This document shows positions 1 through 64,000 of a DNA stretch of 64,000 nucleotides, one piece after another (position 1 is the first letter of the stretch; each line of letters starts with the position of its first letter). A program made the position numbers and the translations under genes. The stretch spans positions 1 through 64,000 of the forward strand of contig JBDGTS010000020.1 in NCBI GenBank assembly GCA_042216675.1, in the 5' to 3' direction. The notes beneath the pieces are model-generated. The model made no database searches and was not told where the DNA came from. It was given only the letters and a program-made list of their open reading frames with translations. This DNA is from Halobacteriaceae archaeon (GTDB lineage: Archaea > Halobacteriota > Halobacteria > Halobacteriales > Halobacteriaceae).

Positions 1-257
1 TCGCCCTGATGAAGATGGACGACGACGGCGAACAGGACGACAAGGTCATCGCGGTACCAAGCGAGGACCCGCGCTACGACCACGTCGAGGACGTCGACGA
101 CCTGACAGACCAGCAGAAGGCCGAAATCGCCGAGTTCTTCGAGACGTACAAGAACCTCGAAGAAGGCAAGCACACGGAGGTGCTGGGCTGGGAGGACCGC
201 GAGGCGACTCTCGACGCCATCGAACACGGGCAGGACCTCTACGAGCAGGAGTTCTAA
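1..257 (+). CDS. ppa: Inorganic pyrophosphatase, family I (5' truncated by window edge)
   Basis: MKMDDDGEQDDKVIAVP...DPRY...IAEFFETYKNLEEGK is the typical family I PPase C-terminal half. Confidence 0.93.
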   Translation, partial: ALMKMDDDGEQDDKVIAVPSEDPRYDHVEDVDDLTDQQKAEIAEFFETYKNLEEGKHTEVLGWEDREATLDAIEHGQDLYEQEF

Positions 258-315
258 CTTTCGGATTTCGTATATTTGCGAAGGTACTTGAGGATGGGTA
301 GCGGTTGCTCCACCG

Positions 316-1431
316 ATGGGCATCGTCGCAGGCGTCCCGAACACGATGCTAGCACTGGCTGGCGGCGGTATCGCGGCTGGCGGCATCGGAGGGTTCGCCG
401 TGCACGCCCTCCTCAGTCGCCGCGGCGCCGTCGAGGAGAGCGACGCGCTGGCGTCGCTCCGCGACGAGGTGGCCGGCCGGAGTCAGGTCGGCCTCGTCGT
501 CCCCGAGAACGCGAGCGTCGACTCGCTGGCCGCGACCGTCGGCCTGCGAGCGCTCTGCAAGGAGTGGGGCGTCTCCGCGCCCGTCTTCTCCCGTGACCGA
601 ATCACCAGCGAGGACGGCAAGGCGTTCTGTAACCTCTTTGACGTGGACATCCAGACGGTCGACGAAGCGGGCGACGGCCTCGCCGGGAGCGACGGTGCCA
701 TCGTCGTCGGCGGCGGCGGCCCGCTCCCCTCCTTCGGCAACAATCCGCCGGTGGTGGCCGTCGTGCGCCATCGGCCGACGGCCGCCGAGTACCCCCTCGT
801 CGTGGCGCGAAGCGACGACGGCGCCACCTCGACGACGGTGGCCCGCCTGCTCTCGGAGGCCGACGTCATCCCGGACCAGCGCGTGGCGACGGCGCTCCTC
901 TACGGCATCCGCGCCGGGACGCGGGAGTTCCGCCGCGTCCGCGGCGAAGGTGACTACGAGGCCGCGAGTTACCTCCACGACTACGCCGACCACGGCCGCA
1001 TCGAGGCGCTCCGGGCGCCGGGGATGTCGAGCGAGACGTTCGACGTCATCGGCACCGCAATCGCCAACCGCGAACGGCAGGCGAGCGTCGCCGTGACGAA
1101 CGTGGGCGAGGTGCCAGCCGTGAGCGCACTGGAGGAGGCGTCTGACACGCTGTTGCGCCTCGACGGCGTCTCGAACGCCGCCGCGTTCGGCCGCCACGAG
1201 GACACAGTCGTCGTCAACTGCCGGGCCGACGACGTGCGCACGAACGCCCTCGACGTGGTGGAGCGTGCCTTCGAGGACAGCGAGACGGCGGGCGGGAACG
1301 CCGACGTCGCCACCGCCCGCGTGCCGTTGGGGCTGTTCGGCCGCATCGACGACGAGAACCAGGACACGCTCGACGACCTCATCGACGCGAGTACCCGGTC
1401 TGCGCTCTTCGGTGCGTTCGAAACTGCCTGA
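316..1431 (+). CDS. DHH/NrnA-like phosphoesterase fold protein with degenerate catalytic motifs and N-terminal hydrophobic segment
   Basis: DGATSTTV, VATALLYGIRAGT and AGGN-type motifs fit the DHH/DHHA1 layout; DxD and DHH positions read SVDS and VRHRP. Confidence 0.7.
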   Translation: MGIVAGVPNTMLALAGGGIAAGGIGGFAVHALLSRRGAVEESDALASLRDEVAGRSQVGLVVPENASVDSLAATVGLRALCKEWGVSAPVFSRDRITSEDGKAFCNLFDVDIQTVDEAGDGLAGSDGAIVVGGGGPLPSFGNNPPVVAVVRHRPTAAEYPLVVARSDDGATSTTVARLLSEADVIPDQRVATALLYGIRAGTREFRRVRGEGDYEAASYLHDYADHGRIEALRAPGMSSETFDVIGTAIANRERQASVAVTNVGEVPAVSALEEASDTLLRLDGVSNAAAFGRHEDTVVVNCRADDVRTNALDVVERAFEDSETAGGNADVATARVPLGLFGRIDDENQDTLDDLIDASTRSALFGAFETA

Positions 1432-1499
1432 GCGTCCGCGACGGCCACAACGCGGACCGCGAAACGAAGATTCTTGGTCTCCTTGCCACTAGCGAGGCT

Positions 1500-2846
1500 A
1501 TGGGTCTCTTCGACAAAATCCGCGGTGGCGAGGAGGAACGGGTCGCCTTCCTCGGCATCGACGGCGTTCCTCACAGTCTCATCGAGAACAACCCCGACGT
1601 GTTTCCGAACCTCGCCGACATCGAGGCGGCGGGCGATTCGGGCGCCATCGAGAGCATCGTGCCGCCGGAGTCGAGTGCGTGCTGGCCCTCCCTCACGACC
1701 GGCAAGAACCCCGGCGAGACGGGCGTCTACGGCTTCACGGACCGCGAGACGGGCTCCTACGACACCTACGTACCGATGGGGCGGGACGTGCAGGTGGACC
1801 GCGTCTGGGACCGCGTGACCGACGAGGACCGGCAGGCCACCGTGATGAACGTCCCCGTCTCCTTCCCGCCGCAGCGTGACGTACAGCGGATGGTCTCGGG
1901 CTTTCTCTCGCCCGGCGTCGACAAGGCAGCGTACCCCGACGAGTTCCGCGACGACTTGCAGTCGATGGACTACCGCCTCGACCCGAACCCGAAACTGGGC
2001 CACAAGGAGGACAAGACGGAGTTCATCGACGACGCACACGAGGTCCTCGAGAAGCGCTTCGAGGCGTTCAAGCGCTACATCCGGGCGGACGACTGGGACC
2101 TCTTCTTCGGCGTCTTCATGTCCACGGACCGCGTGAACCACTTCCTCTTCGAGGACTACACCGACGACGGCGAGTACAAAGAGGAGTTCCTGAACTTCTA
2201 CCGCGCTCTCGACGACTACATCGGCCGCCTGCGCGACGAACTCGCCGACGACGTGACCCTGCTCATCGCCAGCGACCACGGGTTCACGAAACTGGACTAC
2301 GAGGTCCACCTCAACACGTGGCTCGAAGAGCAGGGATGGCTCGACTTCGAGGCGGAGGAGCACGACGACCTCGGGGACATCAGCGACGACACGAGAGCAT
2401 ACTCCTTCATCCCGGGCCGCATCTACCTCAACCTCGAAGGCCGTGAGCCGCGCGGCGCCGTGCCCGCCGACGAGTACGAGGAGACGCGCGCCGAACTCAA
2501 GGAGGTCCTCGAAGGGCTGGACGGCCCCGACGGGAACCCGGTCCTCGAACGCGTCGTCGAACGCGAGAAGGCCTTCGACGGCCCCCACGACGACATCGCC
2601 CCGGACCTCGTCGCCATCCCGAACGACGGCTTCGACTTGAAGGCCAGTTTCCGCCCCGAGGACGAGGTGTTCGACAAGGGCGCTCGCAACGGGATGCACA
2701 ACTTCTACGACGCGACGCTGTTCGTCGACGACCCCGACGTGCGCGTCGAGGGCGACGTGAACCTCTTCGACCTGACGCCGACGATGCTGGACCTCCTCGA
2801 CGTCGACTACGACGGCGCCGAGTTCGACGGCCGGAGCCTCGCCTAA
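1500..2846 (+). CDS. Alkaline-phosphatase-superfamily nucleotide pyrophosphatase/phosphodiesterase
   Basis: FLGIDG, PPESSACWPSLTTG (nucleophile region), TDRVNH, ASDHGF and GMH metal-binding motifs. Confidence 0.85.
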   Translation: MGLFDKIRGGEEERVAFLGIDGVPHSLIENNPDVFPNLADIEAAGDSGAIESIVPPESSACWPSLTTGKNPGETGVYGFTDRETGSYDTYVPMGRDVQVDRVWDRVTDEDRQATVMNVPVSFPPQRDVQRMVSGFLSPGVDKAAYPDEFRDDLQSMDYRLDPNPKLGHKEDKTEFIDDAHEVLEKRFEAFKRYIRADDWDLFFGVFMSTDRVNHFLFEDYTDDGEYKEEFLNFYRALDDYIGRLRDELADDVTLLIASDHGFTKLDYEVHLNTWLEEQGWLDFEAEEHDDLGDISDDTRAYSFIPGRIYLNLEGREPRGAVPADEYEETRAELKEVLEGLDGPDGNPVLERVVEREKAFDGPHDDIAPDLVAIPNDGFDLKASFRPEDEVFDKGARNGMHNFYDATLFVDDPDVRVEGDVNLFDLTPTMLDLLDVDYDGAEFDGRSLA

Positions 2847-2853
2847 CTTTATC
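2847..2853 (+). promoter_or_regulatory. Putative TATA box for the pilus-cluster transcript (leaderless)
   Basis: CTTTATC about 26-32 nt upstream of ATG 2879. Confidence 0.45.
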
Positions 2854-2878
2854 CCGTGGAGGGCGGCCACCACCGCCC

Positions 2879-3367
2879 ATGGACGACGAAACCATCGAAG
2901 AGCGGCTTCGAGCGGTCGAACGCGCGGTCAGCGAGGACGAAGTGCCGGAGCACGTGGCCGAGACGGCGGCGCTGGCCGGCCGCGTCGAGGGGACCGAGGC
3001 AGAACTCGCCGACGTCGAGGAGCGACTCGCGGAGGTGGAGGCCGCAGTGCAGGCCCTCCGCGGCTACGTCGGCGACGTGCGAAACGTCAACCGCGACGTG
3101 GAGCGACGGGCGGACAGCGCCCTCGCGAAAGTCGAGGAGTTAGAGGCCGAGGCGGCACGCGGCGACGGGCGAGCGCCGAGGCGGCCGGCGCGGGAGGCCG
3201 ACGGCGGTCGGCAAGAGAGTGAACGCGAGCGGTCGGCGGGTCAGCGCGAGCGGTCCCCGGCGGACCGCCGCGAGACGCGGCGAGACGGCGTCGCGCCGGA
3301 GCACCCGATTCCCGAGCCATCGACCGACGAGCCGTCGCTCCGCGAGCGCATCGCGGCGTGGCTGTGA
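2879..3367 (+). CDS. Coiled-coil hypothetical protein, first gene of the pilus-like cluster
   Basis: Heptad-rich (LADVEERLAEVEAAVQALRGY), acidic; stop overlaps the next start (GTGA). Confidence 0.7.
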   Translation: MDDETIEERLRAVERAVSEDEVPEHVAETAALAGRVEGTEAELADVEERLAEVEAAVQALRGYVGDVRNVNRDVERRADSALAKVEELEAEAARGDGRAPRRPAREADGGRQESERERSAGQRERSPADRRETRRDGVAPEHPIPEPSTDEPSLRERIAAWL

Positions 3368-3801
3368 CGGTTCGCGCCGTCGTCGCCGTGGCGCTGGCGC
3401 TCGGCGTCTGTGGCGTCGCGCTCCCCCTCATCGAAGACGCGACGGCGACGCGCGCCGACGCGGCGGGCGAGCGAGCGGCCGACGCCATCGCGGACGCGGC
3501 GGCGAACCTCGCCGAGAGCGACGCCACGGCGGGCCCGGGCGCGCGACAGGTCGTCGCCGTCTCGCTCCCCGAGGGGCCGGGTAGCGGCGTGCGGGCCATC
3601 GCCGTGGGCGGGATTCCGGGGACTGCAGGCCGAAGCGTCGTGGCCTATCGCCTCGACGGCGGAGACTGGCGCGTGGCCGCGCGCCTCCCGGTGAGGGTAG
3701 ACGGGGACCCGCTCGTCGTCAGGGGCGACGCCCGTCTCACGCTCCGTCTCCACACGGCTGACAGGGGTCGAGTTCTGCGAGCGTCGGCCGAGCGTTTATG
3801 A
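3364..3801 (+). CDS. Membrane-anchored hypothetical protein (pilus cluster)
   Basis: GTG start overlapping the upstream stop; N-terminal hydrophobic helix followed by a beta-rich domain. Confidence 0.6.
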   Translation: MTVRAVVAVALALGVCGVALPLIEDATATRADAAGERAADAIADAAANLAESDATAGPGARQVVAVSLPEGPGSGVRAIAVGGIPGTAGRSVVAYRLDGGDWRVAARLPVRVDGDPLVVRGDARLTLRLHTADRGRVLRASAERL

Positions 3802-3825
3802 CCGAGAGCGCGGCCACCCCGCGCC

Positions 3826-5712
3826 ATGCACGACCTGCTCGACGCGATTCGACCGGGCGAACCCGACTGCGCGTGCGAGGCAGCATTCGACGGGGACCGC
3901 CTCACGCTCACCGCCGACGACTGCCCCGGGAACGGCGCCCTCGCGACCGAACCTGCGTGTCGCGCGACGGCCGTGGAAGCGCTCCGACGTCGCGACGCCG
4001 ACACGGTTGTCACTCGCGCCACCGGCACCGAGCGGCGGTACACGGGCCGCGCGGCCGCGCTCCTAACCGCTGCCGGCCGATTCGCGGAGCGCATCGCAGA
4101 CCGAGACGAGCGACTCGCCGCGCGGACCGAACGGGACCCGCTCGGGGCGGCGACGGAAGCGACGGGGCGCGCCGGCCCGGCCGCGACGGCGGCCGCCGAA
4201 ACCGGGCTGGCGGCCGTCGCCGACGCCGCCGCGGACTACGACGACGCGCTTCGGGCCTTCGTCGGGCCGACCGTAGCGAAGTCACGCGTCGCGCGGACGC
4301 CCCCGGCCGACGCAGAACTCGTCGAGACGCGTGACCCCGAAGGACCGGCGAGCGCACGCGTCTACGCGGTACCCGGCGACGAACTCGACACGTATCACCT
4401 CGAACCCGCGACTGCGACGCTCTCCGACGCGGGGCGACGAGCGCTCGCTGCGGCCCGGGACTATCTCTCAGCAGGCCGCGCCGGCGACGGTGACCGGGCG
4501 CCCGCCCGCGCCGTCCGAGCGGTGGCCGACGCTGACCTCCCCGTCGGACGGTTAGCCGACGCGCTGACGGCGCACACGCGGGGCCACGGCGTCCTCGAGG
4601 ACCTGTTCGCCGACCCGGGCGTCTCGGACGTGTTCGCCAGCGCACCCGCCGCGGCGAACGACCTGCGCGTCACCGTCGAGGGGGAGACGATGCGCACGAA
4701 CGTCCGCCTCACCGAAACGGGCGCCGAGACGCTGGCCTCGCAGTTGCGCCGCGCCAGCGGCCGCGCGTTCTCACGGGCGAACCCGACCCTCGACGCCGTC
4801 GCCGAGAACGTCGGCGCGGCGGACCGGGTCCGTGCGGCCGGCGTGACCGCCCCCGTCGCGGACGGGACCGGCTTCGCCTTCCGGGCACACAGCGGTCCGA
4901 CGCCGACGCTCCCGTGGCTCGTGGGGGAGGGGATGCCGGCCGAGCCAGCGGCGCTCCTATCGCTCGCTGTCGAGCGCGGCGTCGCGGCGCTCGTCGCTGG
5001 AACTCGGGGGGCGGGCAAGACGACGCTGCTCTCGGCGCTTCTGTGGGAACTACCGGCGGCGGTTCGCATCTGCGCTATCGAGGACACCCCGGAACTCCCC
5101 GTCGAGGCACTCCAGTCTCACGGCCGGGACGTGCAGGCGCTCCGAACCGAACTCGACGCCGACAGAGGAGTATCGCCGAGCGAGGCGCTCCGCACGGCGC
5201 TCCGACTCGGGGAGGGGGCGCTGGCTGTCGGCGAAGTGCGGGGCGAGGAGGCACAGACGCTCTACGAGGCGATGCGCGTCGGCGCGAGCGGGAGCGCCGT
5301 CCTCGGGACCATCCACGGTGACGGCGCCGAGGCGGTCCGGGAGCGCGTCGTCTCGGACCTCGGCGTCCCCGAGTCGGCGTTCGCGGCCACAGACCTCGTC
5401 GTCACGATGGAGTCCGTCCGGACGCCGTCGGGCACGGCGCGGCGACTCGCCGGCGTGGAGGAAGTCGGTCAGGGCGACGACGGCGTCTGGTTCGCGCCAC
5501 TGTACGACCGCTCTGGCGGCGGCTTGCAGGCGACCGGTCGCCTCCGACACGGCGACAGCCACCTCCTCGCGTCGCTCACCCGCGGCGAGGAGTCCTACGC
5601 GGACGTGCTGGCGGCGCTCGACGAGCGCGCGCGTGACCTCTCAGCGCTTGCGGATGGCGAGCGGACTGACCCGTCCGCGGTCATCGCCGCGGGCGCGGAG
5701 CGACGGGCATGA
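3826..5712 (+). CDS. Type IV pilus/T2SS assembly ATPase (PilB/TadA/VirB11-like)
   Basis: Walker A GTRGAGKT, Asp box IEDTPEL, Walker B AVGEVRG, His box GTIHG. Confidence 0.9.
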   Translation: MHDLLDAIRPGEPDCACEAAFDGDRLTLTADDCPGNGALATEPACRATAVEALRRRDADTVVTRATGTERRYTGRAAALLTAAGRFAERIADRDERLAARTERDPLGAATEATGRAGPAATAAAETGLAAVADAAADYDDALRAFVGPTVAKSRVARTPPADAELVETRDPEGPASARVYAVPGDELDTYHLEPATATLSDAGRRALAAARDYLSAGRAGDGDRAPARAVRAVADADLPVGRLADALTAHTRGHGVLEDLFADPGVSDVFASAPAAANDLRVTVEGETMRTNVRLTETGAETLASQLRRASGRAFSRANPTLDAVAENVGAADRVRAAGVTAPVADGTGFAFRAHSGPTPTLPWLVGEGMPAEPAALLSLAVERGVAALVAGTRGAGKTTLLSALLWELPAAVRICAIEDTPELPVEALQSHGRDVQALRTELDADRGVSPSEALRTALRLGEGALAVGEVRGEEAQTLYEAMRVGASGSAVLGTIHGDGAEAVRERVVSDLGVPESAFAATDLVVTMESVRTPSGTARRLAGVEEVGQGDDGVWFAPLYDRSGGGLQATGRLRHGDSHLLASLTRGEESYADVLAALDERARDLSALADGERTDPSAVIAAGAERRA

Positions 5713-7412
5713 GTTTCGTCCTGCGAGCGCTGGCCGCGCTCTCGCCGGTCGAACCGAGTCTGGACGGTGAGTTCGAACGGGCCGTCGCGTTCGCGGACAT
5801 CGACGCGAACGCGGAGACGGTGGCTAACGCGGCGCTCGGGGCGGTTTCCGTGGCACTCGTGCTCGCCGGAATGATAGCACTGTCGCCGCTCCGAGGCGGC
5901 GTCCTCGTTGCGGGCGCGACGATGGCCGTCGGAGCCACGATTGCCGTCGCGCTCTACGAGTGTCCGGGCTGGGTGGCGACGGCGCGCCGGTCCCGGGCCG
6001 CAGGGGACGTCCCGGAACTCATCGGCCTCGCGGCGCTCCGGGCACGCGTCGCGCCGACTCCGGAGGAAGCCGCCGCGTTCGCCGGCGAACACGCGGGCGA
6101 GCCGTTGGCCGCGAGCCTCCGCGAACACGTCCGGCGGGCACAGGGAACGCCCCGGGCCGGCTGGGAGGGCTTCGCGACTGCGTGGGGGGACTGGGACCCG
6201 TCGCTCCGGCGGGCCGTCTCGCTGCTGACCGCGGCCGTCGACGCCGACGCCGGGGACCGGGAGCGCCTGCTCGACCGGTCGCTGGACGTGGTGTTGACCG
6301 GGACCCGCGAACGGATGAGTGCATTCGCCGCGAGCATCCGCGGGCCGACGAGCGCCATCTATGCGTTCGGCGTCGTGCTCCCACTCGCGTTGGTGGCGAC
6401 GCTCCCGGCCGCTCGGGCCGCGGGGCTGCCGATTTCGATGACGGTTGTCGTCGCGATGTTCGACGTTGCGCTGCCCTGTCTGCTCCTCGGTGCCGCCGCG
6501 TGGCTGGTGGCCCGTCGGCCGGCGGCGTTTCCGCCCGCGCCGGTCCCCCGTTCGCATCCCGACGTGCCGGACCGGCGCGCTGTGGCCGTGACCTGCGCTC
6601 TTCTCGGCGGGGTGCTGGCGTGGGTCGGTGTCGGTCGCATAGCGCCGGCGTGGACGCGCCTCGTCGCGACGCCGGGCGTCGCTCTCGGAGCGGCGCTCGT
6701 CTGCTGGTACGACCCGGTACGCCGGGTGCGAGAGCGGGTGAGCGCGGTCGAGACCGGTCTCGCCGACGCGCTCTCGTTCGTCGGGCAGCGCCTCCAACAC
6801 GGCGAATCACTGGAACGGGCCGTCGCCGCGGCCGGCGACGACCTGTCGGGTCCGGTGGCGGACGTGTTCGCCGACGCGGCGCGAACGCAGACCCACCTCC
6901 GCGTCGGCGTGCGAGCGTCGTTCCTCGGGGAGCAGGGGGCACTCGCCGACGTGCCGAGTCCACGCGCCCGCGCCAGCGCGGCCCTGCTGGCGCTGGCGGC
7001 GCGAGAGGGCGGCGACGGGGGTCGCATCCTCGTCGAGATGGCCGAGTACGTGGACGACCTCACGGCCGTCGAGCGAGACGCGCGACGGAATCTCGCGAGC
7101 GTGACCGGGACGCTCCGAAGTACGGCCTACTGCTTCGCGCCGCTCATCGGTGGCGTCACGGTGGCACTGGCGGGCCGCCTCGGCAGAACCGGCGCGTCCC
7201 TCGACCGGGCCAGCGCACCGTTGCCGACAGATGCGCTCGGCCTCGCGGTGGGCGTCTACGTCGTCGCTCTCGCCGCTCTCCTCGTGTCGCTGGCCGCAGT
7301 GCTGGATCGGGGCTTCGACCGGGCGCTCGTCGGCTTCCACGTCGGCGTCGCCGTGGCCGTCGCGAGCGTGCTGTATCCGCTGTCCGTCGCCGGCGCGAGC
7401 CTGCTGGTCTAA
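5709..7412 (+). CDS. Type IV pilus platform membrane protein (PilC/TadC, T2SSF-like)
   Basis: Multi-TM protein coupled to the ATPase by ATGA overlap; two T2SSF-like halves (DVPELIGL..., GLADALSFVGQRL). Confidence 0.8.
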   Translation: MSFVLRALAALSPVEPSLDGEFERAVAFADIDANAETVANAALGAVSVALVLAGMIALSPLRGGVLVAGATMAVGATIAVALYECPGWVATARRSRAAGDVPELIGLAALRARVAPTPEEAAAFAGEHAGEPLAASLREHVRRAQGTPRAGWEGFATAWGDWDPSLRRAVSLLTAAVDADAGDRERLLDRSLDVVLTGTRERMSAFAASIRGPTSAIYAFGVVLPLALVATLPAARAAGLPISMTVVVAMFDVALPCLLLGAAAWLVARRPAAFPPAPVPRSHPDVPDRRAVAVTCALLGGVLAWVGVGRIAPAWTRLVATPGVALGAALVCWYDPVRRVRERVSAVETGLADALSFVGQRLQHGESLERAVAAAGDDLSGPVADVFADAARTQTHLRVGVRASFLGEQGALADVPSPRARASAALLALAAREGGDGGRILVEMAEYVDDLTAVERDARRNLASVTGTLRSTAYCFAPLIGGVTVALAGRLGRTGASLDRASAPLPTDALGLAVGVYVVALAALLVSLAAVLDRGFDRALVGFHVGVAVAVASVLYPLSVAGASLLV

Positions 7413-7419
7413 TTTTAAG
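7413..7419 (+). promoter_or_regulatory. Putative internal TATA box for the pilin-like genes
   Basis: TTTTAAG about 26-32 nt upstream of ATG 7445, in otherwise GC-rich DNA. Confidence 0.5.
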
Positions 7420-7444
7420 TGTGGGAGCGGGACCAGCCCGTGCC

Positions 7445-7915
7445 ATGTTCGACACGCTGGCCGACGTGCCACAACTGGGCGTGGCGCTCGGCGTCGTCAG
7501 CCTCACGATGTTCGGTATCGTCACCGACCTTCCGGAAGCGCCCGCACCCGACGCGACAGCGGCGGGCGCGACAGTCGACCGGGCGGCCGCCACCTCGCAT
7601 CCGACGACGGCGAGCCATCCGCTCGCCGCGCAGGCCGTGAAAATCGGCCCCCACGAAATCGCGCTCCGAAACGGGGGTGGGACCGCGCACGCGGCGTTCG
7701 CCTACGGCCCCGTAACTCCGGTTCCGGACTCGGGAGCGCTCCGGCGCGTCCTCCGCGGGGCGCCACCCTCCCGGGAGTTCGAGTCACCATCGGCGTTCGA
7801 GCGGGCGGCGCGCGGCCGGCAGAACCGGTCGCCGCGGTGGCAGTCGGCGGGCGAGAAACTGCTCGTCAGACACGTCACGTGGGGTGATGTGAATGTCACG
7901 CTGGTCGGCGCGTAG
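7445..7915 (+). CDS. Membrane-anchored/secreted protein of the pilus cluster
   Basis: MFDTLADVPQLGVALGVVSL... at the end of the 5960 ORF; N-terminal hydrophobic segment and upstream TATA. Confidence 0.7.
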   Translation: MFDTLADVPQLGVALGVVSLTMFGIVTDLPEAPAPDATAAGATVDRAAATSHPTTASHPLAAQAVKIGPHEIALRNGGGTAHAAFAYGPVTPVPDSGALRRVLRGAPPSREFESPSAFERAARGRQNRSPRWQSAGEKLLVRHVTWGDVNVTLVGA

Positions 7916-8282
7916 AGCGCAGGCGGAGCCGCTGGCCGTGCTAGTGGCGACGGCCGTGGTCGGCGTCGCGCTCTCGGCGTACGTCGGTATCGTACCGAGC
8001 GCCATGCCCGGCGAACGCGGGGCGAGCGCCGCCGAACCGACGGCCGAGCGAGCGGCCGAACGGCTCCGGACCGACGGCATCGTCGAACCACGAAACCTGC
8101 AGACAGCGCTGACTGCGGCACCGGAGGGCTATCACGTCAACGTCTCCGTGTCGGCGCGCGGCGAGGAGTGGACCGTCGGCCCGCATCCGCCGGCGAAGGC
8201 GGAACACGCGTCGCGGGTCGTCCCGGTTCGAGTCGACGGCACCGTCGCGTCTGGCCGCGTCCGCGTGGAGGTGTGGACGTGA
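7893..8282 (+). CDS. Pilin-like protein (class III signal peptide)
   Basis: RRA|QAEPLAVLVATAVVGVAL: basic residue, A, Q, then a hydrophobic stretch. Confidence 0.7.
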   Translation: MSRWSARRAQAEPLAVLVATAVVGVALSAYVGIVPSAMPGERGASAAEPTAERAAERLRTDGIVEPRNLQTALTAAPEGYHVNVSVSARGEEWTVGPHPPAKAEHASRVVPVRVDGTVASGRVRVEVWT

Positions 8283-8782
8283 CCGCGAATCGCGGCGTGA
8301 GTGCCGCCGTGGACGCGGCGCTGTGTCTCCTCCTCGTCAGCGCGAGCGTCCTCACGCTGACGGCCGTGTCGCCGCCCGGGCCCGCCGGGGAAACGGAAGT
8401 ACGTCGGGGCGCGGAACTGCTCGGCGCGACGACGGCCACGGTGTCGTACGCTGACGGGTCCCGGGTCGCACGCGGCACTGTCGCGGCGCTACTGGCAGAT
8501 GCGGCGGTGCTGACCGCACGCGCCGGGCGCCACCCGGAGTTCGTCGCCGGCGTGAAGAATTCGACGCGGCGCGCGCTCGCCGGACTCCCCGGCGAAATGG
8601 CGGTCCGGGTCCGTTGGCGGCCCACGCCGGGCGCGCCCGTGGCCGGCCGTCTCTCCGTCGGTGAGCGTCCGCCCGCGAACGTCGACGTCCGCGCGGCGGA
8701 GTTCACGATTCCGGCCGGCGGCCGCGCGAACCGAAGCGCGCGGGGTCGGGCAGTCATCGTCGTCCGGGGGTGGGACCGGTGA
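8279..8782 (+). CDS. Pilin-like protein (class III signal peptide)
   Basis: GTGA overlap start; NRG|VSAAVDAALCLLLVSA. Confidence 0.65.
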   Translation: MTANRGVSAAVDAALCLLLVSASVLTLTAVSPPGPAGETEVRRGAELLGATTATVSYADGSRVARGTVAALLADAAVLTARAGRHPEFVAGVKNSTRRALAGLPGEMAVRVRWRPTPGAPVAGRLSVGERPPANVDVRAAEFTIPAGGRANRSARGRAVIVVRGWDR

Positions 8783-11745
8783 GTTTTCTCGCTGACCGGC
8801 GTGGCCGAGTGCCGTTCGCGCTCCTCGGGGTGGTGTTGCTCGTCGGGAGTGTCACGTTCGCCGGCGTCGTGAGTCAGCGCTCGCCCGTCGACGTCGACTC
8901 ACGGGCGGCGACAGTCCATCACGAGGCGAGCGCCACGGCCCGGTCGGCGCTCGTCACGGCGACGGAGCGGGCGGCCCACGCGGCGGCGCGAGCGCCCGTC
9001 GTCGATCCCGCAAACACGAGTTTCGGGCGCGTCATCAACGACTCGACGCCGTTCCGAGACGCGCTCCGAATACGCATCTACCGGCAGGCGCAGCGGGCCT
9101 TCGCCAACATCTCGCCGACCCGCGGAGACGTGGGCGGGACCGTCTCGCTTCCCGCGGTCGAGACGCCGGCCGACCTGCGACGCGCGAAGCGCCGCGTCGG
9201 CCTCGAGCGCCTGAACCGGACGCGAATCGCAGTCACCGTACAGAACGTGACGCTCTCGGTTCGACGGGGGAACCGAACCGTCGAGCGAACCACTCTGTCG
9301 CCGACTGTCGTCGTCCGGTCGCCGGTCCTCTCGCTGTCCGAGCGAGTGCGGGCGTTCGAGGAGAAACTGAACGGAAGCGGCCTCGATCGCCGCCTGACCG
9401 CGAATCTGTACGCGATGGCGTGGGCGCGGGGCTACGCCCAGTACGGCGGCGCCCCCATCGCCAACGTTCTCGGGACGCGCCACGTCGGTTTGGCGACGAA
9501 CGCAGGCGTCCTCGACGTCCAGCGAGCGGTGTTTGGGCGCGCCGACCCGCGCGGCCGGGCGGCGCTCACCCGCGCGGCGCTCAGGGTCGGGGCCACGGAC
9601 CTGCTGGCCGGCGTGAGCGCGGCGAACTGGACGAACGCGGTCCTCTCGCCGGGGGACGTCGCGGACGCGGCGACGCCGGATCCCTTGCCGAGCGACGCCG
9701 CGTCGGTAGCCGCGTCGAGGACGACGACGACCGGTGTCAACGCGACGGCGGACCGGGCCTTCAGCGATTTCCTCACCGGACGGAGCGGGCCTCCACTCGA
9801 AGCGGTCATCGACGACGTGTACGAGGCCGACGTGCGTCTCGCGTCGCGAACGGAAGTGGTCGAGCGGCGCCAGCAGACGTCTGGGACCGAGCCGGACGGG
9901 TGGCGCCTCGTGAACACCACCCGGCGCGTGAACCGAACGTGGACCCAAATCGCCGACGCGCGCCCCGCGACTGGCGGTGACGACCACGCGCTGAAAACGT
10001 ACGCGTGGCGAGTCACGCGAACCCAGCGCGCGACGCGGACGTGGCGCGACGGCGACCGGACCCGCGAGACGACGACCACGACGCGGACAGAGCGCCGAGT
10101 GGTGGTCAGCGTCGTCGGAAATCACGCCACGACGCCGCACGCCCCGAATCTGGGCATCAGCGGCGCTCACGAGACCGGTGGCCCGTTGGGTGGCCAAAAC
10201 TTCGCGGGCGTCACGGACCGCGCAGTGACGCGGCTGGTGACAGACCGCGGCGGTCCCCGTTCGATCGCTCGCCGCGCCGTCGAGGGGACGCTGAACACCT
10301 CGACCGTCTCGATGTCAGTGCCGACGCCCGACGGCCTCCGCGACTGGGTGTACCGGGACCTGCGCACCCTTCGCGAGACGGCCCGAAACGTCTCCATCGA
10401 AACTGAGCGTGGGGCGCTTCCCGGCACGAACGTGATGAGGACGCTGGCGTCCCGATTCGAGGAGCGGCGTGCGGCGCTCGCGGCCGTCCCCGACGCGTAC
10501 GGGAGCGTGGCCGAGAAAGCACGAGTCGCCGCCCGCAGTGCCTATCTCGACGCGCTGAGCCGGCGGCTCGACGCCCGCGCGGCCGCCGCACGCGAGGCGG
10601 ACTCGACTCTCGACGACGCACTCTCGTCGGCAGGTGTGACCGACCGGAACGTGACTGCCCTCCTGCGAGCGGCGGCGAAATCGACCCCGAAATCTGCGAC
10701 GGGGGTTACCGTCGCCGGCGCACCGGCGTATCTCACCACTACCGAGGTGACGCCGGCGCAGTCACCCGTCGTGACGCGGGCGACGCATCCGCTGGTGACC
10801 GAGAACCACAATCTGTTCGCGGTGCCATACGGCGACGCGGCGAGCGAAGTCGCCAGCGCAGTCGTGGACGGCGCCGGGGGTGTGTCGCTCCACACCGGCG
10901 CCACGGTCCTGCGCGCCGCGAACCGGACGCCGGCGAGCGCCGGGACCGCGAGCGAGAGGGGAGAGCGGCTCCGCGACGCGGTGGCAAGCGTGACGAACGA
11001 GATGCACACGACGATGGTGGACGCGCTGACCCGTGGCCCAGCGAACGTCTCGTCCAGTGTGGCCGCCAGCGCCGTGACGGCGGGGCTGGCACGCTGGAAC
11101 ACCACACACGCCAGAGCGCTGGCGGCGACGAACGGATCGCTGGCCGACGCCGTCGCGGACGAGGTGACGGCGCGCGTCGAGGCCGATCCGACGGCGCAGG
11201 ACCGCCGGCGACTTCACCTCCGCCTCGCACTCCGGGCGGCGGCGCGGAACGCCTCGGTCCCTCGCGAACTAGTCGCGAACGCAAGCGACAGGACTCGACG
11301 GGCCGCACGCGCGCTACTCGCGCAGGGCATCCAGAACGGCGTCCAGAGAGGCGCCGCGGTCGCGGGCGCGTCGCTGTCCGCGATACCGGCGGGTCTGCCG
11401 GTGACGCCGGTCCCCGGCTACTGGTGGACGACCGCGAACGCGTGGACGGTCGAAGTTCGGGGTCAGTACCAGCGATTCGCCGTCTCTGCGCCGGCGGGGA
11501 GCCCCGTGCCGGCGTCGAATATCACCCTCGTCCGCGAGAACCAGACGGTATCACTCGACGTCGACGGCGATGGGGATTCCGAACGGCTCGGGCACAATCG
11601 CCCCATCTCCTTCGCGGCGTCGACGACCGTCGTCGTCGCCGTGCCGCCGGGCGGAACAGGTGTCGGTGACGTGAACGGCGTGGCCGTCGAACGGTCACCG
11701 GGGTGGCCCCGTCCCGGCCCGACCGCAGGGCGTCAGGGTCTTTGA
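8779..11745 (+). CDS. Large (~990 aa) pilin-like/adhesin-like secreted protein
   Basis: GTGA overlap; DRRG|RVPFALLGVVLLVG signal; many N-x-S/T sequons. Confidence 0.7.
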   Translation: MSFLADRRGRVPFALLGVVLLVGSVTFAGVVSQRSPVDVDSRAATVHHEASATARSALVTATERAAHAAARAPVVDPANTSFGRVINDSTPFRDALRIRIYRQAQRAFANISPTRGDVGGTVSLPAVETPADLRRAKRRVGLERLNRTRIAVTVQNVTLSVRRGNRTVERTTLSPTVVVRSPVLSLSERVRAFEEKLNGSGLDRRLTANLYAMAWARGYAQYGGAPIANVLGTRHVGLATNAGVLDVQRAVFGRADPRGRAALTRAALRVGATDLLAGVSAANWTNAVLSPGDVADAATPDPLPSDAASVAASRTTTTGVNATADRAFSDFLTGRSGPPLEAVIDDVYEADVRLASRTEVVERRQQTSGTEPDGWRLVNTTRRVNRTWTQIADARPATGGDDHALKTYAWRVTRTQRATRTWRDGDRTRETTTTTRTERRVVVSVVGNHATTPHAPNLGISGAHETGGPLGGQNFAGVTDRAVTRLVTDRGGPRSIARRAVEGTLNTSTVSMSVPTPDGLRDWVYRDLRTLRETARNVSIETERGALPGTNVMRTLASRFEERRAALAAVPDAYGSVAEKARVAARSAYLDALSRRLDARAAAAREADSTLDDALSSAGVTDRNVTALLRAAAKSTPKSATGVTVAGAPAYLTTTEVTPAQSPVVTRATHPLVTENHNLFAVPYGDAASEVASAVVDGAGGVSLHTGATVLRAANRTPASAGTASERGERLRDAVASVTNEMHTTMVDALTRGPANVSSSVAASAVTAGLARWNTTHARALAATNGSLADAVADEVTARVEADPTAQDRRRLHLRLALRAAARNASVPRELVANASDRTRRAARALLAQGIQNGVQRGAAVAGASLSAIPAGLPVTPVPGYWWTTANAWTVEVRGQYQRFAVSAPAGSPVPASNITLVRENQTVSLDVDGDGDSERLGHNRPISFAASTTVVVAVPPGGTGVGDVNGVAVERSPGWPRPGPTAGRQGL

Positions 11746-11767
11746 CGCCGAGTTCCGACTAGGAAGC

Positions 11768-12196
11768 ATGCTCCACGAAGACGTCGAGGACGCAGACGAC
11801 ATCACCGCCGCGGACCTTCGGCGGCGGTACGAGCGGGCCGTCGCAGGCGCCGTGGAAGCGGCGGGCATCGAACGCGCCGCCGAGGAAACCGGCGTCGAGG
11901 CGGACCGACTGGAAGCACTCCTCGCCGAGGAGGCGGTCGACCTGACGATGGAAGAAGCCGCCGCGGCCCTCGCGCTGAGCGACGACTACCCGGACGCCGA
12001 GAGCATCCTGCTCGAAGTGCGCGACAGCGTGATGCTCGGGATGAGTTCGGCCGTGCTGGACGTGGACGCGCTCGCGGCGGACCTCCCCGAACTGGGTCCG
12101 CGCGAGATTCAGCAGAAAATCGAGGGCCGCCAGCCGATGACGCTCGACGAGTACGCCCGCATCAACCACCTCATCACGGTCCGGAACCCGTACTGA
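11768..12196 (+). CDS. Conserved haloarchaeal protein (DUF5791-like, HTH-like)
   Basis: Acidic; LLGMSSAVLDV-type and EIQQKIEGRQPMTLDEYA motifs. Confidence 0.65.
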   Translation: MLHEDVEDADDITAADLRRRYERAVAGAVEAAGIERAAEETGVEADRLEALLAEEAVDLTMEEAAAALALSDDYPDAESILLEVRDSVMLGMSSAVLDVDALAADLPELGPREIQQKIEGRQPMTLDEYARINHLITVRNPY

Positions 12197-12235
12197 GAGC
12201 GCGTCACTCAAATCCCTCCATCCGGTAGCGGGCGT

Positions 12236-13315
12236 ATGGCAACGCCCGAGGCGTCCCACGCGTACCGCGAGCGGCACGCCGACCGCGGCTTCGCCCGCAC
12301 GTACTTCCGGCGGGCGGCCGACTGCGCCGTGTCGAGCGTCGGCCTCGGCACAGCGGGCGACGGCGACGACGACGCCCTCCGAGACGCACTCGTCTGCGGA
12401 CTGGAGAACGGCATCAACGTCGTGGACACGGCGTCGAACTACCGCGACGGGCGCGCCGAGCGAATCGTCGGCGACGCAATCGACGAGGCGGATGTGGACC
12501 GCGAAGCCGTGTTCCTCGCGACGAAAGGGGGCTTCGTCCCGTTCGAGGGCGAACGCCCTGCCGACCCCGGCGCGTTCGTCCGGCGGGAGTACCTCGACGG
12601 CGGCCCCCTCGACCACGCCGACCTCGCGCAGGGCCGCCACGCCCTCGACCCGGAGTTCCTCGGCGCGCAACTGAGTCGCTCGCTCGACGCACTGGGCGTC
12701 GACACGATCGACTGTTACTACGTCCACGAACCCGAGGTGCAACTGACCGAGCGGTCCCGCGAGGCCGTCTACGACCAGTTGGAGGACGCCTTCACGCTGC
12801 TCGAGGAGCGCGTGTCGCGGGGCGACATCCGGGGCTACGGCGTCGCGACGTGGGACGCGTTCCGGGTGCCGCCGGACCACGACCAGTACCTCTCGCTCAG
12901 AGAAATCGTCGCCCGGGCGCGGCGCTCGGCGGACCGCGTCGGCGCCGACCGCACCCACTTCCGGGCGATTCAGGTGCCGTTCAACGTGGAGATGGCCGAC
13001 GCCTTCACCGTCGCGGCCCACGAGGGCGCCGAGGAAACGCAGTCGGCGCTGTGGTTCGCTCGGGACGCCGACATCGACGTGTTCGCGAGCGCCAGCCTCG
13101 GGGGCGGGTCACTGGCCGACGGCCTGCCGCCGGCAGTGGCGTCACGGCTGGCCGGCGACACCGAGGCTCAGCGGGCCATCAACTTCACGCGGAGCGCACC
13201 CGGCGTCACGGCCGCGCTGGTCGGAACGAGCGAACAGGGACACGTCAGAGAGAACGTCGCGGCGGGCACGTTCGAGCCGCTCGGGTCGGCGGCCTTCGAC
13301 GCGATTTTCGAGTAG
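12236..13315 (+). CDS. Aldo/keto reductase
   Basis: SSVGLGT, DTASNY, ATKGG, IDCYYVHEP, QVPFN, ALVG motifs. Confidence 0.88.
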   Translation: MATPEASHAYRERHADRGFARTYFRRAADCAVSSVGLGTAGDGDDDALRDALVCGLENGINVVDTASNYRDGRAERIVGDAIDEADVDREAVFLATKGGFVPFEGERPADPGAFVRREYLDGGPLDHADLAQGRHALDPEFLGAQLSRSLDALGVDTIDCYYVHEPEVQLTERSREAVYDQLEDAFTLLEERVSRGDIRGYGVATWDAFRVPPDHDQYLSLREIVARARRSADRVGADRTHFRAIQVPFNVEMADAFTVAAHEGAEETQSALWFARDADIDVFASASLGGGSLADGLPPAVASRLAGDTEAQRAINFTRSAPGVTAALVGTSEQGHVRENVAAGTFEPLGSAAFDAIFE

Positions 13316-13483
13316 TCAGAGCTGCTTCCACTTCTGACCGCACTCCGGGCAGACCCGAACCGAGAACACCTCGTCCGGTTCGTTCTCCGTGCTGAGTTCG
13401 GCGCCACAGTCCGCACAGACGAGACGGTCGTAGGTGTCCTTCTCGAGGTCACCGGCGCGAAGCCCCTTCCGTACTGAGTCCAT
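13316..13483 (-). CDS. Small CPxCG zinc-finger protein (HVO_0758-like), 55 aa
   Basis: MDSVRKGLRAGDLEKDTYDRLVCADCG...VCPECGQKWKQL with two CxxC motifs. Confidence 0.8.
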   Translation of the reverse strand: MDSVRKGLRAGDLEKDTYDRLVCADCGAELSTENEPDEVFSVRVCPECGQKWKQL

Positions 13484-13564
13484 GCGTCGGACTTCGACAG
13501 CGGCCGGTAAAAACCTCCGGGGAGCGGTCACAAGAGATTTTCCCGCGGAGCCGTTGCCGTTGGC

Positions 13565-14665
13565 ATGGACTACACGCAGGAGCGGGTGGCGACGCTCCAC
13601 GACTACGGGGACGCCGACCCCGACGTGGCGCTGGACCGCGTCACGGTGGTGGTCCCGATGACGGAACGTGAGTACGCGGGGCTGGCGGCGGAGGGCGTCC
13701 TCGCGGAACTCGAACGCCTCGACCCCGGCCGCGTCGTCGTCCCCCTGCGCGCACCGCCCGAGGACGTCGGGGCCTTCGCCGACTGGCTCGACACCTTCTC
13801 GCTCCCCCTCGACGTGCTGTGGTGCTCGGGTCCGCGCGTCGAGGAACTGCTCGACGCCCACGGCCTCGACGGCGAACAGGGGAAGGGCCGCGACGTGTGG
13901 CTGGGCCTCGGACAGGCCGACCGGGACTTCGTGGTCCTCCACGACGCCGACACCGAGAGCTACGAGGCCCGCGACGTACGGAAACTCGCCTACCCGCTCA
14001 CCGAGGGGTTCGACTTCGCGAAGGGGTACTACGCTCGCGTCGAGCACCAGCGCCTCTACGGGCGGCTCTGTCGCCTCCTCTACGAACCGCTGCTGGCGGC
14101 GCTCGCGGACCGCCACGACCACGACGTGGTGGACTATCTCGGCGCGTTCCGCTACGCCCTCGCCGGGGAGTGCGCGATGACGACGGACCTCGCGCACTCG
14201 GTGCGCGTCCAGCGACAGTGGGGCCTCGAAGTCGGAACGCTCGGTGAGGTGTTCGCGCACGCCGGTCCGGACGCCGCCGCGCAGGTCGATTTGGGCTTCT
14301 ACGAACACGACCACCGCGCGGTCAGCGGGCCCGCCGGCCTCGAAGACATGAGCCGGGGGGTCGCGGCCGCGGCGCTCCGCGCCGTCACGGAGGCGGGCGT
14401 CGAACTCGACTACGACGCGCTCCGGGACGCGTACCGCGAGGCTGCGGGCCGCTTCGTCCGAGGCTACGCCGCCGACGCGGGCTTCAACGGCTTCGACTAC
14501 GACCGGTCGGCCGAGGAGAAACAGGTAGAGCGGTATGCCGGTGCCGTCGCCCCGCCCGGCCCGGACACGCGCCTGCCGGCGTGGCGCCACACGGGCCTCG
14601 ACCCGGCCACCGTCCGGGAGGCGGCGCGGGCGGACCTCGCCGCGGCCCGCGAGGGGGAACGCTGA
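13565..14665 (+). CDS. GT-A glycosyltransferase, glucosyl-3-phosphoglycerate-synthase-like
   Basis: GKGRDVW, LHDAD (DxD), FAKGYY, GRLCRL, YALAGE, WGLEVG, YEHDH. Confidence 0.75.
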   Translation: MDYTQERVATLHDYGDADPDVALDRVTVVVPMTEREYAGLAAEGVLAELERLDPGRVVVPLRAPPEDVGAFADWLDTFSLPLDVLWCSGPRVEELLDAHGLDGEQGKGRDVWLGLGQADRDFVVLHDADTESYEARDVRKLAYPLTEGFDFAKGYYARVEHQRLYGRLCRLLYEPLLAALADRHDHDVVDYLGAFRYALAGECAMTTDLAHSVRVQRQWGLEVGTLGEVFAHAGPDAAAQVDLGFYEHDHRAVSGPAGLEDMSRGVAAAALRAVTEAGVELDYDALRDAYREAAGRFVRGYAADAGFNGFDYDRSAEEKQVERYAGAVAPPGPDTRLPAWRHTGLDPATVREAARADLAAAREGER

Positions 14666-14690
14666 AGCGCACGGCCGCCCGAGCCGAGGT

Positions 14691-15146
14691 ATGCACTTCG
14701 ACGGGGACGACGTGGCTGGCGTCGTGGACCTGTTCGGCGCCCTCACCCGCGACGAACTCGGCCGAGCGCTGGGCGAACTCGCCTTCCGGGCCGGCGGGGA
14801 CGACGACCCGGATGCACACGCCGACGCCATCGACGAGGCGGTGGCCGACTACTTCCTCGTGGCCGTCGACGACGGCGAGGAACTGCTCGTCCCGGGTCCG
14901 GTCGCGTTCCCGAATCTCCCCGAGGGCGCGGCGGACCTCCCCCACATCCTCGACGTGCCCGAGCGCTCGGTGGACCGCGACGCCGCGGCCGAACGGGTCC
15001 GAGAGCGCCTGCGCGAGGAGGCCGAAACCGTCGCGGAACGCGGCGACTCCGAGCGGGCGGCGACGCTGCTGAACGTCACCTACGACGCCGAGGCGTGGGC
15101 CGCCCTCGACCTGAGTGACGTGCGCGACGCCCTCGACGGTGCGTGA
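14691..15146 (+). CDS. Conserved haloarchaeal hypothetical protein
   Basis: Acidic ORF MHFDGDDVAGVVDLFGALTR...; typical codon usage. Confidence 0.7.
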   Translation: MHFDGDDVAGVVDLFGALTRDELGRALGELAFRAGGDDDPDAHADAIDEAVADYFLVAVDDGEELLVPGPVAFPNLPEGAADLPHILDVPERSVDRDAAAERVRERLREEAETVAERGDSERAATLLNVTYDAEAWAALDLSDVRDALDGA

Positions 15147-15186
15147 CCCCGAGAGCCTTAAGGGCCGCCGTCCCGTCGCTCCGGAC

Positions 15187-15768
15187 ATGGACCTGTCGCG
15201 GGTCGCGGCCCACGAGTCGACGACGCGGTCGGGCGCGACCCGTGACGCCGCCGTCCTCGTGCCCGTCGTCCGCCGCGACGGCGGCGACGCCCTCCTGTTC
15301 ACGAAGCGCGCAGACCACCTCGGAGAACACGCGGGCGAGATGAGTTTCCCCGGCGGTGGCCGAGAACCCGAAGACGGGGACCTGCGGGCGACGGCGCTTC
15401 GGGAGGCCGAGGAGGAAATCGGGCTTCGCCCCACCGAAGCGTCCGTCGTGGGAACGCTGGACGACATCTACACGGTCACCGACTACGCGGTCCGGCCCTT
15501 CGTCGGCACGATTCCGGACCGGAGATACACCCCCCACGAGAACGAGGTGGCCGAAATCGCCGTCATCGACGTGGCGGACCTGCTCGACCCCGCGAACTAC
15601 GAGGCCGACGAGCGAGTCCACCCCGAGTACGGCGAGGTGCACATCGACTACTTCCACGTCGGCGACTACACCGTCTGGGGCGCGACGGGGCGCATCCTCG
15701 CGCAGTTGCTCGGCGTCGCCGCCGGGTGGTCGCGTCCGACCGGCGCGACCCGGGAGGGCGACGCGTGA
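15187..15768 (+). CDS. Nudix hydrolase, CoA pyrophosphatase type
   Basis: LLFTKR...HAGEMSFPGG (NuCoA motif), Nudix box ALREAEEEIG, VWGATG; CTTAAG ~28 nt upstream. Confidence 0.9.
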   Translation: MDLSRVAAHESTTRSGATRDAAVLVPVVRRDGGDALLFTKRADHLGEHAGEMSFPGGGREPEDGDLRATALREAEEEIGLRPTEASVVGTLDDIYTVTDYAVRPFVGTIPDRRYTPHENEVAEIAVIDVADLLDPANYEADERVHPEYGEVHIDYFHVGDYTVWGATGRILAQLLGVAAGWSRPTGATREGDA

Positions 15769-16868
15769 CGCGCCGCGTCGCCGTCGTCGGCGCGGGCGCC
15801 GTCGGCGTCACCGCGGCCCACGACCTCGCGTCCCGCGGCGCCGACGTGACGGTGTTCGAGCGAGACGCGGTGGGCGCGGGAAGCACCGCGCGCGCCGCCG
15901 GCATCGCCTACCACGCCCACGCCGAGGACGTGGACGCCGCGGTCATGGAACGGGCAATCGAGCGCTTCCGCGCGCTCTCCGGCGAGGGCCGCTTCCGCTT
16001 CACCGAGACGCCGTACCTCTGGTTCGTCACCGAAGCGGACGCGACGGCCGACGCCCTCAGAGAACAGGTCGAGCGCATGGCCCACCACGGCTGTGACGCC
16101 TCGCTGGTCGACCCGAGCGACCTGCGCGCCCGGTTCCCGCAGTTGCACACCGACGACGTGCATCTCGCCGCCGTCGCTGAGACGGCGGGCGTCGCCGACC
16201 CCGACGCGTACGCGGCCCTGCTGGCGGCGAGGGCGCGGGACGCCGGCGCGGAGATTCGCGAGGGCGCGACGGCCGCGCTTCGGACCGATCCGGTTCGCGT
16301 CGTCGTGAACGGCGAGTCGGCGCGCTTCGACGACGTGGTCGTCGCCGCGGGGCCACACACTGCCCCGCTTCTCGGCGACGCGGGCTTCGACGTGCCCGTG
16401 GAACCGTACCGCGCGCAGGCCGTCCGCACGGCGGGCCCGGCGGTCCCCATCTTCTACGACGCCACCGACCGCTACTACGTGCGCCCGGACCGCGAGGGGT
16501 TGCTGGCCGGCGACGGCGCGGGCCCGACGACGCTCGACGACTGGGACCGGAACGCCGACGCCGAGACGGTGGCCGAACTGCGCGCCGCGATGGAGCATCG
16601 TCTCGTCAACTTCGACGCCGACATGCGCGACTCGTGGGCGGGCCTCTGCACGGCGACGCCGGACCGCGACCCCGTCCTCGGACGACTGGCTGAGGGCGTC
16701 CACGTCGCGGCCGGGTGGCACGGGAGCGGATTCATGCGCGCGCCGGCGACGGGCGAAGCGGTCGCTGAGAGCGTTCTCGACGGTGAGGGAGTTCCGGCGT
16801 TCGACCCGGCGCGCTTCGACGGCGGCGAGGCGGCGACGGTACCCCGCGGCATCGACGACGCGCGGTGA
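15765..16868 (+). CDS. FAD-dependent oxidoreductase (DAO/sarcosine oxidase beta-like)
   Basis: VVGAGAVG dinucleotide motif, GSTARAAG, TPDRDPVLG, GWHGSGFMRAP. Confidence 0.85.
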   Translation: MTRRVAVVGAGAVGVTAAHDLASRGADVTVFERDAVGAGSTARAAGIAYHAHAEDVDAAVMERAIERFRALSGEGRFRFTETPYLWFVTEADATADALREQVERMAHHGCDASLVDPSDLRARFPQLHTDDVHLAAVAETAGVADPDAYAALLAARARDAGAEIREGATAALRTDPVRVVVNGESARFDDVVVAAGPHTAPLLGDAGFDVPVEPYRAQAVRTAGPAVPIFYDATDRYYVRPDREGLLAGDGAGPTTLDDWDRNADAETVAELRAAMEHRLVNFDADMRDSWAGLCTATPDRDPVLGRLAEGVHVAAGWHGSGFMRAPATGEAVAESVLDGEGVPAFDPARFDGGEAATVPRGIDDAR

Positions 16869-17279
16869 CTACTCGACGTCGACGTCCCCGGCGCCGGCCT
16901 CGGACTCGACTTTCGGTAAGAAGACGTAGAGCGTGCCGTCGTCGCGGAGTTCGGCGCGGGCGCCGTCGGGGTCGACGACGGCGTCCGGCGGCAACTCGGC
17001 GCGCCCGTCGAGGGAGAGGCCCCGCCCCGGGACGACCGTCTCGTACTCCTCGCGGAACTCGCGGAAGCGGTCGATGGTGACGTGGACGGCGCCCCGGTCG
17101 TAGCGGACGTCCACGTCCGTCGCGGTGGCGCCCGGCGCGTCGAAGACGACGAGGAACTCGTCCGCGCTCTCCAACACGTCGGTGTCGACGCCGCGTTCCT
17201 CCTGAAAGCGGGCGGCGACGCGGCCGGCACGGCTGAGTACCGCGTCGGCGGCCGACCGCCCGAGTTCGGCGAGTCTCAT
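16869..17279 (-). CDS. Hsp20/alpha-crystallin family protein
   Basis: DVLESADEFLVVFDAPG...LP...ARAELRDDGTLYVFLPK. Confidence 0.8.
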   Translation of the reverse strand: MRLAELGRSAADAVLSRAGRVAARFQEERGVDTDVLESADEFLVVFDAPGATATDVDVRYDRGAVHVTIDRFREFREEYETVVPGRGLSLDGRAELPPDAVVDPDGARAELRDDGTLYVFLPKVESEAGAGDVDVE

Positions 17280-17434
17280 AGTTCGACCGCCTCGAGGCAG
17301 TCCGTGCCGCCGCAGTACGGGCACTGGAAGTCCGCGACGGTCACGTCGTCGGGCATGTCGTACGTGTAGTGCAACTCGAACATGTCGAGTTCGCAGTCCT
17401 CGGACGTACACACCACTTCGAGAGTCGCGGGCAT
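17276..17434 (-). CDS. Small CPxCG zinc-binding protein, 52 aa (not in ORF track)
   Basis: Manual translation MPATLEVVCTSEDCELDMFELHYTYDMPDDVTVADFQCPYCGGTDCLEAVEL*; ATGA overlap with the hsp20 gene. Confidence 0.75.
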   Translation of the reverse strand: MPATLEVVCTSEDCELDMFELHYTYDMPDDVTVADFQCPYCGGTDCLEAVEL

Positions 17435-17518
17435 ACCGGACACTTCCCGGCAGAGACAGATACCGTTTTCGCCGCCCGACGAAAGATTCTTGCGCGAAAC
17501 GCGCCCGAGTCACTGGTG

Positions 17519-18589
17519 ATGGGACTCCTCCGCCGTCTCGCGAAAGCACTGCTCGGGCTGACACTCCTCATCGGGATCGGCCTCGGCGGCGCGTACGCCG
17601 GCGGCATCATCGCGCCGCCCACGGCCGCCGTCGAGGACGTCGGCGACTGGGGCAACGTCACCGAGGACCGGACGGAAGTCGTCACGACGATTCAGGTCCA
17701 GAACCCGAACCCCGTCGGACTCTCGTATGGCGGCGTCGGGGCGGACTACACGCTGTACCTCAACGACGTGGCAGTCGCGAACGGGTCGAAGCAGGGCGTC
17801 GACATCAAGCCGGGCAACAACACCATCGAACTCACCACCTACATCCGGAACGAGAATCTTGGGCCGTGGTGGGCCAACTACGTCGAGAACAACGAGACCA
17901 TCACCACGCACGTCGACGGCCGGGCGCGGGTGTCGGTGGGACCGCTCTCGGGCGGCGTCGGCTTCCCGAACTTCGAGCGCACCCTCCAGTCGAACTCGAC
18001 CCCGGTCCGAGACGCGCTGACGGGCGCCGCGGCGAGCATGGAGGGGACGTACACTATCAACCGGAGCGTCTCCGTCGGCGGCTTCGAGCGGACGGTCACC
18101 GCGGGCTACGTCGTCGAACGCGGGTGGGCGACGTGGGGTGAGGCCACCGTGAACGAGACGACCGTGGTTTTCCACTACCGAATCCACAACCCCAGCCAGT
18201 CGGTCCCGGTCCCGGCGGTACCGGACGGCCTCGCCGCGACCATCGAGACGAACGACGTGGCCCTACTCAACGCCTCCGGCGACGAGTTCGAGGCGCGGAA
18301 CGTCGCCACGAACGCCACCATCGCGCCGGGCGAGACGCGCCACGTCGCCTTCGCGGTGCAGATGGACAACGACCGAGTGGACGACTGGTTCCGGAGCCAC
18401 GTCCGCAACGAGGAACTGACGCGGGTGGAGGCCCAGTTCCGGATGGTCTTCGACGTGCAGGGCCAGACCATCCGCGTCCCCCGGGACGGCGGCACCGCCT
18501 ACACCTGCCGGTTCCAGACTGGCATCCTCGTCGACGGGCAGGCCACCACCTCGACCTGCGGGCAGGAGGCGAGCGTCACCCCGGCCTGA
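17519..18589 (+). CDS. LEA_2/WHy domain membrane-anchored protein (two domains)
   Basis: N-terminal TM; VQNPNP and IHNPS motifs, YTLYLNDV.VANG, duplicated domain. Confidence 0.75.
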   Translation: MGLLRRLAKALLGLTLLIGIGLGGAYAGGIIAPPTAAVEDVGDWGNVTEDRTEVVTTIQVQNPNPVGLSYGGVGADYTLYLNDVAVANGSKQGVDIKPGNNTIELTTYIRNENLGPWWANYVENNETITTHVDGRARVSVGPLSGGVGFPNFERTLQSNSTPVRDALTGAAASMEGTYTINRSVSVGGFERTVTAGYVVERGWATWGEATVNETTVVFHYRIHNPSQSVPVPAVPDGLAATIETNDVALLNASGDEFEARNVATNATIAPGETRHVAFAVQMDNDRVDDWFRSHVRNEELTRVEAQFRMVFDVQGQTIRVPRDGGTAYTCRFQTGILVDGQATTSTCGQEASVTPA

Positions 18590-18647
18590 AACCGGAAAGT
18601 CATCCCGGGACCGGGACGACTTTTTGACAGAGTGCGTATGAACAGGT

Positions 18648-19235
18648 ATGGCAGGTGAATCCATCCGCAAAATCGAGGCCGGCGACCCGGCACCCGACTT
18701 CGAACTCCCCGGCGTCGACGGGGACGAGTACAGCCTCGGCGACTTCGCCGACGACGAGGCCCTCCTCGTCGTCTTCACGTGCAACCACTGCCCCTACGCG
18801 AAGGCGAAGTTCGACGCCCTGAACGACATCGCCGACGAGTACGACGACGTGTCCGTCGTCGGAATCAACTCGAACGACGCCGACGACTACGAGGACGACT
18901 CCTTCGAGCGAATGCAGGAACTCGTGGAGGACGGCACCATCCGGTACGACGCCTATCTCCGCGACGAGGGTCAGGACGTGGCCGCCGACTACGGTGCCGT
19001 CTGCACGCCCGACCCGTTCCTCTTCGCGAACGAGGGGGGCGAGTTCCGCCTCGTCTACCACGGCGCCCTCGACGACGCGCTGAACCCCGACGACGACCCG
19101 AGCGAGCACTACGTCCGGCAGGCCATCGACGCGGTTCTCGCCGGCGAGGACGTCGACCTCGACTTCGTGCCCTCGCGTGGCTGTACCATCAAGTGGAAAG
19201 CGGGGAACGAACCGGACTACTGGGACGAGGTTTAA
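18648..19235 (+). CDS. Thioredoxin-like/peroxiredoxin-like protein (AhpC-TSA family)
   Basis: APDFELPG, CNHCPY, GAVCTPD, GCTIKW. Confidence 0.88.
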   Translation: MAGESIRKIEAGDPAPDFELPGVDGDEYSLGDFADDEALLVVFTCNHCPYAKAKFDALNDIADEYDDVSVVGINSNDADDYEDDSFERMQELVEDGTIRYDAYLRDEGQDVAADYGAVCTPDPFLFANEGGEFRLVYHGALDDALNPDDDPSEHYVRQAIDAVLAGEDVDLDFVPSRGCTIKWKAGNEPDYWDEV

Positions 19236-20365
19236 ATTCGGAACTCGGCGAGCGCGTCGGGGTCGACTTCGACGCCGATGCCCGGTCGGTCCGGAATCGG
19301 CACCGCGTTTCCGTCGTTCGTGACCGGCGTCTCCACGATGCCCTCCCGAATCGGGTTCGGCGTGCGGTCGAACTCCAGCATCGGCGCCCCCGGCACCGTC
19401 GCGATGGCCTGGAGACTCGCCGCCAGCGCGATTGCGCTCCCGAAGACGTGCGGGACGCACTGAATTCCGGCCGCGTCGGCGGCGCTGGCGACGCGCGCCG
19501 TGGAGGTGATGCCGCCAGCGCTGGTCACGTCCGGTTGCACGTAGTCGACGGCGCCCGCGTCGATGACGCGGTCGAACTCGTGTTGGAACGCCCAGCACTC
19601 CCCGCCGGCCAGCGACACCGCCGCGGCGTCGTTGAGGCGTGCGTAGGAGTCGACGTGCTGGGGGCGAACTGGCTCCTCGAAGAAGTGCACGTCGAGGTCC
19701 GCGAGGCGGTGCGCGACTTCCTCGGCGTCGGCGTAGTCGTAGGCGTGGTTCGCGTCGGCCATGAGTCGCACGTCGTCGCCGACGGCCTCGCGGACGGCGC
19801 GCACGAGAGCCACGTCCTCGTCGATTCCCCAGTCGAAGTGCCGCGCGAGGCCGATTTTCTGCTTCACGGCGTCGAAGCCGGCGTCGACGTGCCCCACGGC
19901 CTCTGAGACGACGACGTCGCGGAGTTCGTCGAAGTCGCCCACGTCGCGGAAGAAGCCACCGGTGGCGTAGGCCCGCACCTCGTCGCGGCGGCGCTCCGCG
20001 AGCAGTCGCGAGACGGACTGCCCGACGGCCTTGCCGTAGGCGTCCCAGAGGGCGATGTCCACGCCGCTGACGACGCCCGCCGGCACCGTCGAGTGATAGG
20101 CGGCGCGCAGGTCGAAGTGCAAGTCGTCGTGGAGGCGCGCCACGTCACGCACGTCCTCGCCTTCGAGTGCCGGCGCCACCCGGTCCTCCAGAATCTCGCG
20201 GTTGCCGGCGACGGGACCCCAGCACTCGCCCCATCCGACGGTGCCGTCGTCGAGGGTGACCCGGACGAGGCAGTACTCGCGGGCCGAGATCCACTTCTGA
20301 GCGTTCGCGATCGGTTCCTCGAGTTCGCGCCGGATGGGTACGGCCTCCACGTCGGCGACGTCCAT
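19232..20365 (-). CDS. Mandelate racemase/enolase superfamily enzyme, D-galactarolactone cycloisomerase-like
   Basis: GWGE, SGVDIALWD, RAYAT, KQKIG, DANHAY, FEEP, AGGE, QPD, PHVF, LEFDRTPNP. Confidence 0.8.
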   Translation of the reverse strand: MDVADVEAVPIRRELEEPIANAQKWISAREYCLVRVTLDDGTVGWGECWGPVAGNREILEDRVAPALEGEDVRDVARLHDDLHFDLRAAYHSTVPAGVVSGVDIALWDAYGKAVGQSVSRLLAERRRDEVRAYATGGFFRDVGDFDELRDVVVSEAVGHVDAGFDAVKQKIGLARHFDWGIDEDVALVRAVREAVGDDVRLMADANHAYDYADAEEVAHRLADLDVHFFEEPVRPQHVDSYARLNDAAAVSLAGGECWAFQHEFDRVIDAGAVDYVQPDVTSAGGITSTARVASAADAAGIQCVPHVFGSAIALAASLQAIATVPGAPMLEFDRTPNPIREGIVETPVTNDGNAVPIPDRPGIGVEVDPDALAEFRI

Positions 20366-20437
20366 GCCGGTGGGCGGTCCCGGGGGGCCGTGAACCTTTC
20401 CCCCGGCTTTACGTGGAGCGGGGGCCGACGGGGGCGC

Positions 20438-21493
20438 ATGGCACACGACGTTGCGGTCATCCCCGGGGACGGCATCGGACCGGAAGTCGTCGGCGCGGTC
20501 GAACCGCTCCTCGACGCGGTGGCCGACGCCCACGGCGTCTCCCTCGACTACACCCACTTCGACTGGGGGAGCGAGTACTACCGCCAGCACGGCGAGATGA
20601 TGCCCGACGACGGCCTCGACGAACTCGAAGCCCACGACGCGATTCTGCTCGGCGCGGTGGGCCACCCCGACGTGCCGGACCACGTCACCCTCCACGGCCT
20701 CCTCCTGCCCATCCGCAAGGGCTTCGACCAGTACGTCTGCAAGCGCCCGGCGGTCCTCTACGAGGGCCTTCAGAGTCCCCTGCGTGGCTACGAGGGCGGC
20801 GACATCGACTTCGTGGTGTACCGCGAGAACACCGAGGGCGAGTACGCCGACGTGGGCGGCCGCGAACACCGCGGCTTCGACCACGAGGTGGCCGTCCAGA
20901 GCAACGTGTTCACGCGCCGGGGCGTCGAGCGAGTCGTCCGCGCGGGGTTCGAGGCGGCCGCCGACCGCGAGGGACACCTCACGAGCGTCACGAAGTCGAA
21001 CGCGCAGGCCCACAGCATGGTGTTCTGGGACGACGTGGTCGAAGAAGTCGCCGCCGAGTACCCCGGCGTCGAGGTGGAGCGACTGCTCGTGGACGCGGCG
21101 AGCATGGACCTCGTGCGCCGCCCGGAGGAGTTCGACGTGCTGGTCGCGTCGAACCTCTTCGGCGACGTGCTGACCGACGTCGGCGCCGTCGTCTCGGGGA
21201 GCATGGGCCTCGCGCCCTCCGCGAACGTCAACCCCGAGGGCGAGTTCCCCTCGATGTTCGAACCGGTCCACGGGAGCGCCCCCGACATCGTCGGCGAGGG
21301 CGTCGCGAACCCCCTCGCCACCGTCCTCTCGGCGGCGATGCTGTTCGAGAACCTCGGCGAGGAGGCCGCGGGCGCGACGCTTCGAGATGCCGTCGCCGCC
21401 CAGTTGGCCGACCCTGACGGCCCCCGGACGCCGGACCTCGGCGGCGACGCGGGCACCGAGGCCGTGGTCGCCGACCTTCGGGACCGCATCTGA
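20438..21493 (+). CDS. Tartrate/D-malate dehydrogenase-like (isocitrate/isopropylmalate dehydrogenase family)
   Basis: IPGDGIGPEV, RENTEGEY, SVTKSNAQ, SNLFGDVLTD, FEPVHGSAPDI. Confidence 0.85.
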   Translation: MAHDVAVIPGDGIGPEVVGAVEPLLDAVADAHGVSLDYTHFDWGSEYYRQHGEMMPDDGLDELEAHDAILLGAVGHPDVPDHVTLHGLLLPIRKGFDQYVCKRPAVLYEGLQSPLRGYEGGDIDFVVYRENTEGEYADVGGREHRGFDHEVAVQSNVFTRRGVERVVRAGFEAAADREGHLTSVTKSNAQAHSMVFWDDVVEEVAAEYPGVEVERLLVDAASMDLVRRPEEFDVLVASNLFGDVLTDVGAVVSGSMGLAPSANVNPEGEFPSMFEPVHGSAPDIVGEGVANPLATVLSAAMLFENLGEEAAGATLRDAVAAQLADPDGPRTPDLGGDAGTEAVVADLRDRI

Positions 21494-21541
21494 GGGCCGT
21501 AGCAATCGAGTTTTAGGTGTTCGGCGCCAACGGATGCGCTA

Positions 21542-23236
21542 ATGACCGCTCCGGACCCGGCCGCTCTCGACGTCGTCATCGTGGATGGCTACGTCGACGA
21601 ACCGGCGCACTTCGGCGTCCCGCCCTACATCTCCACGTACCCCCGGTACGTCGCGGGTGCGCTGGTCGACGCGGGCGTGGCACAGGGGGCGATTGCCTAC
21701 CACACCATCGACGAGATTCGAGAGACACCGGCGCTCCGCGGCGACGTGGCCGACGCGGACCTGTTCGTCTACGTCGGCGGGATGACCGTCCCCGGCAAGT
21801 ACGTCGGCGGCACTCCCGCCGAACCCGACGAGGTGCGCGACCTCGCGTGGACGGCCGAGGGCGTCTCGATGATGGGCGGCCCGGTCCGCTTCGGCGTCGG
21901 CGACGAGAACGAGGGCGCCACCGACACCGAGCGCAAGGACCTCGACTACGACTTCGTGGCGAAAGGCGACGTGGAGGCGGCGGCTTTCGACCTCGTGACG
22001 AACGGGCTGGAGGGGTTCTCCGACCGGATGCGCGACGTGAGCGAGGTGACGCAGTGGGCACGCGACGGCGCGTTCGTCGTCGAGCAACACCCCTGTCACC
22101 CGGACTACCTCATCGCCGAGATGGAGACGTCCCGTGGCTGTGCCTACCGCTGTTCGTTCTGCACGGAACCGCTGTACGGCGACCCGGACTTCCGCCCGCC
22201 GCCGAGCGTCGTCGGCGAGGTGGACGCGCTCTCGGACCACGACGTCGCGCACTTTCGCCTCGGGCGGCAGGCCGACATCCTCGCCTACGGCGGCGACGGC
22301 GAGAAGCCGAACCCCGACGCCCTCCGCACCCTCTACGGCGGGATTCGGGAGGTGGCCCCCGACCTGCAGACGCTCCATCTCGACAACATGAATCCGGTGA
22401 CTATCGTGGACTACCCCGAACTGTCACGGGAAGGCATCGAGGTCATCGCCGAACACAACACGCCCGGCGACACCGCCGCGTTCGGCCTCGAATCCGCGGA
22501 CCCGCTCGTGCAGGAAAAGAACAACCTCCTCGTCACCGCCGAGGAGTGCCGCGAGGCCGTGCGCGTCGTCAACGAGGTGGCCGGGTGGCGCCCGAGCGAG
22601 GACCGTCTGCCGAAACTGCTCCCCGGCATCAACCTCGTCCACGGATTGGAGGGCGAGCGACCGGAGACGTACGAGCACAACCGCCAGTTCCTCCAGTCGC
22701 TGCTGGACGAGGACCTGCTCGTCAGGCGCATCAACATCCGGCAGGTGATGGCCTTCGCCGGCACGGAGATGTCCGACACCGGCGCCGACATCGCGAAGGC
22801 CCACAAGGAGCAGTTCAAGTCCTACAAGCGCGAGATTCGGGAGACGGTGGACAACCCGATGCTCCAGCGGCTCGCGCCGCCGGGGACCGTCCTCCCCGAC
22901 GTGCATCTCGAATATCACGAGGACGGCACCACCTTCGGCCGGCAGTTGGGTACCTACCCCCTGCTCGTCGGGATACCCGGGGAGCGACCGCTCGGGGAAA
23001 CCATCGACGTGGCCATCGTCGGCCACGGCTACCGGTCGGTGACCGGCGTGCCCTACCCCCTCGACCTCAACGAGGCGTCGATGAACGAACTCCGCGCCAT
23101 CCCCGGCATCGGCAAGAGCAGGGCAGGCGACATCGTGGTCGGGCGGCCATACGGGTCCGTCAGCGAAGTGGCGGCCGGCGCCGACGTGGACCTGACGCGC
23201 TTCGCCACCGTCTCGGCACCGAGCGCGGGCGACTAG
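21542..23236 (+). CDS. Radical SAM protein with C-terminal TRAM-like and helix-hairpin-helix regions (COG1031-like)
   Basis: ETSRGCAYRCSFC (CxxxCxxC); DGYVDEPAHFGVPPY; LRAIPGIGKSRA HhH. Confidence 0.85.
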   Translation: MTAPDPAALDVVIVDGYVDEPAHFGVPPYISTYPRYVAGALVDAGVAQGAIAYHTIDEIRETPALRGDVADADLFVYVGGMTVPGKYVGGTPAEPDEVRDLAWTAEGVSMMGGPVRFGVGDENEGATDTERKDLDYDFVAKGDVEAAAFDLVTNGLEGFSDRMRDVSEVTQWARDGAFVVEQHPCHPDYLIAEMETSRGCAYRCSFCTEPLYGDPDFRPPPSVVGEVDALSDHDVAHFRLGRQADILAYGGDGEKPNPDALRTLYGGIREVAPDLQTLHLDNMNPVTIVDYPELSREGIEVIAEHNTPGDTAAFGLESADPLVQEKNNLLVTAEECREAVRVVNEVAGWRPSEDRLPKLLPGINLVHGLEGERPETYEHNRQFLQSLLDEDLLVRRINIRQVMAFAGTEMSDTGADIAKAHKEQFKSYKREIRETVDNPMLQRLAPPGTVLPDVHLEYHEDGTTFGRQLGTYPLLVGIPGERPLGETIDVAIVGHGYRSVTGVPYPLDLNEASMNELRAIPGIGKSRAGDIVVGRPYGSVSEVAAGADVDLTRFATVSAPSAGD

Positions 23237-23748
23237 TCGCGGCGCTCCGCGGCCGTCTCGAACGCCGTCTCGTCGAGTTCGTCGCTCCGGCGCGCCTCGG
23301 CCGCGGCGAGTGCCTCCGGGTCGGGGTTCGCGTCGTCGTCGACCCGCGCGAAGGAATCGTGGACCTTCGCGTGACACCAGCGACAGAGCAGTACCGTGAT
23401 TTCGTGGGAGAGGGCGTCGCTGTCGGGGTACGAGAGGTGGTGTTCTTCGAGGAGCGGCCGCGAGTCGGAGTGGGCGTCCCGGCGCTCTTCGAGACCACAG
23501 CGGGCGCACTCGTCGGCGCCCGTCAGCGACCGGAAGTGCGGGCAGTCCGCCCAGTCCCAGTCGCTCTCGGGGTCCGCGGCCGGGCACAGCAGGTCGTCGC
23601 GACGGCGTTCGGCCGCGAACTCCGGGTCGTGGCCCGCGTGTTCGGCGGCGTAGCGACACCGCCCGTCGTCGGTGAGGTGGTCGCACAGGTCGGCGTGGGC
23701 GTAGGGGTCGTCCACGCCGACGGGGGTGCCACGGGGCGTCTCCGTCAT
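23233..23748 (-). CDS. Cys/His-rich protein with HNH-like zinc-binding C-terminus
   Basis: CARCG...LEEHH...VLLCRWCHAKVH; extra N-terminal Cys residues. Confidence 0.65.
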   Translation of the reverse strand: MTETPRGTPVGVDDPYAHADLCDHLTDDGRCRYAAEHAGHDPEFAAERRRDDLLCPAADPESDWDWADCPHFRSLTGADECARCGLEERRDAHSDSRPLLEEHHLSYPDSDALSHEITVLLCRWCHAKVHDSFARVDDDANPDPEALAAAEARRSDELDETAFETAAERRD

Positions 23749-23823
23749 CGGCGGAGGGAGGGGCGCGGCCGACGAAACGCTTGCGCCCGACAGGCCTTTA
23801 CTACCGCCCGCGAATCTCCACCC

Positions 23824-24183
23824 GTGCGACTGGTCCACGAACCCGCCGACGGCGACGCCCGAACGCTGGCCGAGGACGCCGAAGTCGCGGACTCGTTTCT
23901 CTCCCGGGCCCGCGGGCTGATGTTCAGACGCGAGTTCCCGCCGGCACTGGCGTTTTGCTTCGACGACGTGGGGCGCCGGTCGCTTCACATGGCGTTCGTG
24001 TTCGCGCCCATCGACGCCGTCTGGGTGGCCGACGGGACGGTGGTGCAGGTGAAACGGCTCTCGCCGTGGACCGGGACGGGCCTCGCGGCGGCGGACCTCG
24101 TCGTCGAACTGCCGGCCGGGGGCGCGGCGGCCGTCGAGGAGGGCGATTCGATACGGTTGGTCGAAGGGACCGACAATCTTTAG
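23824..24183 (+). CDS. DUF192 family protein
   Basis: EVADSFLSRARGLMFR, LHMAFVFAPIDAVW, VVELPAG. Confidence 0.85.
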   Translation: MRLVHEPADGDARTLAEDAEVADSFLSRARGLMFRREFPPALAFCFDDVGRRSLHMAFVFAPIDAVWVADGTVVQVKRLSPWTGTGLAAADLVVELPAGGAAAVEEGDSIRLVEGTDNL

Positions 24184-24222
24184 ACGACGCGGCGGGTAAG
24201 TTGTGTATGGTGTCTATGTCCG

Positions 24223-25743
24223 GTGAGCACTTTATTCGCCCCTGAAGGGGCACACAACACAGACGTCGAGTTTCTTGACACGACGCTACGCGACGGCGAA
24301 CAGGCACCGGGCGTCTCGCTGACGCCGGAGGAAAAAGCCGACATCGCCCAGCACCTCGACCGCGCAGGGGTCTCCTACATCGAGGCCGGGAGCGCCTGCA
24401 CGAGCGCCGACGAGCGGGCGGCCATCAGTCGCGTCACCGACCTCGACTTGGACGCGACGGTGACCAGTTTCGCCCGCGGCGTGAAAGGCGACATCGACAA
24501 GGCGCTGAGCGTCGACGTGGACGGCGTCAACCTCGTCGTGCCGGCCAGCGACCGGCACATCGAGGGCAAAATCGGGACCGACCGCGACAGCGTGGTCGAG
24601 CGAACGCAGGACCTCGTCGCCTACGCCAAGGAGCAGGGCCTCTGGGTCGAGGTCATCGGCGAGGACGGCTCCCGCGCCGACCTCGACTTCCTCGAACGCC
24701 TGATGGCGGGCGCCCTCGACGCGGGCGCGGACCGCATCTGCTACGCCGACACGGTCGGCCACGCGGGCCCCGAGGAAGTCTACGAGTCCGTCGCCCGGCT
24801 CTCCGAGTTGGGGCCGGTGAGCGCACACACCCACGACGACCTCGGCCTCGGCGTGACGAACGCCTTCGCCGCGCTCTCGGCGGGCGCCGACCTCGTCCAC
24901 GCCACCGTCAACGGCATCGGCGAACGTGCCGGCAACGTCGCGATGGAGGAAGTCGCCATCGCGCTCTGGCACCGCTACGACGTGGACACGGTCGAGTTGG
25001 AGGAACTGTACGGCCTCGCCGAGCGGGTGGCGGACGCGACCGGCATCCCCCTCCCACCGAACAAGGCCGTCGTCGGCGAGAACACCTTCACGCACGAGAG
25101 TGGCATCCACACGGACGGCACGCTGAAGGACGAAGCGATGTACGAGCCCTATCCCCCGGAGACGGTGGGCCGGGAGCGCCGCCTCGTCCTCGGGAAGCAC
25201 GCGGGCCGCGCGGGCGTGAAGGCCGCCCTCGCCGAACACGACGTGGAGGTCACAGACGAGGAACTCGGGGACATCGTGGAGCGCGTGAAGTCCATCGGCG
25301 CACGCGGCAAGCGAGTCACCGACGCGGACCTGCTCGCCATCGCCGAGGAGGTGAGCGGGTCCGAGCGGGACCGCCGCGTCGAACTCGTGGACCTCACGTG
25401 CATGAGCGGCGGCGCGACGCCCACCGCGAGCGTGCGCCTCACCGTCGACGGCGAGGAGCGCGTGTCGAGTGGGACCGGCTCCGGGCCCGTCGACGCGGCG
25501 CTGAACGCCGTGCGGGGCGCCCTCGACCAGCAGACGTTCCACCTCGACGGCTACCACGTCGACGCCGTCACCGGCGGCACGGACGCCGTCGTCACGGTGG
25601 AAGTGACGCTGACCCGCGGCGACCGGACGGTCACGGTGGCCGCGAGCGACGCCGACATCACTCGCGCGAGCGTCGTCGCGATGGTGAACGCGCTCGACCG
25701 CCTCCTTCCGCCCAAGGAGGACGCCGAGGTGCGCGCGGACTGA
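24223..25743 (+). CDS. cimA: (R)-citramalate synthase / 2-isopropylmalate synthase family
   Basis: DTTLRDGEQ, HTHDDLG, GIGERAGN, HESGIH and a regulatory domain (GSGPVDA); CimA versus LeuA is not fully resolvable by eye. Confidence 0.75.
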   Translation: MSTLFAPEGAHNTDVEFLDTTLRDGEQAPGVSLTPEEKADIAQHLDRAGVSYIEAGSACTSADERAAISRVTDLDLDATVTSFARGVKGDIDKALSVDVDGVNLVVPASDRHIEGKIGTDRDSVVERTQDLVAYAKEQGLWVEVIGEDGSRADLDFLERLMAGALDAGADRICYADTVGHAGPEEVYESVARLSELGPVSAHTHDDLGLGVTNAFAALSAGADLVHATVNGIGERAGNVAMEEVAIALWHRYDVDTVELEELYGLAERVADATGIPLPPNKAVVGENTFTHESGIHTDGTLKDEAMYEPYPPETVGRERRLVLGKHAGRAGVKAALAEHDVEVTDEELGDIVERVKSIGARGKRVTDADLLAIAEEVSGSERDRRVELVDLTCMSGGATPTASVRLTVDGEERVSSGTGSGPVDAALNAVRGALDQQTFHLDGYHVDAVTGGTDAVVTVEVTLTRGDRTVTVAASDADITRASVVAMVNALDRLLPPKEDAEVRAD

Positions 25744-25793
25744 GGGCATCTCCGGACTGTAACGCTTTTATCAGGGTCGCTCGAAACGCCTCC

Positions 25794-26084
25794 GTGAGCG
25801 GATACGTCGTCGCCGTCAAGAACTCCGCGCGCCGGGCCAACGGCGTCGTGGGCCGCCTCGTCTTCGAGAGCGGCGCCCACCACCACCTCGCCAACCGCGC
25901 GGCGGCGGACGCGTGGGCCGCCAGCCTCTCGGCCCGCGGCGGCGTCCACGTCTGGATTCGGGACGCCAACCCCGGCGACGACGACGCCGACGGCTACCTC
26001 GTCCGGCGACGCGGCGCGTGGCGCGAGCGGACGGCCGAGGGCCCCATGGAGGAAGTCGCAGGGCTCGGCCGCTTCGAAGTCTGA
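25794..26084 (+). CDS. Small hypothetical protein
   Basis: GTG start about 28 nt after TTTTAT; YVVAVKNSARR...WAASLS...DGYL. Confidence 0.55.
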   Translation: MSGYVVAVKNSARRANGVVGRLVFESGAHHHLANRAAADAWAASLSARGGVHVWIRDANPGDDDADGYLVRRRGAWRERTAEGPMEEVAGLGRFEV

Positions 26085-26300
26085 TCAGAGGCGCCGCCGG
26101 AGCCACGCCCAGACGCGCTGGATTGGCGTGTCACCGTCCTCGGGTGGTCGGGCGCGCGCGGCCGGAACGGCCTCGGTGTCCGAGAGCGCGGGGCAGTCGT
26201 GTGCCGTGGGTCGCCCGTGCGCCGGGCAGTACGTCTCCTCACAGCCCGCACACCGGACTGGCTCGGACACTTCCGCCCCACAGACGCGGCAGCCCGCCAT
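26085..26300 (-). CDS. AN1-type zinc-finger small protein
   Basis: CRVCG...RCAGCEETYCPAHGRPTAHDC. Confidence 0.75.
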   Translation of the reverse strand: MAGCRVCGAEVSEPVRCAGCEETYCPAHGRPTAHDCPALSDTEAVPAARARPPEDGDTPIQRVWAWLRRRL

Positions 26301-26338
26301 CTATCGGAGCGTGCGCGACGGCGCGAAATAGCGTGTCG

Positions 26339-26727
26339 GTTCGGACCGAAACTCCGCGAACGGAACTCGGAGACGCGCCGAAGGGGAGATTTGAACTACC
26401 TCGTCGGCTCGCTGTCGCTCGCCGTCGCGTCGTTCAAATCACCGACGGCGACACCTTTGCTCGCGGAGCCGAGACTCCGCGAGCGAATACAGTAGAGCGC
26501 CGAGGGGGAGATTTGAACCTCAGTCGCTGACGCTCCCTGCTTCAAATCTCACGGCCTTCACCGTGTTCGCGGAGCCGAGACTCCGCGAACGAGTATCGGA
26601 GAAGCGCCGAGGGGGAGATTTGAACTCCGGTCACTCGCGTTCGCTCGTTCCCCAGTTCAAATCTCACGCCGTCCGTCTCGACTGGCGAGCGACACGCGAA
26701 GCGGTCGCTCGCTGGTCTTCGACAGGA
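26339..26727. repeat. Array of three structured ~107-124 bp units, each carrying a copy of the tRNA-Ser 3' end
   Basis: GCGCCGA(A/G)GGGGAGATTTGAAC at 26375, 26497, 26604 and 26728 (the tRNA itself); internal inverted repeats. Confidence 0.85.
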
Positions 26728-26728
26728 G

Positions 26729-26813
26729 CGCCGAGGGGGAGATTTGAACTCCCGAGTCCTCTCGGACAGTTGATCTCGAATCAACCGCCTTGGCCGGGCT
26801 AGGCTACCTCGGC
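26729..26813 (-). tRNA. tRNA-Ser(CGA)
   Basis: Reverse strand GCCGAGGTAGCCTAGCCCGGCCAAGGCGGTTGATTCGAGATCAACTGTCCGAGAGGACTCGGGAGTTCAAATCTCCCCCTCGGCG: acceptor stem, CGA anticodon, long variable arm, T-loop; no encoded CCA. Confidence 0.95.
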
Positions 26814-26938
26814 TCACCCAAACCTACCCGCCGCGCGTCGTTTAGCCGTTTCGATTCGCGCCGTTCTCAGGGCGCTGGAACGCCGTCGAAGGTGTTCGGC
26901 GGTGGAACCATCCAGTTTACTCTGGTTCCTCTGAACAT

Positions 26939-27091
26939 ATGGTGGAGGGTACCGACAGTTCGGCAGACGTACCGTGGCCCCAGCAGCTACTGGAGAGCGA
27001 GTGGCTCCTCGCGGGAGCGGCACTGCTCTTCTTCACGCTGTCGTACATCGTCTGGGGCCTAATTGACCTACTGACGATTCCGTCGGGGTGA
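26939..27091 (+). CDS. Small single-TM protein, putative small subunit of the heme-copper enzyme (50 aa, not in ORF track)
   Basis: MVEGTDSSADVPWPQQLLESEWLLAGAALLFFTLSYIVWGLIDLLTIPSG*; ends 4 nt before subunit II. Confidence 0.7.
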   Translation: MVEGTDSSADVPWPQQLLESEWLLAGAALLFFTLSYIVWGLIDLLTIPSG

Positions 27092-27095
27092 TTCC

Positions 27096-27656
27096 ATGGC
27101 CGACCAATCACCGCTCGACAGACCCGAGGGGGACTGGTGGAACACCGAGGTCAACCGCCGCGAGACACTGTGGCTCGGCATCTCCGGCGTCTGGGCCGCG
27201 ACCATCTTCGGGTGGATGCTCGGGTGGACGCAGGTGGGCGACCAGAACCAGATCGGGCCGACCTACGAGGTGCCGCCCAAAGAGTACCAGAACAAAGTGG
27301 CGTCGTACAAGGAGACGGCCGGCACGACCCAAATCGGGGGCGAGGAGGTCCTCGTCCCCGCGGGCGAAGACGTCTACGTCGGCGCACTCCAGTGGGCGTG
27401 GGACGGCCTCCCCGTGGCGCTGGAGGCGGGCAAGACGTACACGTTCCATCTGGGCTCCTACGACGTGCAACACGGCTTCTCTATCCGCCGGGAGGCGAAC
27501 CTGAGCCAGCAGATATCGCTGCAGATACTCCCCGGCTACGAGTGGGAGCTAGAGATGTCCTTCGACGACCCCGGCACGTACCACGTCGTCTGCAACGAGT
27601 TCTGTGGCACCGGCCACCGGTCGATGCACGGGAAACTGTTCGTGAAGGGTGACTGA
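27096..27656 (+). CDS. Heme-copper oxidoreductase subunit II (CuA domain, one TM)
   Basis: DVQHGF and CNEFCGTGHRSM CuA ligands. Confidence 0.9.
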   Translation: MADQSPLDRPEGDWWNTEVNRRETLWLGISGVWAATIFGWMLGWTQVGDQNQIGPTYEVPPKEYQNKVASYKETAGTTQIGGEEVLVPAGEDVYVGALQWAWDGLPVALEAGKTYTFHLGSYDVQHGFSIRREANLSQQISLQILPGYEWELEMSFDDPGTYHVVCNEFCGTGHRSMHGKLFVKGD

Positions 27657-29379
27657 AATGTTGGAACTGAGTACCTACGACTACGACGACGACGGCTTCC
27701 GGACGTGTGGCGTCACCGGTCTCCGCATCCACAAGTCCGCGGAGGACATGGTGAAACTGTTCGGCGTGACGGCCATCCTGTCGCTCACGGTGGGGGGTCT
27801 CTTCGCCTTCTTCGTCGCGATGACGCGCTGGGAAGTCGTCGGTCTCCTGTCGCCGGGTGAGTTCTACCGGTACCTCACGGTCCACGCGTGGTATCTGCTC
27901 ATCTTCTGGATGGTGTTCATGGAAATCGCCATCCTCTACGTCGGCGGGCCGTTCGTCCTCGGACGACGGTTGCCGCTGAAGCGCGTCTCGTGGGCCGGCT
28001 ACGGCCTGATGGTCGCGGGTGCGCTGACCATCACCTACGGTGCGTGGACGCAAGAACTGCCGAATCAGGCGCCGCTGCTCACCTCCTACGTCCCGCTGAA
28101 GTCGCCCACGTCGTTCTACCTCGGCGTGGACGCGTTCCTGCTGGGCGCGGTGGTGGCGGCGGTACCGTTCCTCGTCTCCATCTGGCAGGAGAAGCGAGAG
28201 AAGCCGAATCAGGCACTCCCGCTCATCGCGTTCGGGGCGTTCATCACCGCCATCGTGGCGCTGGAGGCCCTCGTCGGCGGCCTCATCACGTACGTCCCCA
28301 CCCTGCTCTGGCGGGCGGGCTTCCTCGAACACCTCGACGCCGCGTGGTACCGACAGATGTACTGGATCGTCGGCCACGGCACCCAGCAGATCAATCTGCT
28401 GGCGATGATCACCATCTGGTACTTCCTCACGCACGTCCTCGGCGGCGCGGAAGTGGCCAGCGAGAAAGTGTCCCGGTTCGCGTTCGTCCTCTATCTGTTC
28501 TTCATCAACATGGGTGCGGCTCACCACCTGATGTCCGACCCCGCCGTCTCGACGGGGTGGCGGCTCTGGAACACCTCCTACGCCGCCTACGGCGCGGTCA
28601 TCGCGTCGATGATTCACGCCTTCGCCATTCCGGCGGGCCTCGAAGTCGGCCGCCGCCGGAAGAACAAGGGGGGTGGCACCTTCGGGTGGCTCTGGTCCGC
28701 GCCGTGGAAGGACCCCGGCTTCTCGGCCACCATCCTCTCCATCATCCTCTTTGGCTTCCTCGGGGGCATCACCGGCGTGATGATGGGGCAGATGCAGCTG
28801 AACATGACGTGGCACAACACGCTCGCCGTGCCCGGGCACTTCCACGCCACCGTCGCCACGGGGACGACGCTCGCGTTCATGGGGCTGGCGTACTACGTCC
28901 TCAGACTCGTCTTCGGTCGCGACTGGATCGGGGGCATCCTCGCGACGGTCCAGCCGTTCCTCTACGCCGGCGCGATGGGGCTGGTCTGCCTGATGATGAT
29001 GTACCTCGGGGTGCTGTTCGGCGTCCCCCGGCGCCACCCGAGCGTCATGGACATCCCCGGCGCCGCCTTCGACTTCTCGCCGGCGAAGCCGTTCTTCGCG
29101 GTGTTCGGCATCGCCGCCATCCTCGCAATCCTCGGCGGCGCGTTGTTCGTCGCCCTCGCCGTCGGGACCCTCCTGTTCGGCGACGAGTACGACGGCTCAC
29201 TGCCCGAGGAGACGCCGGTGCCCGATGGCGGGGAGACGGAGGATTCCCAGTCGAAGGCCGCCCACGCGTTCAGCATGCGCGGCACGTTCATCCTGACGAT
29301 GGTGTTCTTCGTCACCTTCGTCGTGTTGTACGCGCTGAACTGGTATCTGCTCGCACAAGTGTGGAGCATCGGGCCGTGA
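27649..29379 (+). CDS. Heme-copper oxidoreductase subunit I, probable eNOR-type nitric oxide reductase
   Basis: Six His ligands (TVHAW, VGHGTQQ, AAHHL, GHFHA); Gln where the cross-linked Tyr should be; Glu in TM2 (WMVFME). Confidence 0.8.
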   Translation: MTEMLELSTYDYDDDGFRTCGVTGLRIHKSAEDMVKLFGVTAILSLTVGGLFAFFVAMTRWEVVGLLSPGEFYRYLTVHAWYLLIFWMVFMEIAILYVGGPFVLGRRLPLKRVSWAGYGLMVAGALTITYGAWTQELPNQAPLLTSYVPLKSPTSFYLGVDAFLLGAVVAAVPFLVSIWQEKREKPNQALPLIAFGAFITAIVALEALVGGLITYVPTLLWRAGFLEHLDAAWYRQMYWIVGHGTQQINLLAMITIWYFLTHVLGGAEVASEKVSRFAFVLYLFFINMGAAHHLMSDPAVSTGWRLWNTSYAAYGAVIASMIHAFAIPAGLEVGRRRKNKGGGTFGWLWSAPWKDPGFSATILSIILFGFLGGITGVMMGQMQLNMTWHNTLAVPGHFHATVATGTTLAFMGLAYYVLRLVFGRDWIGGILATVQPFLYAGAMGLVCLMMMYLGVLFGVPRRHPSVMDIPGAAFDFSPAKPFFAVFGIAAILAILGGALFVALAVGTLLFGDEYDGSLPEETPVPDGGETEDSQSKAAHAFSMRGTFILTMVFFVTFVVLYALNWYLLAQVWSIGP

Positions 29380-29444
29380 CCCACATGTTCGCGCCAAGGC
29401 CGACTGTGCCGGGGCGCGAACCGATGAAATAAGGTGACAGTCGA

Positions 29445-30143
29445 GTGAGCGAGGATGCCTCGCCGGGTGCGGCCCTCCGCACCGGCCTGAAGGCGAGTTG
29501 GAACGCGCTCAAGACGGTGTACTACGCCAACAGCGTCAGTTGGCGCGTCCTGAAGGCGGGGGCGCTGATATTCCTCGGCTTCTTCGTCTGGGCCGGGGCG
29601 AACATCCTCCACTCGGTCCAGCCGGGGTGGGACGTCCTCGCGTATCCGATGGCGTACGGCTTCCTGCTCATCGTCTACGGCCCGATTCACCACCTCGTCG
29701 TCATCCCGGTGGCGCTCCGGTGGCGGCGAACGGGTGACAGTCGGCAGGCAGTCGGCAAGCGCCTCCCGAACGCGGGGCTGGCACTGTTCTTCGTCGCCGT
29801 CCTCGTCCTCGGGACGTTCCCCGCGGGGCCGATGACCATCGACTTCGCGTCGGCGCTCGACGAGTCCGGCGTCGACGTGGCGCCGGAGATGCACTGCGTG
29901 AAGTCGGCGAACGGCACCATTCACTGCCACCTCACGGAGTCACAGGGGGTGGCCCGCGTCGAGGTGGTGAGCGGCGAGGCGCAACTCGCGGTGGACGAGG
30001 ACCCGCCCTACGAGTTCGAGTTCTCGGAGTCGCAAGTCAACACGGTGCTCGGCGAACGGAAGTTCACGGTGCGCTTGCTCGACGAGAACGGCGGGCTAGT
30101 GCGGCGCTACACCCGCCGCACGGCGATGATTTCGGAGGGGTGA
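29445..30143 (+). CDS. Membrane protein (about 3 TM plus C-terminal beta domain) downstream of the heme-copper operon
   Basis: Hydrophobic N-terminal half; HCVK...IHCH; acidic beta-rich C-terminus. Confidence 0.65.
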   Translation: MSEDASPGAALRTGLKASWNALKTVYYANSVSWRVLKAGALIFLGFFVWAGANILHSVQPGWDVLAYPMAYGFLLIVYGPIHHLVVIPVALRWRRTGDSRQAVGKRLPNAGLALFFVAVLVLGTFPAGPMTIDFASALDESGVDVAPEMHCVKSANGTIHCHLTESQGVARVEVVSGEAQLAVDEDPPYEFEFSESQVNTVLGERKFTVRLLDENGGLVRRYTRRTAMISEG

Positions 30144-31019
30144 TCAGCGCAGCCCGACGTGCTCGCGGAACGCGCGGTCCGTCAGCCACTCGCGGTCCGC
30201 ATCGGAGAGGAAGTCGACGTGGTCGAGCCACGTCAGCGACTCGTGGTACGGCGTCGTGTCGCTGACGTTCGGGAAGTCCGAGCCCCAGATGACGCGCTCC
30301 CGGCCGAACTCGTCGAGGAGCCACCGGAGGTGGTCGTGCAGGTCCCGGTACGGGAACGCCTCCTCCGAGTGGTGGGGTGCCTCGGAGATTTTGACCGCGA
30401 CGTTCTCGTTGTCGGCGAGTGCAGCGAATTTGGCGAAGTCGCCCTCCGCGGGGTCAAGCGACGGGTCGGCGTGGCCCCAGTGGTCGAACAGGTAGGTGAG
30501 GTCGGGGTAGCGCTCCACCATCTCGATCGCTTGGTCGAGTTGTTCGGCGTGGATGAGCGTCTGCACGACGGCGTCCGTCTCGTGGGCGGCGTCCCAGAAG
30601 GCCGTCTCGTCGAGGGCGTCGAGGAGCCAGTCGACGGAGGGGTCGAACGTCTCCCACATCCGGTCCATCGGACAGATGGCGCCGAGTCGGAATCCCAACA
30701 CGTCATCGGTTTCCATCGCCGCGCGGAGCTGGTCGGCGGCGTCGTCGGCGAACGCGTCGAGCATCACGATGGAATAGAGGCGGTCGTACTCCGCGGCGCA
30801 CTCGATGGTGTAGAAGTTGTCCGTCCAGTCGTTGATGGGGTAGCCGACGACGACCGCCTCGTCGACGCCGGTCCGGTCCATGTCGTCCAGCAGGGCCTCG
30901 GCGTCGTACACCGTCTCCACGTCGAAGCTGTCGACGGCGTTGCGCACGAGCGGTCCGTTCGTCCACGGATGCTCGGCCGAAGGCTCCGTCCACGCGTGGG
31001 TGTGAGGGTCGAGTACCAT
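30144..31019 (-). CDS. Amidohydrolase_2 family protein (sugar lactonase/lactone isomerase-like)
   Basis: DPHTHAW, LGFR, FDHWG, VAVKIS, IWGSDFP. Confidence 0.85.
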   Translation of the reverse strand: MVLDPHTHAWTEPSAEHPWTNGPLVRNAVDSFDVETVYDAEALLDDMDRTGVDEAVVVGYPINDWTDNFYTIECAAEYDRLYSIVMLDAFADDAADQLRAAMETDDVLGFRLGAICPMDRMWETFDPSVDWLLDALDETAFWDAAHETDAVVQTLIHAEQLDQAIEMVERYPDLTYLFDHWGHADPSLDPAEGDFAKFAALADNENVAVKISEAPHHSEEAFPYRDLHDHLRWLLDEFGRERVIWGSDFPNVSDTTPYHESLTWLDHVDFLSDADREWLTDRAFREHVGLR

Positions 31020-31042
31020 GTTCGGGCGCTCTCGTGCCGTCA

Positions 31043-31846
31043 CTAAAAGCGTTGCCGGGACGGGTCCTCGTCGGGGACGCCGTCCCAGAACGCGAAGGGG
31101 TCGGCGAGGCCGTCGCGGTCCCACGCGCCGGGCGCGAGGTGGAAGCGCGAGAAGCCGGCCATCCGGAGGCTCGCGGGCGCGAGGTGCATCCCCGCGGAGT
31201 GGACCAGCGCCCCGTGCCACAGCGTCACCGTGCCCGCCCCGCCCGCGATCTCGAACGGCTCGAAGTCGGCGAACAGGTCGTCGAGGTCGTCGTAGGGCGA
31301 GTCGTCGCGGACGCGGGCGACTTCGAGCGTGTCGCCGCGCGTCTCCGTCTCCGCGAGTTCGCAGTGCTCGGCCACGGTGCGGTGGCTCCCCGGCCACACA
31401 GTGAAGCCGGCGTCACGCGGTTGCACGTCGTCGAAGTAGATGGCCGCGCCGACGGCGTAGAGGGCGCCGTCGGCGTTCGTCTGGTGGTCGACGTGGACGC
31501 CGAGGTCTCCGCGGGCCGCGCGCTGGGCCGCCGGGTCGGTGATAGAGGGCAGGCCGTCGTCGGGGAAGTGGAGGCCGACGCGCGTCTCCTCGTCGTCCAC
31601 GGTGCCGAAGTCGGGGTGCCCCGGCGGGAGGACGTCGTCGCCGACGAGAGCGGTAGCGTAGTCGTACAGCGTCTCGTTGATGGCCCGGAACGGCTGCAGT
31701 TCGGGTTCGTTCTGGTTCCCCTCGGACATCGAGTCGTCGGCCTCGATGGCGCGGCGGGCCTCGGCCACTCGGTCAGGGTCGAGTGCGTCCCGAAGGACGA
31801 GGAAGCCGTTGCGGGCGAACGACCGGCGCTGGCGGTCGGTGAGCAT
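31043..31846 (-). CDS. Phytanoyl-CoA dioxygenase (PhyH)-like Fe(II)/2OG oxygenase
   Basis: FARNGFLVLR, HVD, VWPGSH, AGTVTLWHGALVH. Confidence 0.8.
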   Translation of the reverse strand: MLTDRQRRSFARNGFLVLRDALDPDRVAEARRAIEADDSMSEGNQNEPELQPFRAINETLYDYATALVGDDVLPPGHPDFGTVDDEETRVGLHFPDDGLPSITDPAAQRAARGDLGVHVDHQTNADGALYAVGAAIYFDDVQPRDAGFTVWPGSHRTVAEHCELAETETRGDTLEVARVRDDSPYDDLDDLFADFEPFEIAGGAGTVTLWHGALVHSAGMHLAPASLRMAGFSRFHLAPGAWDRDGLADPFAFWDGVPDEDPSRQRF

Positions 31847-31898
31847 CGTCGGGTGGACCACGCCTGCCCGCAAAAAAGTTCGCGCGCCGGCAGAGCGC

Positions 31899-32327
31899 TC
31901 AGTTCCGCGAGCGCCAGACGCCCTGCGCGTACGCCCCGAGGAACATCCCGGCGATGCCCCACAGAATCGGGTAGTTGCCGATGCCGAGGCTGGCGTACGC
32001 CGCGCCGGGACAGATGCCCGAGAGCCCCCATCCGACGCCGAACGTCACGCCGCCGACGACGACGTTCGCGTCGAGGTCCTTCACGCGCCGGCGGTACGGC
32101 CGGCCGGTCAGCGGGGCCGTGCGGTCCCAGCGCGTGGCGACGGCGAACGCGACGCCGGCGACGAGGGCCGCGCCGCCCATCACGAACGCGAGGCCGAGGT
32201 CGTCGAACTGGAGGAAGTTCAGAACGACTTCGGGGTGCGTCATCCGCGAGACGGCGAGGCCGAAGCCGAAGACGAGGCCGCCGAGCAGAATCACCGGCAT
32301 GAACAGCGGGTGGCGGTCGTCGGCCAT
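31899..32327 (-). CDS. YeeE/YedE family sulfur-compound transporter subunit
   Basis: FGFGLAVSRM..PEVVLNFL, FGVGWGLSGICPG. Confidence 0.85.
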   Translation of the reverse strand: MADDRHPLFMPVILLGGLVFGFGLAVSRMTHPEVVLNFLQFDDLGLAFVMGGAALVAGVAFAVATRWDRTAPLTGRPYRRRVKDLDANVVVGGVTFGVGWGLSGICPGAAYASLGIGNYPILWGIAGMFLGAYAQGVWRSRN

Positions 32328-32797
32328 CAGGGCACCACCCCCAGCGCTCCGACGACGTGCGCCGTCCCGATGGCCACCGCGAGGAACGTGGCGACGTTCA
32401 CCAGCGACGCGTCCGCGAGCGACCCGACGCCACAGATGCCGTGCCCGGAGGTACAGCCCTTCCCGACGCGCGTGCCGACGCCGACGAGGACCCCGCCGCC
32501 GAACAGGCGCCACGGCTGGACGTCGGTGACCCAGAGGCCGTCCTGAAACAGGACGGCGTAGACGGCGGCGCCGCCGACGATGCCGAGCGTGAAGACGACG
32601 CGCCAGTCGCGGGACTCGCGGTAGGGCAGGCGGTTGAAGCGCGCGGCGTCGGAGACGTAGGACAGCGTGGATTCGAGGAACGTGCTGGCGCCTGCGGCGA
32701 TGCCGGTCCCGAGGTAGATGACGACGGTGCCGAGACCGATGAGCAGGCCGCCGACGGCGTAGGAGAGCACGCCGTGTGGGAACAGGTCGGCTATCAT
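32327..32797 (-). CDS. YeeE/YedE family sulfur-compound transporter subunit
   Basis: GGLLIGLG, GIAAGAS, GVGTRVGKGCTSGHGICG. Confidence 0.85.
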   Translation of the reverse strand: MIADLFPHGVLSYAVGGLLIGLGTVVIYLGTGIAAGASTFLESTLSYVSDAARFNRLPYRESRDWRVVFTLGIVGGAAVYAVLFQDGLWVTDVQPWRLFGGGVLVGVGTRVGKGCTSGHGICGVGSLADASLVNVATFLAVAIGTAHVVGALGVVP

Positions 32798-32902
32798 CAG
32801 TGTATTCAGGGGCCACAGCGCCAAAAATCGTGGCCTCCCGGCGGCGCGGACCCGTATTCGGGACGGGAACGCCTATTATGCACCGGGTCCGCGTCTCCGG
32901 CG

Positions 32903-33955
32903 ATGCAGCACGATGGACTACAGTTCCACAACGTCGCCGAGATGCGTACCGTCCCCGACAGGGACGGCGAACTCCTCCAACGCGTCCCCGAGGACGTGCG
33001 CGAGGGCCTCAACGAGGGCGCACGGGACCGGATGTGTCACCCCTCCGGCGTCGAGATTCGCTTCGTCCCCGAGGGCACCGTCGAGGTGACGCTCTCGACG
33101 CGCCCGCAACGCGGCGTGACCCACGGCACCGTCGAGGTGTTCTGGGGACCGTTTCAGGGCCGGCGCGGCCTCGACGACATGGAGACGTTCGAGGTGGGAC
33201 CTGAGCCGACGACCATCGAAGTCGAGTTCCCGGACCGCCTCGGCGACATCCGCGACGAACACGTCGCGGACTTGCCCTTCGACCCGCGCGTCTGTCGCCT
33301 CCGGCTACCGGGCGAACACCGCGGCGGGCACGTGTTCTACCACGGCGCGGACGGCGACTACCGAACGCCCGGGGCCGACGAACTCCCCGACCGGCGCTAT
33401 CTCGCCTACGGCACGTCCATCACCGAGGGCGAGTCCCCGTCGGCCGAACACCTGAACTACGCCACCCAGACGGCGACGCGGCTGGACGCGGACCTGTTCA
33501 ATCTCGGCTCCTGTGGCACCGCCTACGCCGACGCGGCGATGGCCGACCACATCGCCGAACGGGACGACTGGGACGTGGCGACGCTGGCACTCTCGGTGAA
33601 CATGGTCGGCACGTTCTCGGTCGCGGAGTTTCGAGAGCGCGCCGAGTACATGGTGAACACCGTCGCCGGCGAGAACCCCGAGAAGCCAGTCGCGGCCGTC
33701 ACCATCTACACCAACGCCCGCGACGTGTGCGAGGGCGTCGACGAGGACGACGAGTGCGAGGCGTTCCGGGCGGCCCTCCGCGACGTGGTGGCGGAGTCGC
33801 CCCACGACAACCTCCACCTCGTGGAGGGGCGAGAAGTGCTGGACACCCTCGTCGGGCTGACGCCGGACCTCGTGCATCCCGGCGACGACGCGATGATTCG
33901 GATGGGCGAGAACCTCGCGGGCGAACTCGACGCCCTGCTGGAGGGCGAGCGATGA
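32903..33955 (+). CDS. SGNH/GDSL hydrolase, paralogue 1
   Basis: AYGTSIT (Ser), NLG, SVN, DLVHP. Confidence 0.85.
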   Translation: MQHDGLQFHNVAEMRTVPDRDGELLQRVPEDVREGLNEGARDRMCHPSGVEIRFVPEGTVEVTLSTRPQRGVTHGTVEVFWGPFQGRRGLDDMETFEVGPEPTTIEVEFPDRLGDIRDEHVADLPFDPRVCRLRLPGEHRGGHVFYHGADGDYRTPGADELPDRRYLAYGTSITEGESPSAEHLNYATQTATRLDADLFNLGSCGTAYADAAMADHIAERDDWDVATLALSVNMVGTFSVAEFRERAEYMVNTVAGENPEKPVAAVTIYTNARDVCEGVDEDDECEAFRAALRDVVAESPHDNLHLVEGREVLDTLVGLTPDLVHPGDDAMIRMGENLAGELDALLEGER

Positions 33956-34971
33956 TTCACGACGGCCTCTCCTTTCACAACGTCACGGACCTCCGGGCCG
34001 TCGAGGACCGCGCGGGCCTCGTGATTCAACGGGTGCCCGAACGGACCCGCGTCGAACTCAACGAGGGCGCGCAGGACAACTACCGGCGGCCCGCCGGCTC
34101 CGAGATTCGCTTCGTCCCCGAGGGCACCGTCGAGGTGACGCTCTCGGCGCCCGAACACGCCACCGAGGTGCGCCCCTTCTGGGGGCCGTTTCAGGCCCGC
34201 GAGCAGTTCGAAATCGGGGAGGAGCCGACGACCATCGAACTGGAGTTTCCGGAGCGACTGGCCGACGTGCGCGAGGACGTGGCCGACGACTACGCCCATC
34301 ACCCCCGCGTCTGTCGCCTCGTCCTGCCCCACCGCTCGAAGCCGGTGTTCTACCACGGCGTCGCGGGTGACACCCGCCCGCCCCGCGAGGCGGAACTGCC
34401 CGACCAGACGCTGTTGGCCTACGGCACGTCCATCACGCGGGGCATCGCGGCGACGGCGCCGCACCTCACCTACGTCGCGCAGACGGCGCGTCGCCTCGGG
34501 ACCGACGCGCTGAACCTCGGGACCGCCGGCTCGGCGTTCTGCGAACCCGAAATCGCGGACCACATGGCCGCCCGCGACGACTGGGACGCGGCGACGCTGG
34601 CACTCTCGGTGAACATGGTCGCCGGCTTCGACGTGCCCGAGTTCCGCGAGCGAGTGCGGTACGTCGTGGAGACGGTGGCCGGCGAGAACCCCGAGCGACC
34701 GGTGGTCGCCATCACCCTGTTCCCGTACTTTCCGGACCTCTGTACGGGCGACCACGAGGACCACGCGAACTACGGCGCCTACCGCGATGCGCTTCGGGAG
34801 GCCGTCGCCGAGGCTGACTGCGACAATCTCCACCTCGTCGAAGGCCCGGACCTGATGCCCGGCGGCCGGGGGCTGACGACCGACCTCGTCCATCCCGGCG
34901 ACGACGCGATGATAGACGTGGGCGTGGCGCTCGCGGACGAACTCGCCCCCCTGCTGGAGGGCGGGCGATGA
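33952..34971 (+). CDS. SGNH/GDSL hydrolase, paralogue 2
   Basis: AYGTSIT, NLGTAG, SVN, DLVHP; ATGA overlap. Confidence 0.85.
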   Translation: MIHDGLSFHNVTDLRAVEDRAGLVIQRVPERTRVELNEGAQDNYRRPAGSEIRFVPEGTVEVTLSAPEHATEVRPFWGPFQAREQFEIGEEPTTIELEFPERLADVREDVADDYAHHPRVCRLVLPHRSKPVFYHGVAGDTRPPREAELPDQTLLAYGTSITRGIAATAPHLTYVAQTARRLGTDALNLGTAGSAFCEPEIADHMAARDDWDAATLALSVNMVAGFDVPEFRERVRYVVETVAGENPERPVVAITLFPYFPDLCTGDHEDHANYGAYRDALREAVAEADCDNLHLVEGPDLMPGGRGLTTDLVHPGDDAMIDVGVALADELAPLLEGGR

Positions 34972-35984
34972 ACGTCGACGGCGCCGAGGTTCACAACGCC
35001 CGCGGCGCGACGCGGACGCCGACGGGCCTGCAGTTGGACCGCCTGCCCGAGACCGTGCGGACGCCCCTGAACGACAAGGCCGAGGACAACTACCAGCGGC
35101 CCACCGGCGTCGAAATCCGCTTCGTCGCGGACGGCCCCGTCGAAATCACGCTCTCCTGTCTCGACGGCGAGAGCACGGTGGCGCCGTACTGGGGCCCCTT
35201 CGAGTGTGACTTCGCGGCCGAAATCACGGTCGGCGAGGAGCCAGAGACCATCGAGATGGAGTTCCCCGAGCACCTCGCCGACGTGGGCGACGACGCTCTG
35301 CCGGAGGGGTACTTCGCGCCACGCGTGGGTCGTCTCGTCCTCCGCGGGCGCCCGACGGTCCTACACGGCGTCGAGGGCGACACCCGCCCGCCGCGTGACG
35401 CCGAACTGCCCGACCGGACGCTGCTCGCCTACGGCACCTCCATCACGCAGGGCGGCATCGCCAGCCGATTCCCGCTGGCCTACGCGAGTCGCGCGGCGCG
35501 GGGGGTGCGTGCCGAACACGTCAACCTCGGCACCGGCGGCTCCGCGTTCTGCGAACCCGAAATCGCCGACCACATCGCGGCGCGCGACGACTGGGACGCC
35601 GCCGTCCTCTCCGTCTCGGTGAACATGATTGCGGTGGGCTTCACCGCCGAGGAGTTTCGGGAGCGGGCGGCCTACCTCGTGGACACGGTGGCCGCCGAGA
35701 ACCCCGAGAAGCCGGTGGTCGCCATCACGCTGTTCCCGCAGTTGAGCGACGTGTGCCCGGACCGAGAGCGCGGCGACGACTGGACAGCCACGGCCGACGA
35801 GTATCGCGAAGTGCTTCGCGACGTCGTCGAGGAGGCTGGCCACGACAACCTCCATCTGCTGGAGGGGCCGGACCTGCTCACGGACCCCACGGGGCTCTCG
35901 ACGGACCTGCTCCACCCCGCCGACCCCGGAATGATCGAAATCGGCGCGAACCTCGGGCGCGAACTCGACGGCGTGATGCGATGA
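34968..35984 (+). CDS. SGNH/GDSL hydrolase, paralogue 3
   Basis: AYGTSITQG, NLGTGG, SVN, DLLHP; ATGA overlap. Confidence 0.85.
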   Translation: MNVDGAEVHNARGATRTPTGLQLDRLPETVRTPLNDKAEDNYQRPTGVEIRFVADGPVEITLSCLDGESTVAPYWGPFECDFAAEITVGEEPETIEMEFPEHLADVGDDALPEGYFAPRVGRLVLRGRPTVLHGVEGDTRPPRDAELPDRTLLAYGTSITQGGIASRFPLAYASRAARGVRAEHVNLGTGGSAFCEPEIADHIAARDDWDAAVLSVSVNMIAVGFTAEEFRERAAYLVDTVAAENPEKPVVAITLFPQLSDVCPDRERGDDWTATADEYREVLRDVVEEAGHDNLHLLEGPDLLTDPTGLSTDLLHPADPGMIEIGANLGRELDGVMR

Positions 35985-36976
35985 TTCGCCACGGCGTCGA
36001 ACTCCACAACGTCGCGGAGACGACGGCCGTCGGCGACGGCGAGCGACTGGAGCGAGTGCCCGCCGACGTGCGCGCCGACCTGAACGAGGGCGCACGGGAC
36101 AACTACGTCCGGCCGGACGGCGTCGAGATTCGCTTCGTCGCCGATGGCCCCGTGGAAGTCACGCTCTCCTGCCCGGCGGGCGAGTGCGAGGTGACGCCGT
36201 TCTGGGGCGCGTTCCGCGAGCGAACGACGGAGTACGTCACCGTGGGGGCGGAGCCGACGACCATCGAAATGGAATTCCCGAACCGGCTCGCCGGCCTCGA
36301 CCCCGACGCCGTCGACGGGTCGTACCACGACCCCGCGGTCGGTCGGCTGGTGCTGTTCGGCGACCCGACGCTCCTGCACGGCGTCGAGGGCGACACGCGC
36401 CCGCCGCGCGACGAGGAACTGCCCGACCGGACGCTGTTGGCCTACGGCACGTCCATCACGCAGGGCGCGTTCGCCAGCCGTCAGCACCTCGCGTTCCCGA
36501 GTCGGACCGCCCAACACCTCGACGCCGACCTCCGCAATCTGGGGACCGGCGGTTCCGCGTTCTGCGAACCGGAAATCGCGGACCACGTCGCCGCCCGCGA
36601 CGACTGGGACGCGGCGGCAATCGAGGTGTCGGTGAACATGCTCACCCGGGACTTCACCGCGGCGGAGTTTCGGGAGCGCGCGACGTATCTCCTCGACGCC
36701 GTGGCCGGCGAGAACCCCGGCAAGCCGGTGGCGGCGCTCACCCTGTTCCCGATGTACGCCGACCTGACCGGCGAACAGCAGGACTGGCCGGCGACGCCCG
36801 GCGACTACCGCGCGGCCCTCCGGGACGCCGCCGACGCGGCCGGCCACGACAACCTCCGGGTCGTGGAGGGGACGACCCTGCTCGACGACCCCCGAGGGCT
36901 GACATCGGACCTCCTCCACCCGAACGACCGGGGGATGGCCCACATCGCCGACGGCCTCGCCGACGCGCTCGATTAA
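35981..36976 (+). CDS. SGNH/GDSL hydrolase, paralogue 4
   Basis: AYGTSITQG, NLGTGG, SVN, DLLHPND; ATGA overlap. Confidence 0.85.
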   Translation: MIRHGVELHNVAETTAVGDGERLERVPADVRADLNEGARDNYVRPDGVEIRFVADGPVEVTLSCPAGECEVTPFWGAFRERTTEYVTVGAEPTTIEMEFPNRLAGLDPDAVDGSYHDPAVGRLVLFGDPTLLHGVEGDTRPPRDEELPDRTLLAYGTSITQGAFASRQHLAFPSRTAQHLDADLRNLGTGGSAFCEPEIADHVAARDDWDAAAIEVSVNMLTRDFTAAEFRERATYLLDAVAGENPGKPVAALTLFPMYADLTGEQQDWPATPGDYRAALRDAADAAGHDNLRVVEGTTLLDDPRGLTSDLLHPNDRGMAHIADGLADALD

Positions 36977-37050
36977 TACGCCCTTATATTCGACTAAGGG
37001 AGTCGAACGGGACGCGCGCCCGCTTCGGACGACCGATTCTTCCGATTTGT

Positions 37051-37125
37051 CAACGTTTATCCCTTTAAAGAAGTAGTTCGTGGCGTGTATTGAGATGAAA
37101 GTGGCCGTTCGGAACACGAGTTCCG
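37051..37125 (+). promoter_or_regulatory. Nitrite reductase promoter region: TATA-like boxes plus palindrome CGGAAC-ACGA-GTTCCG (GGAA-N6-TTCC, NrpR-operator-like)
   Basis: TTTAT at 37056 and TTTAAA at 37064; perfect 6-bp inverted repeat at 37110-37125. Confidence 0.55.
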
Positions 37126-37159
37126 GTATTGCGGTACAAACGTCTACTGAGTGGTCAGC

Positions 37160-38920
37160 ATGGTGAACAAAAAGGAAGAGCAGAAGGCGGAACTGTACGG
37201 CGACGAGGTGCGGGAGAAACTCGTCGAGTTCGCGGAGCGGGGGTGGGAGTCCATCCCCGACGGCGAGAAGGAGGAGTGGTTCACCCGGTTCAAGTTCTGG
37301 GGAGTCTTCCACCACCGCTCCGGGCAGGAGAGCTACTTCATGATGCGGTTGGCCAACGTCAACGGCCAACTGAACGCCGAGCAACTGTGCGCCATCGGCG
37401 AGGTGGCACGCGACTACGCCACCGGCCCCGTGGAGAACCCCGAGTTCGGCAACGGCTGGATCGACCTCACGACGCGCCAGTCGATTCAGCTCCACTGGCT
37501 CAAACTCGAACACGTGCCCGAAATCTGGGACACACTCGAACCGCTGGGCGTGACGAGTCGCTCCGCGGGGGGCGACACGATGCGCAACATCACCGGCTGT
37601 CCCGTCGCGGGCCGCGACAAACACGAGTTCGTCAACTCCCAGCCGGTTCTGGACCACATCCAGACCGAACTGCGCGACGACGACGCCTTCGCCAACATGC
37701 CCCGGAAGTACAACATCAGCGTCACCGGGTGTAGACAGGGCTGTGCGCAGGACTCCATCAACGGCATCGGCCTCGAACCCGCCGAGAAGACCATCGACGG
37801 CGAGACGGTCCGGGGCTTCAACGTCCGCGTCGGCGGCGGTCTGGGCGGTCGCGAAGCGCGCGAGGCCCGCCCGCTCGACGTGTTCGTCCGGCCGGAACGC
37901 GGCTACGACGTGGTGAAGGCCTTCACCCAGCTGTACCACGACGAGGGCAACCGCGAGAACCGCCAGAAGAACCGCACCCGGTTCTTCGTCGACGAGTGGG
38001 GCACCGACCTCATCCGCGAGAAACTACAGGACGACTACGTCGACTTCGAGTTGAAGCGCGCGGGCGACGACCTACGCGAGGAGTACACGTACAACTCCGG
38101 CGGCCCGAACGAGACGGACCACGTCGGGGTCCACGAGCAACACGACGGCCGCAACTACGTCGGCCTGAGCGTCCCCATCGGCCGACTCCCCGCCGAGGAC
38201 GCCATCGCCATCGCGGACCTCGCCGAGGAGTACGGCTCCGGCGAGATTCGGCTCACCCGGCGCCAGAACCCCATCATCCTCGACGTGCCCGACGATGAAC
38301 TCGACGCCCTGCTCGACGCGCCGGTGCTGGAGACGCACACGCCCGAACCCAACCCCTTCGAGCGCGGGACCATGGCCTGCACGGGCACGGAGTTCTGCTC
38401 CATCGCCCTCGCGGAGACGAAGACCCGGACCGCGCGGATGCTCCGCTGGCTCCGGGACAACGCCGACGTGCCCGACGACGTGGACAAGATCAAGATTCAC
38501 TTCTCGGGCTGTACCGCCGACTGCGGGCAGGCGATGACCGCCGACATCGGCCTGCAGGGGATGCGAGCCCGCAAGGACGGCCAGATGGTCGAAGCCCTCG
38601 ACATCGGCGTCGGCGGCGGCGTCGGCGAGGACCCCTCGTTCGTGGACTTCATCCAGCAACGGGTGCCCGCCGACGAGGTGCCCGGCGCCATCAGGAATCT
38701 CCTCGACGCCTTCGGCGAGGAGCGACGCGCGGGCGAGACGTTCCGCGAGTGGACCGAGCGCACGGACACCGAGGCGCTGGCCGAGTTCGCCACGCCCGAG
38801 GAGACGACGTACGAGGACCCGTGTCTCGGCGACGCGAAGCAGTCGTGGTACCCATTCGCCGACGGCGAGAGCCCCGCGCCGACGACTGTCGACGGCACCC
38901 CGATCCCGAGCGACGACTGA
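37160..38920 (+). CDS. nasD: Ferredoxin-dependent assimilatory nitrite reductase (siroheme/4Fe-4S)
   Basis: DLTTRQSIQLH, RNITGCP, PRKYN, ACTGTEFC, SGCTADC; directly upstream of the nitrate reductase. Confidence 0.85.
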   Translation: MVNKKEEQKAELYGDEVREKLVEFAERGWESIPDGEKEEWFTRFKFWGVFHHRSGQESYFMMRLANVNGQLNAEQLCAIGEVARDYATGPVENPEFGNGWIDLTTRQSIQLHWLKLEHVPEIWDTLEPLGVTSRSAGGDTMRNITGCPVAGRDKHEFVNSQPVLDHIQTELRDDDAFANMPRKYNISVTGCRQGCAQDSINGIGLEPAEKTIDGETVRGFNVRVGGGLGGREAREARPLDVFVRPERGYDVVKAFTQLYHDEGNRENRQKNRTRFFVDEWGTDLIREKLQDDYVDFELKRAGDDLREEYTYNSGGPNETDHVGVHEQHDGRNYVGLSVPIGRLPAEDAIAIADLAEEYGSGEIRLTRRQNPIILDVPDDELDALLDAPVLETHTPEPNPFERGTMACTGTEFCSIALAETKTRTARMLRWLRDNADVPDDVDKIKIHFSGCTADCGQAMTADIGLQGMRARKDGQMVEALDIGVGGGVGEDPSFVDFIQQRVPADEVPGAIRNLLDAFGEERRAGETFREWTERTDTEALAEFATPEETTYEDPCLGDAKQSWYPFADGESPAPTTVDGTPIPSDD

Positions 38921-39192
38921 TGGGTGCGAACCGCCGGATCCTCGACGCGATGGCGCACACGACGTTCGCGCACGTCGACGCGACCGCGGTGGGCCACGAC
39001 TGGACCGACGAGTCCGCCGCGGTCCTCGACGTGGCCGGGACGGACGACGGCGCAGGCGTCACCCTCGAACTCGAACTCGACGGGCGCTCGCTGGACCGCG
39101 TGGCCCACCACGCCGACCGCGTCTCGCTGACGAACGACCAAGCACGCACGCTCGCGGCGGCGCTCGAATCCGCCGCCGACGACGGCGACTGA
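38920..39192 (+). CDS. Small conserved protein coupled to the nitrite reductase (DUF6360-like)
   Basis: TGATG overlap; AHTTF...GHDWTDES.AVLDV...HHADRVSL...ARTLAAALE. Confidence 0.65.
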   Translation: MGANRRILDAMAHTTFAHVDATAVGHDWTDESAAVLDVAGTDDGAGVTLELELDGRSLDRVAHHADRVSLTNDQARTLAAALESAADDGD

Positions 39193-39318
39193 CACTTCAG
39201 GACGATGACCGACGACACCGACCCCGACGACGAGTACAGCGCCGAAACCGACCCCCTGCCGCCTGCCGACCCACCAGCGACGCATGACCACCGGCACCGC
39301 TGAACGGGGTGGGCGCGC

Positions 39319-41382
39319 GTGAGCAACTGGGTGCCGACCACCTGTATGCGGTGTGCCGTCGGCTGCGGCCACCGGCAACGCGGCGTCGACGTGGGCTACG
39401 GCCTCGACTCGGTGAGCGGCGACCCCGCGCATCCGGTCAATCAGGGCCTCGCCTGCGGCCGCGGCGTCAGCGAGACGGCCGACCCGGAGGGGGAGTTCCT
39501 CACGCGGCCGCTGGTCCGCCGCGGCGACGAACTCGTCTCGACGACGTGGGACCTCGCGTTCGCCCGCGTCGTCGAGGCGTTCCGGGACGCCCTCGAACCG
39601 ACGGGCGACGGCGTCGCGGTCCTCGGGAGCGGCCAGCAGACCAACGAGGCGGCGTACGCGCTGGGCAAACTCGCGCGCGGCGGCTTCGGGACGCGCTACT
39701 ACGACGCCAACACGACGCTCTGCATGGCGAGCGCCGTCACCGCCTACTACGACGCCTTCGGGAGCGACGCGCCGCCGCCCACGTACGAGGACATCCCGGA
39801 CGCAAAGCGACACGTCGTCTGGGGCGCGAACCCCGCCGTCGCACACCCGGTCATGTTCCGGTGGATAGCCGACAGCGCCGGCGACGACGACAGCGAGATG
39901 GTCGTCGTGGACCCCGTGCGCACCGAGACGGCGGAAGTCGCCGCACACCACGTCCAACCGGCCCCCGGCGGCGACCTCGATCTGGCGCGGGCGGTCCTCG
40001 CCCGAGTCGTCGAGACGGACCGCGTGGACGAGTCGTTCGTCGCGGCCAACACCACCGGTTTCGACGCCCTCGTCGCCGACTTGCCCAACGCCCGGGTCGC
40101 CGCCGACGCCGCGGGCGTCTCGATGGCGGACGTGGATGTGATCGCGGACGCACTCGATCACCCGACGCTCATCTACTGGGGGATGGGCGTCAACCAGAGC
40201 ACGCAGGGCACCGACACCGCGGGCGCGCTCGTCGACTGCTGTCTCGCGACGGGGAACATGGGGCCCGGCACCGGGCCGTTCTCGCTGACGGGACAGGCGA
40301 ACTCGATGGGGACCCGGGTCTGCTCCTCGAAGGGGTCGTGGCCCGGCCACCGCGACTTCGGCGACCCCGAGGAGCGGAAGACGGTGGCGGCGGCGTGGGA
40401 CGTGCCGGTCGAGCGACTGCCCGACGACCCCGGCCCGGGACCGGTCGGCATCCTCGACGCCATCGAGGACGGCCCCGTCGAGGCCGTCTACGCCGTGGCG
40501 ACGAACCCCGTCGCCGGCATGCCGGACGCGACGGCCGCGGCCGAGCGACTAGACGACGCGTTCCTCGTCCTGCAGGACGCCTTCCGCACGGAGACCGTCG
40601 AGAGGGCGGACGTGGTGTTCCCGGCCGCGACGTGGGGCGAGTCCGAGGGCACGACGATGAACATGGAGCGCACCGTCTCGCGAGTCCGCGCGGCCACGGA
40701 CACCCCCAGCGGCGTCCGGACGGACCTCGACCTCATCACGACGCTGGGCGACCGCCTCGCCGACGACCTGTTCGACGGCGTCACGGCGCCAGCCGCGGTG
40801 TTCGACGAGTTCGCCGCGCTCACCGCGGGGACGGTGGCCGACTGCTCGGGCATCAGCCACGCCCGCCTCGACGAGGAACACGCCGTCCGCTGGCCCGCGC
40901 CGGACGCCGACGCGAACGCCGGCTACCGCTACCACGACGACGGCGACTGGTCGTTCCCGACGCCCTCCGGGCGCGCCCGCTTCGCCGGCGGCACCGGCAA
41001 CGGTCTGCCGGAACCCCCGGACGGGGAGTACCCGCTGACGCTCACGACGGGGCGCGAGGCCGGCGGCTACAACACCGGCGTTCGGTCGCGCGGCCCGCCC
41101 GAGGACCCCCCGACGCTCGTCGCGCGGGTTCACCCCGAAACGCTCGACGCGCACCAGAGCACCCTCACCGCCGCCGAGGACGCCGTGTTCGGCCGCGTCG
41201 AGTCCCGCCGGGGCAGTGCCGGCGCCGAGTTCGAGGCCGACGCCGCCGTCCCCGAGGGCGTCGTCTGGCTCCCCATCCACCACCCGGCCACGAACGACCT
41301 GACGATTCCGGCGACGGACCCCCGCTCCGACGAACCGAACTTCAAGCAGTGCGCCGTCCGCATCGCGCCCGTCGATGCGTGA
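39319..41382 (+). CDS. nasA: Assimilatory nitrate reductase (Mo-bisMGD, 4Fe-4S)
   Basis: CMRCAVGC...LACGRG, DANTTLCMASAV, WGMGVNQS, LTGQAN, TDPRSDEPNFKQCAV. Confidence 0.92.
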   Translation: MSNWVPTTCMRCAVGCGHRQRGVDVGYGLDSVSGDPAHPVNQGLACGRGVSETADPEGEFLTRPLVRRGDELVSTTWDLAFARVVEAFRDALEPTGDGVAVLGSGQQTNEAAYALGKLARGGFGTRYYDANTTLCMASAVTAYYDAFGSDAPPPTYEDIPDAKRHVVWGANPAVAHPVMFRWIADSAGDDDSEMVVVDPVRTETAEVAAHHVQPAPGGDLDLARAVLARVVETDRVDESFVAANTTGFDALVADLPNARVAADAAGVSMADVDVIADALDHPTLIYWGMGVNQSTQGTDTAGALVDCCLATGNMGPGTGPFSLTGQANSMGTRVCSSKGSWPGHRDFGDPEERKTVAAAWDVPVERLPDDPGPGPVGILDAIEDGPVEAVYAVATNPVAGMPDATAAAERLDDAFLVLQDAFRTETVERADVVFPAATWGESEGTTMNMERTVSRVRAATDTPSGVRTDLDLITTLGDRLADDLFDGVTAPAAVFDEFAALTAGTVADCSGISHARLDEEHAVRWPAPDADANAGYRYHDDGDWSFPTPSGRARFAGGTGNGLPEPPDGEYPLTLTTGREAGGYNTGVRSRGPPEDPPTLVARVHPETLDAHQSTLTAAEDAVFGRVESRRGSAGAEFEADAAVPEGVVWLPIHHPATNDLTIPATDPRSDEPNFKQCAVRIAPVDA

Positions 41383-42082
41383 CGTGACGCGAACGGGGGT
41401 GGTCCTCGCCGGCGGGCGCGCCACCCGCTTCGGCGACGCCGACAAGGCGGTGGTCGCCCTCGACGGGACGCCGCTGGTGGCCCGCGTCGCGGACCGCCTC
41501 GCGCCCGTCGTCGACGAACTCGTCGTGAACTGCCGGCGCGAGCAGGCGTCCGCGATTCGGTCGGCGCTCGGGCCGCGGGACTACCGCATCGCTACCGACC
41601 CGGTACCGGACAGGGGCCCCGTCGCGGGTCTGCGGACCGGTCTGCGCGTCGCCCGCGGGTGGACGGCGGCCGTCGCGGCGTGTGACCTCCCGGCGCTCGA
41701 CCCGGCGTTCCTCGACTCACTGTTCGCCGACGCGCGGGGCGAGTCGGGCGTGGTGCCGGTCGTCGAGGGCCACCGCCAACCGCTCGCGGCGGTGTACCGC
41801 GTCGTCCCGACCGTCGAAGCGTGCGACGCGACGATGGCGACGGGGGCGCGGAGCCTCCGCGCCATGCTGGACCACCTCGACCCCCGCGAGGTTCCCGAGG
41901 CGACGGTGCGCGAGCGGACGGCGCCCGCGACGTTCTGCAACGTCAATCGCCGCGAAGACCTGATGCGGGCGCGGCGAGCGGTGGGGCTGACCGCCGCGAG
42001 GCCGTCGAACCACAATACTCTTGCTCGCGCCCGCGCCCCCAGCGCGTATGTCACGCGCACCGCCCGCGGCGACGGCGAGTGA
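41375..42082 (+). CDS. mobA: Molybdenum cofactor guanylyltransferase
   Basis: VVLAGGRATRFG.DK, DRGPVAGL, ACDLP, QPLAAVY, NVNRREDL. Confidence 0.9.
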   Translation: MRDVTRTGVVLAGGRATRFGDADKAVVALDGTPLVARVADRLAPVVDELVVNCRREQASAIRSALGPRDYRIATDPVPDRGPVAGLRTGLRVARGWTAAVAACDLPALDPAFLDSLFADARGESGVVPVVEGHRQPLAAVYRVVPTVEACDATMATGARSLRAMLDHLDPREVPEATVRERTAPATFCNVNRREDLMRARRAVGLTAARPSNHNTLARARAPSAYVTRTARGDGE

Positions 42083-42947
42083 GGCCTACGTCCTCTCCTA
42101 CTTCCGCACTGAGGCCGAGGCGCTGCACCTCGCGGTCAGCGACGACGGGTACGACTTCACGGCGCTGAACGGCGGCGACGCCGTCCTCGAAAGCGACGTG
42201 GGCGCCGAGAGCATCCGCGACCCGTTCCTGTACGACGACGGCGAGCGCTTCCACCTGCTCGGCACCGACGGCTGGCACAGCGACCACGTGGTCCACGCCA
42301 CCTCCCCGGACCTCGTGGCGTGGTCGGCCCCCGAGCGCCTGCCGGTGATGGCCGACGTCGAAGGGACGCTCAACACGTGGGCGCCAGAGTGCTACTACGA
42401 CCGCGAGGCGGGCGTCACGCGCCTGCTCTGGTCCTCGACGGTGGGAGCGGGCGAGGCGCCCGACGACCCGGCAGAGCAGGCGGCCTACGACCACCGCATC
42501 TGGGCGGCGGAGACGACGGACTTCGAGTCGTTCACCGACCCCGAGGTGTTTCTGGACCCCGGCTTCAACGTCATCGACGCCACCGTCGCGCGCCACGACG
42601 GCGAGTATCTGCTCGCGGTGAAAGACGAACGCGGCGCGAACACCGTCGACACCGACCACAAGGACGTGGCCATCGGGCGCGCCGAGACGGGGCGCGGCCC
42701 GTTCACGCCCCTCTCGGACCCGGTGACGCCTGCGCCCGTCGAGGGGCCGACGCTCTACCGCGCCGACGGCGAGTGGCTGCTGCTCTACGACCACTTCATC
42801 GAGGGGGACTACGGCGCCTCGCGCTCTCCCGACGGTGAGGCGTGGGAGCGAGCGGACGACGCGGTGTCCGTCCCCGAGGGCGTCCGGCACGGGAGCGTGA
42901 TGGGCGTCGAACGCGGCGTCGTCGAGAGCCTTCGGGACGCCCTGTAG
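42048..42947 (+). CDS. Glycoside hydrolase family 43 (cytoplasmic)
   Basis: IRDPF, TWAPE, VIDAT, VEGP, RHGSV beta-propeller motifs. Confidence 0.82.
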   Translation: MSRAPPAATASEAYVLSYFRTEAEALHLAVSDDGYDFTALNGGDAVLESDVGAESIRDPFLYDDGERFHLLGTDGWHSDHVVHATSPDLVAWSAPERLPVMADVEGTLNTWAPECYYDREAGVTRLLWSSTVGAGEAPDDPAEQAAYDHRIWAAETTDFESFTDPEVFLDPGFNVIDATVARHDGEYLLAVKDERGANTVDTDHKDVAIGRAETGRGPFTPLSDPVTPAPVEGPTLYRADGEWLLLYDHFIEGDYGASRSPDGEAWERADDAVSVPEGVRHGSVMGVERGVVESLRDAL

Positions 42948-42984
42948 CCCAAACGTTTTAGCACCCGGGCCGACGGGGAGTCAC

Positions 42985-44238
42985 ATGGTTGACACGCTCG
43001 ACAGGCGGGCCCTCCTCGCGTCGGTCGGTGCCGGCGCTCTCGGCGCCGCCGGTCTGACCGGCCTCGCGGCCGGCGACGACGCCGACGACCACTACCACAA
43101 CCCGGTCGGCCCCATCGGCTTCGGCGACGTGTCGGTGATACAGGCCGACGACGGCACGTACTACGCCTACGGCACCGAGACGCCGAAGGACATCGTGCCC
43201 GTCGCGCGCTCGGAGAACCTCGTGGACTGGGAGTACGTGACCCAAGCGCTCCAGCGCAACCCCGACTGGCGTAGCGACGACGCGGGCGTCTGGGCGCCGG
43301 ACATCAACCGCTACGACGGCCAGTACCACCTCTACTACTCCTACTCGAAATGGGGGAGCAACGAGAACCCCGGCATCGGCCTCGCGACAGCGGACTCGCC
43401 CACCGGCCCGTTCGAGGATCAGGGACCGGTGTTTCGGGAGCAGGACCTCGGGATGACGAACGCCATCGACCCGGACCTCAACGTCGTCGACGGCACGCCG
43501 TACATGATCTGGGGGAGTTGGAACGGCATCAACGGCATCGAACTGACGGCCGCGGCCGACGACTACGTCGAGGGGTCGGCGTTCGAACTGGCGGGCAACC
43601 ACCGCGAGGGACCGATGGTCGTCGAGGAGGGGGGCTACTACTACCTGTTCTACTCGACGGGCCACTGCTGTGAGGGGTACGCCAGCACCTACGAGGTGGA
43701 GGTGGGCCGCTCGGAGTCGTTCACCGGCCCGTACGTCACCCGCGACGGGACGGACCTGCGGGACCTCCACGCCCACGGCTCCGGGCAGACGGTGCTCACC
43801 GCGACGGACCGGTTCACCGGCCCGGGGCACAACACCGCCATCCGCGACGAGAGCGGCGACTGGTGGATGCTGTACCACGTCGAGGCCACCGAGGCGCGGG
43901 AGGTGCGGACGATGATGCTCGACCGCATCCAGTTCGAGGACGGGTGGCCCGTCGTCGCCTGCAACGGGCATCCCAGCGCCAGCAGTCCGGTGCCGAGCGC
44001 CGAGTTCAGTTGCGACGCGGCCACGTTCGAGAGTAGCGTCTCCGAGGCGACGGCCACGACCACGGCCACGGAGGCGGCGACGGCCACCGACTCGCCGACG
44101 CGGACCCGGACGGCCACCGCGACGCCGACGGCCACCGGGTCGGAGTCGGGCGGCGTCGCCGGCCCGGGGATTCTCGGGAGCGTCGCGGCGCTCGGGGCGG
44201 CGGCCGCGGGCGCGCTCTACGGCCGGCGCGACGACTAA
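42985..44238 (+). CDS. GH43 (arabinanase-like) with Tat signal, Thr-rich linker and C-terminal anchor
   Basis: DRRALL Tat motif; GDVS, WAPD, AIDPD, EGP, GPGHN; C-terminus GPGILGSVAALGAAAAGALYGRRDD. Confidence 0.85.
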   Translation: MVDTLDRRALLASVGAGALGAAGLTGLAAGDDADDHYHNPVGPIGFGDVSVIQADDGTYYAYGTETPKDIVPVARSENLVDWEYVTQALQRNPDWRSDDAGVWAPDINRYDGQYHLYYSYSKWGSNENPGIGLATADSPTGPFEDQGPVFREQDLGMTNAIDPDLNVVDGTPYMIWGSWNGINGIELTAAADDYVEGSAFELAGNHREGPMVVEEGGYYYLFYSTGHCCEGYASTYEVEVGRSESFTGPYVTRDGTDLRDLHAHGSGQTVLTATDRFTGPGHNTAIRDESGDWWMLYHVEATEAREVRTMMLDRIQFEDGWPVVACNGHPSASSPVPSAEFSCDAATFESSVSEATATTTATEAATATDSPTRTRTATATPTATGSESGGVAGPGILGSVAALGAAAAGALYGRRDD

Positions 44239-44639
44239 AACGGATTTTCGACCGCCGTCTCGGTGAGACGGACCGCCCCCTCGTCCGTCGCGTCCGCCAC
44301 GGCGCCTTTGTCGCGGAGGAGAAAGGCGTTGTAGCCGTCGACGGTCCGCTGTGCCACCGAGTCCGCGAAGATGTCGTCGGGGTGGGCGGTGTACTGCTCC
44401 ACGAGGACGACGAACTCCGGAACGGGCGCCTCGACGAGGGCGTAGCCTTCGTCGGCGAGAAACGAGGCGACGGCCGGGAACTCGGGGGCGGGGACGGCGA
44501 AGCGGTACTGGCTGTGCTCGTAGAACGGCCGCAGGCGGGCGAACACGTCGTCGCCCTCGAAGTAGTGCTTGAAGAGGTAGCGCTCGCCGACGGCGAAGGC
44601 GTTCACCCGGCGTTCGCTCGCGCGGTGGAACTCCGCCAT
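44235..44639 (-). CDS. Conserved haloarchaeal hypothetical protein
   Basis: VNAF...YLFKHYFEGDDVF..L..FY...QYRF; coherent codon usage. Confidence 0.65.
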   Translation of the reverse strand: MAEFHRASERRVNAFAVGERYLFKHYFEGDDVFARLRPFYEHSQYRFAVPAPEFPAVASFLADEGYALVEAPVPEFVVLVEQYTAHPDDIFADSVAQRTVDGYNAFLLRDKGAVADATDEGAVRLTETAVENPF

Positions 44640-44676
44640 TCCCCGTCCACGGGTGACAGTACGAGGGCCGGGGTGT

Positions 44677-46779
44677 TCAATCTTCGGCGCGTTCGAACGC
44701 GACGCGGACGAATCCGAACCGCGGCACCGTCACCTCGGCCGCGCCGTCGCGGACGGCGACGGACTCGGACTCGGGGACGACGGCCTCGGGGTCGTCGTGG
44801 CTGTTGTGCGCCGCCATCGAGTCGCCCGTGAGCGTCGTCACCGTCGCCTCCGACGCCGGGTCGAAGCCGTCGCCGACGGCGACTGTCACGGGCCGGTCGT
44901 CGGCCGTCGCGTCACGATGCACGAGGTCGACGGAGAGCGTGTCGCCGTCGCGAACGGCGATGGGGTCGAGGACCGGCACGTCGGAGACGGCGTCGAGACT
45001 GCCGAAGAGGTCCATCGTGTCCGCGGCGAACCCGGCGTCGGTGTCGTACGTCGGGCACGCGAGGTCCACGCCGAGCGGTGTGCCGCCGGCGACGTCGGCG
45101 CCGAGGCGATGGTAGTGGAGCACCGGGTCCGCGCGGACGCGGGCCTTCTCCGACCGGAGGCCGCCGCCGTGGTTGCCGACGCCGGAGTGCGTGATGATGG
45201 GGACCCGCCCCGCCGAGCGGACGGCCTCGTGGACGAACGTCGCGGCGTAGAGGGCCTCCGCGATGCCGTCGCTCCGTGGCAGTTCGTCGTGGTCGCGGCC
45301 CTCGCCGGGACGCGCGAACAGTTGGAGTTCGGTGATAGCGATGCGGAGGTCCGGCACGCCCGCGGCCGCCATCTCCGCGGCCACGTCCTCGTACTCGTCG
45401 AAGACGCGGGGCGCGAGGCCCATGTAGTCGTTGAACAGAGCCGTCAGGTCGTCGTCGGCGTCCACCTCGTCGCCGACGAGGACGTGGTCGGTGAGGTAGT
45501 CGATGCGGTCGGGCGCCGCGTCGAGGACCGGGCCGTTCCAGTCCGTGAGGCGATTGCCACAGGCCAGCACCTCGATAGACGGGTCGGCGTCGGTCATCGC
45601 GTCGTGGAACCGGTCGTACCGGTCGGCGTACCCCTCGGGCGTGGTCCACGTCGTCTGCCACGGGCCGTACACCTCGTTGCCCACCTCCCAGTACGTCACG
45701 TCCCACGGGTCGGGGTGGCCGTGTTCGGCGCGGAGCGCCCCCATCTCCGTGTCGGTGTCGCCGGTGACGTACTCCACCCAGTCGCCGGCCTCGGCGGCGG
45801 CCCCGTCGCCGGCGTTGACGCAAATCATCGGCTCGCAGCCCACCCGCTCACAGAGGTCGAGGAACTCCGCCGTGCCGACGAAGTTGGTTTCGAGGCCGTC
45901 CCACGCGGGGTTCGGGCGCGTCGGTCGCTCAGCGAATGGGCCGACGCCGTCGCGCCAGTCGTAGCCCGAGACGAAGTTGCCGCCGGGCCACCGGAACAGG
46001 GGGAGGGCGGCGTCCCGCAGGGCGTCCACGACCGCCGGGTCGAGGCCGTCGCGGTGGTCGTCGGGCAGGAGGCGAACGTGGTCGAGGACGAGATTGACGC
46101 CGCCCGGTGCGGTCACCGAGAGTCCGTAGAGTGCGTCGGGGTCCGTCCCCCCGGGGAGCGAGAGGGCACCGTCGCCGACGGTCCAGTCGTCGCCGATTTC
46201 GAGCGTGTCGGTCGAGAACGGGTCGCCGAGCGTTCCGTCGTCCGCGACGGGGTGGAGGGCCACGCGGAGCGTCGCGCCGTTGCGGGCGCGGGCGGCGACG
46301 TCGACCTCGAAGTCGCGGATCCGCCGCGCGGGGAGGTGACACCACTGCGCGACGCCGGCCCGGTCGCCGGCCGTCTCGACGCGTTGAGCGCGGTCCCCGG
46401 CGCGGCCCACGTCGGGGCTGGCCGTCACGTCGCCCACCGGGAGCCACCAGAGGGCGAGGCCGTCGCGGTAGGCCGCCAGCATCCGGTCGTCGTCGGGGAA
46501 GTCCCGCGCGTCGGCGTAGTCGGCGACGCGTTCGGCGACCGTCTCCGCGTCGTGCGTCGCGGGCCGGCCGCCGTCGACGGTGGGCGAGCGCACCTGAAAC
46601 TTCCACGACCCGAAAGTGGGGTTGTGGAGAGCGCCCGCGCCGAGCGCGTTTCGGGCGTTGCGGGCCGTGTAGAGGTGTTCACCGAACTTCCCGAACAGCC
46701 GCGGGTCGACGGCCGGTGAGCAGGCGGCCGTCGGGCGCACCGTGACGCGGGCGGCGTCGGCCTCGGTGTGGTCGAGCAC
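44677..46779 (-). CDS. Alpha-L-arabinofuranosidase (GH51) with N-terminal insertion domain
   Basis: LFGKFGEHL, RWPGGNFVSGYDW.DGVGP, GTAEF, WEVGNE, AITE; start uncertain. Confidence 0.85.
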   Translation of the reverse strand: MLDHTEADAARVTVRPTAACSPAVDPRLFGKFGEHLYTARNARNALGAGALHNPTFGSWKFQVRSPTVDGGRPATHDAETVAERVADYADARDFPDDDRMLAAYRDGLALWWLPVGDVTASPDVGRAGDRAQRVETAGDRAGVAQWCHLPARRIRDFEVDVAARARNGATLRVALHPVADDGTLGDPFSTDTLEIGDDWTVGDGALSLPGGTDPDALYGLSVTAPGGVNLVLDHVRLLPDDHRDGLDPAVVDALRDAALPLFRWPGGNFVSGYDWRDGVGPFAERPTRPNPAWDGLETNFVGTAEFLDLCERVGCEPMICVNAGDGAAAEAGDWVEYVTGDTDTEMGALRAEHGHPDPWDVTYWEVGNEVYGPWQTTWTTPEGYADRYDRFHDAMTDADPSIEVLACGNRLTDWNGPVLDAAPDRIDYLTDHVLVGDEVDADDDLTALFNDYMGLAPRVFDEYEDVAAEMAAAGVPDLRIAITELQLFARPGEGRDHDELPRSDGIAEALYAATFVHEAVRSAGRVPIITHSGVGNHGGGLRSEKARVRADPVLHYHRLGADVAGGTPLGVDLACPTYDTDAGFAADTMDLFGSLDAVSDVPVLDPIAVRDGDTLSVDLVHRDATADDRPVTVAVGDGFDPASEATVTTLTGDSMAAHNSHDDPEAVVPESESVAVRDGAAEVTVPRFGFVRVAFERAED

Positions 46780-46841
46780 GGTCCCGAGAGCGCGGGGCGG
46801 GGGCAAATAGGTGTCGCCGGTGAACGGGATACGGGGACCAG

Positions 46842-47344
46842 TCAGTCGAGGTAGGGGTCCTCGATGTCCGTCGCGCCGCCGAGAAGTGCCGTGACGCGGC
46901 GCGTGACGAGGTCGAACACGACCACGAGGGGGTAGAGCAGGCGCTCGACGACCCGAATCGGACCCGCGACGACGAGCGACCAGCGCTCGGCGTTCCCGAG
47001 GCCGTAGGACTTCGAGACGATCTCGCCGAACACGAGGACGACGAAACTCGCCACCACCGTCGCGACGGGAATCGCCTCGCCAGCGGGGAGATACCGGACG
47101 AGGATGCCCGTCGAAATGCTCGCGATGGCGACGTTGACGACGTTGTTGCCGACCAGAATCGTCACATGCAGTCGGTGGGGGTTGCGCCGCAGGGAAGCGA
47201 GGACGGCGGCCCGCCCGTCACCCTCCGGGGCCCACTCGGCCGGGAGCGTGAAAATCGCCGTCTCGCTGCTGGAGAAGAACGCGCTGAGCGCCACCAGTCC
47301 GACGATGGCGCGGTGCCGAGGAGCGTGAACGTGTCGAGAGCCAT
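46842..47344 (-). pseudogene. CNNM/DUF21 transmembrane-domain gene with an apparent 1-nt frameshift near 47310
   Basis: SAFFSSSETAIF, TILVGNNVVN, LVFGEIVSK; the ATG at 47344 (MALDTFTLLGT) is one base out of frame with AIVGLVALSAFF. Confidence 0.6.
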
Positions 47345-47382
47345 GGGCACCCTGCGTCGGCGAGAGGTAAAGAACCGGGGCC

Positions 47383-48576
47383 CTACTCCGCCGGCGGGAG
47401 CGTCCCCGCCTCGGGAACGTCCGCGAGGTAGAGGTTGGCGTACTCGGTCCGGTCGCTACAGAACAGCACCTGCTCCCCGTCGGGGCTGAACCGCGGGTGG
47501 ACGTGGAGGCGCCCGAAGTCGAACGTGCTGGCGCCGTGGCGGGCGAGACGCCGCGGGCCGTCGTAGCCGTCGCCGTCCCGGCGCCAGAGGAACAGATACG
47601 GGTCGTCGGGCGTGCCGTCGGAGACGACGGCCTCCCGGGAGTGCGCGTTGACGTGCCCCCGCGGCCCGTCGTGGTCGAAGACGGCGCGGGGAATCGGGTG
47701 CTCGACGCGGGACTCGTTGTCGTAGCCGGTGATGCCGAAGAACGGTTGGCCGTCGGGCCAGCGGCCGTGATAGCCCACGTCCTCGCCGTTTGCGAGCCAG
47801 AACTCGTGGCCCAGCATCTCGGAGTCGTCCTCGGGGCGAATCTTCCAGTTCTCGCCGGTGTCGAGGTTCAGCCCCCAGATGCGCTGGCTGGTTCGGTCCC
47901 ACGGCCCCTCTTGGGCGTAGGTGATGACGTCGGGGTTCGTCGGCGAGGCGTTCGTGTGGCTGAGTTCCGTCGCCTCCTCGTGGACCACCTCCGCCTCGCC
48001 GCCCGCGATGGGGACGCGGAGGATGCGCGTGACCGGTTCGGCCTCCCAGATGGCCGCCCCCTCGTGCCATCGGCCACCACTCGCGTCGGCCTCGACTTCC
48101 TCGCGGACGCTCGTGCAGACGTACCGCCCGTCGGCGGTGACGCTGTTGTGACAGCCCATGTAGGTGAAGCCGTCGGGCGTCTCGTACAGGACGTCGAGCG
48201 TGAGCGAATCCAAATCGAGAGCCACCAGTCGCTCGCCGTACCAGAAGTAGACGGCGCGCCGGGCGGCGTCGACGGCGGCGTTGCGGCTGAAGTGCGCGTA
48301 CGAGTCGTCGAGTGCGGGCAGGTCGGTGAGTTGCGTGACGGCCCCGGACTCCAGAGTCACCTCGTAGAGGTTGTGCGCGCCGCCCCGGTCGGAGTTGAAG
48401 ACGAGGCGGCGGCCGTCGTCGTACCAGCCGTCGTTGGTGAAGTAGAGGTGGTTGCTGTGCGCCGCGAAGTCCGTCAGTTTGCGGACCCGGACGCCCGTCT
48501 CGGGGTCGGCGAACGTCTCGTCGGCGGCGGGGAAACGCCGGCCGGCTTGGGGCCCCTGTGTGGGTCGTCGTTCCAT
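47383..48576 (-). CDS. Oligogalacturonate lyase-like beta-propeller (PL22/Ogl-like)
   Basis: FADPETG..VRKLT, HLYFT, LSHTNASP, QEGPW...QRIW, GHEFW, HVHPRFSPDG. Confidence 0.75.
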   Translation of the reverse strand: MERRPTQGPQAGRRFPAADETFADPETGVRVRKLTDFAAHSNHLYFTNDGWYDDGRRLVFNSDRGGAHNLYEVTLESGAVTQLTDLPALDDSYAHFSRNAAVDAARRAVYFWYGERLVALDLDSLTLDVLYETPDGFTYMGCHNSVTADGRYVCTSVREEVEADASGGRWHEGAAIWEAEPVTRILRVPIAGGEAEVVHEEATELSHTNASPTNPDVITYAQEGPWDRTSQRIWGLNLDTGENWKIRPEDDSEMLGHEFWLANGEDVGYHGRWPDGQPFFGITGYDNESRVEHPIPRAVFDHDGPRGHVNAHSREAVVSDGTPDDPYLFLWRRDGDGYDGPRRLARHGASTFDFGRLHVHPRFSPDGEQVLFCSDRTEYANLYLADVPEAGTLPPAE

Positions 48577-48622
48577 ACCACCCCGCGGCGCGCCATCCGC
48601 TTCAACGTTGGCCTGCCGGCAG

Positions 48623-48895
48623 TCACTCGATTTCGAGGGCCCCGCCGTCGGCGCCCTCGTCCCACTCCAGTTCGAACTCGACGCTGAGTTCGCCCTGCCC
48701 GTCTTCGGGGCCCTCGCGTTCGGCTTTCACCTCGAACGCCAGCCGTTCCGGCGGGTCGAGGGTCACCGACTCGTCGCCGGCGCGGAGGGTGATGTCGTCA
48801 CCGGCGTCGAGGCCGTCCGCGACGGCGCGGAGGTAGGACGCGATTTCGGCGCGCGACTGTTCGCTCTCGGACGCGAAGAGTACCTCTTCGGGCAT
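48623..48895 (-). CDS. Amphi-Trp domain protein
   Basis: MPEEVLFASE..QSRAEIASYLRAVAD...ELSVEFELEW. Confidence 0.8.
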   Translation of the reverse strand: MPEEVLFASESEQSRAEIASYLRAVADGLDAGDDITLRAGDESVTLDPPERLAFEVKAEREGPEDGQGELSVEFELEWDEGADGGALEIE

Positions 48896-48964
48896 ACCCG
48901 AACGGGGGCGCTCCGCGGACATAAGCACCACCCCGATTATGGGGTCGGCGGGGCAACGCCCAGT

Positions 48965-49549
48965 ATGCGCACCGACGACGCGACGGTGGCGGGCGCCCTC
49001 TTCGTCGCCCTCCCCGCCCTGTTCACGACGACGCTGATGCTCGCCGCGGCGATGGCGCCCGACTACGACGTGGGCGCCGCGGCCATCAGCGAACTCGGCG
49101 TGATTCCCGAGACGGCACTCCTGTTCAACGCGGCGATGGTCGCGACGGGCGTCGGCAACGCCGCGGCCGGGCGCTACTTCTATCGGGTCCACGGCCGGCG
49201 GTGGCTGGTCGCCCTGTTCGTCGTGGCCGGCGTCGGCACGGCGGGCGTGGGCGTCTTCCCGATGGACACCGGGGCGCCCCACGCCGTCGCCGCCTTCGTG
49301 GCGTTCTCGGCGTTCAATCTCCAAGCGCTCGGGACGGCGACGTGGCTCGACGGGGCGATGCGGGCGTTTGCCGTCGTCGCGGGCGTCGTCGGCCTCCTCG
49401 CACTCGGGTGGTTCGTCCTCGGCGGGGGCGAGGGGTCAGCGGCCTACGCGCCGTTCGGCTACGGCGGCGTCGAACGACTCATCGTCTACCCCGGACTCCT
49501 GTGGTCGGTGGCGCTCGGCGGGTATCTGCTCGCGCCGGGCCAGTCGTGA
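48965..49549 (+). CDS. DUF998 family membrane protein
   Basis: PDY....AISELG, LFN, VGVFP, PH, GGVERL. Confidence 0.78.
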   Translation: MRTDDATVAGALFVALPALFTTTLMLAAAMAPDYDVGAAAISELGVIPETALLFNAAMVATGVGNAAAGRYFYRVHGRRWLVALFVVAGVGTAGVGVFPMDTGAPHAVAAFVAFSAFNLQALGTATWLDGAMRAFAVVAGVVGLLALGWFVLGGGEGSAAYAPFGYGGVERLIVYPGLLWSVALGGYLLAPGQS

Positions 49550-49582
49550 CGCATTTCTAACTGGAGCGCGACGGCGGAGACG

Positions 49583-50248
49583 ATGCCCTCCACACGAGCG
49601 CTCGCGAACGGCCTCACCCTCGTCGGCGTCTTGCTCCTCCTCACGCCACAGGCGATGGCGGGGGTGAGCCTCGGGGCACAGACCATCCACTACGACGTGG
49701 GCTACGTCACGGTGACGGCCGACGGTCCGGAACTCACGGGCCGCGTGGACGACGTGCCCGACGCGGACGTGCTCTGCTGGACCTCGCTCTCCCGGGCCTG
49801 CCAACTGGAGCGCGCCCTGCTGAACCGACCCGTCGAAATCGACGCCGGACCGACGTACTACGACCGGTTCACGGAGTACAGCTATCTGCTCCACGAGGGG
49901 ACGTTCTACCGCACCGACGCCACGGAGACGGAACTCCGACTCACGCCCGTGAATGCGACCCGAGCGCTCGAACGCACCTCCGCGCCGGTGGACGCGCCGG
50001 CGGACGTCGTCGCGGCGTTCGCGGCGGGCCGGACGGAGGTGGCGACGCGCGCCACGCTTCCCACGCACCAACTCATGGCCCTCGGCGACGGCCGCTACGC
50101 CACGGTGCGCGAGGACTACCGGAGCCGTTCGGAGGTTGCGAAGCTACTGCACGGCCTCGAACCCCTCCTCGGACCCCTCGGATTTCTGCTCGGACTGGCG
50201 CTCGTCGTCGGCGGGCAACGGCGTGCCGTCCACGAGTGGTACCGGTAG
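49583..50248 (+). CDS. Hypothetical membrane-anchored protein
   Basis: N- and C-terminal TM segments; C...SRACQLER; YYDRF/TFYR. Confidence 0.6.
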   Translation: MPSTRALANGLTLVGVLLLLTPQAMAGVSLGAQTIHYDVGYVTVTADGPELTGRVDDVPDADVLCWTSLSRACQLERALLNRPVEIDAGPTYYDRFTEYSYLLHEGTFYRTDATETELRLTPVNATRALERTSAPVDAPADVVAAFAAGRTEVATRATLPTHQLMALGDGRYATVREDYRSRSEVAKLLHGLEPLLGPLGFLLGLALVVGGQRRAVHEWYR

Positions 50249-50306
50249 CCCCGAACCCCTCGGAAGTCCGAACGTTTAACACGGCGTGGGAAGCAGTCCG
50301 TGACAG

Positions 50307-52457
50307 ATGGCCGACTCGACGCCCGCCGCGGCCGCGGCGACTGTGCCCGCACCAGTCCCGCCCGACGACCCCGACGCGTGGTACGCGCCGGCGGTCCGCG
50401 CGCAACGAGAGGTGCATCCCGGCGTGATGGTGACGGTTCGGGGTGACGGCCGCGACTACGTGTACGACGTGCGCGAGCCGACGCCCGCGGCGCGCGGCGA
50501 GGCGGTGGTGACCCGAGTCGAAGAGCACTTCGCCGACGCCAACCGCTCGCGGCCCCGGACCCGCGAGGGCACCCGCGAGCGCATGGCCGCCGGGTTCGAG
50601 GGGAAGTACGAGCGCGCGCTGGAGCGACTGCTCGCGGACGTGGACTCACGGGCGACGCGGCGGCGGGTACGCTACCGAGCGCTTCGGGACCTGCGGTGTC
50701 TCGGCCCGGTGACGCCCCTCGCGCTGGACGACGCGGTGGAGGTGGCCGAGGCGGGCGACGAGCGTGTGCGGGTCCACACCGAGCGGTTCGCGCCGGCGCG
50801 GACCGACCTGCCCGCGGACGCCGACTACCTCGACAGAGTGTTGAGCGAGCGACTGCGCCGCTACACGGTGCCGTTTCGGGAGTTCGACGTGCCCGTCGTC
50901 GTGTTCCGAGAGCGGATGTTGGGCATCGACGCCTTCGACGTGAAGTACGCCGTCCTCGAACCGGACCTGCTGCCCGGCGACAGGACCCTCATCGCGGAGT
51001 GCAAGGACCGGCTGTGGGAGGAGAACGTCGACGGCGTCGTCGAGGACCGGGCCGCGTTCGTTCGGGAGCGAGCGCGGCAGTTCCTCGCGCGGCAGCTGAC
51101 GGCGCGAAACGCCAGCGCGTGGCTGGACGCCACGGCGTACCGCGTCCGGCGGGCGCTCTCCGAGTACGGCGTCGGCGTGCCGCCGGTGGGCGAGCGCTAC
51201 TCGACGGACCGACTGGACGACCTCATCTACTACGTCCTGCGGGACTTCGTCGGTGACGACAAACTGACGGTGCCGATTCGCGACGACACCTTAGAAGACG
51301 TCGAGGCGAACCGCGTCGGCGAGCGAATCAAGGTGGTGCCACGGCCCCACGTCCACGACGGGCGCGTGCCGACGAACCTCGTCTTCGAGGACGAAGCGCG
51401 CTTCACGAACGTCGTCACGCAACTCGCGGCGGGCGGCGGCGTCGAACTCAACGCCTCCCGCCCCTCCGCGAAGGTGAATCTGGACCCCGTGGAGGTGCCC
51501 GACGACCTGACGATTCGCTGCGCGGTGGCGCTCCCCGTCATCAGCGAGGACGGCCCCCACGTCTCCATCCGCAAGCAGTCGCCCGAGGCGATGACGCCCG
51601 CGGACCTCGTGGCGCGCGACAGCGTCTCGCCCGGCCTCGTCGCCCTCCTCTGGATGGCCTACGAACACCGGGGCGTCGTCCTGTTCTCGGGGCCGACGGG
51701 CGTGGGCAAGACGACGCTGATGAACGCCCACATGCCCTTTATCCCCTACGACGACCGGCCAATCTCCATCGACGAGGGCTCCCGCGAGGTCCGTCTGCCA
51801 CAGGAGACGGGCGTCTCGCTGACGACCCGCGACCACGAGAACGAGTACAAGCGCGTCTCGATGGCCGACCTGATGACCGAGACGAACTACCTCAACCCCG
51901 ACGTCGAGGTCATCGCCGAAATCAACACGCCCGAGTCGTTCGCGACGTTCGGCGAAGTGCTGAACACCGGCCACGGCGTCGTGGGCACCACCCACGCCGA
52001 GGACGTGGACACGCTGATCAACCGCACCATCGAGCAGGGACTGCCGGCGTATCTCCTTCGGGAGCTGGACCTCGTCGTGTTCCCCAAGCACGTCGACGAC
52101 GAGCGATACGTCGGCGACGTCGTGGAGTTCGTGGACCCCGAGGCCGCCGATCTGCCCGGCGCGGGCGGCCGGACGACGAAGGCCGGCGAGGACATCGTCT
52201 GGAACCGCGTCGCCCACCGTGACTACGACGGCGACTTCCACCTCGCGGGCGACGGCGACGCGGACGCCATCCGCTTCTTCGACCGGGTGGCCCGCGCGAC
52301 GGACCGCCCCGTCGCGGAGGCGGAGGCCGAGTTCGAGCGCAAGCGCCGCTACGTCGAGTACATGGTCCAAGAGGGGATGACGGACTTCGAGGCCGTCTTC
52401 GAGTTCCTCTCGGACCTGCGCAACGAGGAGGCGGCGACGGTGGAGGGCCTGCGGTAG
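50307..52457 (+). CDS. Type IV pilus/T2SS ATPase (PilB/FlaI-like), stand-alone
   Basis: Walker A GPTGVGKT, IDEGSREV, EVIAEI, GTTHAE; TTTAA about 28 nt upstream. Confidence 0.85.
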   Translation: MADSTPAAAAATVPAPVPPDDPDAWYAPAVRAQREVHPGVMVTVRGDGRDYVYDVREPTPAARGEAVVTRVEEHFADANRSRPRTREGTRERMAAGFEGKYERALERLLADVDSRATRRRVRYRALRDLRCLGPVTPLALDDAVEVAEAGDERVRVHTERFAPARTDLPADADYLDRVLSERLRRYTVPFREFDVPVVVFRERMLGIDAFDVKYAVLEPDLLPGDRTLIAECKDRLWEENVDGVVEDRAAFVRERARQFLARQLTARNASAWLDATAYRVRRALSEYGVGVPPVGERYSTDRLDDLIYYVLRDFVGDDKLTVPIRDDTLEDVEANRVGERIKVVPRPHVHDGRVPTNLVFEDEARFTNVVTQLAAGGGVELNASRPSAKVNLDPVEVPDDLTIRCAVALPVISEDGPHVSIRKQSPEAMTPADLVARDSVSPGLVALLWMAYEHRGVVLFSGPTGVGKTTLMNAHMPFIPYDDRPISIDEGSREVRLPQETGVSLTTRDHENEYKRVSMADLMTETNYLNPDVEVIAEINTPESFATFGEVLNTGHGVVGTTHAEDVDTLINRTIEQGLPAYLLRELDLVVFPKHVDDERYVGDVVEFVDPEAADLPGAGGRTTKAGEDIVWNRVAHRDYDGDFHLAGDGDADAIRFFDRVARATDRPVAEAEAEFERKRRYVEYMVQEGMTDFEAVFEFLSDLRNEEAATVEGLR

Positions 52458-52523
52458 CGGCGACAGATTGACGGTCCGCCGACGGGTGGTCACCGCCATG
52501 CGCGACCGGAGGCGAGCGAGGCC

Positions 52524-53609
52524 GTGACGGACGACGTACTGCGGCAGGGCCACGCCCAGACCCCCGCGGAAGCCGCCGCCGAACTCCGACAATTCCGCGA
52601 GTCGTGGGATTCGCTCGCGGAGTGGGAACGGCGGGCGGAGACGGTGCGCGCGGGCATCCGCCGCGGCCTGAAGTTGCGCGACCCGCCCGAGAAGACGCCG
52701 CTCCGGCCCGAGCGCCACGACAGACGCGAGTACGACGGCTACGTCGTCGAGAACCTCGCCTTCGAGAGTGCGCCGGGATTCTACGTGACGGGGAGTCTCT
52801 ACCGCCCCACCGACCACGACGGGTCGCTGGCCGGGATCCTCTGCCCCCACGGCCACGGGGGGCGGTTCCTCGCCGAGCGACAGACGCGCTGTGCCGCCCT
52901 CGCGCGGATGGGCGCGACGGTGTTCCAGTACGACATGGTCGGCTACGGCGACTGGAGGGAGGCCGGCTGGGACCACGAGGAGACGCCCGAGGTGCTCCGC
53001 CTGCAGACGTGGAACAGCGTCCGCGCCCTCGACTTCCTGCAGTCGCTGTCGGCGGTGGACCCGGACCGAATCGGGATGACTGGCTGTTCCGGCGGCGGGA
53101 CCCAGACGTTCCTCCTCGCGGCTCTCGACGACCGGGTGGCCGTCTCGGTGCCCGTCTGTCAGGTGTCGGCGCACTTCTTCGGTGGCTGTGCCTGCGAGAG
53201 CGGCATGCCAATCCACCGCGGCCCGGAGTACGTCACGAACAACGCAGAAATCGCGGCGCTCGCGGCCCCGCGGCCCCAACTCGTGATTTCCGACGGCGAC
53301 GACTGGACGACGCACACGCCGGAGACGGAGTTCCCGTACATCGAGTCGGTCTACCGCGCGTACGGCGCCGCGGACGGAGTCGAGAACGTCCACCTCCCCG
53401 ACGAGGGCCACGACTACGGGCCGTCGAAGCGCGCGGCGGCCTACCCGTTCCTCGCGACCCATCTCGGCCTCGACGTCGACGCAGTGACGGACGCGGACGG
53501 CGAAATCGACGAGTCCTTCGTCACCACCGAGGACCGGGCCGACATGCTCGTCTTCGGCCCGGACAACCCCCGCCCGGACGACGCGGCGCCGCCGAACACC
53601 GCGCTGTAG
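52524..53609 (+). CDS. Alpha/beta hydrolase, acetylxylan-esterase-like carbohydrate esterase
   Basis: LCPHGH, YDMVGYG, GCSGGG nucleophile elbow, APRP, GHDY. Confidence 0.8.
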
Positions 53610-54404
53610 TCAGTCCGGCAGGTCCTCGACGGCCACCGGCGTCGCGTCGGCGCGGTGCGCCTCGAACATCTCGACGGCCCACGCGCGCACCGTCTCGTCG
53701 TCGGACTCCACGACGGCAGGGCGAGTACCGTCCTCGTCGGAGAGCATCAACACCACCGTCTCGTCGGCTATCATCAGGTCCACCGGCACCGCGCGGTCCG
53801 TACGGAAGTGCTCGCCCTGTCCGCTCGCGGCGATGTCGCGGAGCCACGCCCGCATCTCCGGGTCGGTGGCGATGGCCGAGAGCGAGCGCTCGGCGTGGAC
53901 GACGGCGAAGGACTGCTCGGACTCGGAGACGGCCTCGCGGTGGTGGCGGATGGCCGCCGGCTTGGCCGTCCGAGAGAGGACGCGCACCGCGTCGGCGTCG
54001 GCCATCACCGACGCGTAGCGGCGCGCCGGGGCCGTCGGGTCGGCAGGGTCGGCCTCGGTGACCGTCGCGTCCGCGAACGCCCGGAAGTCCACGTCGATGG
54101 CGTCGGTGGGAAGCAGACCCAGAACATCGCGGAACCGCCGGCCCACGGCGGCGGAGTCCAGCAGTCGCGAGAGGTCCTCGGCGAGGAGGCGGCCCAGCGG
54201 CGTCACGCGGTAGGTGTCGCCGTCGCGGACCGCCCAGTTGCGGTCGGTGAAGTCGCCGAGGATGCGGCCGACGGTGACCCGCGAGGCGCCCGTCGCGTCC
54301 ACGAGGTCGGTGCGCGTCCGCGGACCGTCGGCGAGTTCGCGCAGGACCGTGACGCGGTGGGCCGAGCGGGTGAGAAAGGCCACGTCCTCCAGCGAGTCGC
54401 TCAT
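53610..54404 (-). CDS. Haloarchaeal winged-HTH transcriptional regulator
   Basis: FLTRSAHRVTVL..L.....RTDL......SRVTVGRIL.DF...W; C-terminal VRAWA. Confidence 0.8.
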   Translation of the reverse strand: MSDSLEDVAFLTRSAHRVTVLRELADGPRTRTDLVDATGASRVTVGRILGDFTDRNWAVRDGDTYRVTPLGRLLAEDLSRLLDSAAVGRRFRDVLGLLPTDAIDVDFRAFADATVTEADPADPTAPARRYASVMADADAVRVLSRTAKPAAIRHHREAVSESEQSFAVVHAERSLSAIATDPEMRAWLRDIAASGQGEHFRTDRAVPVDLMIADETVVLMLSDEDGTRPAVVESDDETVRAWAVEMFEAHRADATPVAVEDLPD

Positions 54405-54441
54405 GGGCCCCGTTGCCGGAGATGGCGCTTCAGCCTTCCGC

Positions 54442-55371
54442 TCACGCCACCTGCGTCAGCGCCACCCCGGCGACGATGGCGACGACCGCACCGAGGAGGC
54501 GCGGGGACCGAGGGGGCGCCCCGGCGGCGGCGTAGGTGGCGCCGACCACGAGCAGCGGGTAGGTGTAGACGAGGGGCAACACGACCACCACGTCGCCGAG
54601 TCGGAGCGCCGCGAACTGACCGAGCCACGCCGCCGCGACGAGGGCGCCCGCGACGACGAACGGGACGAGCGCGCGGGGACGGGTCCACACCGCGCGGGCC
54701 GTCCGGCGGCGGGCGGGCGAGACGACTGCCGCGCCGGCGAACACGACGGCCGCAGTGGTCTGGGTGACGGCCGTCGCGACGAGCGGTCGGGGGAAGCCCG
54801 CGAGGCCCCAATCCACGACGACGTAGCCGACGCCGACGGCGAGTGCCGCCCCGACGGGGTATGCGAACGCCCGGGGGTCGGCGTCACCGAGGGCCGTGAG
54901 GACCGGGTCGTCCGCGTCCGGGCCGGCCGATTTGCCGACGAACTGCAGGAGGGCGCCCCCGCCGACGACGGCCAGCAAGCCAACGGCATCGCTCACCGGG
55001 AGCGGTGCGCCGAACGCGACGACGGCCAGCGCCACGGCCACGACGGGGTTCGCGGTGACGACGGCCGCGGAGACGGACGGCCCCACCCGGTCGATACCCG
55101 CGTAGTAGAGCAAGCGGAAGGCGGCGGGGTAGAGGACGCCCGCGGCGACGAAGGGACGGAGGCGAGCGGGGTCGGCCGGGAGCGAGGCCCCCCGGACGAG
55201 CGCCACCCCCCAGAACGCGACGAGGCTGACGACGACGGAGACGAGGGCCGCCGCGAACGCGGGGGCGTCGAGGTCCGACGCCCCGTCGAGGCCCCGCCCG
55301 ACGACGAGTGCCTGCAGGCCGAAACAGCACGCGGTGAACAGCGAGAGCGCCACGACGAGGTCAGCGGTCAT
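54442..55371 (-). CDS. EamA/DMT family transporter
   Basis: About 10 TM; YAGIDRVGPSVS, NPVVA, ALRLGDVVVVLPL..TYP. Confidence 0.8.
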   Translation of the reverse strand: MTADLVVALSLFTACCFGLQALVVGRGLDGASDLDAPAFAAALVSVVVSLVAFWGVALVRGASLPADPARLRPFVAAGVLYPAAFRLLYYAGIDRVGPSVSAAVVTANPVVAVALAVVAFGAPLPVSDAVGLLAVVGGGALLQFVGKSAGPDADDPVLTALGDADPRAFAYPVGAALAVGVGYVVVDWGLAGFPRPLVATAVTQTTAAVVFAGAAVVSPARRRTARAVWTRPRALVPFVVAGALVAAAWLGQFAALRLGDVVVVLPLVYTYPLLVVGATYAAAGAPPRSPRLLGAVVAIVAGVALTQVA

Positions 55372-55563
55372 ACACGAACCGAAGGACCGACGCCGGATGG
55401 TGATTCCCGGCGAACACGGTTCGCGGTCGGGTGGGACGACGGCCGCTGAAGGACGTTCACGGCGTGAATCAGACGCGATTTCGTATCGCGGAGAACGGTT
55501 TATTGGGCCGGTCCCGGCGCGGGACGGCCAACTGTTTTGGCACTCGGTCGCACACGTCACGGT

Positions 55564-56454
55564 ATGGAGACGCGACCACTGGGCGACACGGGCCACGACA
55601 GTTCAATCGTCACCTTCGGCGCCATCGCGCTCGATTCGCTGACGCAGGCGGACGCGAACGCGATGGTGGACGACGTCCTCGACGCCGGCGTCAACCACGT
55701 CGACGTGGCGCCGTCGTACGGCGACGCCGAACGGAAACTCGCGCCGAAACTCGCGGAGCGACGCGACGAGGTGTTTCTGGGCTGTAAGACACAGGAGCGC
55801 TCCTACTACGGCGCGTGGGGGTCGCTGGAACGCTCGCTGGACCGCCTCGGCGTCGACAAAATCGACCTGTACCAGTTCCACGCCGTCACGCGCTACGACC
55901 AACTCGACGCCATCACGGGCGACGCGACGCGCGACCGCGGCGAGGGGGACCACGGCGGCGCCCTCGCGGCGTTCAAAGAGGCACAGGAGGAGGGCCTCAT
56001 CGACCACGTCGGCCTGACGAGCCACGGCGACCCGAGCGTCATCCGGAGCGCGATGGACCGCATCCCCGAACTGGAGACGGTGATGTTTCCGTTCAACGCG
56101 ACGCTGGACGCGAAGGAAGGGCCGGAACACGACTACCGCGCGGTCCTGGACGACGCACGGGAGCGGGGACTGGGCACACTCTGTATCAAGGCCTTCGCGA
56201 AGGGGCCGTGGCCGGAGGACGGCGAGCGGCCCTACGCGACGTGGTACGAACCGTACGACGACCCCGACGACTTAGCGGAGTGCCTGCGCTACGCCCTCTC
56301 GCAGGGGATGACCTCGATTCCGAACGCGGGGGACCCGGCCCTCGTGGCGCCGATTCTGGAGGCGGCGAACCGCTTCGAGGAACTCCCCGCGGACGAGCAA
56401 GCGGCCGTGCGCGCCGACAGGGAGGACGACGACTCGCCGGTGCCCTCGCCCTGA
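55564..56454 (+). CDS. Aldo/keto reductase
   Basis: RPLGDTG, DVAPSYG, GCKT, IDLYQFH, GLTSH. Confidence 0.88.
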   Translation: METRPLGDTGHDSSIVTFGAIALDSLTQADANAMVDDVLDAGVNHVDVAPSYGDAERKLAPKLAERRDEVFLGCKTQERSYYGAWGSLERSLDRLGVDKIDLYQFHAVTRYDQLDAITGDATRDRGEGDHGGALAAFKEAQEEGLIDHVGLTSHGDPSVIRSAMDRIPELETVMFPFNATLDAKEGPEHDYRAVLDDARERGLGTLCIKAFAKGPWPEDGERPYATWYEPYDDPDDLAECLRYALSQGMTSIPNAGDPALVAPILEAANRFEELPADEQAAVRADREDDDSPVPSP

Positions 56455-56758
56455 GTGCGTCCGCCGGAACAGAGTCACAGTCCGCCGGGCCCGCGCGTCG
56501 GGTCGACGTCATCCTGTTCGGGACGGTGGCTGTGTTTGGGTGCGTCCCAGAACGGGTTGTCTGGGCCAGGCCCGATTGCCACCATCGGGGACGCAGTGAG
56601 CAAACAGACGCGTGTGACGGACCGCTGTTCGTCCTCGCGGTCGGCCGGAGACTATCACTGCCATCCCGCTCGAACAGGTCGGTTCGGACGGCTCCGGACC
56701 GAGAGCGCGACGCGGGGGAAACGTTTATACGCCCTCTATATGGGGTGACGCGCGGATC

Positions 56759-58285
56759 ATGAACTCATCCGGCGGCGATTTCGAGAGGGGGGCACCGGAG
56801 AGTGGCGACGCGTTCCGGCGAGCGGTCGGCGATACCGTCGAGCACGCTCGGACGGTGATCGAGGACGGTCCCCACGACGCCACGTGGGACTCCCTTGAGA
56901 CACACGAGGCGGCACCGGAGTGGTTCCGAGACGCCAAGTTCGGTGTGTACTGCCACTGGGGGCTCTATTCCGTCCCCGCATTCGAGAGCGAGTGGTATCC
57001 GCGCTTCATGTACGACGCCGATCACGAGATTCACGACCGCCGTAGTCTGGACAACGACGTCTTCGGGCATCACGTCGAGACCTACGGTCCGCCCGACGAA
57101 GCGCCCTATCAGGACTTCGCCGAGGACTTCACGGCGGAGAACTTCGACGCCGAGACGTGGGCAGACCTCTTCGACGAGATCGGTGCGCGGTTCGCCGGTC
57201 CGGTCGCGGAACACCACGACGGCTGGTCGAACTGGGAGTCGGAACTCAATCCGTGGAACGCCGGCGACCATGGCCCGCACCGGGACCTGGTCGGTGCGTT
57301 GGAGACTGCTGTCCGGGACCGCGGACTGCGGTTCATGACCTCGTTTCACCACGAACGAACGCGGGACCACTTTCAGGCAGCGTACGAGCATTACCCGTCT
57401 GTCATGGCTGAGTACCCGGACGAGGTCATGTACGGAAACCTCGACGACGACCTGTACTTCGACTACTGGTTGGCCCGTCTAGTGGAAGTCATCGACGAGT
57501 ACGCGCCGGATTTGATCTGGCACGACGCGGGGTTAGAGAAGATTCCGGAGAGCCATCACCGCCAGTACCTCGCGTACTACTTCAACCGGTCAATACAGTC
57601 CGACCAGGAGGCCGTCGTCACCGCAAAGAACGAGGACTTGCCTCTCGGCGTCGCCGTGGAGGACTTCGAGCGTGGCCGACCCGCCGAACAACGCGACCGC
57701 CCGTGGCTCACGGACACCTCCATCACGACGAACGGGTGGGCCTATCTCGAAGACCAGTCTCTGAAGACGCCGCGGACGATCGTACACGAGCTGATCGACA
57801 TCGTCAGCAAGAACGGCTGTCTCCTCCTGAACTTCGCGCCCAGACCGGACGGGACTATCCCCGAGTCACAGAAAGATGTGTTGCGCGACGTCGGCGCGTG
57901 GCTGGACACGCACGGTGAGGCAATTTACGGGACGCGGCCCTGGACGACCTTCGGCGAGGGACCGACGAACTTGGATGGCGGGGGACACTTCCTCGACGAC
58001 GTGGAGTACACCGCCGCGGACGTCCGCTACACGCGGTCCAAGGATGCCGACACGCTGTACGCGATCGTGATGGGATGGCCGGCCGACGTGACCGTCAACC
58101 TCGATTCGGTCACCATCGACGATGGAGCGGACGGCGACGTGGGGCTCCTCGGGGGACCGGACGAACTCGACTACGAGAGTGACCGGGAGAACGGGCTGTC
58201 GATTACCGTGCCAGACCTCGACGCCACCGCGCGGCCCAGCGACGTGGCCGTGGTCTTCAAACTCGCTGGGTTCGGCGTGGCCTAA
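56759..58285 (+). CDS. Alpha-L-fucosidase (GH29)
   Basis: PEWFRDAKFGVYCHWG, AEHHDG, PDLIWHD, VSKNG.LLLN, GEAIYGTRPW. Confidence 0.9.
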   Translation: MNSSGGDFERGAPESGDAFRRAVGDTVEHARTVIEDGPHDATWDSLETHEAAPEWFRDAKFGVYCHWGLYSVPAFESEWYPRFMYDADHEIHDRRSLDNDVFGHHVETYGPPDEAPYQDFAEDFTAENFDAETWADLFDEIGARFAGPVAEHHDGWSNWESELNPWNAGDHGPHRDLVGALETAVRDRGLRFMTSFHHERTRDHFQAAYEHYPSVMAEYPDEVMYGNLDDDLYFDYWLARLVEVIDEYAPDLIWHDAGLEKIPESHHRQYLAYYFNRSIQSDQEAVVTAKNEDLPLGVAVEDFERGRPAEQRDRPWLTDTSITTNGWAYLEDQSLKTPRTIVHELIDIVSKNGCLLLNFAPRPDGTIPESQKDVLRDVGAWLDTHGEAIYGTRPWTTFGEGPTNLDGGGHFLDDVEYTAADVRYTRSKDADTLYAIVMGWPADVTVNLDSVTIDDGADGDVGLLGGPDELDYESDRENGLSITVPDLDATARPSDVAVVFKLAGFGVA

Positions 58286-58487
58286 GCGGGACCGCTCCGC
58301 CAGCGCCGCGGCCATTCGGACTCGACGGACGACCACCGGCTGGCGACCGGTTCCGAGACCGCCTGGACCGCAGATAGAAACCCTAACTGCTCAGGAGAGC
58401 GGGCCTAGTCCCGTCGCAGAGAGCCACAGCAGCGGGTCGCCGCGCCGCGTGACCCGCGTCGCTCCCGTCGGGTGAAGTCGCCGGCCG

Positions 58488-59957
58488 TCACTCGGAGCCG
58501 TACGGCCCGGCTCGGTCCGGCCACTCCTCGTGCGCTGGATTCTGCGCCGGGAACCGCGCGTCGACGTCATCTTGCCACTCGTGAAGCCGCCGTCGGAGGT
58601 CGTCGACCACCGCCGGGCGGTGGTCACTCAGGTCCCGCGCTTCCCGGACGTCCGCACCGAGGTCGTACAGGGCTACGTCGTCAGTCTCGAAGAACTCGAT
58701 GAGTTTCCAGTCCCCCGCGCGCACCGCCGCCGAGGGCGTTCCCCCCTGATTCCCGTAGTGTGGGTAGTGCCAGAAGACGGCGTCGCGGTCGAGGCCCACC
58801 GTGTCGTCTTCGAGCAACGGGCGAAGGCTCTCGCCGTCGATTGCTTGCCCCTCCGGGTTCGGAACGCCCGCCGCGTCGAGGACCGTCGGGTAAACGTCCG
58901 GACTGGTGACCGGCGTGTCCACCATCGCGGCACTCTCGCCCGCGTCTGTGACGCCCGGCCAGTGGACGATCATCGGCACGCGATTGCCACCCTCCACCAT
59001 CCAGCCTTTCCCTTCGCTGAGCGGCCGGTTCGTCGTTGGGGACCCCTCTGACGTCGCCAGCCCCCCGTTGTCGGACGTGAAGATGACGACGGTGTCGTCG
59101 GCCTGTCCCGTTCGGTCGAGGGCGTCCAGCAGGCGACCGACGCACCTGTCGAGCGTCTCGACCATCGCGGCATAGACGGGGTCCGACTGGACGAGGCGGC
59201 GTCGTATCCGCTCCTCTCTCTTGCCTTCCGTCGGGAAGCGACCACCGAGTTCGAACTCCTCGACCTCGTCGAGACCGAGCGCGCGTCGCTTTCGCTCGTA
59301 CCGTTCGACGAGGTCGTCGGGCGCCTGGAGGGGCGTGTGAACGAGGTACGGGCTGTAGTTGAGGAAGAACGGGTCGTCGCTCTCGGCGTGGTCTTCGACG
59401 AGCGTCACGGCCTCGTCAGCGAGTCGGTGGGGCAGATAGGCGCCGTCATCGGCGCTCTCGTCGAGATTCGGGATCTCCCACGGTCGAAAGTAACCACCTT
59501 CCCCGGCCGGCATACCCCACTCGCAGCCGCCGACGTTGACGTCGAAGCCGTGGTCCTCGGGCCGACTGTCCTGCGACGCGCCGCCGAGGTGCCACTTCCC
59601 GACGTGATAACGCCTGTAACCGGCGTCGCTCAGTGTGGCCGCGAGCGTCGTCTCCTCGTGCGGGAGGTGGTCCGAGTACTCGGCGTCGACTAGTTTGCCC
59701 CGGGCCGGATGGGTCCGACCGTGGAAGTCGATCCAGTCGGTGACGCCGACCCGTCCCGGATAGTTCCCCGTCATGATGCTCGCACGGGTCGGTGAGCAGA
59801 CCGGACACGACGCGTACGCGTCGGTGAAGCGCGTTCCGTCCCGGGCGAGTTGGTCGAGGTTCGGGGTCTCGTAAAATGGACTCCCGTAACAGCCCAGATC
59901 TCGCCAGCCGAGATCGTCCGCGGTGATACAGACCACGTTCGGCCGATTTGCGGCCAT
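58488..59957 (-). CDS. Sulfatase (S1, formylglycine-dependent)
   Basis: PNVVCITADDLG, CSPTR motif, GKWHLG, SDNGG, KG...EGG.RVP. Confidence 0.92.
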   Translation of the reverse strand: MAANRPNVVCITADDLGWRDLGCYGSPFYETPNLDQLARDGTRFTDAYASCPVCSPTRASIMTGNYPGRVGVTDWIDFHGRTHPARGKLVDAEYSDHLPHEETTLAATLSDAGYRRYHVGKWHLGGASQDSRPEDHGFDVNVGGCEWGMPAGEGGYFRPWEIPNLDESADDGAYLPHRLADEAVTLVEDHAESDDPFFLNYSPYLVHTPLQAPDDLVERYERKRRALGLDEVEEFELGGRFPTEGKREERIRRRLVQSDPVYAAMVETLDRCVGRLLDALDRTGQADDTVVIFTSDNGGLATSEGSPTTNRPLSEGKGWMVEGGNRVPMIVHWPGVTDAGESAAMVDTPVTSPDVYPTVLDAAGVPNPEGQAIDGESLRPLLEDDTVGLDRDAVFWHYPHYGNQGGTPSAAVRAGDWKLIEFFETDDVALYDLGADVREARDLSDHRPAVVDDLRRRLHEWQDDVDARFPAQNPAHEEWPDRAGPYGSE

Positions 59958-60357
59958 GTGCCCGACCCACCTCTGGGCCGCTGATAAATGTATGCCCAGG
60001 TGGCCCGAGCAGGGACGCGGGTTCGAGCCCCGAGCGAACCGTGCCCGAGACCGAGCGCGAGTCGCCACCGGCGGCCCCAGGACTTCGAGTGACGGACGAG
60101 CGCACGGCTCCCCGGGCCGAACCGACGATTCGGGGAGGAGGTCCGATGAGCGGCGATTCGAGGCACCGGACGCGACCCGCCGCGCACCTCGCGGCGACGT
60201 CGAGTTCGAGCGGGACAGTCTCGAACCGACCGACGCCGGGAGGCGGCAGCGTCCGGATGGACAGCCGAGGGACGGCTCCCGCGCCTGTCGCCCGGGTCCC
60301 CTGTCCATCGAATCGAACCGGAGAGGCTATGCAGTGGTGGCCTGTTACACGATGCCT

Positions 60358-61302
60358 ATGGACACGACGCTGATGCTACCCCCCGCCCCGGATCGGCGGT
60401 GGACGATCGCCCGACAACTCGGTATCGACACGGCAGTCGTCCGTTTCTGGGGGGTCGAGGAGTGGTGGACGTTCGACACGCTGTTGGAGACGCGCAACCG
60501 CTTTGCCGACCACGGGCTCTCCCTCGACGTGGTCGAGGACCGCCCGCCGATGGAACGGACGGTGCTCGGAGAGCCGGGCCGCGACGAGGAGATCGAGACG
60601 GTCAAACGGCTCCTCCGGAACATGGGGACACTCGGCATCGACACCTACTGCTGGGTGTGGACCGAGAACCCACTGGGTGTCCTCCGGACCTCCCGGTCCG
60701 TCCCGTTGCGTGGGGACTCCCGGACGACTGCCTACGACCACGCCCAGCAACAACTGGCCGACGACCACCCGGCAGCGGACCTCACCGAAGAGGAGCTGTG
60801 GGACAACCTCCAGTACTTCCTCGACGAGGTCGTCCCGGTCGCCGAGGAGGCCGGCGTGAACATGGCGCTCCATCCGGACGACCCGCCGACGTCGCCGATC
60901 CGCGGCGTCCCGCGACTGGTCACGTCCGTCGAGAACTACGAGCGCATCCTGAGCATGCACGACAGTCCCAACCACGGCGTGACGTTCTGTCAGGGCAACT
61001 TCGCGGCGATGGGGGCCGACGTTCCATCGGCCATCGAACAGTTCGGCGAGAAGATTCACTTCGTCCACTTCAGGGACGTGAACGGTGACGCCGACTCGTT
61101 CGTCGAAACGTGGCACGACGACGGCCCGACCGACATGAAGGCGGCTATCGACGCCTATCGAGATGCGGGGTTCGACGGGCCGATCAGGCCCGACCACGTT
61201 CCGAAGATGGTCGGCGAGCAGGACCGGGACGAGGCGATGGCCGGCTACACGGACATGGGCCGACTGTTCGCCGTCGGATACATCGAGGGCTTACTGGAGT
61301 AG
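60358..61302 (+). CDS. uxuA: Mannonate dehydratase (UxuA family)
   Basis: LWDNLQYFL.EVVPVAEEAGV.MALHPDDPP, FCQG, HFVHFRDV, RPDHVP, GRLFAVGYI. Confidence 0.85.
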   Translation: MDTTLMLPPAPDRRWTIARQLGIDTAVVRFWGVEEWWTFDTLLETRNRFADHGLSLDVVEDRPPMERTVLGEPGRDEEIETVKRLLRNMGTLGIDTYCWVWTENPLGVLRTSRSVPLRGDSRTTAYDHAQQQLADDHPAADLTEEELWDNLQYFLDEVVPVAEEAGVNMALHPDDPPTSPIRGVPRLVTSVENYERILSMHDSPNHGVTFCQGNFAAMGADVPSAIEQFGEKIHFVHFRDVNGDADSFVETWHDDGPTDMKAAIDAYRDAGFDGPIRPDHVPKMVGEQDRDEAMAGYTDMGRLFAVGYIEGLLE

Positions 61303-61427
61303 CCGAGACCGTCGCCGGCGCAGACCGCGTCGCGTCGTCTCCGTCGGGCGCCGGGCCGTGACTCTGGACCGCGACCGTGGCGCAGACGCCCCACACTCTT
61401 ATACGCGGCTTCGCGGATGGTCACGCC

Positions 61428-62312
61428 ATGGCTCCTTCGACTGTGGCCGTGACCGGCGGCAACGGGAAGATCGGACGCGCGGTCCTGCGGGATCTGGATG
61501 GCCACGGATACGAGACGGCGAACGTCGCACGCGGAAAGCGACGCGAAGACGTCTCGGACCAGTACGTCACGACGGACCTGCTCGACGCGGGCGAGACGTA
61601 CGGCGCACTGGCCGAGACCGGTGCCGACGCGGTCATCCACATGGGCACCATCCCGGGACCCCACGGCCACCCGCAGCACAGGACGTACGAGAGCAACGCG
61701 ATGAGTGCGCTCCACGTCCTCGAAGCCAGCGAATCGCTGGGACTGGAGGCCTGCTGTCTCGCGTCCAGCATCAACGCGATGGGCGCAGAACACCAGCAGC
61801 GACCGCCGGAGGTCGAGTACCTGCCCGTCGACGAATCCCATCCGCGCACGCCGGACGACGTGTACGGCATCGCCAAACACGCGATGGAAGTCACGGCAGA
61901 CGGCTTCGGTCGCCGCCCGGACACGGACCTCACCATCTCGTCACTCCGGTATCCGTGGGTCCCGACCGAGGAGGAGATGGTCGAGAGTATCGTGGCGGCC
62001 GACCGGTCGGCGGACACGCTCCCGGATCGCGACCCCTGGACCGGCAGCCACGTCCTGTTCTCGTATCTCCATCTCGACGACGCGGCGGCCGTCGCTCGGA
62101 GAGCTATCGAAGCCGAACACGACGGACACGAAGTGTTCTGGGCGACCGCTGACGACACCACGGCGACCGTCCCGACGGCGGCTCTCGCAGACGAGTTCTT
62201 CCCCGACGCGGAGGTCCGAGCGCCCCTCGAGGGCCACGAGGCGCTGTTCGACATCTCGAAAGCCGCCTCGATGCTCGGCTGGACGCCGAAACACAGCTGG
62301 CGAGACGACTGA
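61428..62312 (+). CDS. NAD-dependent epimerase/dehydratase family (extended SDR, uronate-dehydrogenase-like)
   Basis: VTGGNGKIG, ASS, YGIAK (YxxxK); TTATA about 27 nt upstream. Confidence 0.82.
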   Translation: MAPSTVAVTGGNGKIGRAVLRDLDGHGYETANVARGKRREDVSDQYVTTDLLDAGETYGALAETGADAVIHMGTIPGPHGHPQHRTYESNAMSALHVLEASESLGLEACCLASSINAMGAEHQQRPPEVEYLPVDESHPRTPDDVYGIAKHAMEVTADGFGRRPDTDLTISSLRYPWVPTEEEMVESIVAADRSADTLPDRDPWTGSHVLFSYLHLDDAAAVARRAIEAEHDGHEVFWATADDTTATVPTAALADEFFPDAEVRAPLEGHEALFDISKAASMLGWTPKHSWRDD

Positions 62313-62493
62313 GCGGAGCACCCACACCCTCGTCTCCCGACCGCGACGCGGTAGGGGGTGTTGAAAGACCGGGTCCACAGCCCGGGGCTCGCGCGTGAAC
62401 CGCCAGTCGTTCCCGAGTGCCGCAGCGGCGTTCGCGGTGGTCGAGTCAGAGGACGGCACCCGGCTTTATACTTCCATTGGCAGACGGTGACGC

Positions 62494-63303
62494 ATGGTCG
62501 GCACGACGCGGTACGATTTCGGCGGCGAATCGGCAATCGTGACGGGGTCGACGAAGGGTATCGGGCGAGGCATCGCGGAGACGCTCGTCGAACACGGGGC
62601 GAACGTTGCGGTGAACTCCCGAACGCCGGACGCAGTCGAGCGGACCGTCGAAGAACTCGGCGACGACGCCGACGGGCAGGTGATCGGCGTCCCCGCAGAC
62701 GTTGGCGACCCCGCGGGGGTCGAGAAGCTAGTCGGCGACGCCATCGACGCGTTCGGGGAGATCGACCTGCTGGTGAACAACGCGGCCATGTGGCCCCGCG
62801 AGGCGTCGATGATCGAGGCCGACCTCGACGACTGGGACCAGACGATGGCCGTGAACGTCCGGTCGCAGTTCTACGCGTCCAAACTGGTCGCCGAGCACAT
62901 GGTCGCGAACGAAATCGAGGGGAACGTTGTCAACATCACCAGCCAGACGGGCGACCGGCGCACCGGCCAGCGGGGGCTGTACGGCCTGTCGAACACGGCG
63001 GTCAACGGGCTCACCTGGCGGATGGCAGCCGACTACGCGGAGGAGGGGATTCGGGTCAACGCCGTGTCCACCGACGTCACGCGGACGTATCAGCTCCGGC
63101 ACGAGGCCGAGATGATGGCCGACGCCGACGACGAAGACCGAACTCCGGACGAGATACTGAACGACTGGGGGGCAAAACGGCCACTCGGTCGGCTCGGTGA
63201 GCCCGAGGACCTCGCGAACGCGGTCTGCTGGCTCGCCAGCGACAAGGCGGCGTACGTGGTCGGCACGATTCTCCGCGTGAGCGGCGGCGGGAATCTGATG
63301 TGA
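62494..63303 (+). CDS. Short-chain dehydrogenase/reductase
   Basis: TGSTKGIG, LVNNAA, YGLSN (YxxxN in place of YxxxK), GIRVNAV. Confidence 0.85.
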   Translation: MVGTTRYDFGGESAIVTGSTKGIGRGIAETLVEHGANVAVNSRTPDAVERTVEELGDDADGQVIGVPADVGDPAGVEKLVGDAIDAFGEIDLLVNNAAMWPREASMIEADLDDWDQTMAVNVRSQFYASKLVAEHMVANEIEGNVVNITSQTGDRRTGQRGLYGLSNTAVNGLTWRMAADYAEEGIRVNAVSTDVTRTYQLRHEAEMMADADDEDRTPDEILNDWGAKRPLGRLGEPEDLANAVCWLASDKAAYVVGTILRVSGGGNLM

Positions 63304-63396
63304 GGAAACACACAGCGTGGGAGGCGGGCGTACTTCGAGCGCGTGGGCAGACGGCTGTCCGTAGCGACGGGACAGAGAGACCCGGCCCGGCGACCG

Positions 63397-64000
63397 CTAC
63401 GGTTCGAGGAGGTGAATCGGGTGCTGTGTTTCTACGGCGAGGAGCGCATCGAGTTGCTCGGCGCAGGAGGTACCGCTGGCGACGACGGTCCGGTCGGGGG
63501 TCTCCGCCTCGAACTGCTGGGCTACCGTCTCCCCGACGTCCATGCTGAGTTCGTAGTAGTCGGACTTGTAGCCGAAGCTCCCGGCCATGCCACAGCACTC
63601 GACGTCGGAGGTCACGACGTCGTAGCCGAGATCCTCGAGGACGGTCACCGTGTATGGCTCCAGCCCGAGGGTGCGTTGCTGGCAGTGACTGTGGTACGCG
63701 ACGCCGGCCCCGTCCCCGTGCCGGAGCGATTCGGCGTCAGCCCCGTTTTCGAGCAGGCCGTACACGTACTCGAAGAGGTCGTAGCTCGCGTCGGCGAGTG
63801 CGTCGTCTGTCCCCTCGAGGAGTTTCTCGTACTCGCGCTGGAACATCGCGAGGTCGCTGGGCTCGACGACCACGACGTCGGTCCCGTCGGAGAGATACCC
63901 GTCGAGTGCGCCTCTGAGCGCAGTCGCCTTCGACTCCGCGGTGGCGACCATTCCTTGCGAGAGCGGCGCGCGACCGGAACCGCCGATGTCGGGCACGACC
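63397..64000 (-). CDS. Fe-S oxidoreductase, C-terminal CCG domains (LUD/GlpC/FAD-linked oxidase-like), 5' part outside the window
   Basis: GRAPLSQG, EPSD, YHSHCQQR, CCGMAGSFGY, GTSC.EQ. Confidence 0.75.
   Translation of the reverse strand, partial: VVPDIGGSGRAPLSQGMVATAESKATALRGALDGYLSDGTDVVVVEPSDLAMFQREYEKLLEGTDDALADASYDLFEYVYGLLENGADAESLRHGDGAGVAYHSHCQQRTLGLEPYTVTVLEDLGYDVVTSDVECCGMAGSFGYKSDYYELSMDVGETVAQQFEAETPDRTVVASGTSCAEQLDALLAVETQHPIHLLEP

Follow-up and report, generated by a model that had tools for sequence, protein, structure and literature searches.

The closest described relatives of the locus analyzed here are the eNOR-type nitric oxide reductases, a family that was proposed in 2008, traced as a gene cluster across Halobacteria in 2022, and validated biochemically in 2024 with the enzyme from Rhodothermus marinus DSM 4252 (Murali et al., PNAS 2024; PMC11214002). 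The R. marinus eNOR reduces NO with a kcat of 0.68 per s at 25 C, does not reduce O2, and harbors Fe at the nonheme site together with a modified heme a (As) (PMC11214002). Haloarchaeal homologs, from Natronomonas pharaonis, Halovivax asiaticus, and others, are found in Datasets S4 and S8 of that study and are credited to Hemp & Gennis 2008 in PMC8756737, which also calls a Gln in the position of the cross-linking Tyr diagnostic of eNOR. The presence of eNOR in haloarchaea and its mislabeling as an oxidase are already published (PMC11214002 and PMC8756737), and what we add is modest: a strict four-gene cassette, a nirK association within Halobacteria, and subunit II–halocyanin fusions in close relatives.

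The window is the whole stretch of DNA analyzed, 64,000 nucleotides from an 80%-complete MAG of a Halobacteriaceae archaeon. A four-gene cassette in the window very probably encodes a B-family-derived NO reductase of the heme–copper superfamily (eNOR) that would convert NO to N2O, a function carried over from the sole characterized enzyme, R. marinus eNOR, by way of a relative of that enzyme with 63% identity to the window protein. The cassette and its key residues are as follows.

26939..27091, + strand: ORF encoding 50 aa, predicted to contain one TM helix; candidate small subunit.
27096..27656, + strand: subunit II, 186 aa, with an N-terminal TM helix followed by a cupredoxin domain with the CuA site.
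27649..29379, + strand: subunit I, assigned to the eNOR type, 576 aa; predicted catalytic heme/nonheme-metal subunit.
27922..27924, + strand: Glu92 of TM2, an eNOR-lineage-specific residue.
28375..28389, + strand: helix VI motif H243-G-T-Q246-Q247, with H243 a metal ligand and Q247 at the cross-linking Tyr position.
28420..28422, + strand: Tyr258, corresponding to ba3 Y248 and eNOR Y256, K-channel.
28606..28617, + strand: S320-M-I-H323, corresponding to ba3 S309/T312 and eNOR S318/H321, the His being an eNOR-type K-channel residue.
29445..30143, + strand: conserved membrane protein, 232 aa, outside all known families; it may serve eNOR as an accessory subunit or in assembly.

According to the ORF list, the cassette ORFs are uninterrupted, with a gap of 4 nt between the end of the small ORF and the start of subunit II and an 8-nt overlap of the subunit I start with the subunit II end. 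Pfam analysis of nine neighboring ORFs (14–42 kb of the window) revealed LeuA-like synthase, zf-AN1, amidohydrolase, PhyH, sulfur-transport-like, DUF6691, GDSL hydrolase, radical SAM, and enolase-superfamily domains, and no denitrification genes among them; neither nirK nor a halocyanin gene nor ctaB adjoins the cassette. Two salt-lake DNA runs contain this stretch and could be where it came from, and no RNA run containing it is listed among 14 runs.

Subunit I matches PF00115 with E = 1.1e-52, and among proteins of solved structure its best matches are B-family ba3 oxidases (E about 1e-36 by phmmer). All six His ligands that the preliminary description had reported are present, at H79, H243, H292, H293, H397, and H399, with H79 kept in 78/79 aligned relatives and the other five in all 79. 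The two unusual features of that description, a helix VI reading H-G-T-Q-Q and a Glu in TM2, fall on translation exactly where it had placed them, with codons starting at nt 28375 for H243, 28387 for Q247, and 27922 for E92, in the local contexts G-H-G-T-Q-Q and W-M-V-F-M-E, respectively. The B-family motif H-x-x-x-Y is absent from this helix. The second Gln, Q247, occupies the position of the cross-linking Tyr, since phmmer aligns the window's "ghgtqq" on "ghpivy" of Thermus ba3 chains; Q247 aligns with ba3 Y237 and with Q245 of Rhodothermus sp. orthologs. The Q246/Q247 pair is kept in 78 of the 79 aligned relatives, and Q-Q is found in all 120 of the 120 best database matches. E92, a candidate ligand of the nonheme metal, is likewise Glu in 78/79 relatives and is replaced by I, L, or A in 13 B-family rows, a column for which phmmer and MAFFT disagree by one register on the ba3 counterpart. 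Because they are conserved across relatives, neither Q-Q nor E92 is a chance feature. S320 and H323 are kept in every one of the 79 aligned rows.

The phylogeny places the protein in the same company. In a quick IQ-TREE analysis of 48 rows, composed of eNOR-like, B-family, and A-type sequences and without named cNOR, qNOR, C-family, bNOR, sNOR, gNOR, and nNOR references, the window protein shares a clade of 20 rows (SH-aLRT 100) with Halovivax asiaticus and two Rhodothermus sp. proteins, and belongs to a subclade with Halorarius, Halobacterium, and Halolamina. The 13 B-family rows with H-x-x-x-Y, including a genuine ba3-type paralog of the same genome (contig C5, H-A-V-V-Y), form a separate clade, the A-type outgroup is separate again, and both the ba3 paralog and the A-type oxidase that this genome also encodes lie outside the clade of the window protein. 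This is the grouping apart from O2-reducing B-family enzymes for which the preliminary description had proposed to look. A Halovivax asiaticus protein appears under ENOR in Dataset S4 of PMC11214002; the H. asiaticus protein of our tree is linked to that entry by species, with WP_007700404.1 as a candidate accession.

R. marinus eNOR is represented in our comparisons by proteins from congeneric Rhodothermus sp. MAGs; a homolog search started with P0124, a bacterial Q-Q representative, gave no named R. marinus sequence, returning Deltaproteobacteria or unnamed MAG proteins. The eNOR residues given for R. marinus in Dataset S1 of PMC11214002 are Q-245, S-318, H-321, Y-256, and E-(II)21. Two Rhodothermus sp. 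orthologs, both with 63% identity to the window protein, match all of these residue numbers exactly, and the corresponding window residues, Q247, S320, H323, Y258, and E23 of subunit II, are each shifted by +2. Taken with the gene context described below, the diagnostic residues and tree placement support assignment to the eNOR family, and thus the proposal, first made from the DNA letters, of an archaeal CuA-fed eNOR-type NO reductase.

Subunit II matches PF00116 and TIGR02866, both weakly. Its CuA site was described from the outset as intact, and H126, C166, E168, C170, H174, and M177 are indeed all present in 77/77 aligned homologs. Glu23, at the channel entrance, is kept in 76 of the 77 rows and is the counterpart of E-(II)21 in R. 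marinus eNOR. A plastocyanin-type (halocyanin) domain is fused to subunit II in 16/80 related loci, and a UbiA-family (heme O synthase-like) gene lies within the cassette in 18/80. Both arrangements occur within the window's own subclade, and the window copy carries neither. The fusions of its relatives point to halocyanin as a candidate physiological electron donor in haloarchaea.

These features suggest the following path. A blue-copper halocyanin, to judge from the fusions, would deliver electrons to the CuA site of subunit II, from which they would pass to a bis-His low-spin heme, whose ligands H79 and H399 are present in the sequence, and on to a binuclear site made up of a high-spin heme (H397) and a nonheme metal held by H243, H292, and H293; by analogy, this metal is probably Fe. 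As in the R. marinus enzyme, the site would reduce 2 NO to N2O rather than O2: with Q247 in place of the cross-linked Tyr, the fourth electron needed for O2 reduction would be missing. Protons would probably be drawn from the cytoplasm through a K-channel analog comprising E23 of subunit II, H323, S320, Y258, and Q247, and turnover may therefore be electrogenic.

The NO would come from two NirK enzymes. Their nirK genes both score above the equivalog cut-off and lie on other contigs of the genome, one of them beside a halocyanin-like gene, an arrangement that fits the dispersed denitrification route suggested in the preliminary description. Of the other genes that description had named for a genome search, CtaA-like genes are present, and nosZ was not found in this 80%-complete MAG; nor was narG. 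A narG match on contig C7 was rejected as a formate-dehydrogenase/Nas-like molybdoenzyme well below every cut-off. As no nosZ was found, N2O would be the end product. Among 150 sampled Halobacteria, nirK is present in 26/27 eNOR-positive genomes vs 49/123 eNOR-negative genomes, counts that are descriptive only because the sampled species are related, and in 11/80 related loci the distance between nirK and eNOR is about 4 kb or less. The association of eNOR with nirK within Halobacteria is clear.

The role of the enzyme could differ from that just outlined. A true NO reductase that serves mainly in NO detoxification under microoxic conditions, rather than in an energy-conserving respiration of nitrite to N2O, would be in keeping with a cassette that is not clustered with nirK, with the failure to find nar and nos genes in the 80%-complete MAG, with the heme a requirement that ties eNOR to O2 (PMC11214002), and with the single eNOR-positive genome of the 27 that gave no nirK match. 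We nevertheless regard this role as unlikely, given the two nirK genes in the genome, the strong association of nirK with eNOR across genomes and their close linkage in 11/80 loci, and the conserved K-channel residues, which suggest coupling to the membrane potential.

Far less probable is a B-family (ba3-like) terminal oxidase that reduces O2 with an unusual active site, perhaps with Y282 replacing the canonical Tyr. The ba3 oxidases are the best solved relatives of subunit I, the CuA subunit and K-channel analog are kept, and public annotation reads oxidase; Y282 itself, on helix VII ten residues before H292, is kept in 78/79 relatives and in the Rhodothermus sp. proteins as well. The migrated Tyr of C-family oxidases lies six residues from the ligand His, and with ten residues to span Y282 would seem unlikely to reach its own. 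The Gln in the cross-linking Tyr position of 78/79 relatives, the separation of the window protein from 13/13 H-x-x-x-Y rows in the tree, and the presence in this genome of both a canonical ba3 and an A-type oxidase all argue against an oxidase. PMC11214002 reports no migrated Tyr for the eNOR family and no O2 reduction by its characterized member with any donor tried. Equally improbable is another substrate or a decayed, inactive paralog: haloarchaeal members have been assigned by sequence, and PMC8756737 allows for alternative substrates, but every ligand and channel residue is in place and conserved, the ORFs are uninterrupted, and the four-gene grouping persists in both Archaea and Bacteria.

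The reading as an eNOR leaves two further genes of the cassette to be placed. Neither the 50-aa nor the 232-aa protein matches a Pfam or NCBIfam family. By tblastn, a homolog of the 50-aa ORF is found directly upstream of subunit II in 72/80 related loci, archaeal and bacterial, and in an alignment of 73 rows P12, Q15, W22, Y36, W39, G40, and D43 are each conserved in 90% or more. Its position parallels that of cbaD/subunit IIa in B-type oxidase operons, a likeness of position only; BLASTP gives no alignment between the ORF and the CbaD-like tail of the ba3 operon in this genome. The 232-aa protein follows subunit I in 65/80 related loci and is modeled with four helices and a C-terminal Ig-like sandwich (pLDDT 92.5), in or near which C151 and C161 are invariant. 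It is found in 26/27 eNOR-carrying Halobacteria and in 1/123 of those without eNOR, that one a weak fragment. Fold searches with this protein returned only generic Ig-like/FnIII-like sandwiches (Foldseek E > 1e-3; VIA Z ≤ 8.6), the Protein Atlas places it in "hypothetical protein" clusters only, and a complex prediction with subunit I, run without controls, scored 0.01, below the mark, a result that speaks neither for nor against binding.

Both genes are inherited with eNOR across Archaea and Bacteria and essentially never without it. We tentatively propose that eNOR may have the 50-aa and 232-aa proteins as subunits or assembly factors of its own and that halocyanin may be the physiological donor in haloarchaea, a combination that is possible but on balance doubtful. 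If true, eNOR would be a four-component system vs the two-subunit enzyme usually described. We found no description of either protein in the texts consulted; the SI Appendix of PMC11214002, which is not among them, may describe these extra genes and what subunits the purified enzyme contains.

For annotation, the cassette is another case in which a haloarchaeal "cytochrome c/cbb3-type oxidase subunit I" is best read as a putative NO reductase. Close homologs are named "cytochrome c oxidase subunit I" or "cbb3-type cytochrome c oxidase subunit I", the very mislabeling that had been anticipated. The predicted physiology of the MAG shifts accordingly from purely aerobic to that of a partial denitrifier (nitrite to N2O), and so to a possible source of N2O in salt lakes. 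The finding raises no fresh question for the field.

Among known systems, cNOR and qNOR belong to the same superfamily as the predicted enzyme, have the same proposed reaction, and also lack the active-site Tyr. These enzymes draw electrons from cytochrome c or quinol, use a Glu as fourth FeB ligand, and have no conserved proton channel. The nNORs also carry Glu at the Tyr position (E-242; Dataset S1, PMC11214002), and the window enzyme differs from cNOR, qNOR, and nNOR alike in its Gln at this position of helix VI and from cNOR and qNOR also in its CuA subunit and conserved channel. The bNORs and sNORs have Asn there (N-245 and N-243, respectively; Dataset S1, PMC11214002), unlike Q247 of the window protein. 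In gNOR, one active-site His is replaced by Asp and subunit II is without CuA residues (PMC11214002), whereas the window enzyme has the three metal-site His and all CuA residues.

The B-family ba3 oxidases, of Thermus thermophilus and of the genome's own contig C5, resemble the window enzyme in fold, in the six His ligands, in having just one channel, of K type, and in a CuA-bearing subunit II whose gene is preceded by a small gene; they differ in H-x-x-x-Y, in Ser...Thr, in a hydrophobic residue in the Glu92 column, and in their separate clade. The haloarchaeal eNOR homologs are of the same family and have the same motifs, and the named Halobacteria are 60–78% identical to the window protein. 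Finally, R. marinus eNOR is a thermophilic bacterial enzyme, whereas the window host is archaeal and halophilic, and R. marinus has a full denitrification set (PMC11214002), where only nirK is seen in the window MAG. The two enzymes nevertheless have in common a Gln for Tyr, a Ser, His, and Tyr and a subunit II Glu at equal spacing, and a CuA-containing subunit II, and the Rhodothermus sp. proteins share the four-gene order of the window, with both the small ORF and the 232-aa gene present.

The cassette consists of four closely packed ORFs, all on the forward strand of a window with approximately 70% G+C:

26939–27091, + strand: 50-aa ORF, no Pfam or NCBIfam match
27096–27656, + strand: subunit II ORF, 186 aa, weak COX2 and CoxB matches (Pfam/NCBIfam)
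27649–29379, + strand: subunit I ORF, 576 aa, Pfam COX1 (PF00115, 1.1e-52), overlapping the subunit II ORF by 8 nt
29445–30143, + strand: 232-aa ORF, no Pfam or NCBIfam match

A tRNA-Ser gene (anticodon CGA; 26728–26813, − strand) lies immediately 5′ of the cassette on the opposite strand. Translation places H243, Q247, and E92 of subunit I (window numbering throughout unless stated) at nt 28375, 28387, and 27922, exactly where the preliminary description had them, and bears out its statements that all six His ligands of subunit I (H79, H243, H292, H293, H397, and H399) and the complete CuA set of subunit II (H126, C166, E168, C170, H174, and M177) are present. Among solved structures, subunit I is closest to the Aquifex and Thermus ba3 oxidases, which belong to the B family (E ≈ 1e-36). 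In the ba3 alignment, G-H-P-I-V-Y falls opposite G-H-G-T-Q-Q of the window protein and S-L-M-T opposite S-M-I-H, such that the cross-linking Tyr is replaced by Gln and the K-channel Thr by His. The alignment of 79 subunit I rows shows no variation at H243, H292, H293, S320, H323, H397, and H399, and 78 rows keep each of H79, E92, Q246, Q247, and Y258; the exceptional row, pinned down for positions 246 and 247 only, is the disrupted locus L042. The Glu92 column is occupied by I, L, or A in 13 B-family rows, and on these alignments Glu92 is specific to the eNOR lineage. Tyr282 is conserved among the subunit I relatives and probably lies too far along helix VII to substitute for the cross-linked Tyr.

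The eNOR family is described as B-family-derived, devoid of the active-site Tyr, equipped with a CuA subunit, and “common in hypersaline environments” (Murali et al., PNAS 2024, PMC11214002); the Rhodothermus marinus enzyme uses a modified haem a, turns over NO at 0.68 per s, and does not reduce O2 (PMC11214002). Dataset S1 of that paper gives, for R. marinus eNOR, Q-245 (for ba3 Y-237), S-318, H-321, Y-256, and E-(II)21. We scanned one genome per species for related loci and retained the best 80 of 538 relatives, which derive from Halobacteria, Gemmatimonadota, Bacteroidota, Rhodothermales, Salinivenus, and two Rhodothermus sp. MAGs (63% identity). Both Rhodothermus sp. proteins reproduce the published residue numbers exactly (subunit I H241, Q245, Y256, S318, and H321; subunit II E21), when numbered from a chosen ATG; close to where the alignment begins, one protein offers no other in-frame start and the other has just one later GTG. 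The window protein shows these residues at a constant offset of +2. Q-Q is found at the motif in all 120 best database matches to subunit I (62–100% identity), including a Halovivax asiaticus protein at 63%, and those of the 120 that are named read “cytochrome c oxidase subunit I” or “cbb3-type cytochrome c oxidase subunit I,” the mislabeling that had been anticipated.

A quick maximum likelihood tree of 48 rows (18 named loci, 27 unnamed representatives of 50% clusters, the window protein, and the two other oxidases of its genome; SH-aLRT support only) covers the comparison of A, B, and eNOR sequences only. Within this comparison, the window protein falls inside a 20-row clade with Halovivax and Rhodothermus (support 100), which a bacterial Q-Q representative also joins at support 100, apart from a B-family clade of 13 rows with H-x-x-x-Y and Ser…Thr. 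The residue correspondence and the clade support the proposed reading as an eNOR-type NO reductase; the window system is an ordinary member of the published family. Bacterial homologues (L043–L051, L053–L057, L065, L068, L071, L074, L075, L077, L079, L082, and L085, from Gemmatimonadota, Bacteroidota, Rhodothermota, Actinomycetota, and Aquisalimonas MAGs) share 59 to 66% identity with the haloarchaeal enzyme, and their rows lie among haloarchaeal clades; Natronomonas and Halovenus share a starred clade with the Aquisalimonas row. These observations suggest inter-domain gene transfer or, in some cases, mis-binning.

Haloarchaeal members are likewise on record. Under the label ENOR, Dataset S4 has proteins of Halovivax asiaticus and “haloarchaeon 3A1-DGR,” and the ENOR sheet of Dataset S8 includes Natronomonas pharaonis, Halovenus, Halobacterium, Halolamina, and others (PMC11214002); Schwartz et al. 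call the Gln diagnostic of eNOR and credit Hemp and Gennis 2008 with describing eNOR in Natronomonas (PMC8756737). The idea in the preliminary description was therefore already in print. In a curated review of haloarchaeal annotation, N. pharaonis NP_4296A/NP_4294A are coxA3/coxB3 (PMC8305020, Table 1 row 1h), with Thermus ba3 as the sole characterized relative given (28% and 33% identity); this pair may be the Natronomonas eNOR still carrying an oxidase name.

The window gene is one of three subunit I genes in its genome, a 2.15-Mb MAG of 58 contigs that is 80% complete. The other two are as follows:

Contig C13: A-type oxidase subunit I with G-H-P-E-V-Y
Contig C5, 70827–75143 (stretch L002): canonical ba3-type operon, ORFs at 1165–2850 (−), 2851–3378 (−), and 3385–4278 (−), with G-H-A-V-V-Y, Ser…Thr, and a CuA subunit II

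The contig C5 protein belongs to the 13-row B-family clade. Given the three genes, the Gln variant is an extra paralogue rather than the sole oxidase-like enzyme. Upstream in the ba3 operon is a 297-aa halocyanin-like protein with a C-terminal hydrophobic/TM tail, resembling the halocyanin/CbaD fusions of other haloarchaea (PMC8305020, PMC3128077). A neighboring group keeps the Tyr as H-x-x-Q-Y, together with the eNOR-type TM2 Glu and Ser…His channel (P0125, P0392–P0407, and also P0130, P0131, and P0143; 17 of 120 matches to representative P0125). Its named members are Hodarchaeales, Kariarchaeaceae, or Heimdallarchaeota MAG proteins, and it may mark an intermediate stage between O2 and NO reductases, or else a reversion from one to the other.

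As noted previously, no denitrification gene (nirK, nar, or nosZ) is found near the cassette in the window. Elsewhere in the genome there are two nirK genes (377 and 371 bits versus a cut-off of 296), one of which adjoins a divergent halocyanin-like gene (contig C21, L004:2726–3238) whose product could plausibly supply electrons to both NirK and eNOR. In this 80%-complete MAG, two nosZ models matched CuA domains only and narG/type II DMSO-reductase models only a formate-dehydrogenase/Nas-like enzyme; with 20% of the genome missing, true absence of nosZ or narG is not established. Among 150 sampled species of Halobacteria, 27 species from 12 of 57 genera carry an eNOR orthologue (E ≤ 1e-120), and 75 species carry nirK; nirK is present in 26 of the 27 carriers versus 49 of 123 non-carriers (descriptive counts, as the species are related) and lies within 10 kb of eNOR in nine carriers. 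In 11 of the best 80 loci, nirK falls inside the 4 kb of flanking sequence retrieved.

Two elaborations found in relatives are absent from the window cassette, as exemplified by L019:

L019:3028–3999: subunit II with a plastocyanin-type copper domain (PF00127, 3.7e-18)
L019:5713–6822: UbiA-family prenyltransferase insert (PF01040, 4.5e-50)

The first, a C-terminal halocyanin domain, is present in 16 of the best 80 loci (also L020, L021, L025, L026, L028–L030, L032, L036–L038, L040–L042, and L060) and suggests that eNOR receives its electrons from halocyanin. The second, a haem O synthase-like gene, separates subunit I from the 232-aa gene in L019 and 17 further loci of the 80, with a UbiA-family gene within 4 kb in 35. 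Two cassettes per genome occur in Natrarchaeobius chitinivorans (L092 and L093) and on a single Bacteroidota MAG contig (L044 and L046), the latter pair with identical tblastn results and nirK near each copy.

These assignments are of practical use for re-annotation and for giving this MAG a nitrite-to-N2O genotype; the conserved accessory genes provide a lead. A homologue of the 232-aa ORF lies 3′ of subunit I in 65 of the best 80 loci, including Rhodothermus, Bacteroidota, and Salinivenus and none of the Gemmatimonadota loci. Of the 27 haloarchaeal carriers, 26 have it, and in the remaining one eNOR is cut by a contig end; among the 123 non-carriers, a single genome has a weak fragment of it that contains a stop codon. 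The protein is predicted to form four helices and an Ig-like sandwich (pLDDT 92.5), all 66 rows keep C151 and C161, and fold and atlas searches returned nothing specific. The 50-aa ORF, with a homologue directly 5′ of subunit II in 72 of the 80 loci, does not resemble the CbaD-like tail of its own genome in sequence; it takes the position held in B-type oxidase operons by cbaD/subunit IIa (PMC3128077).
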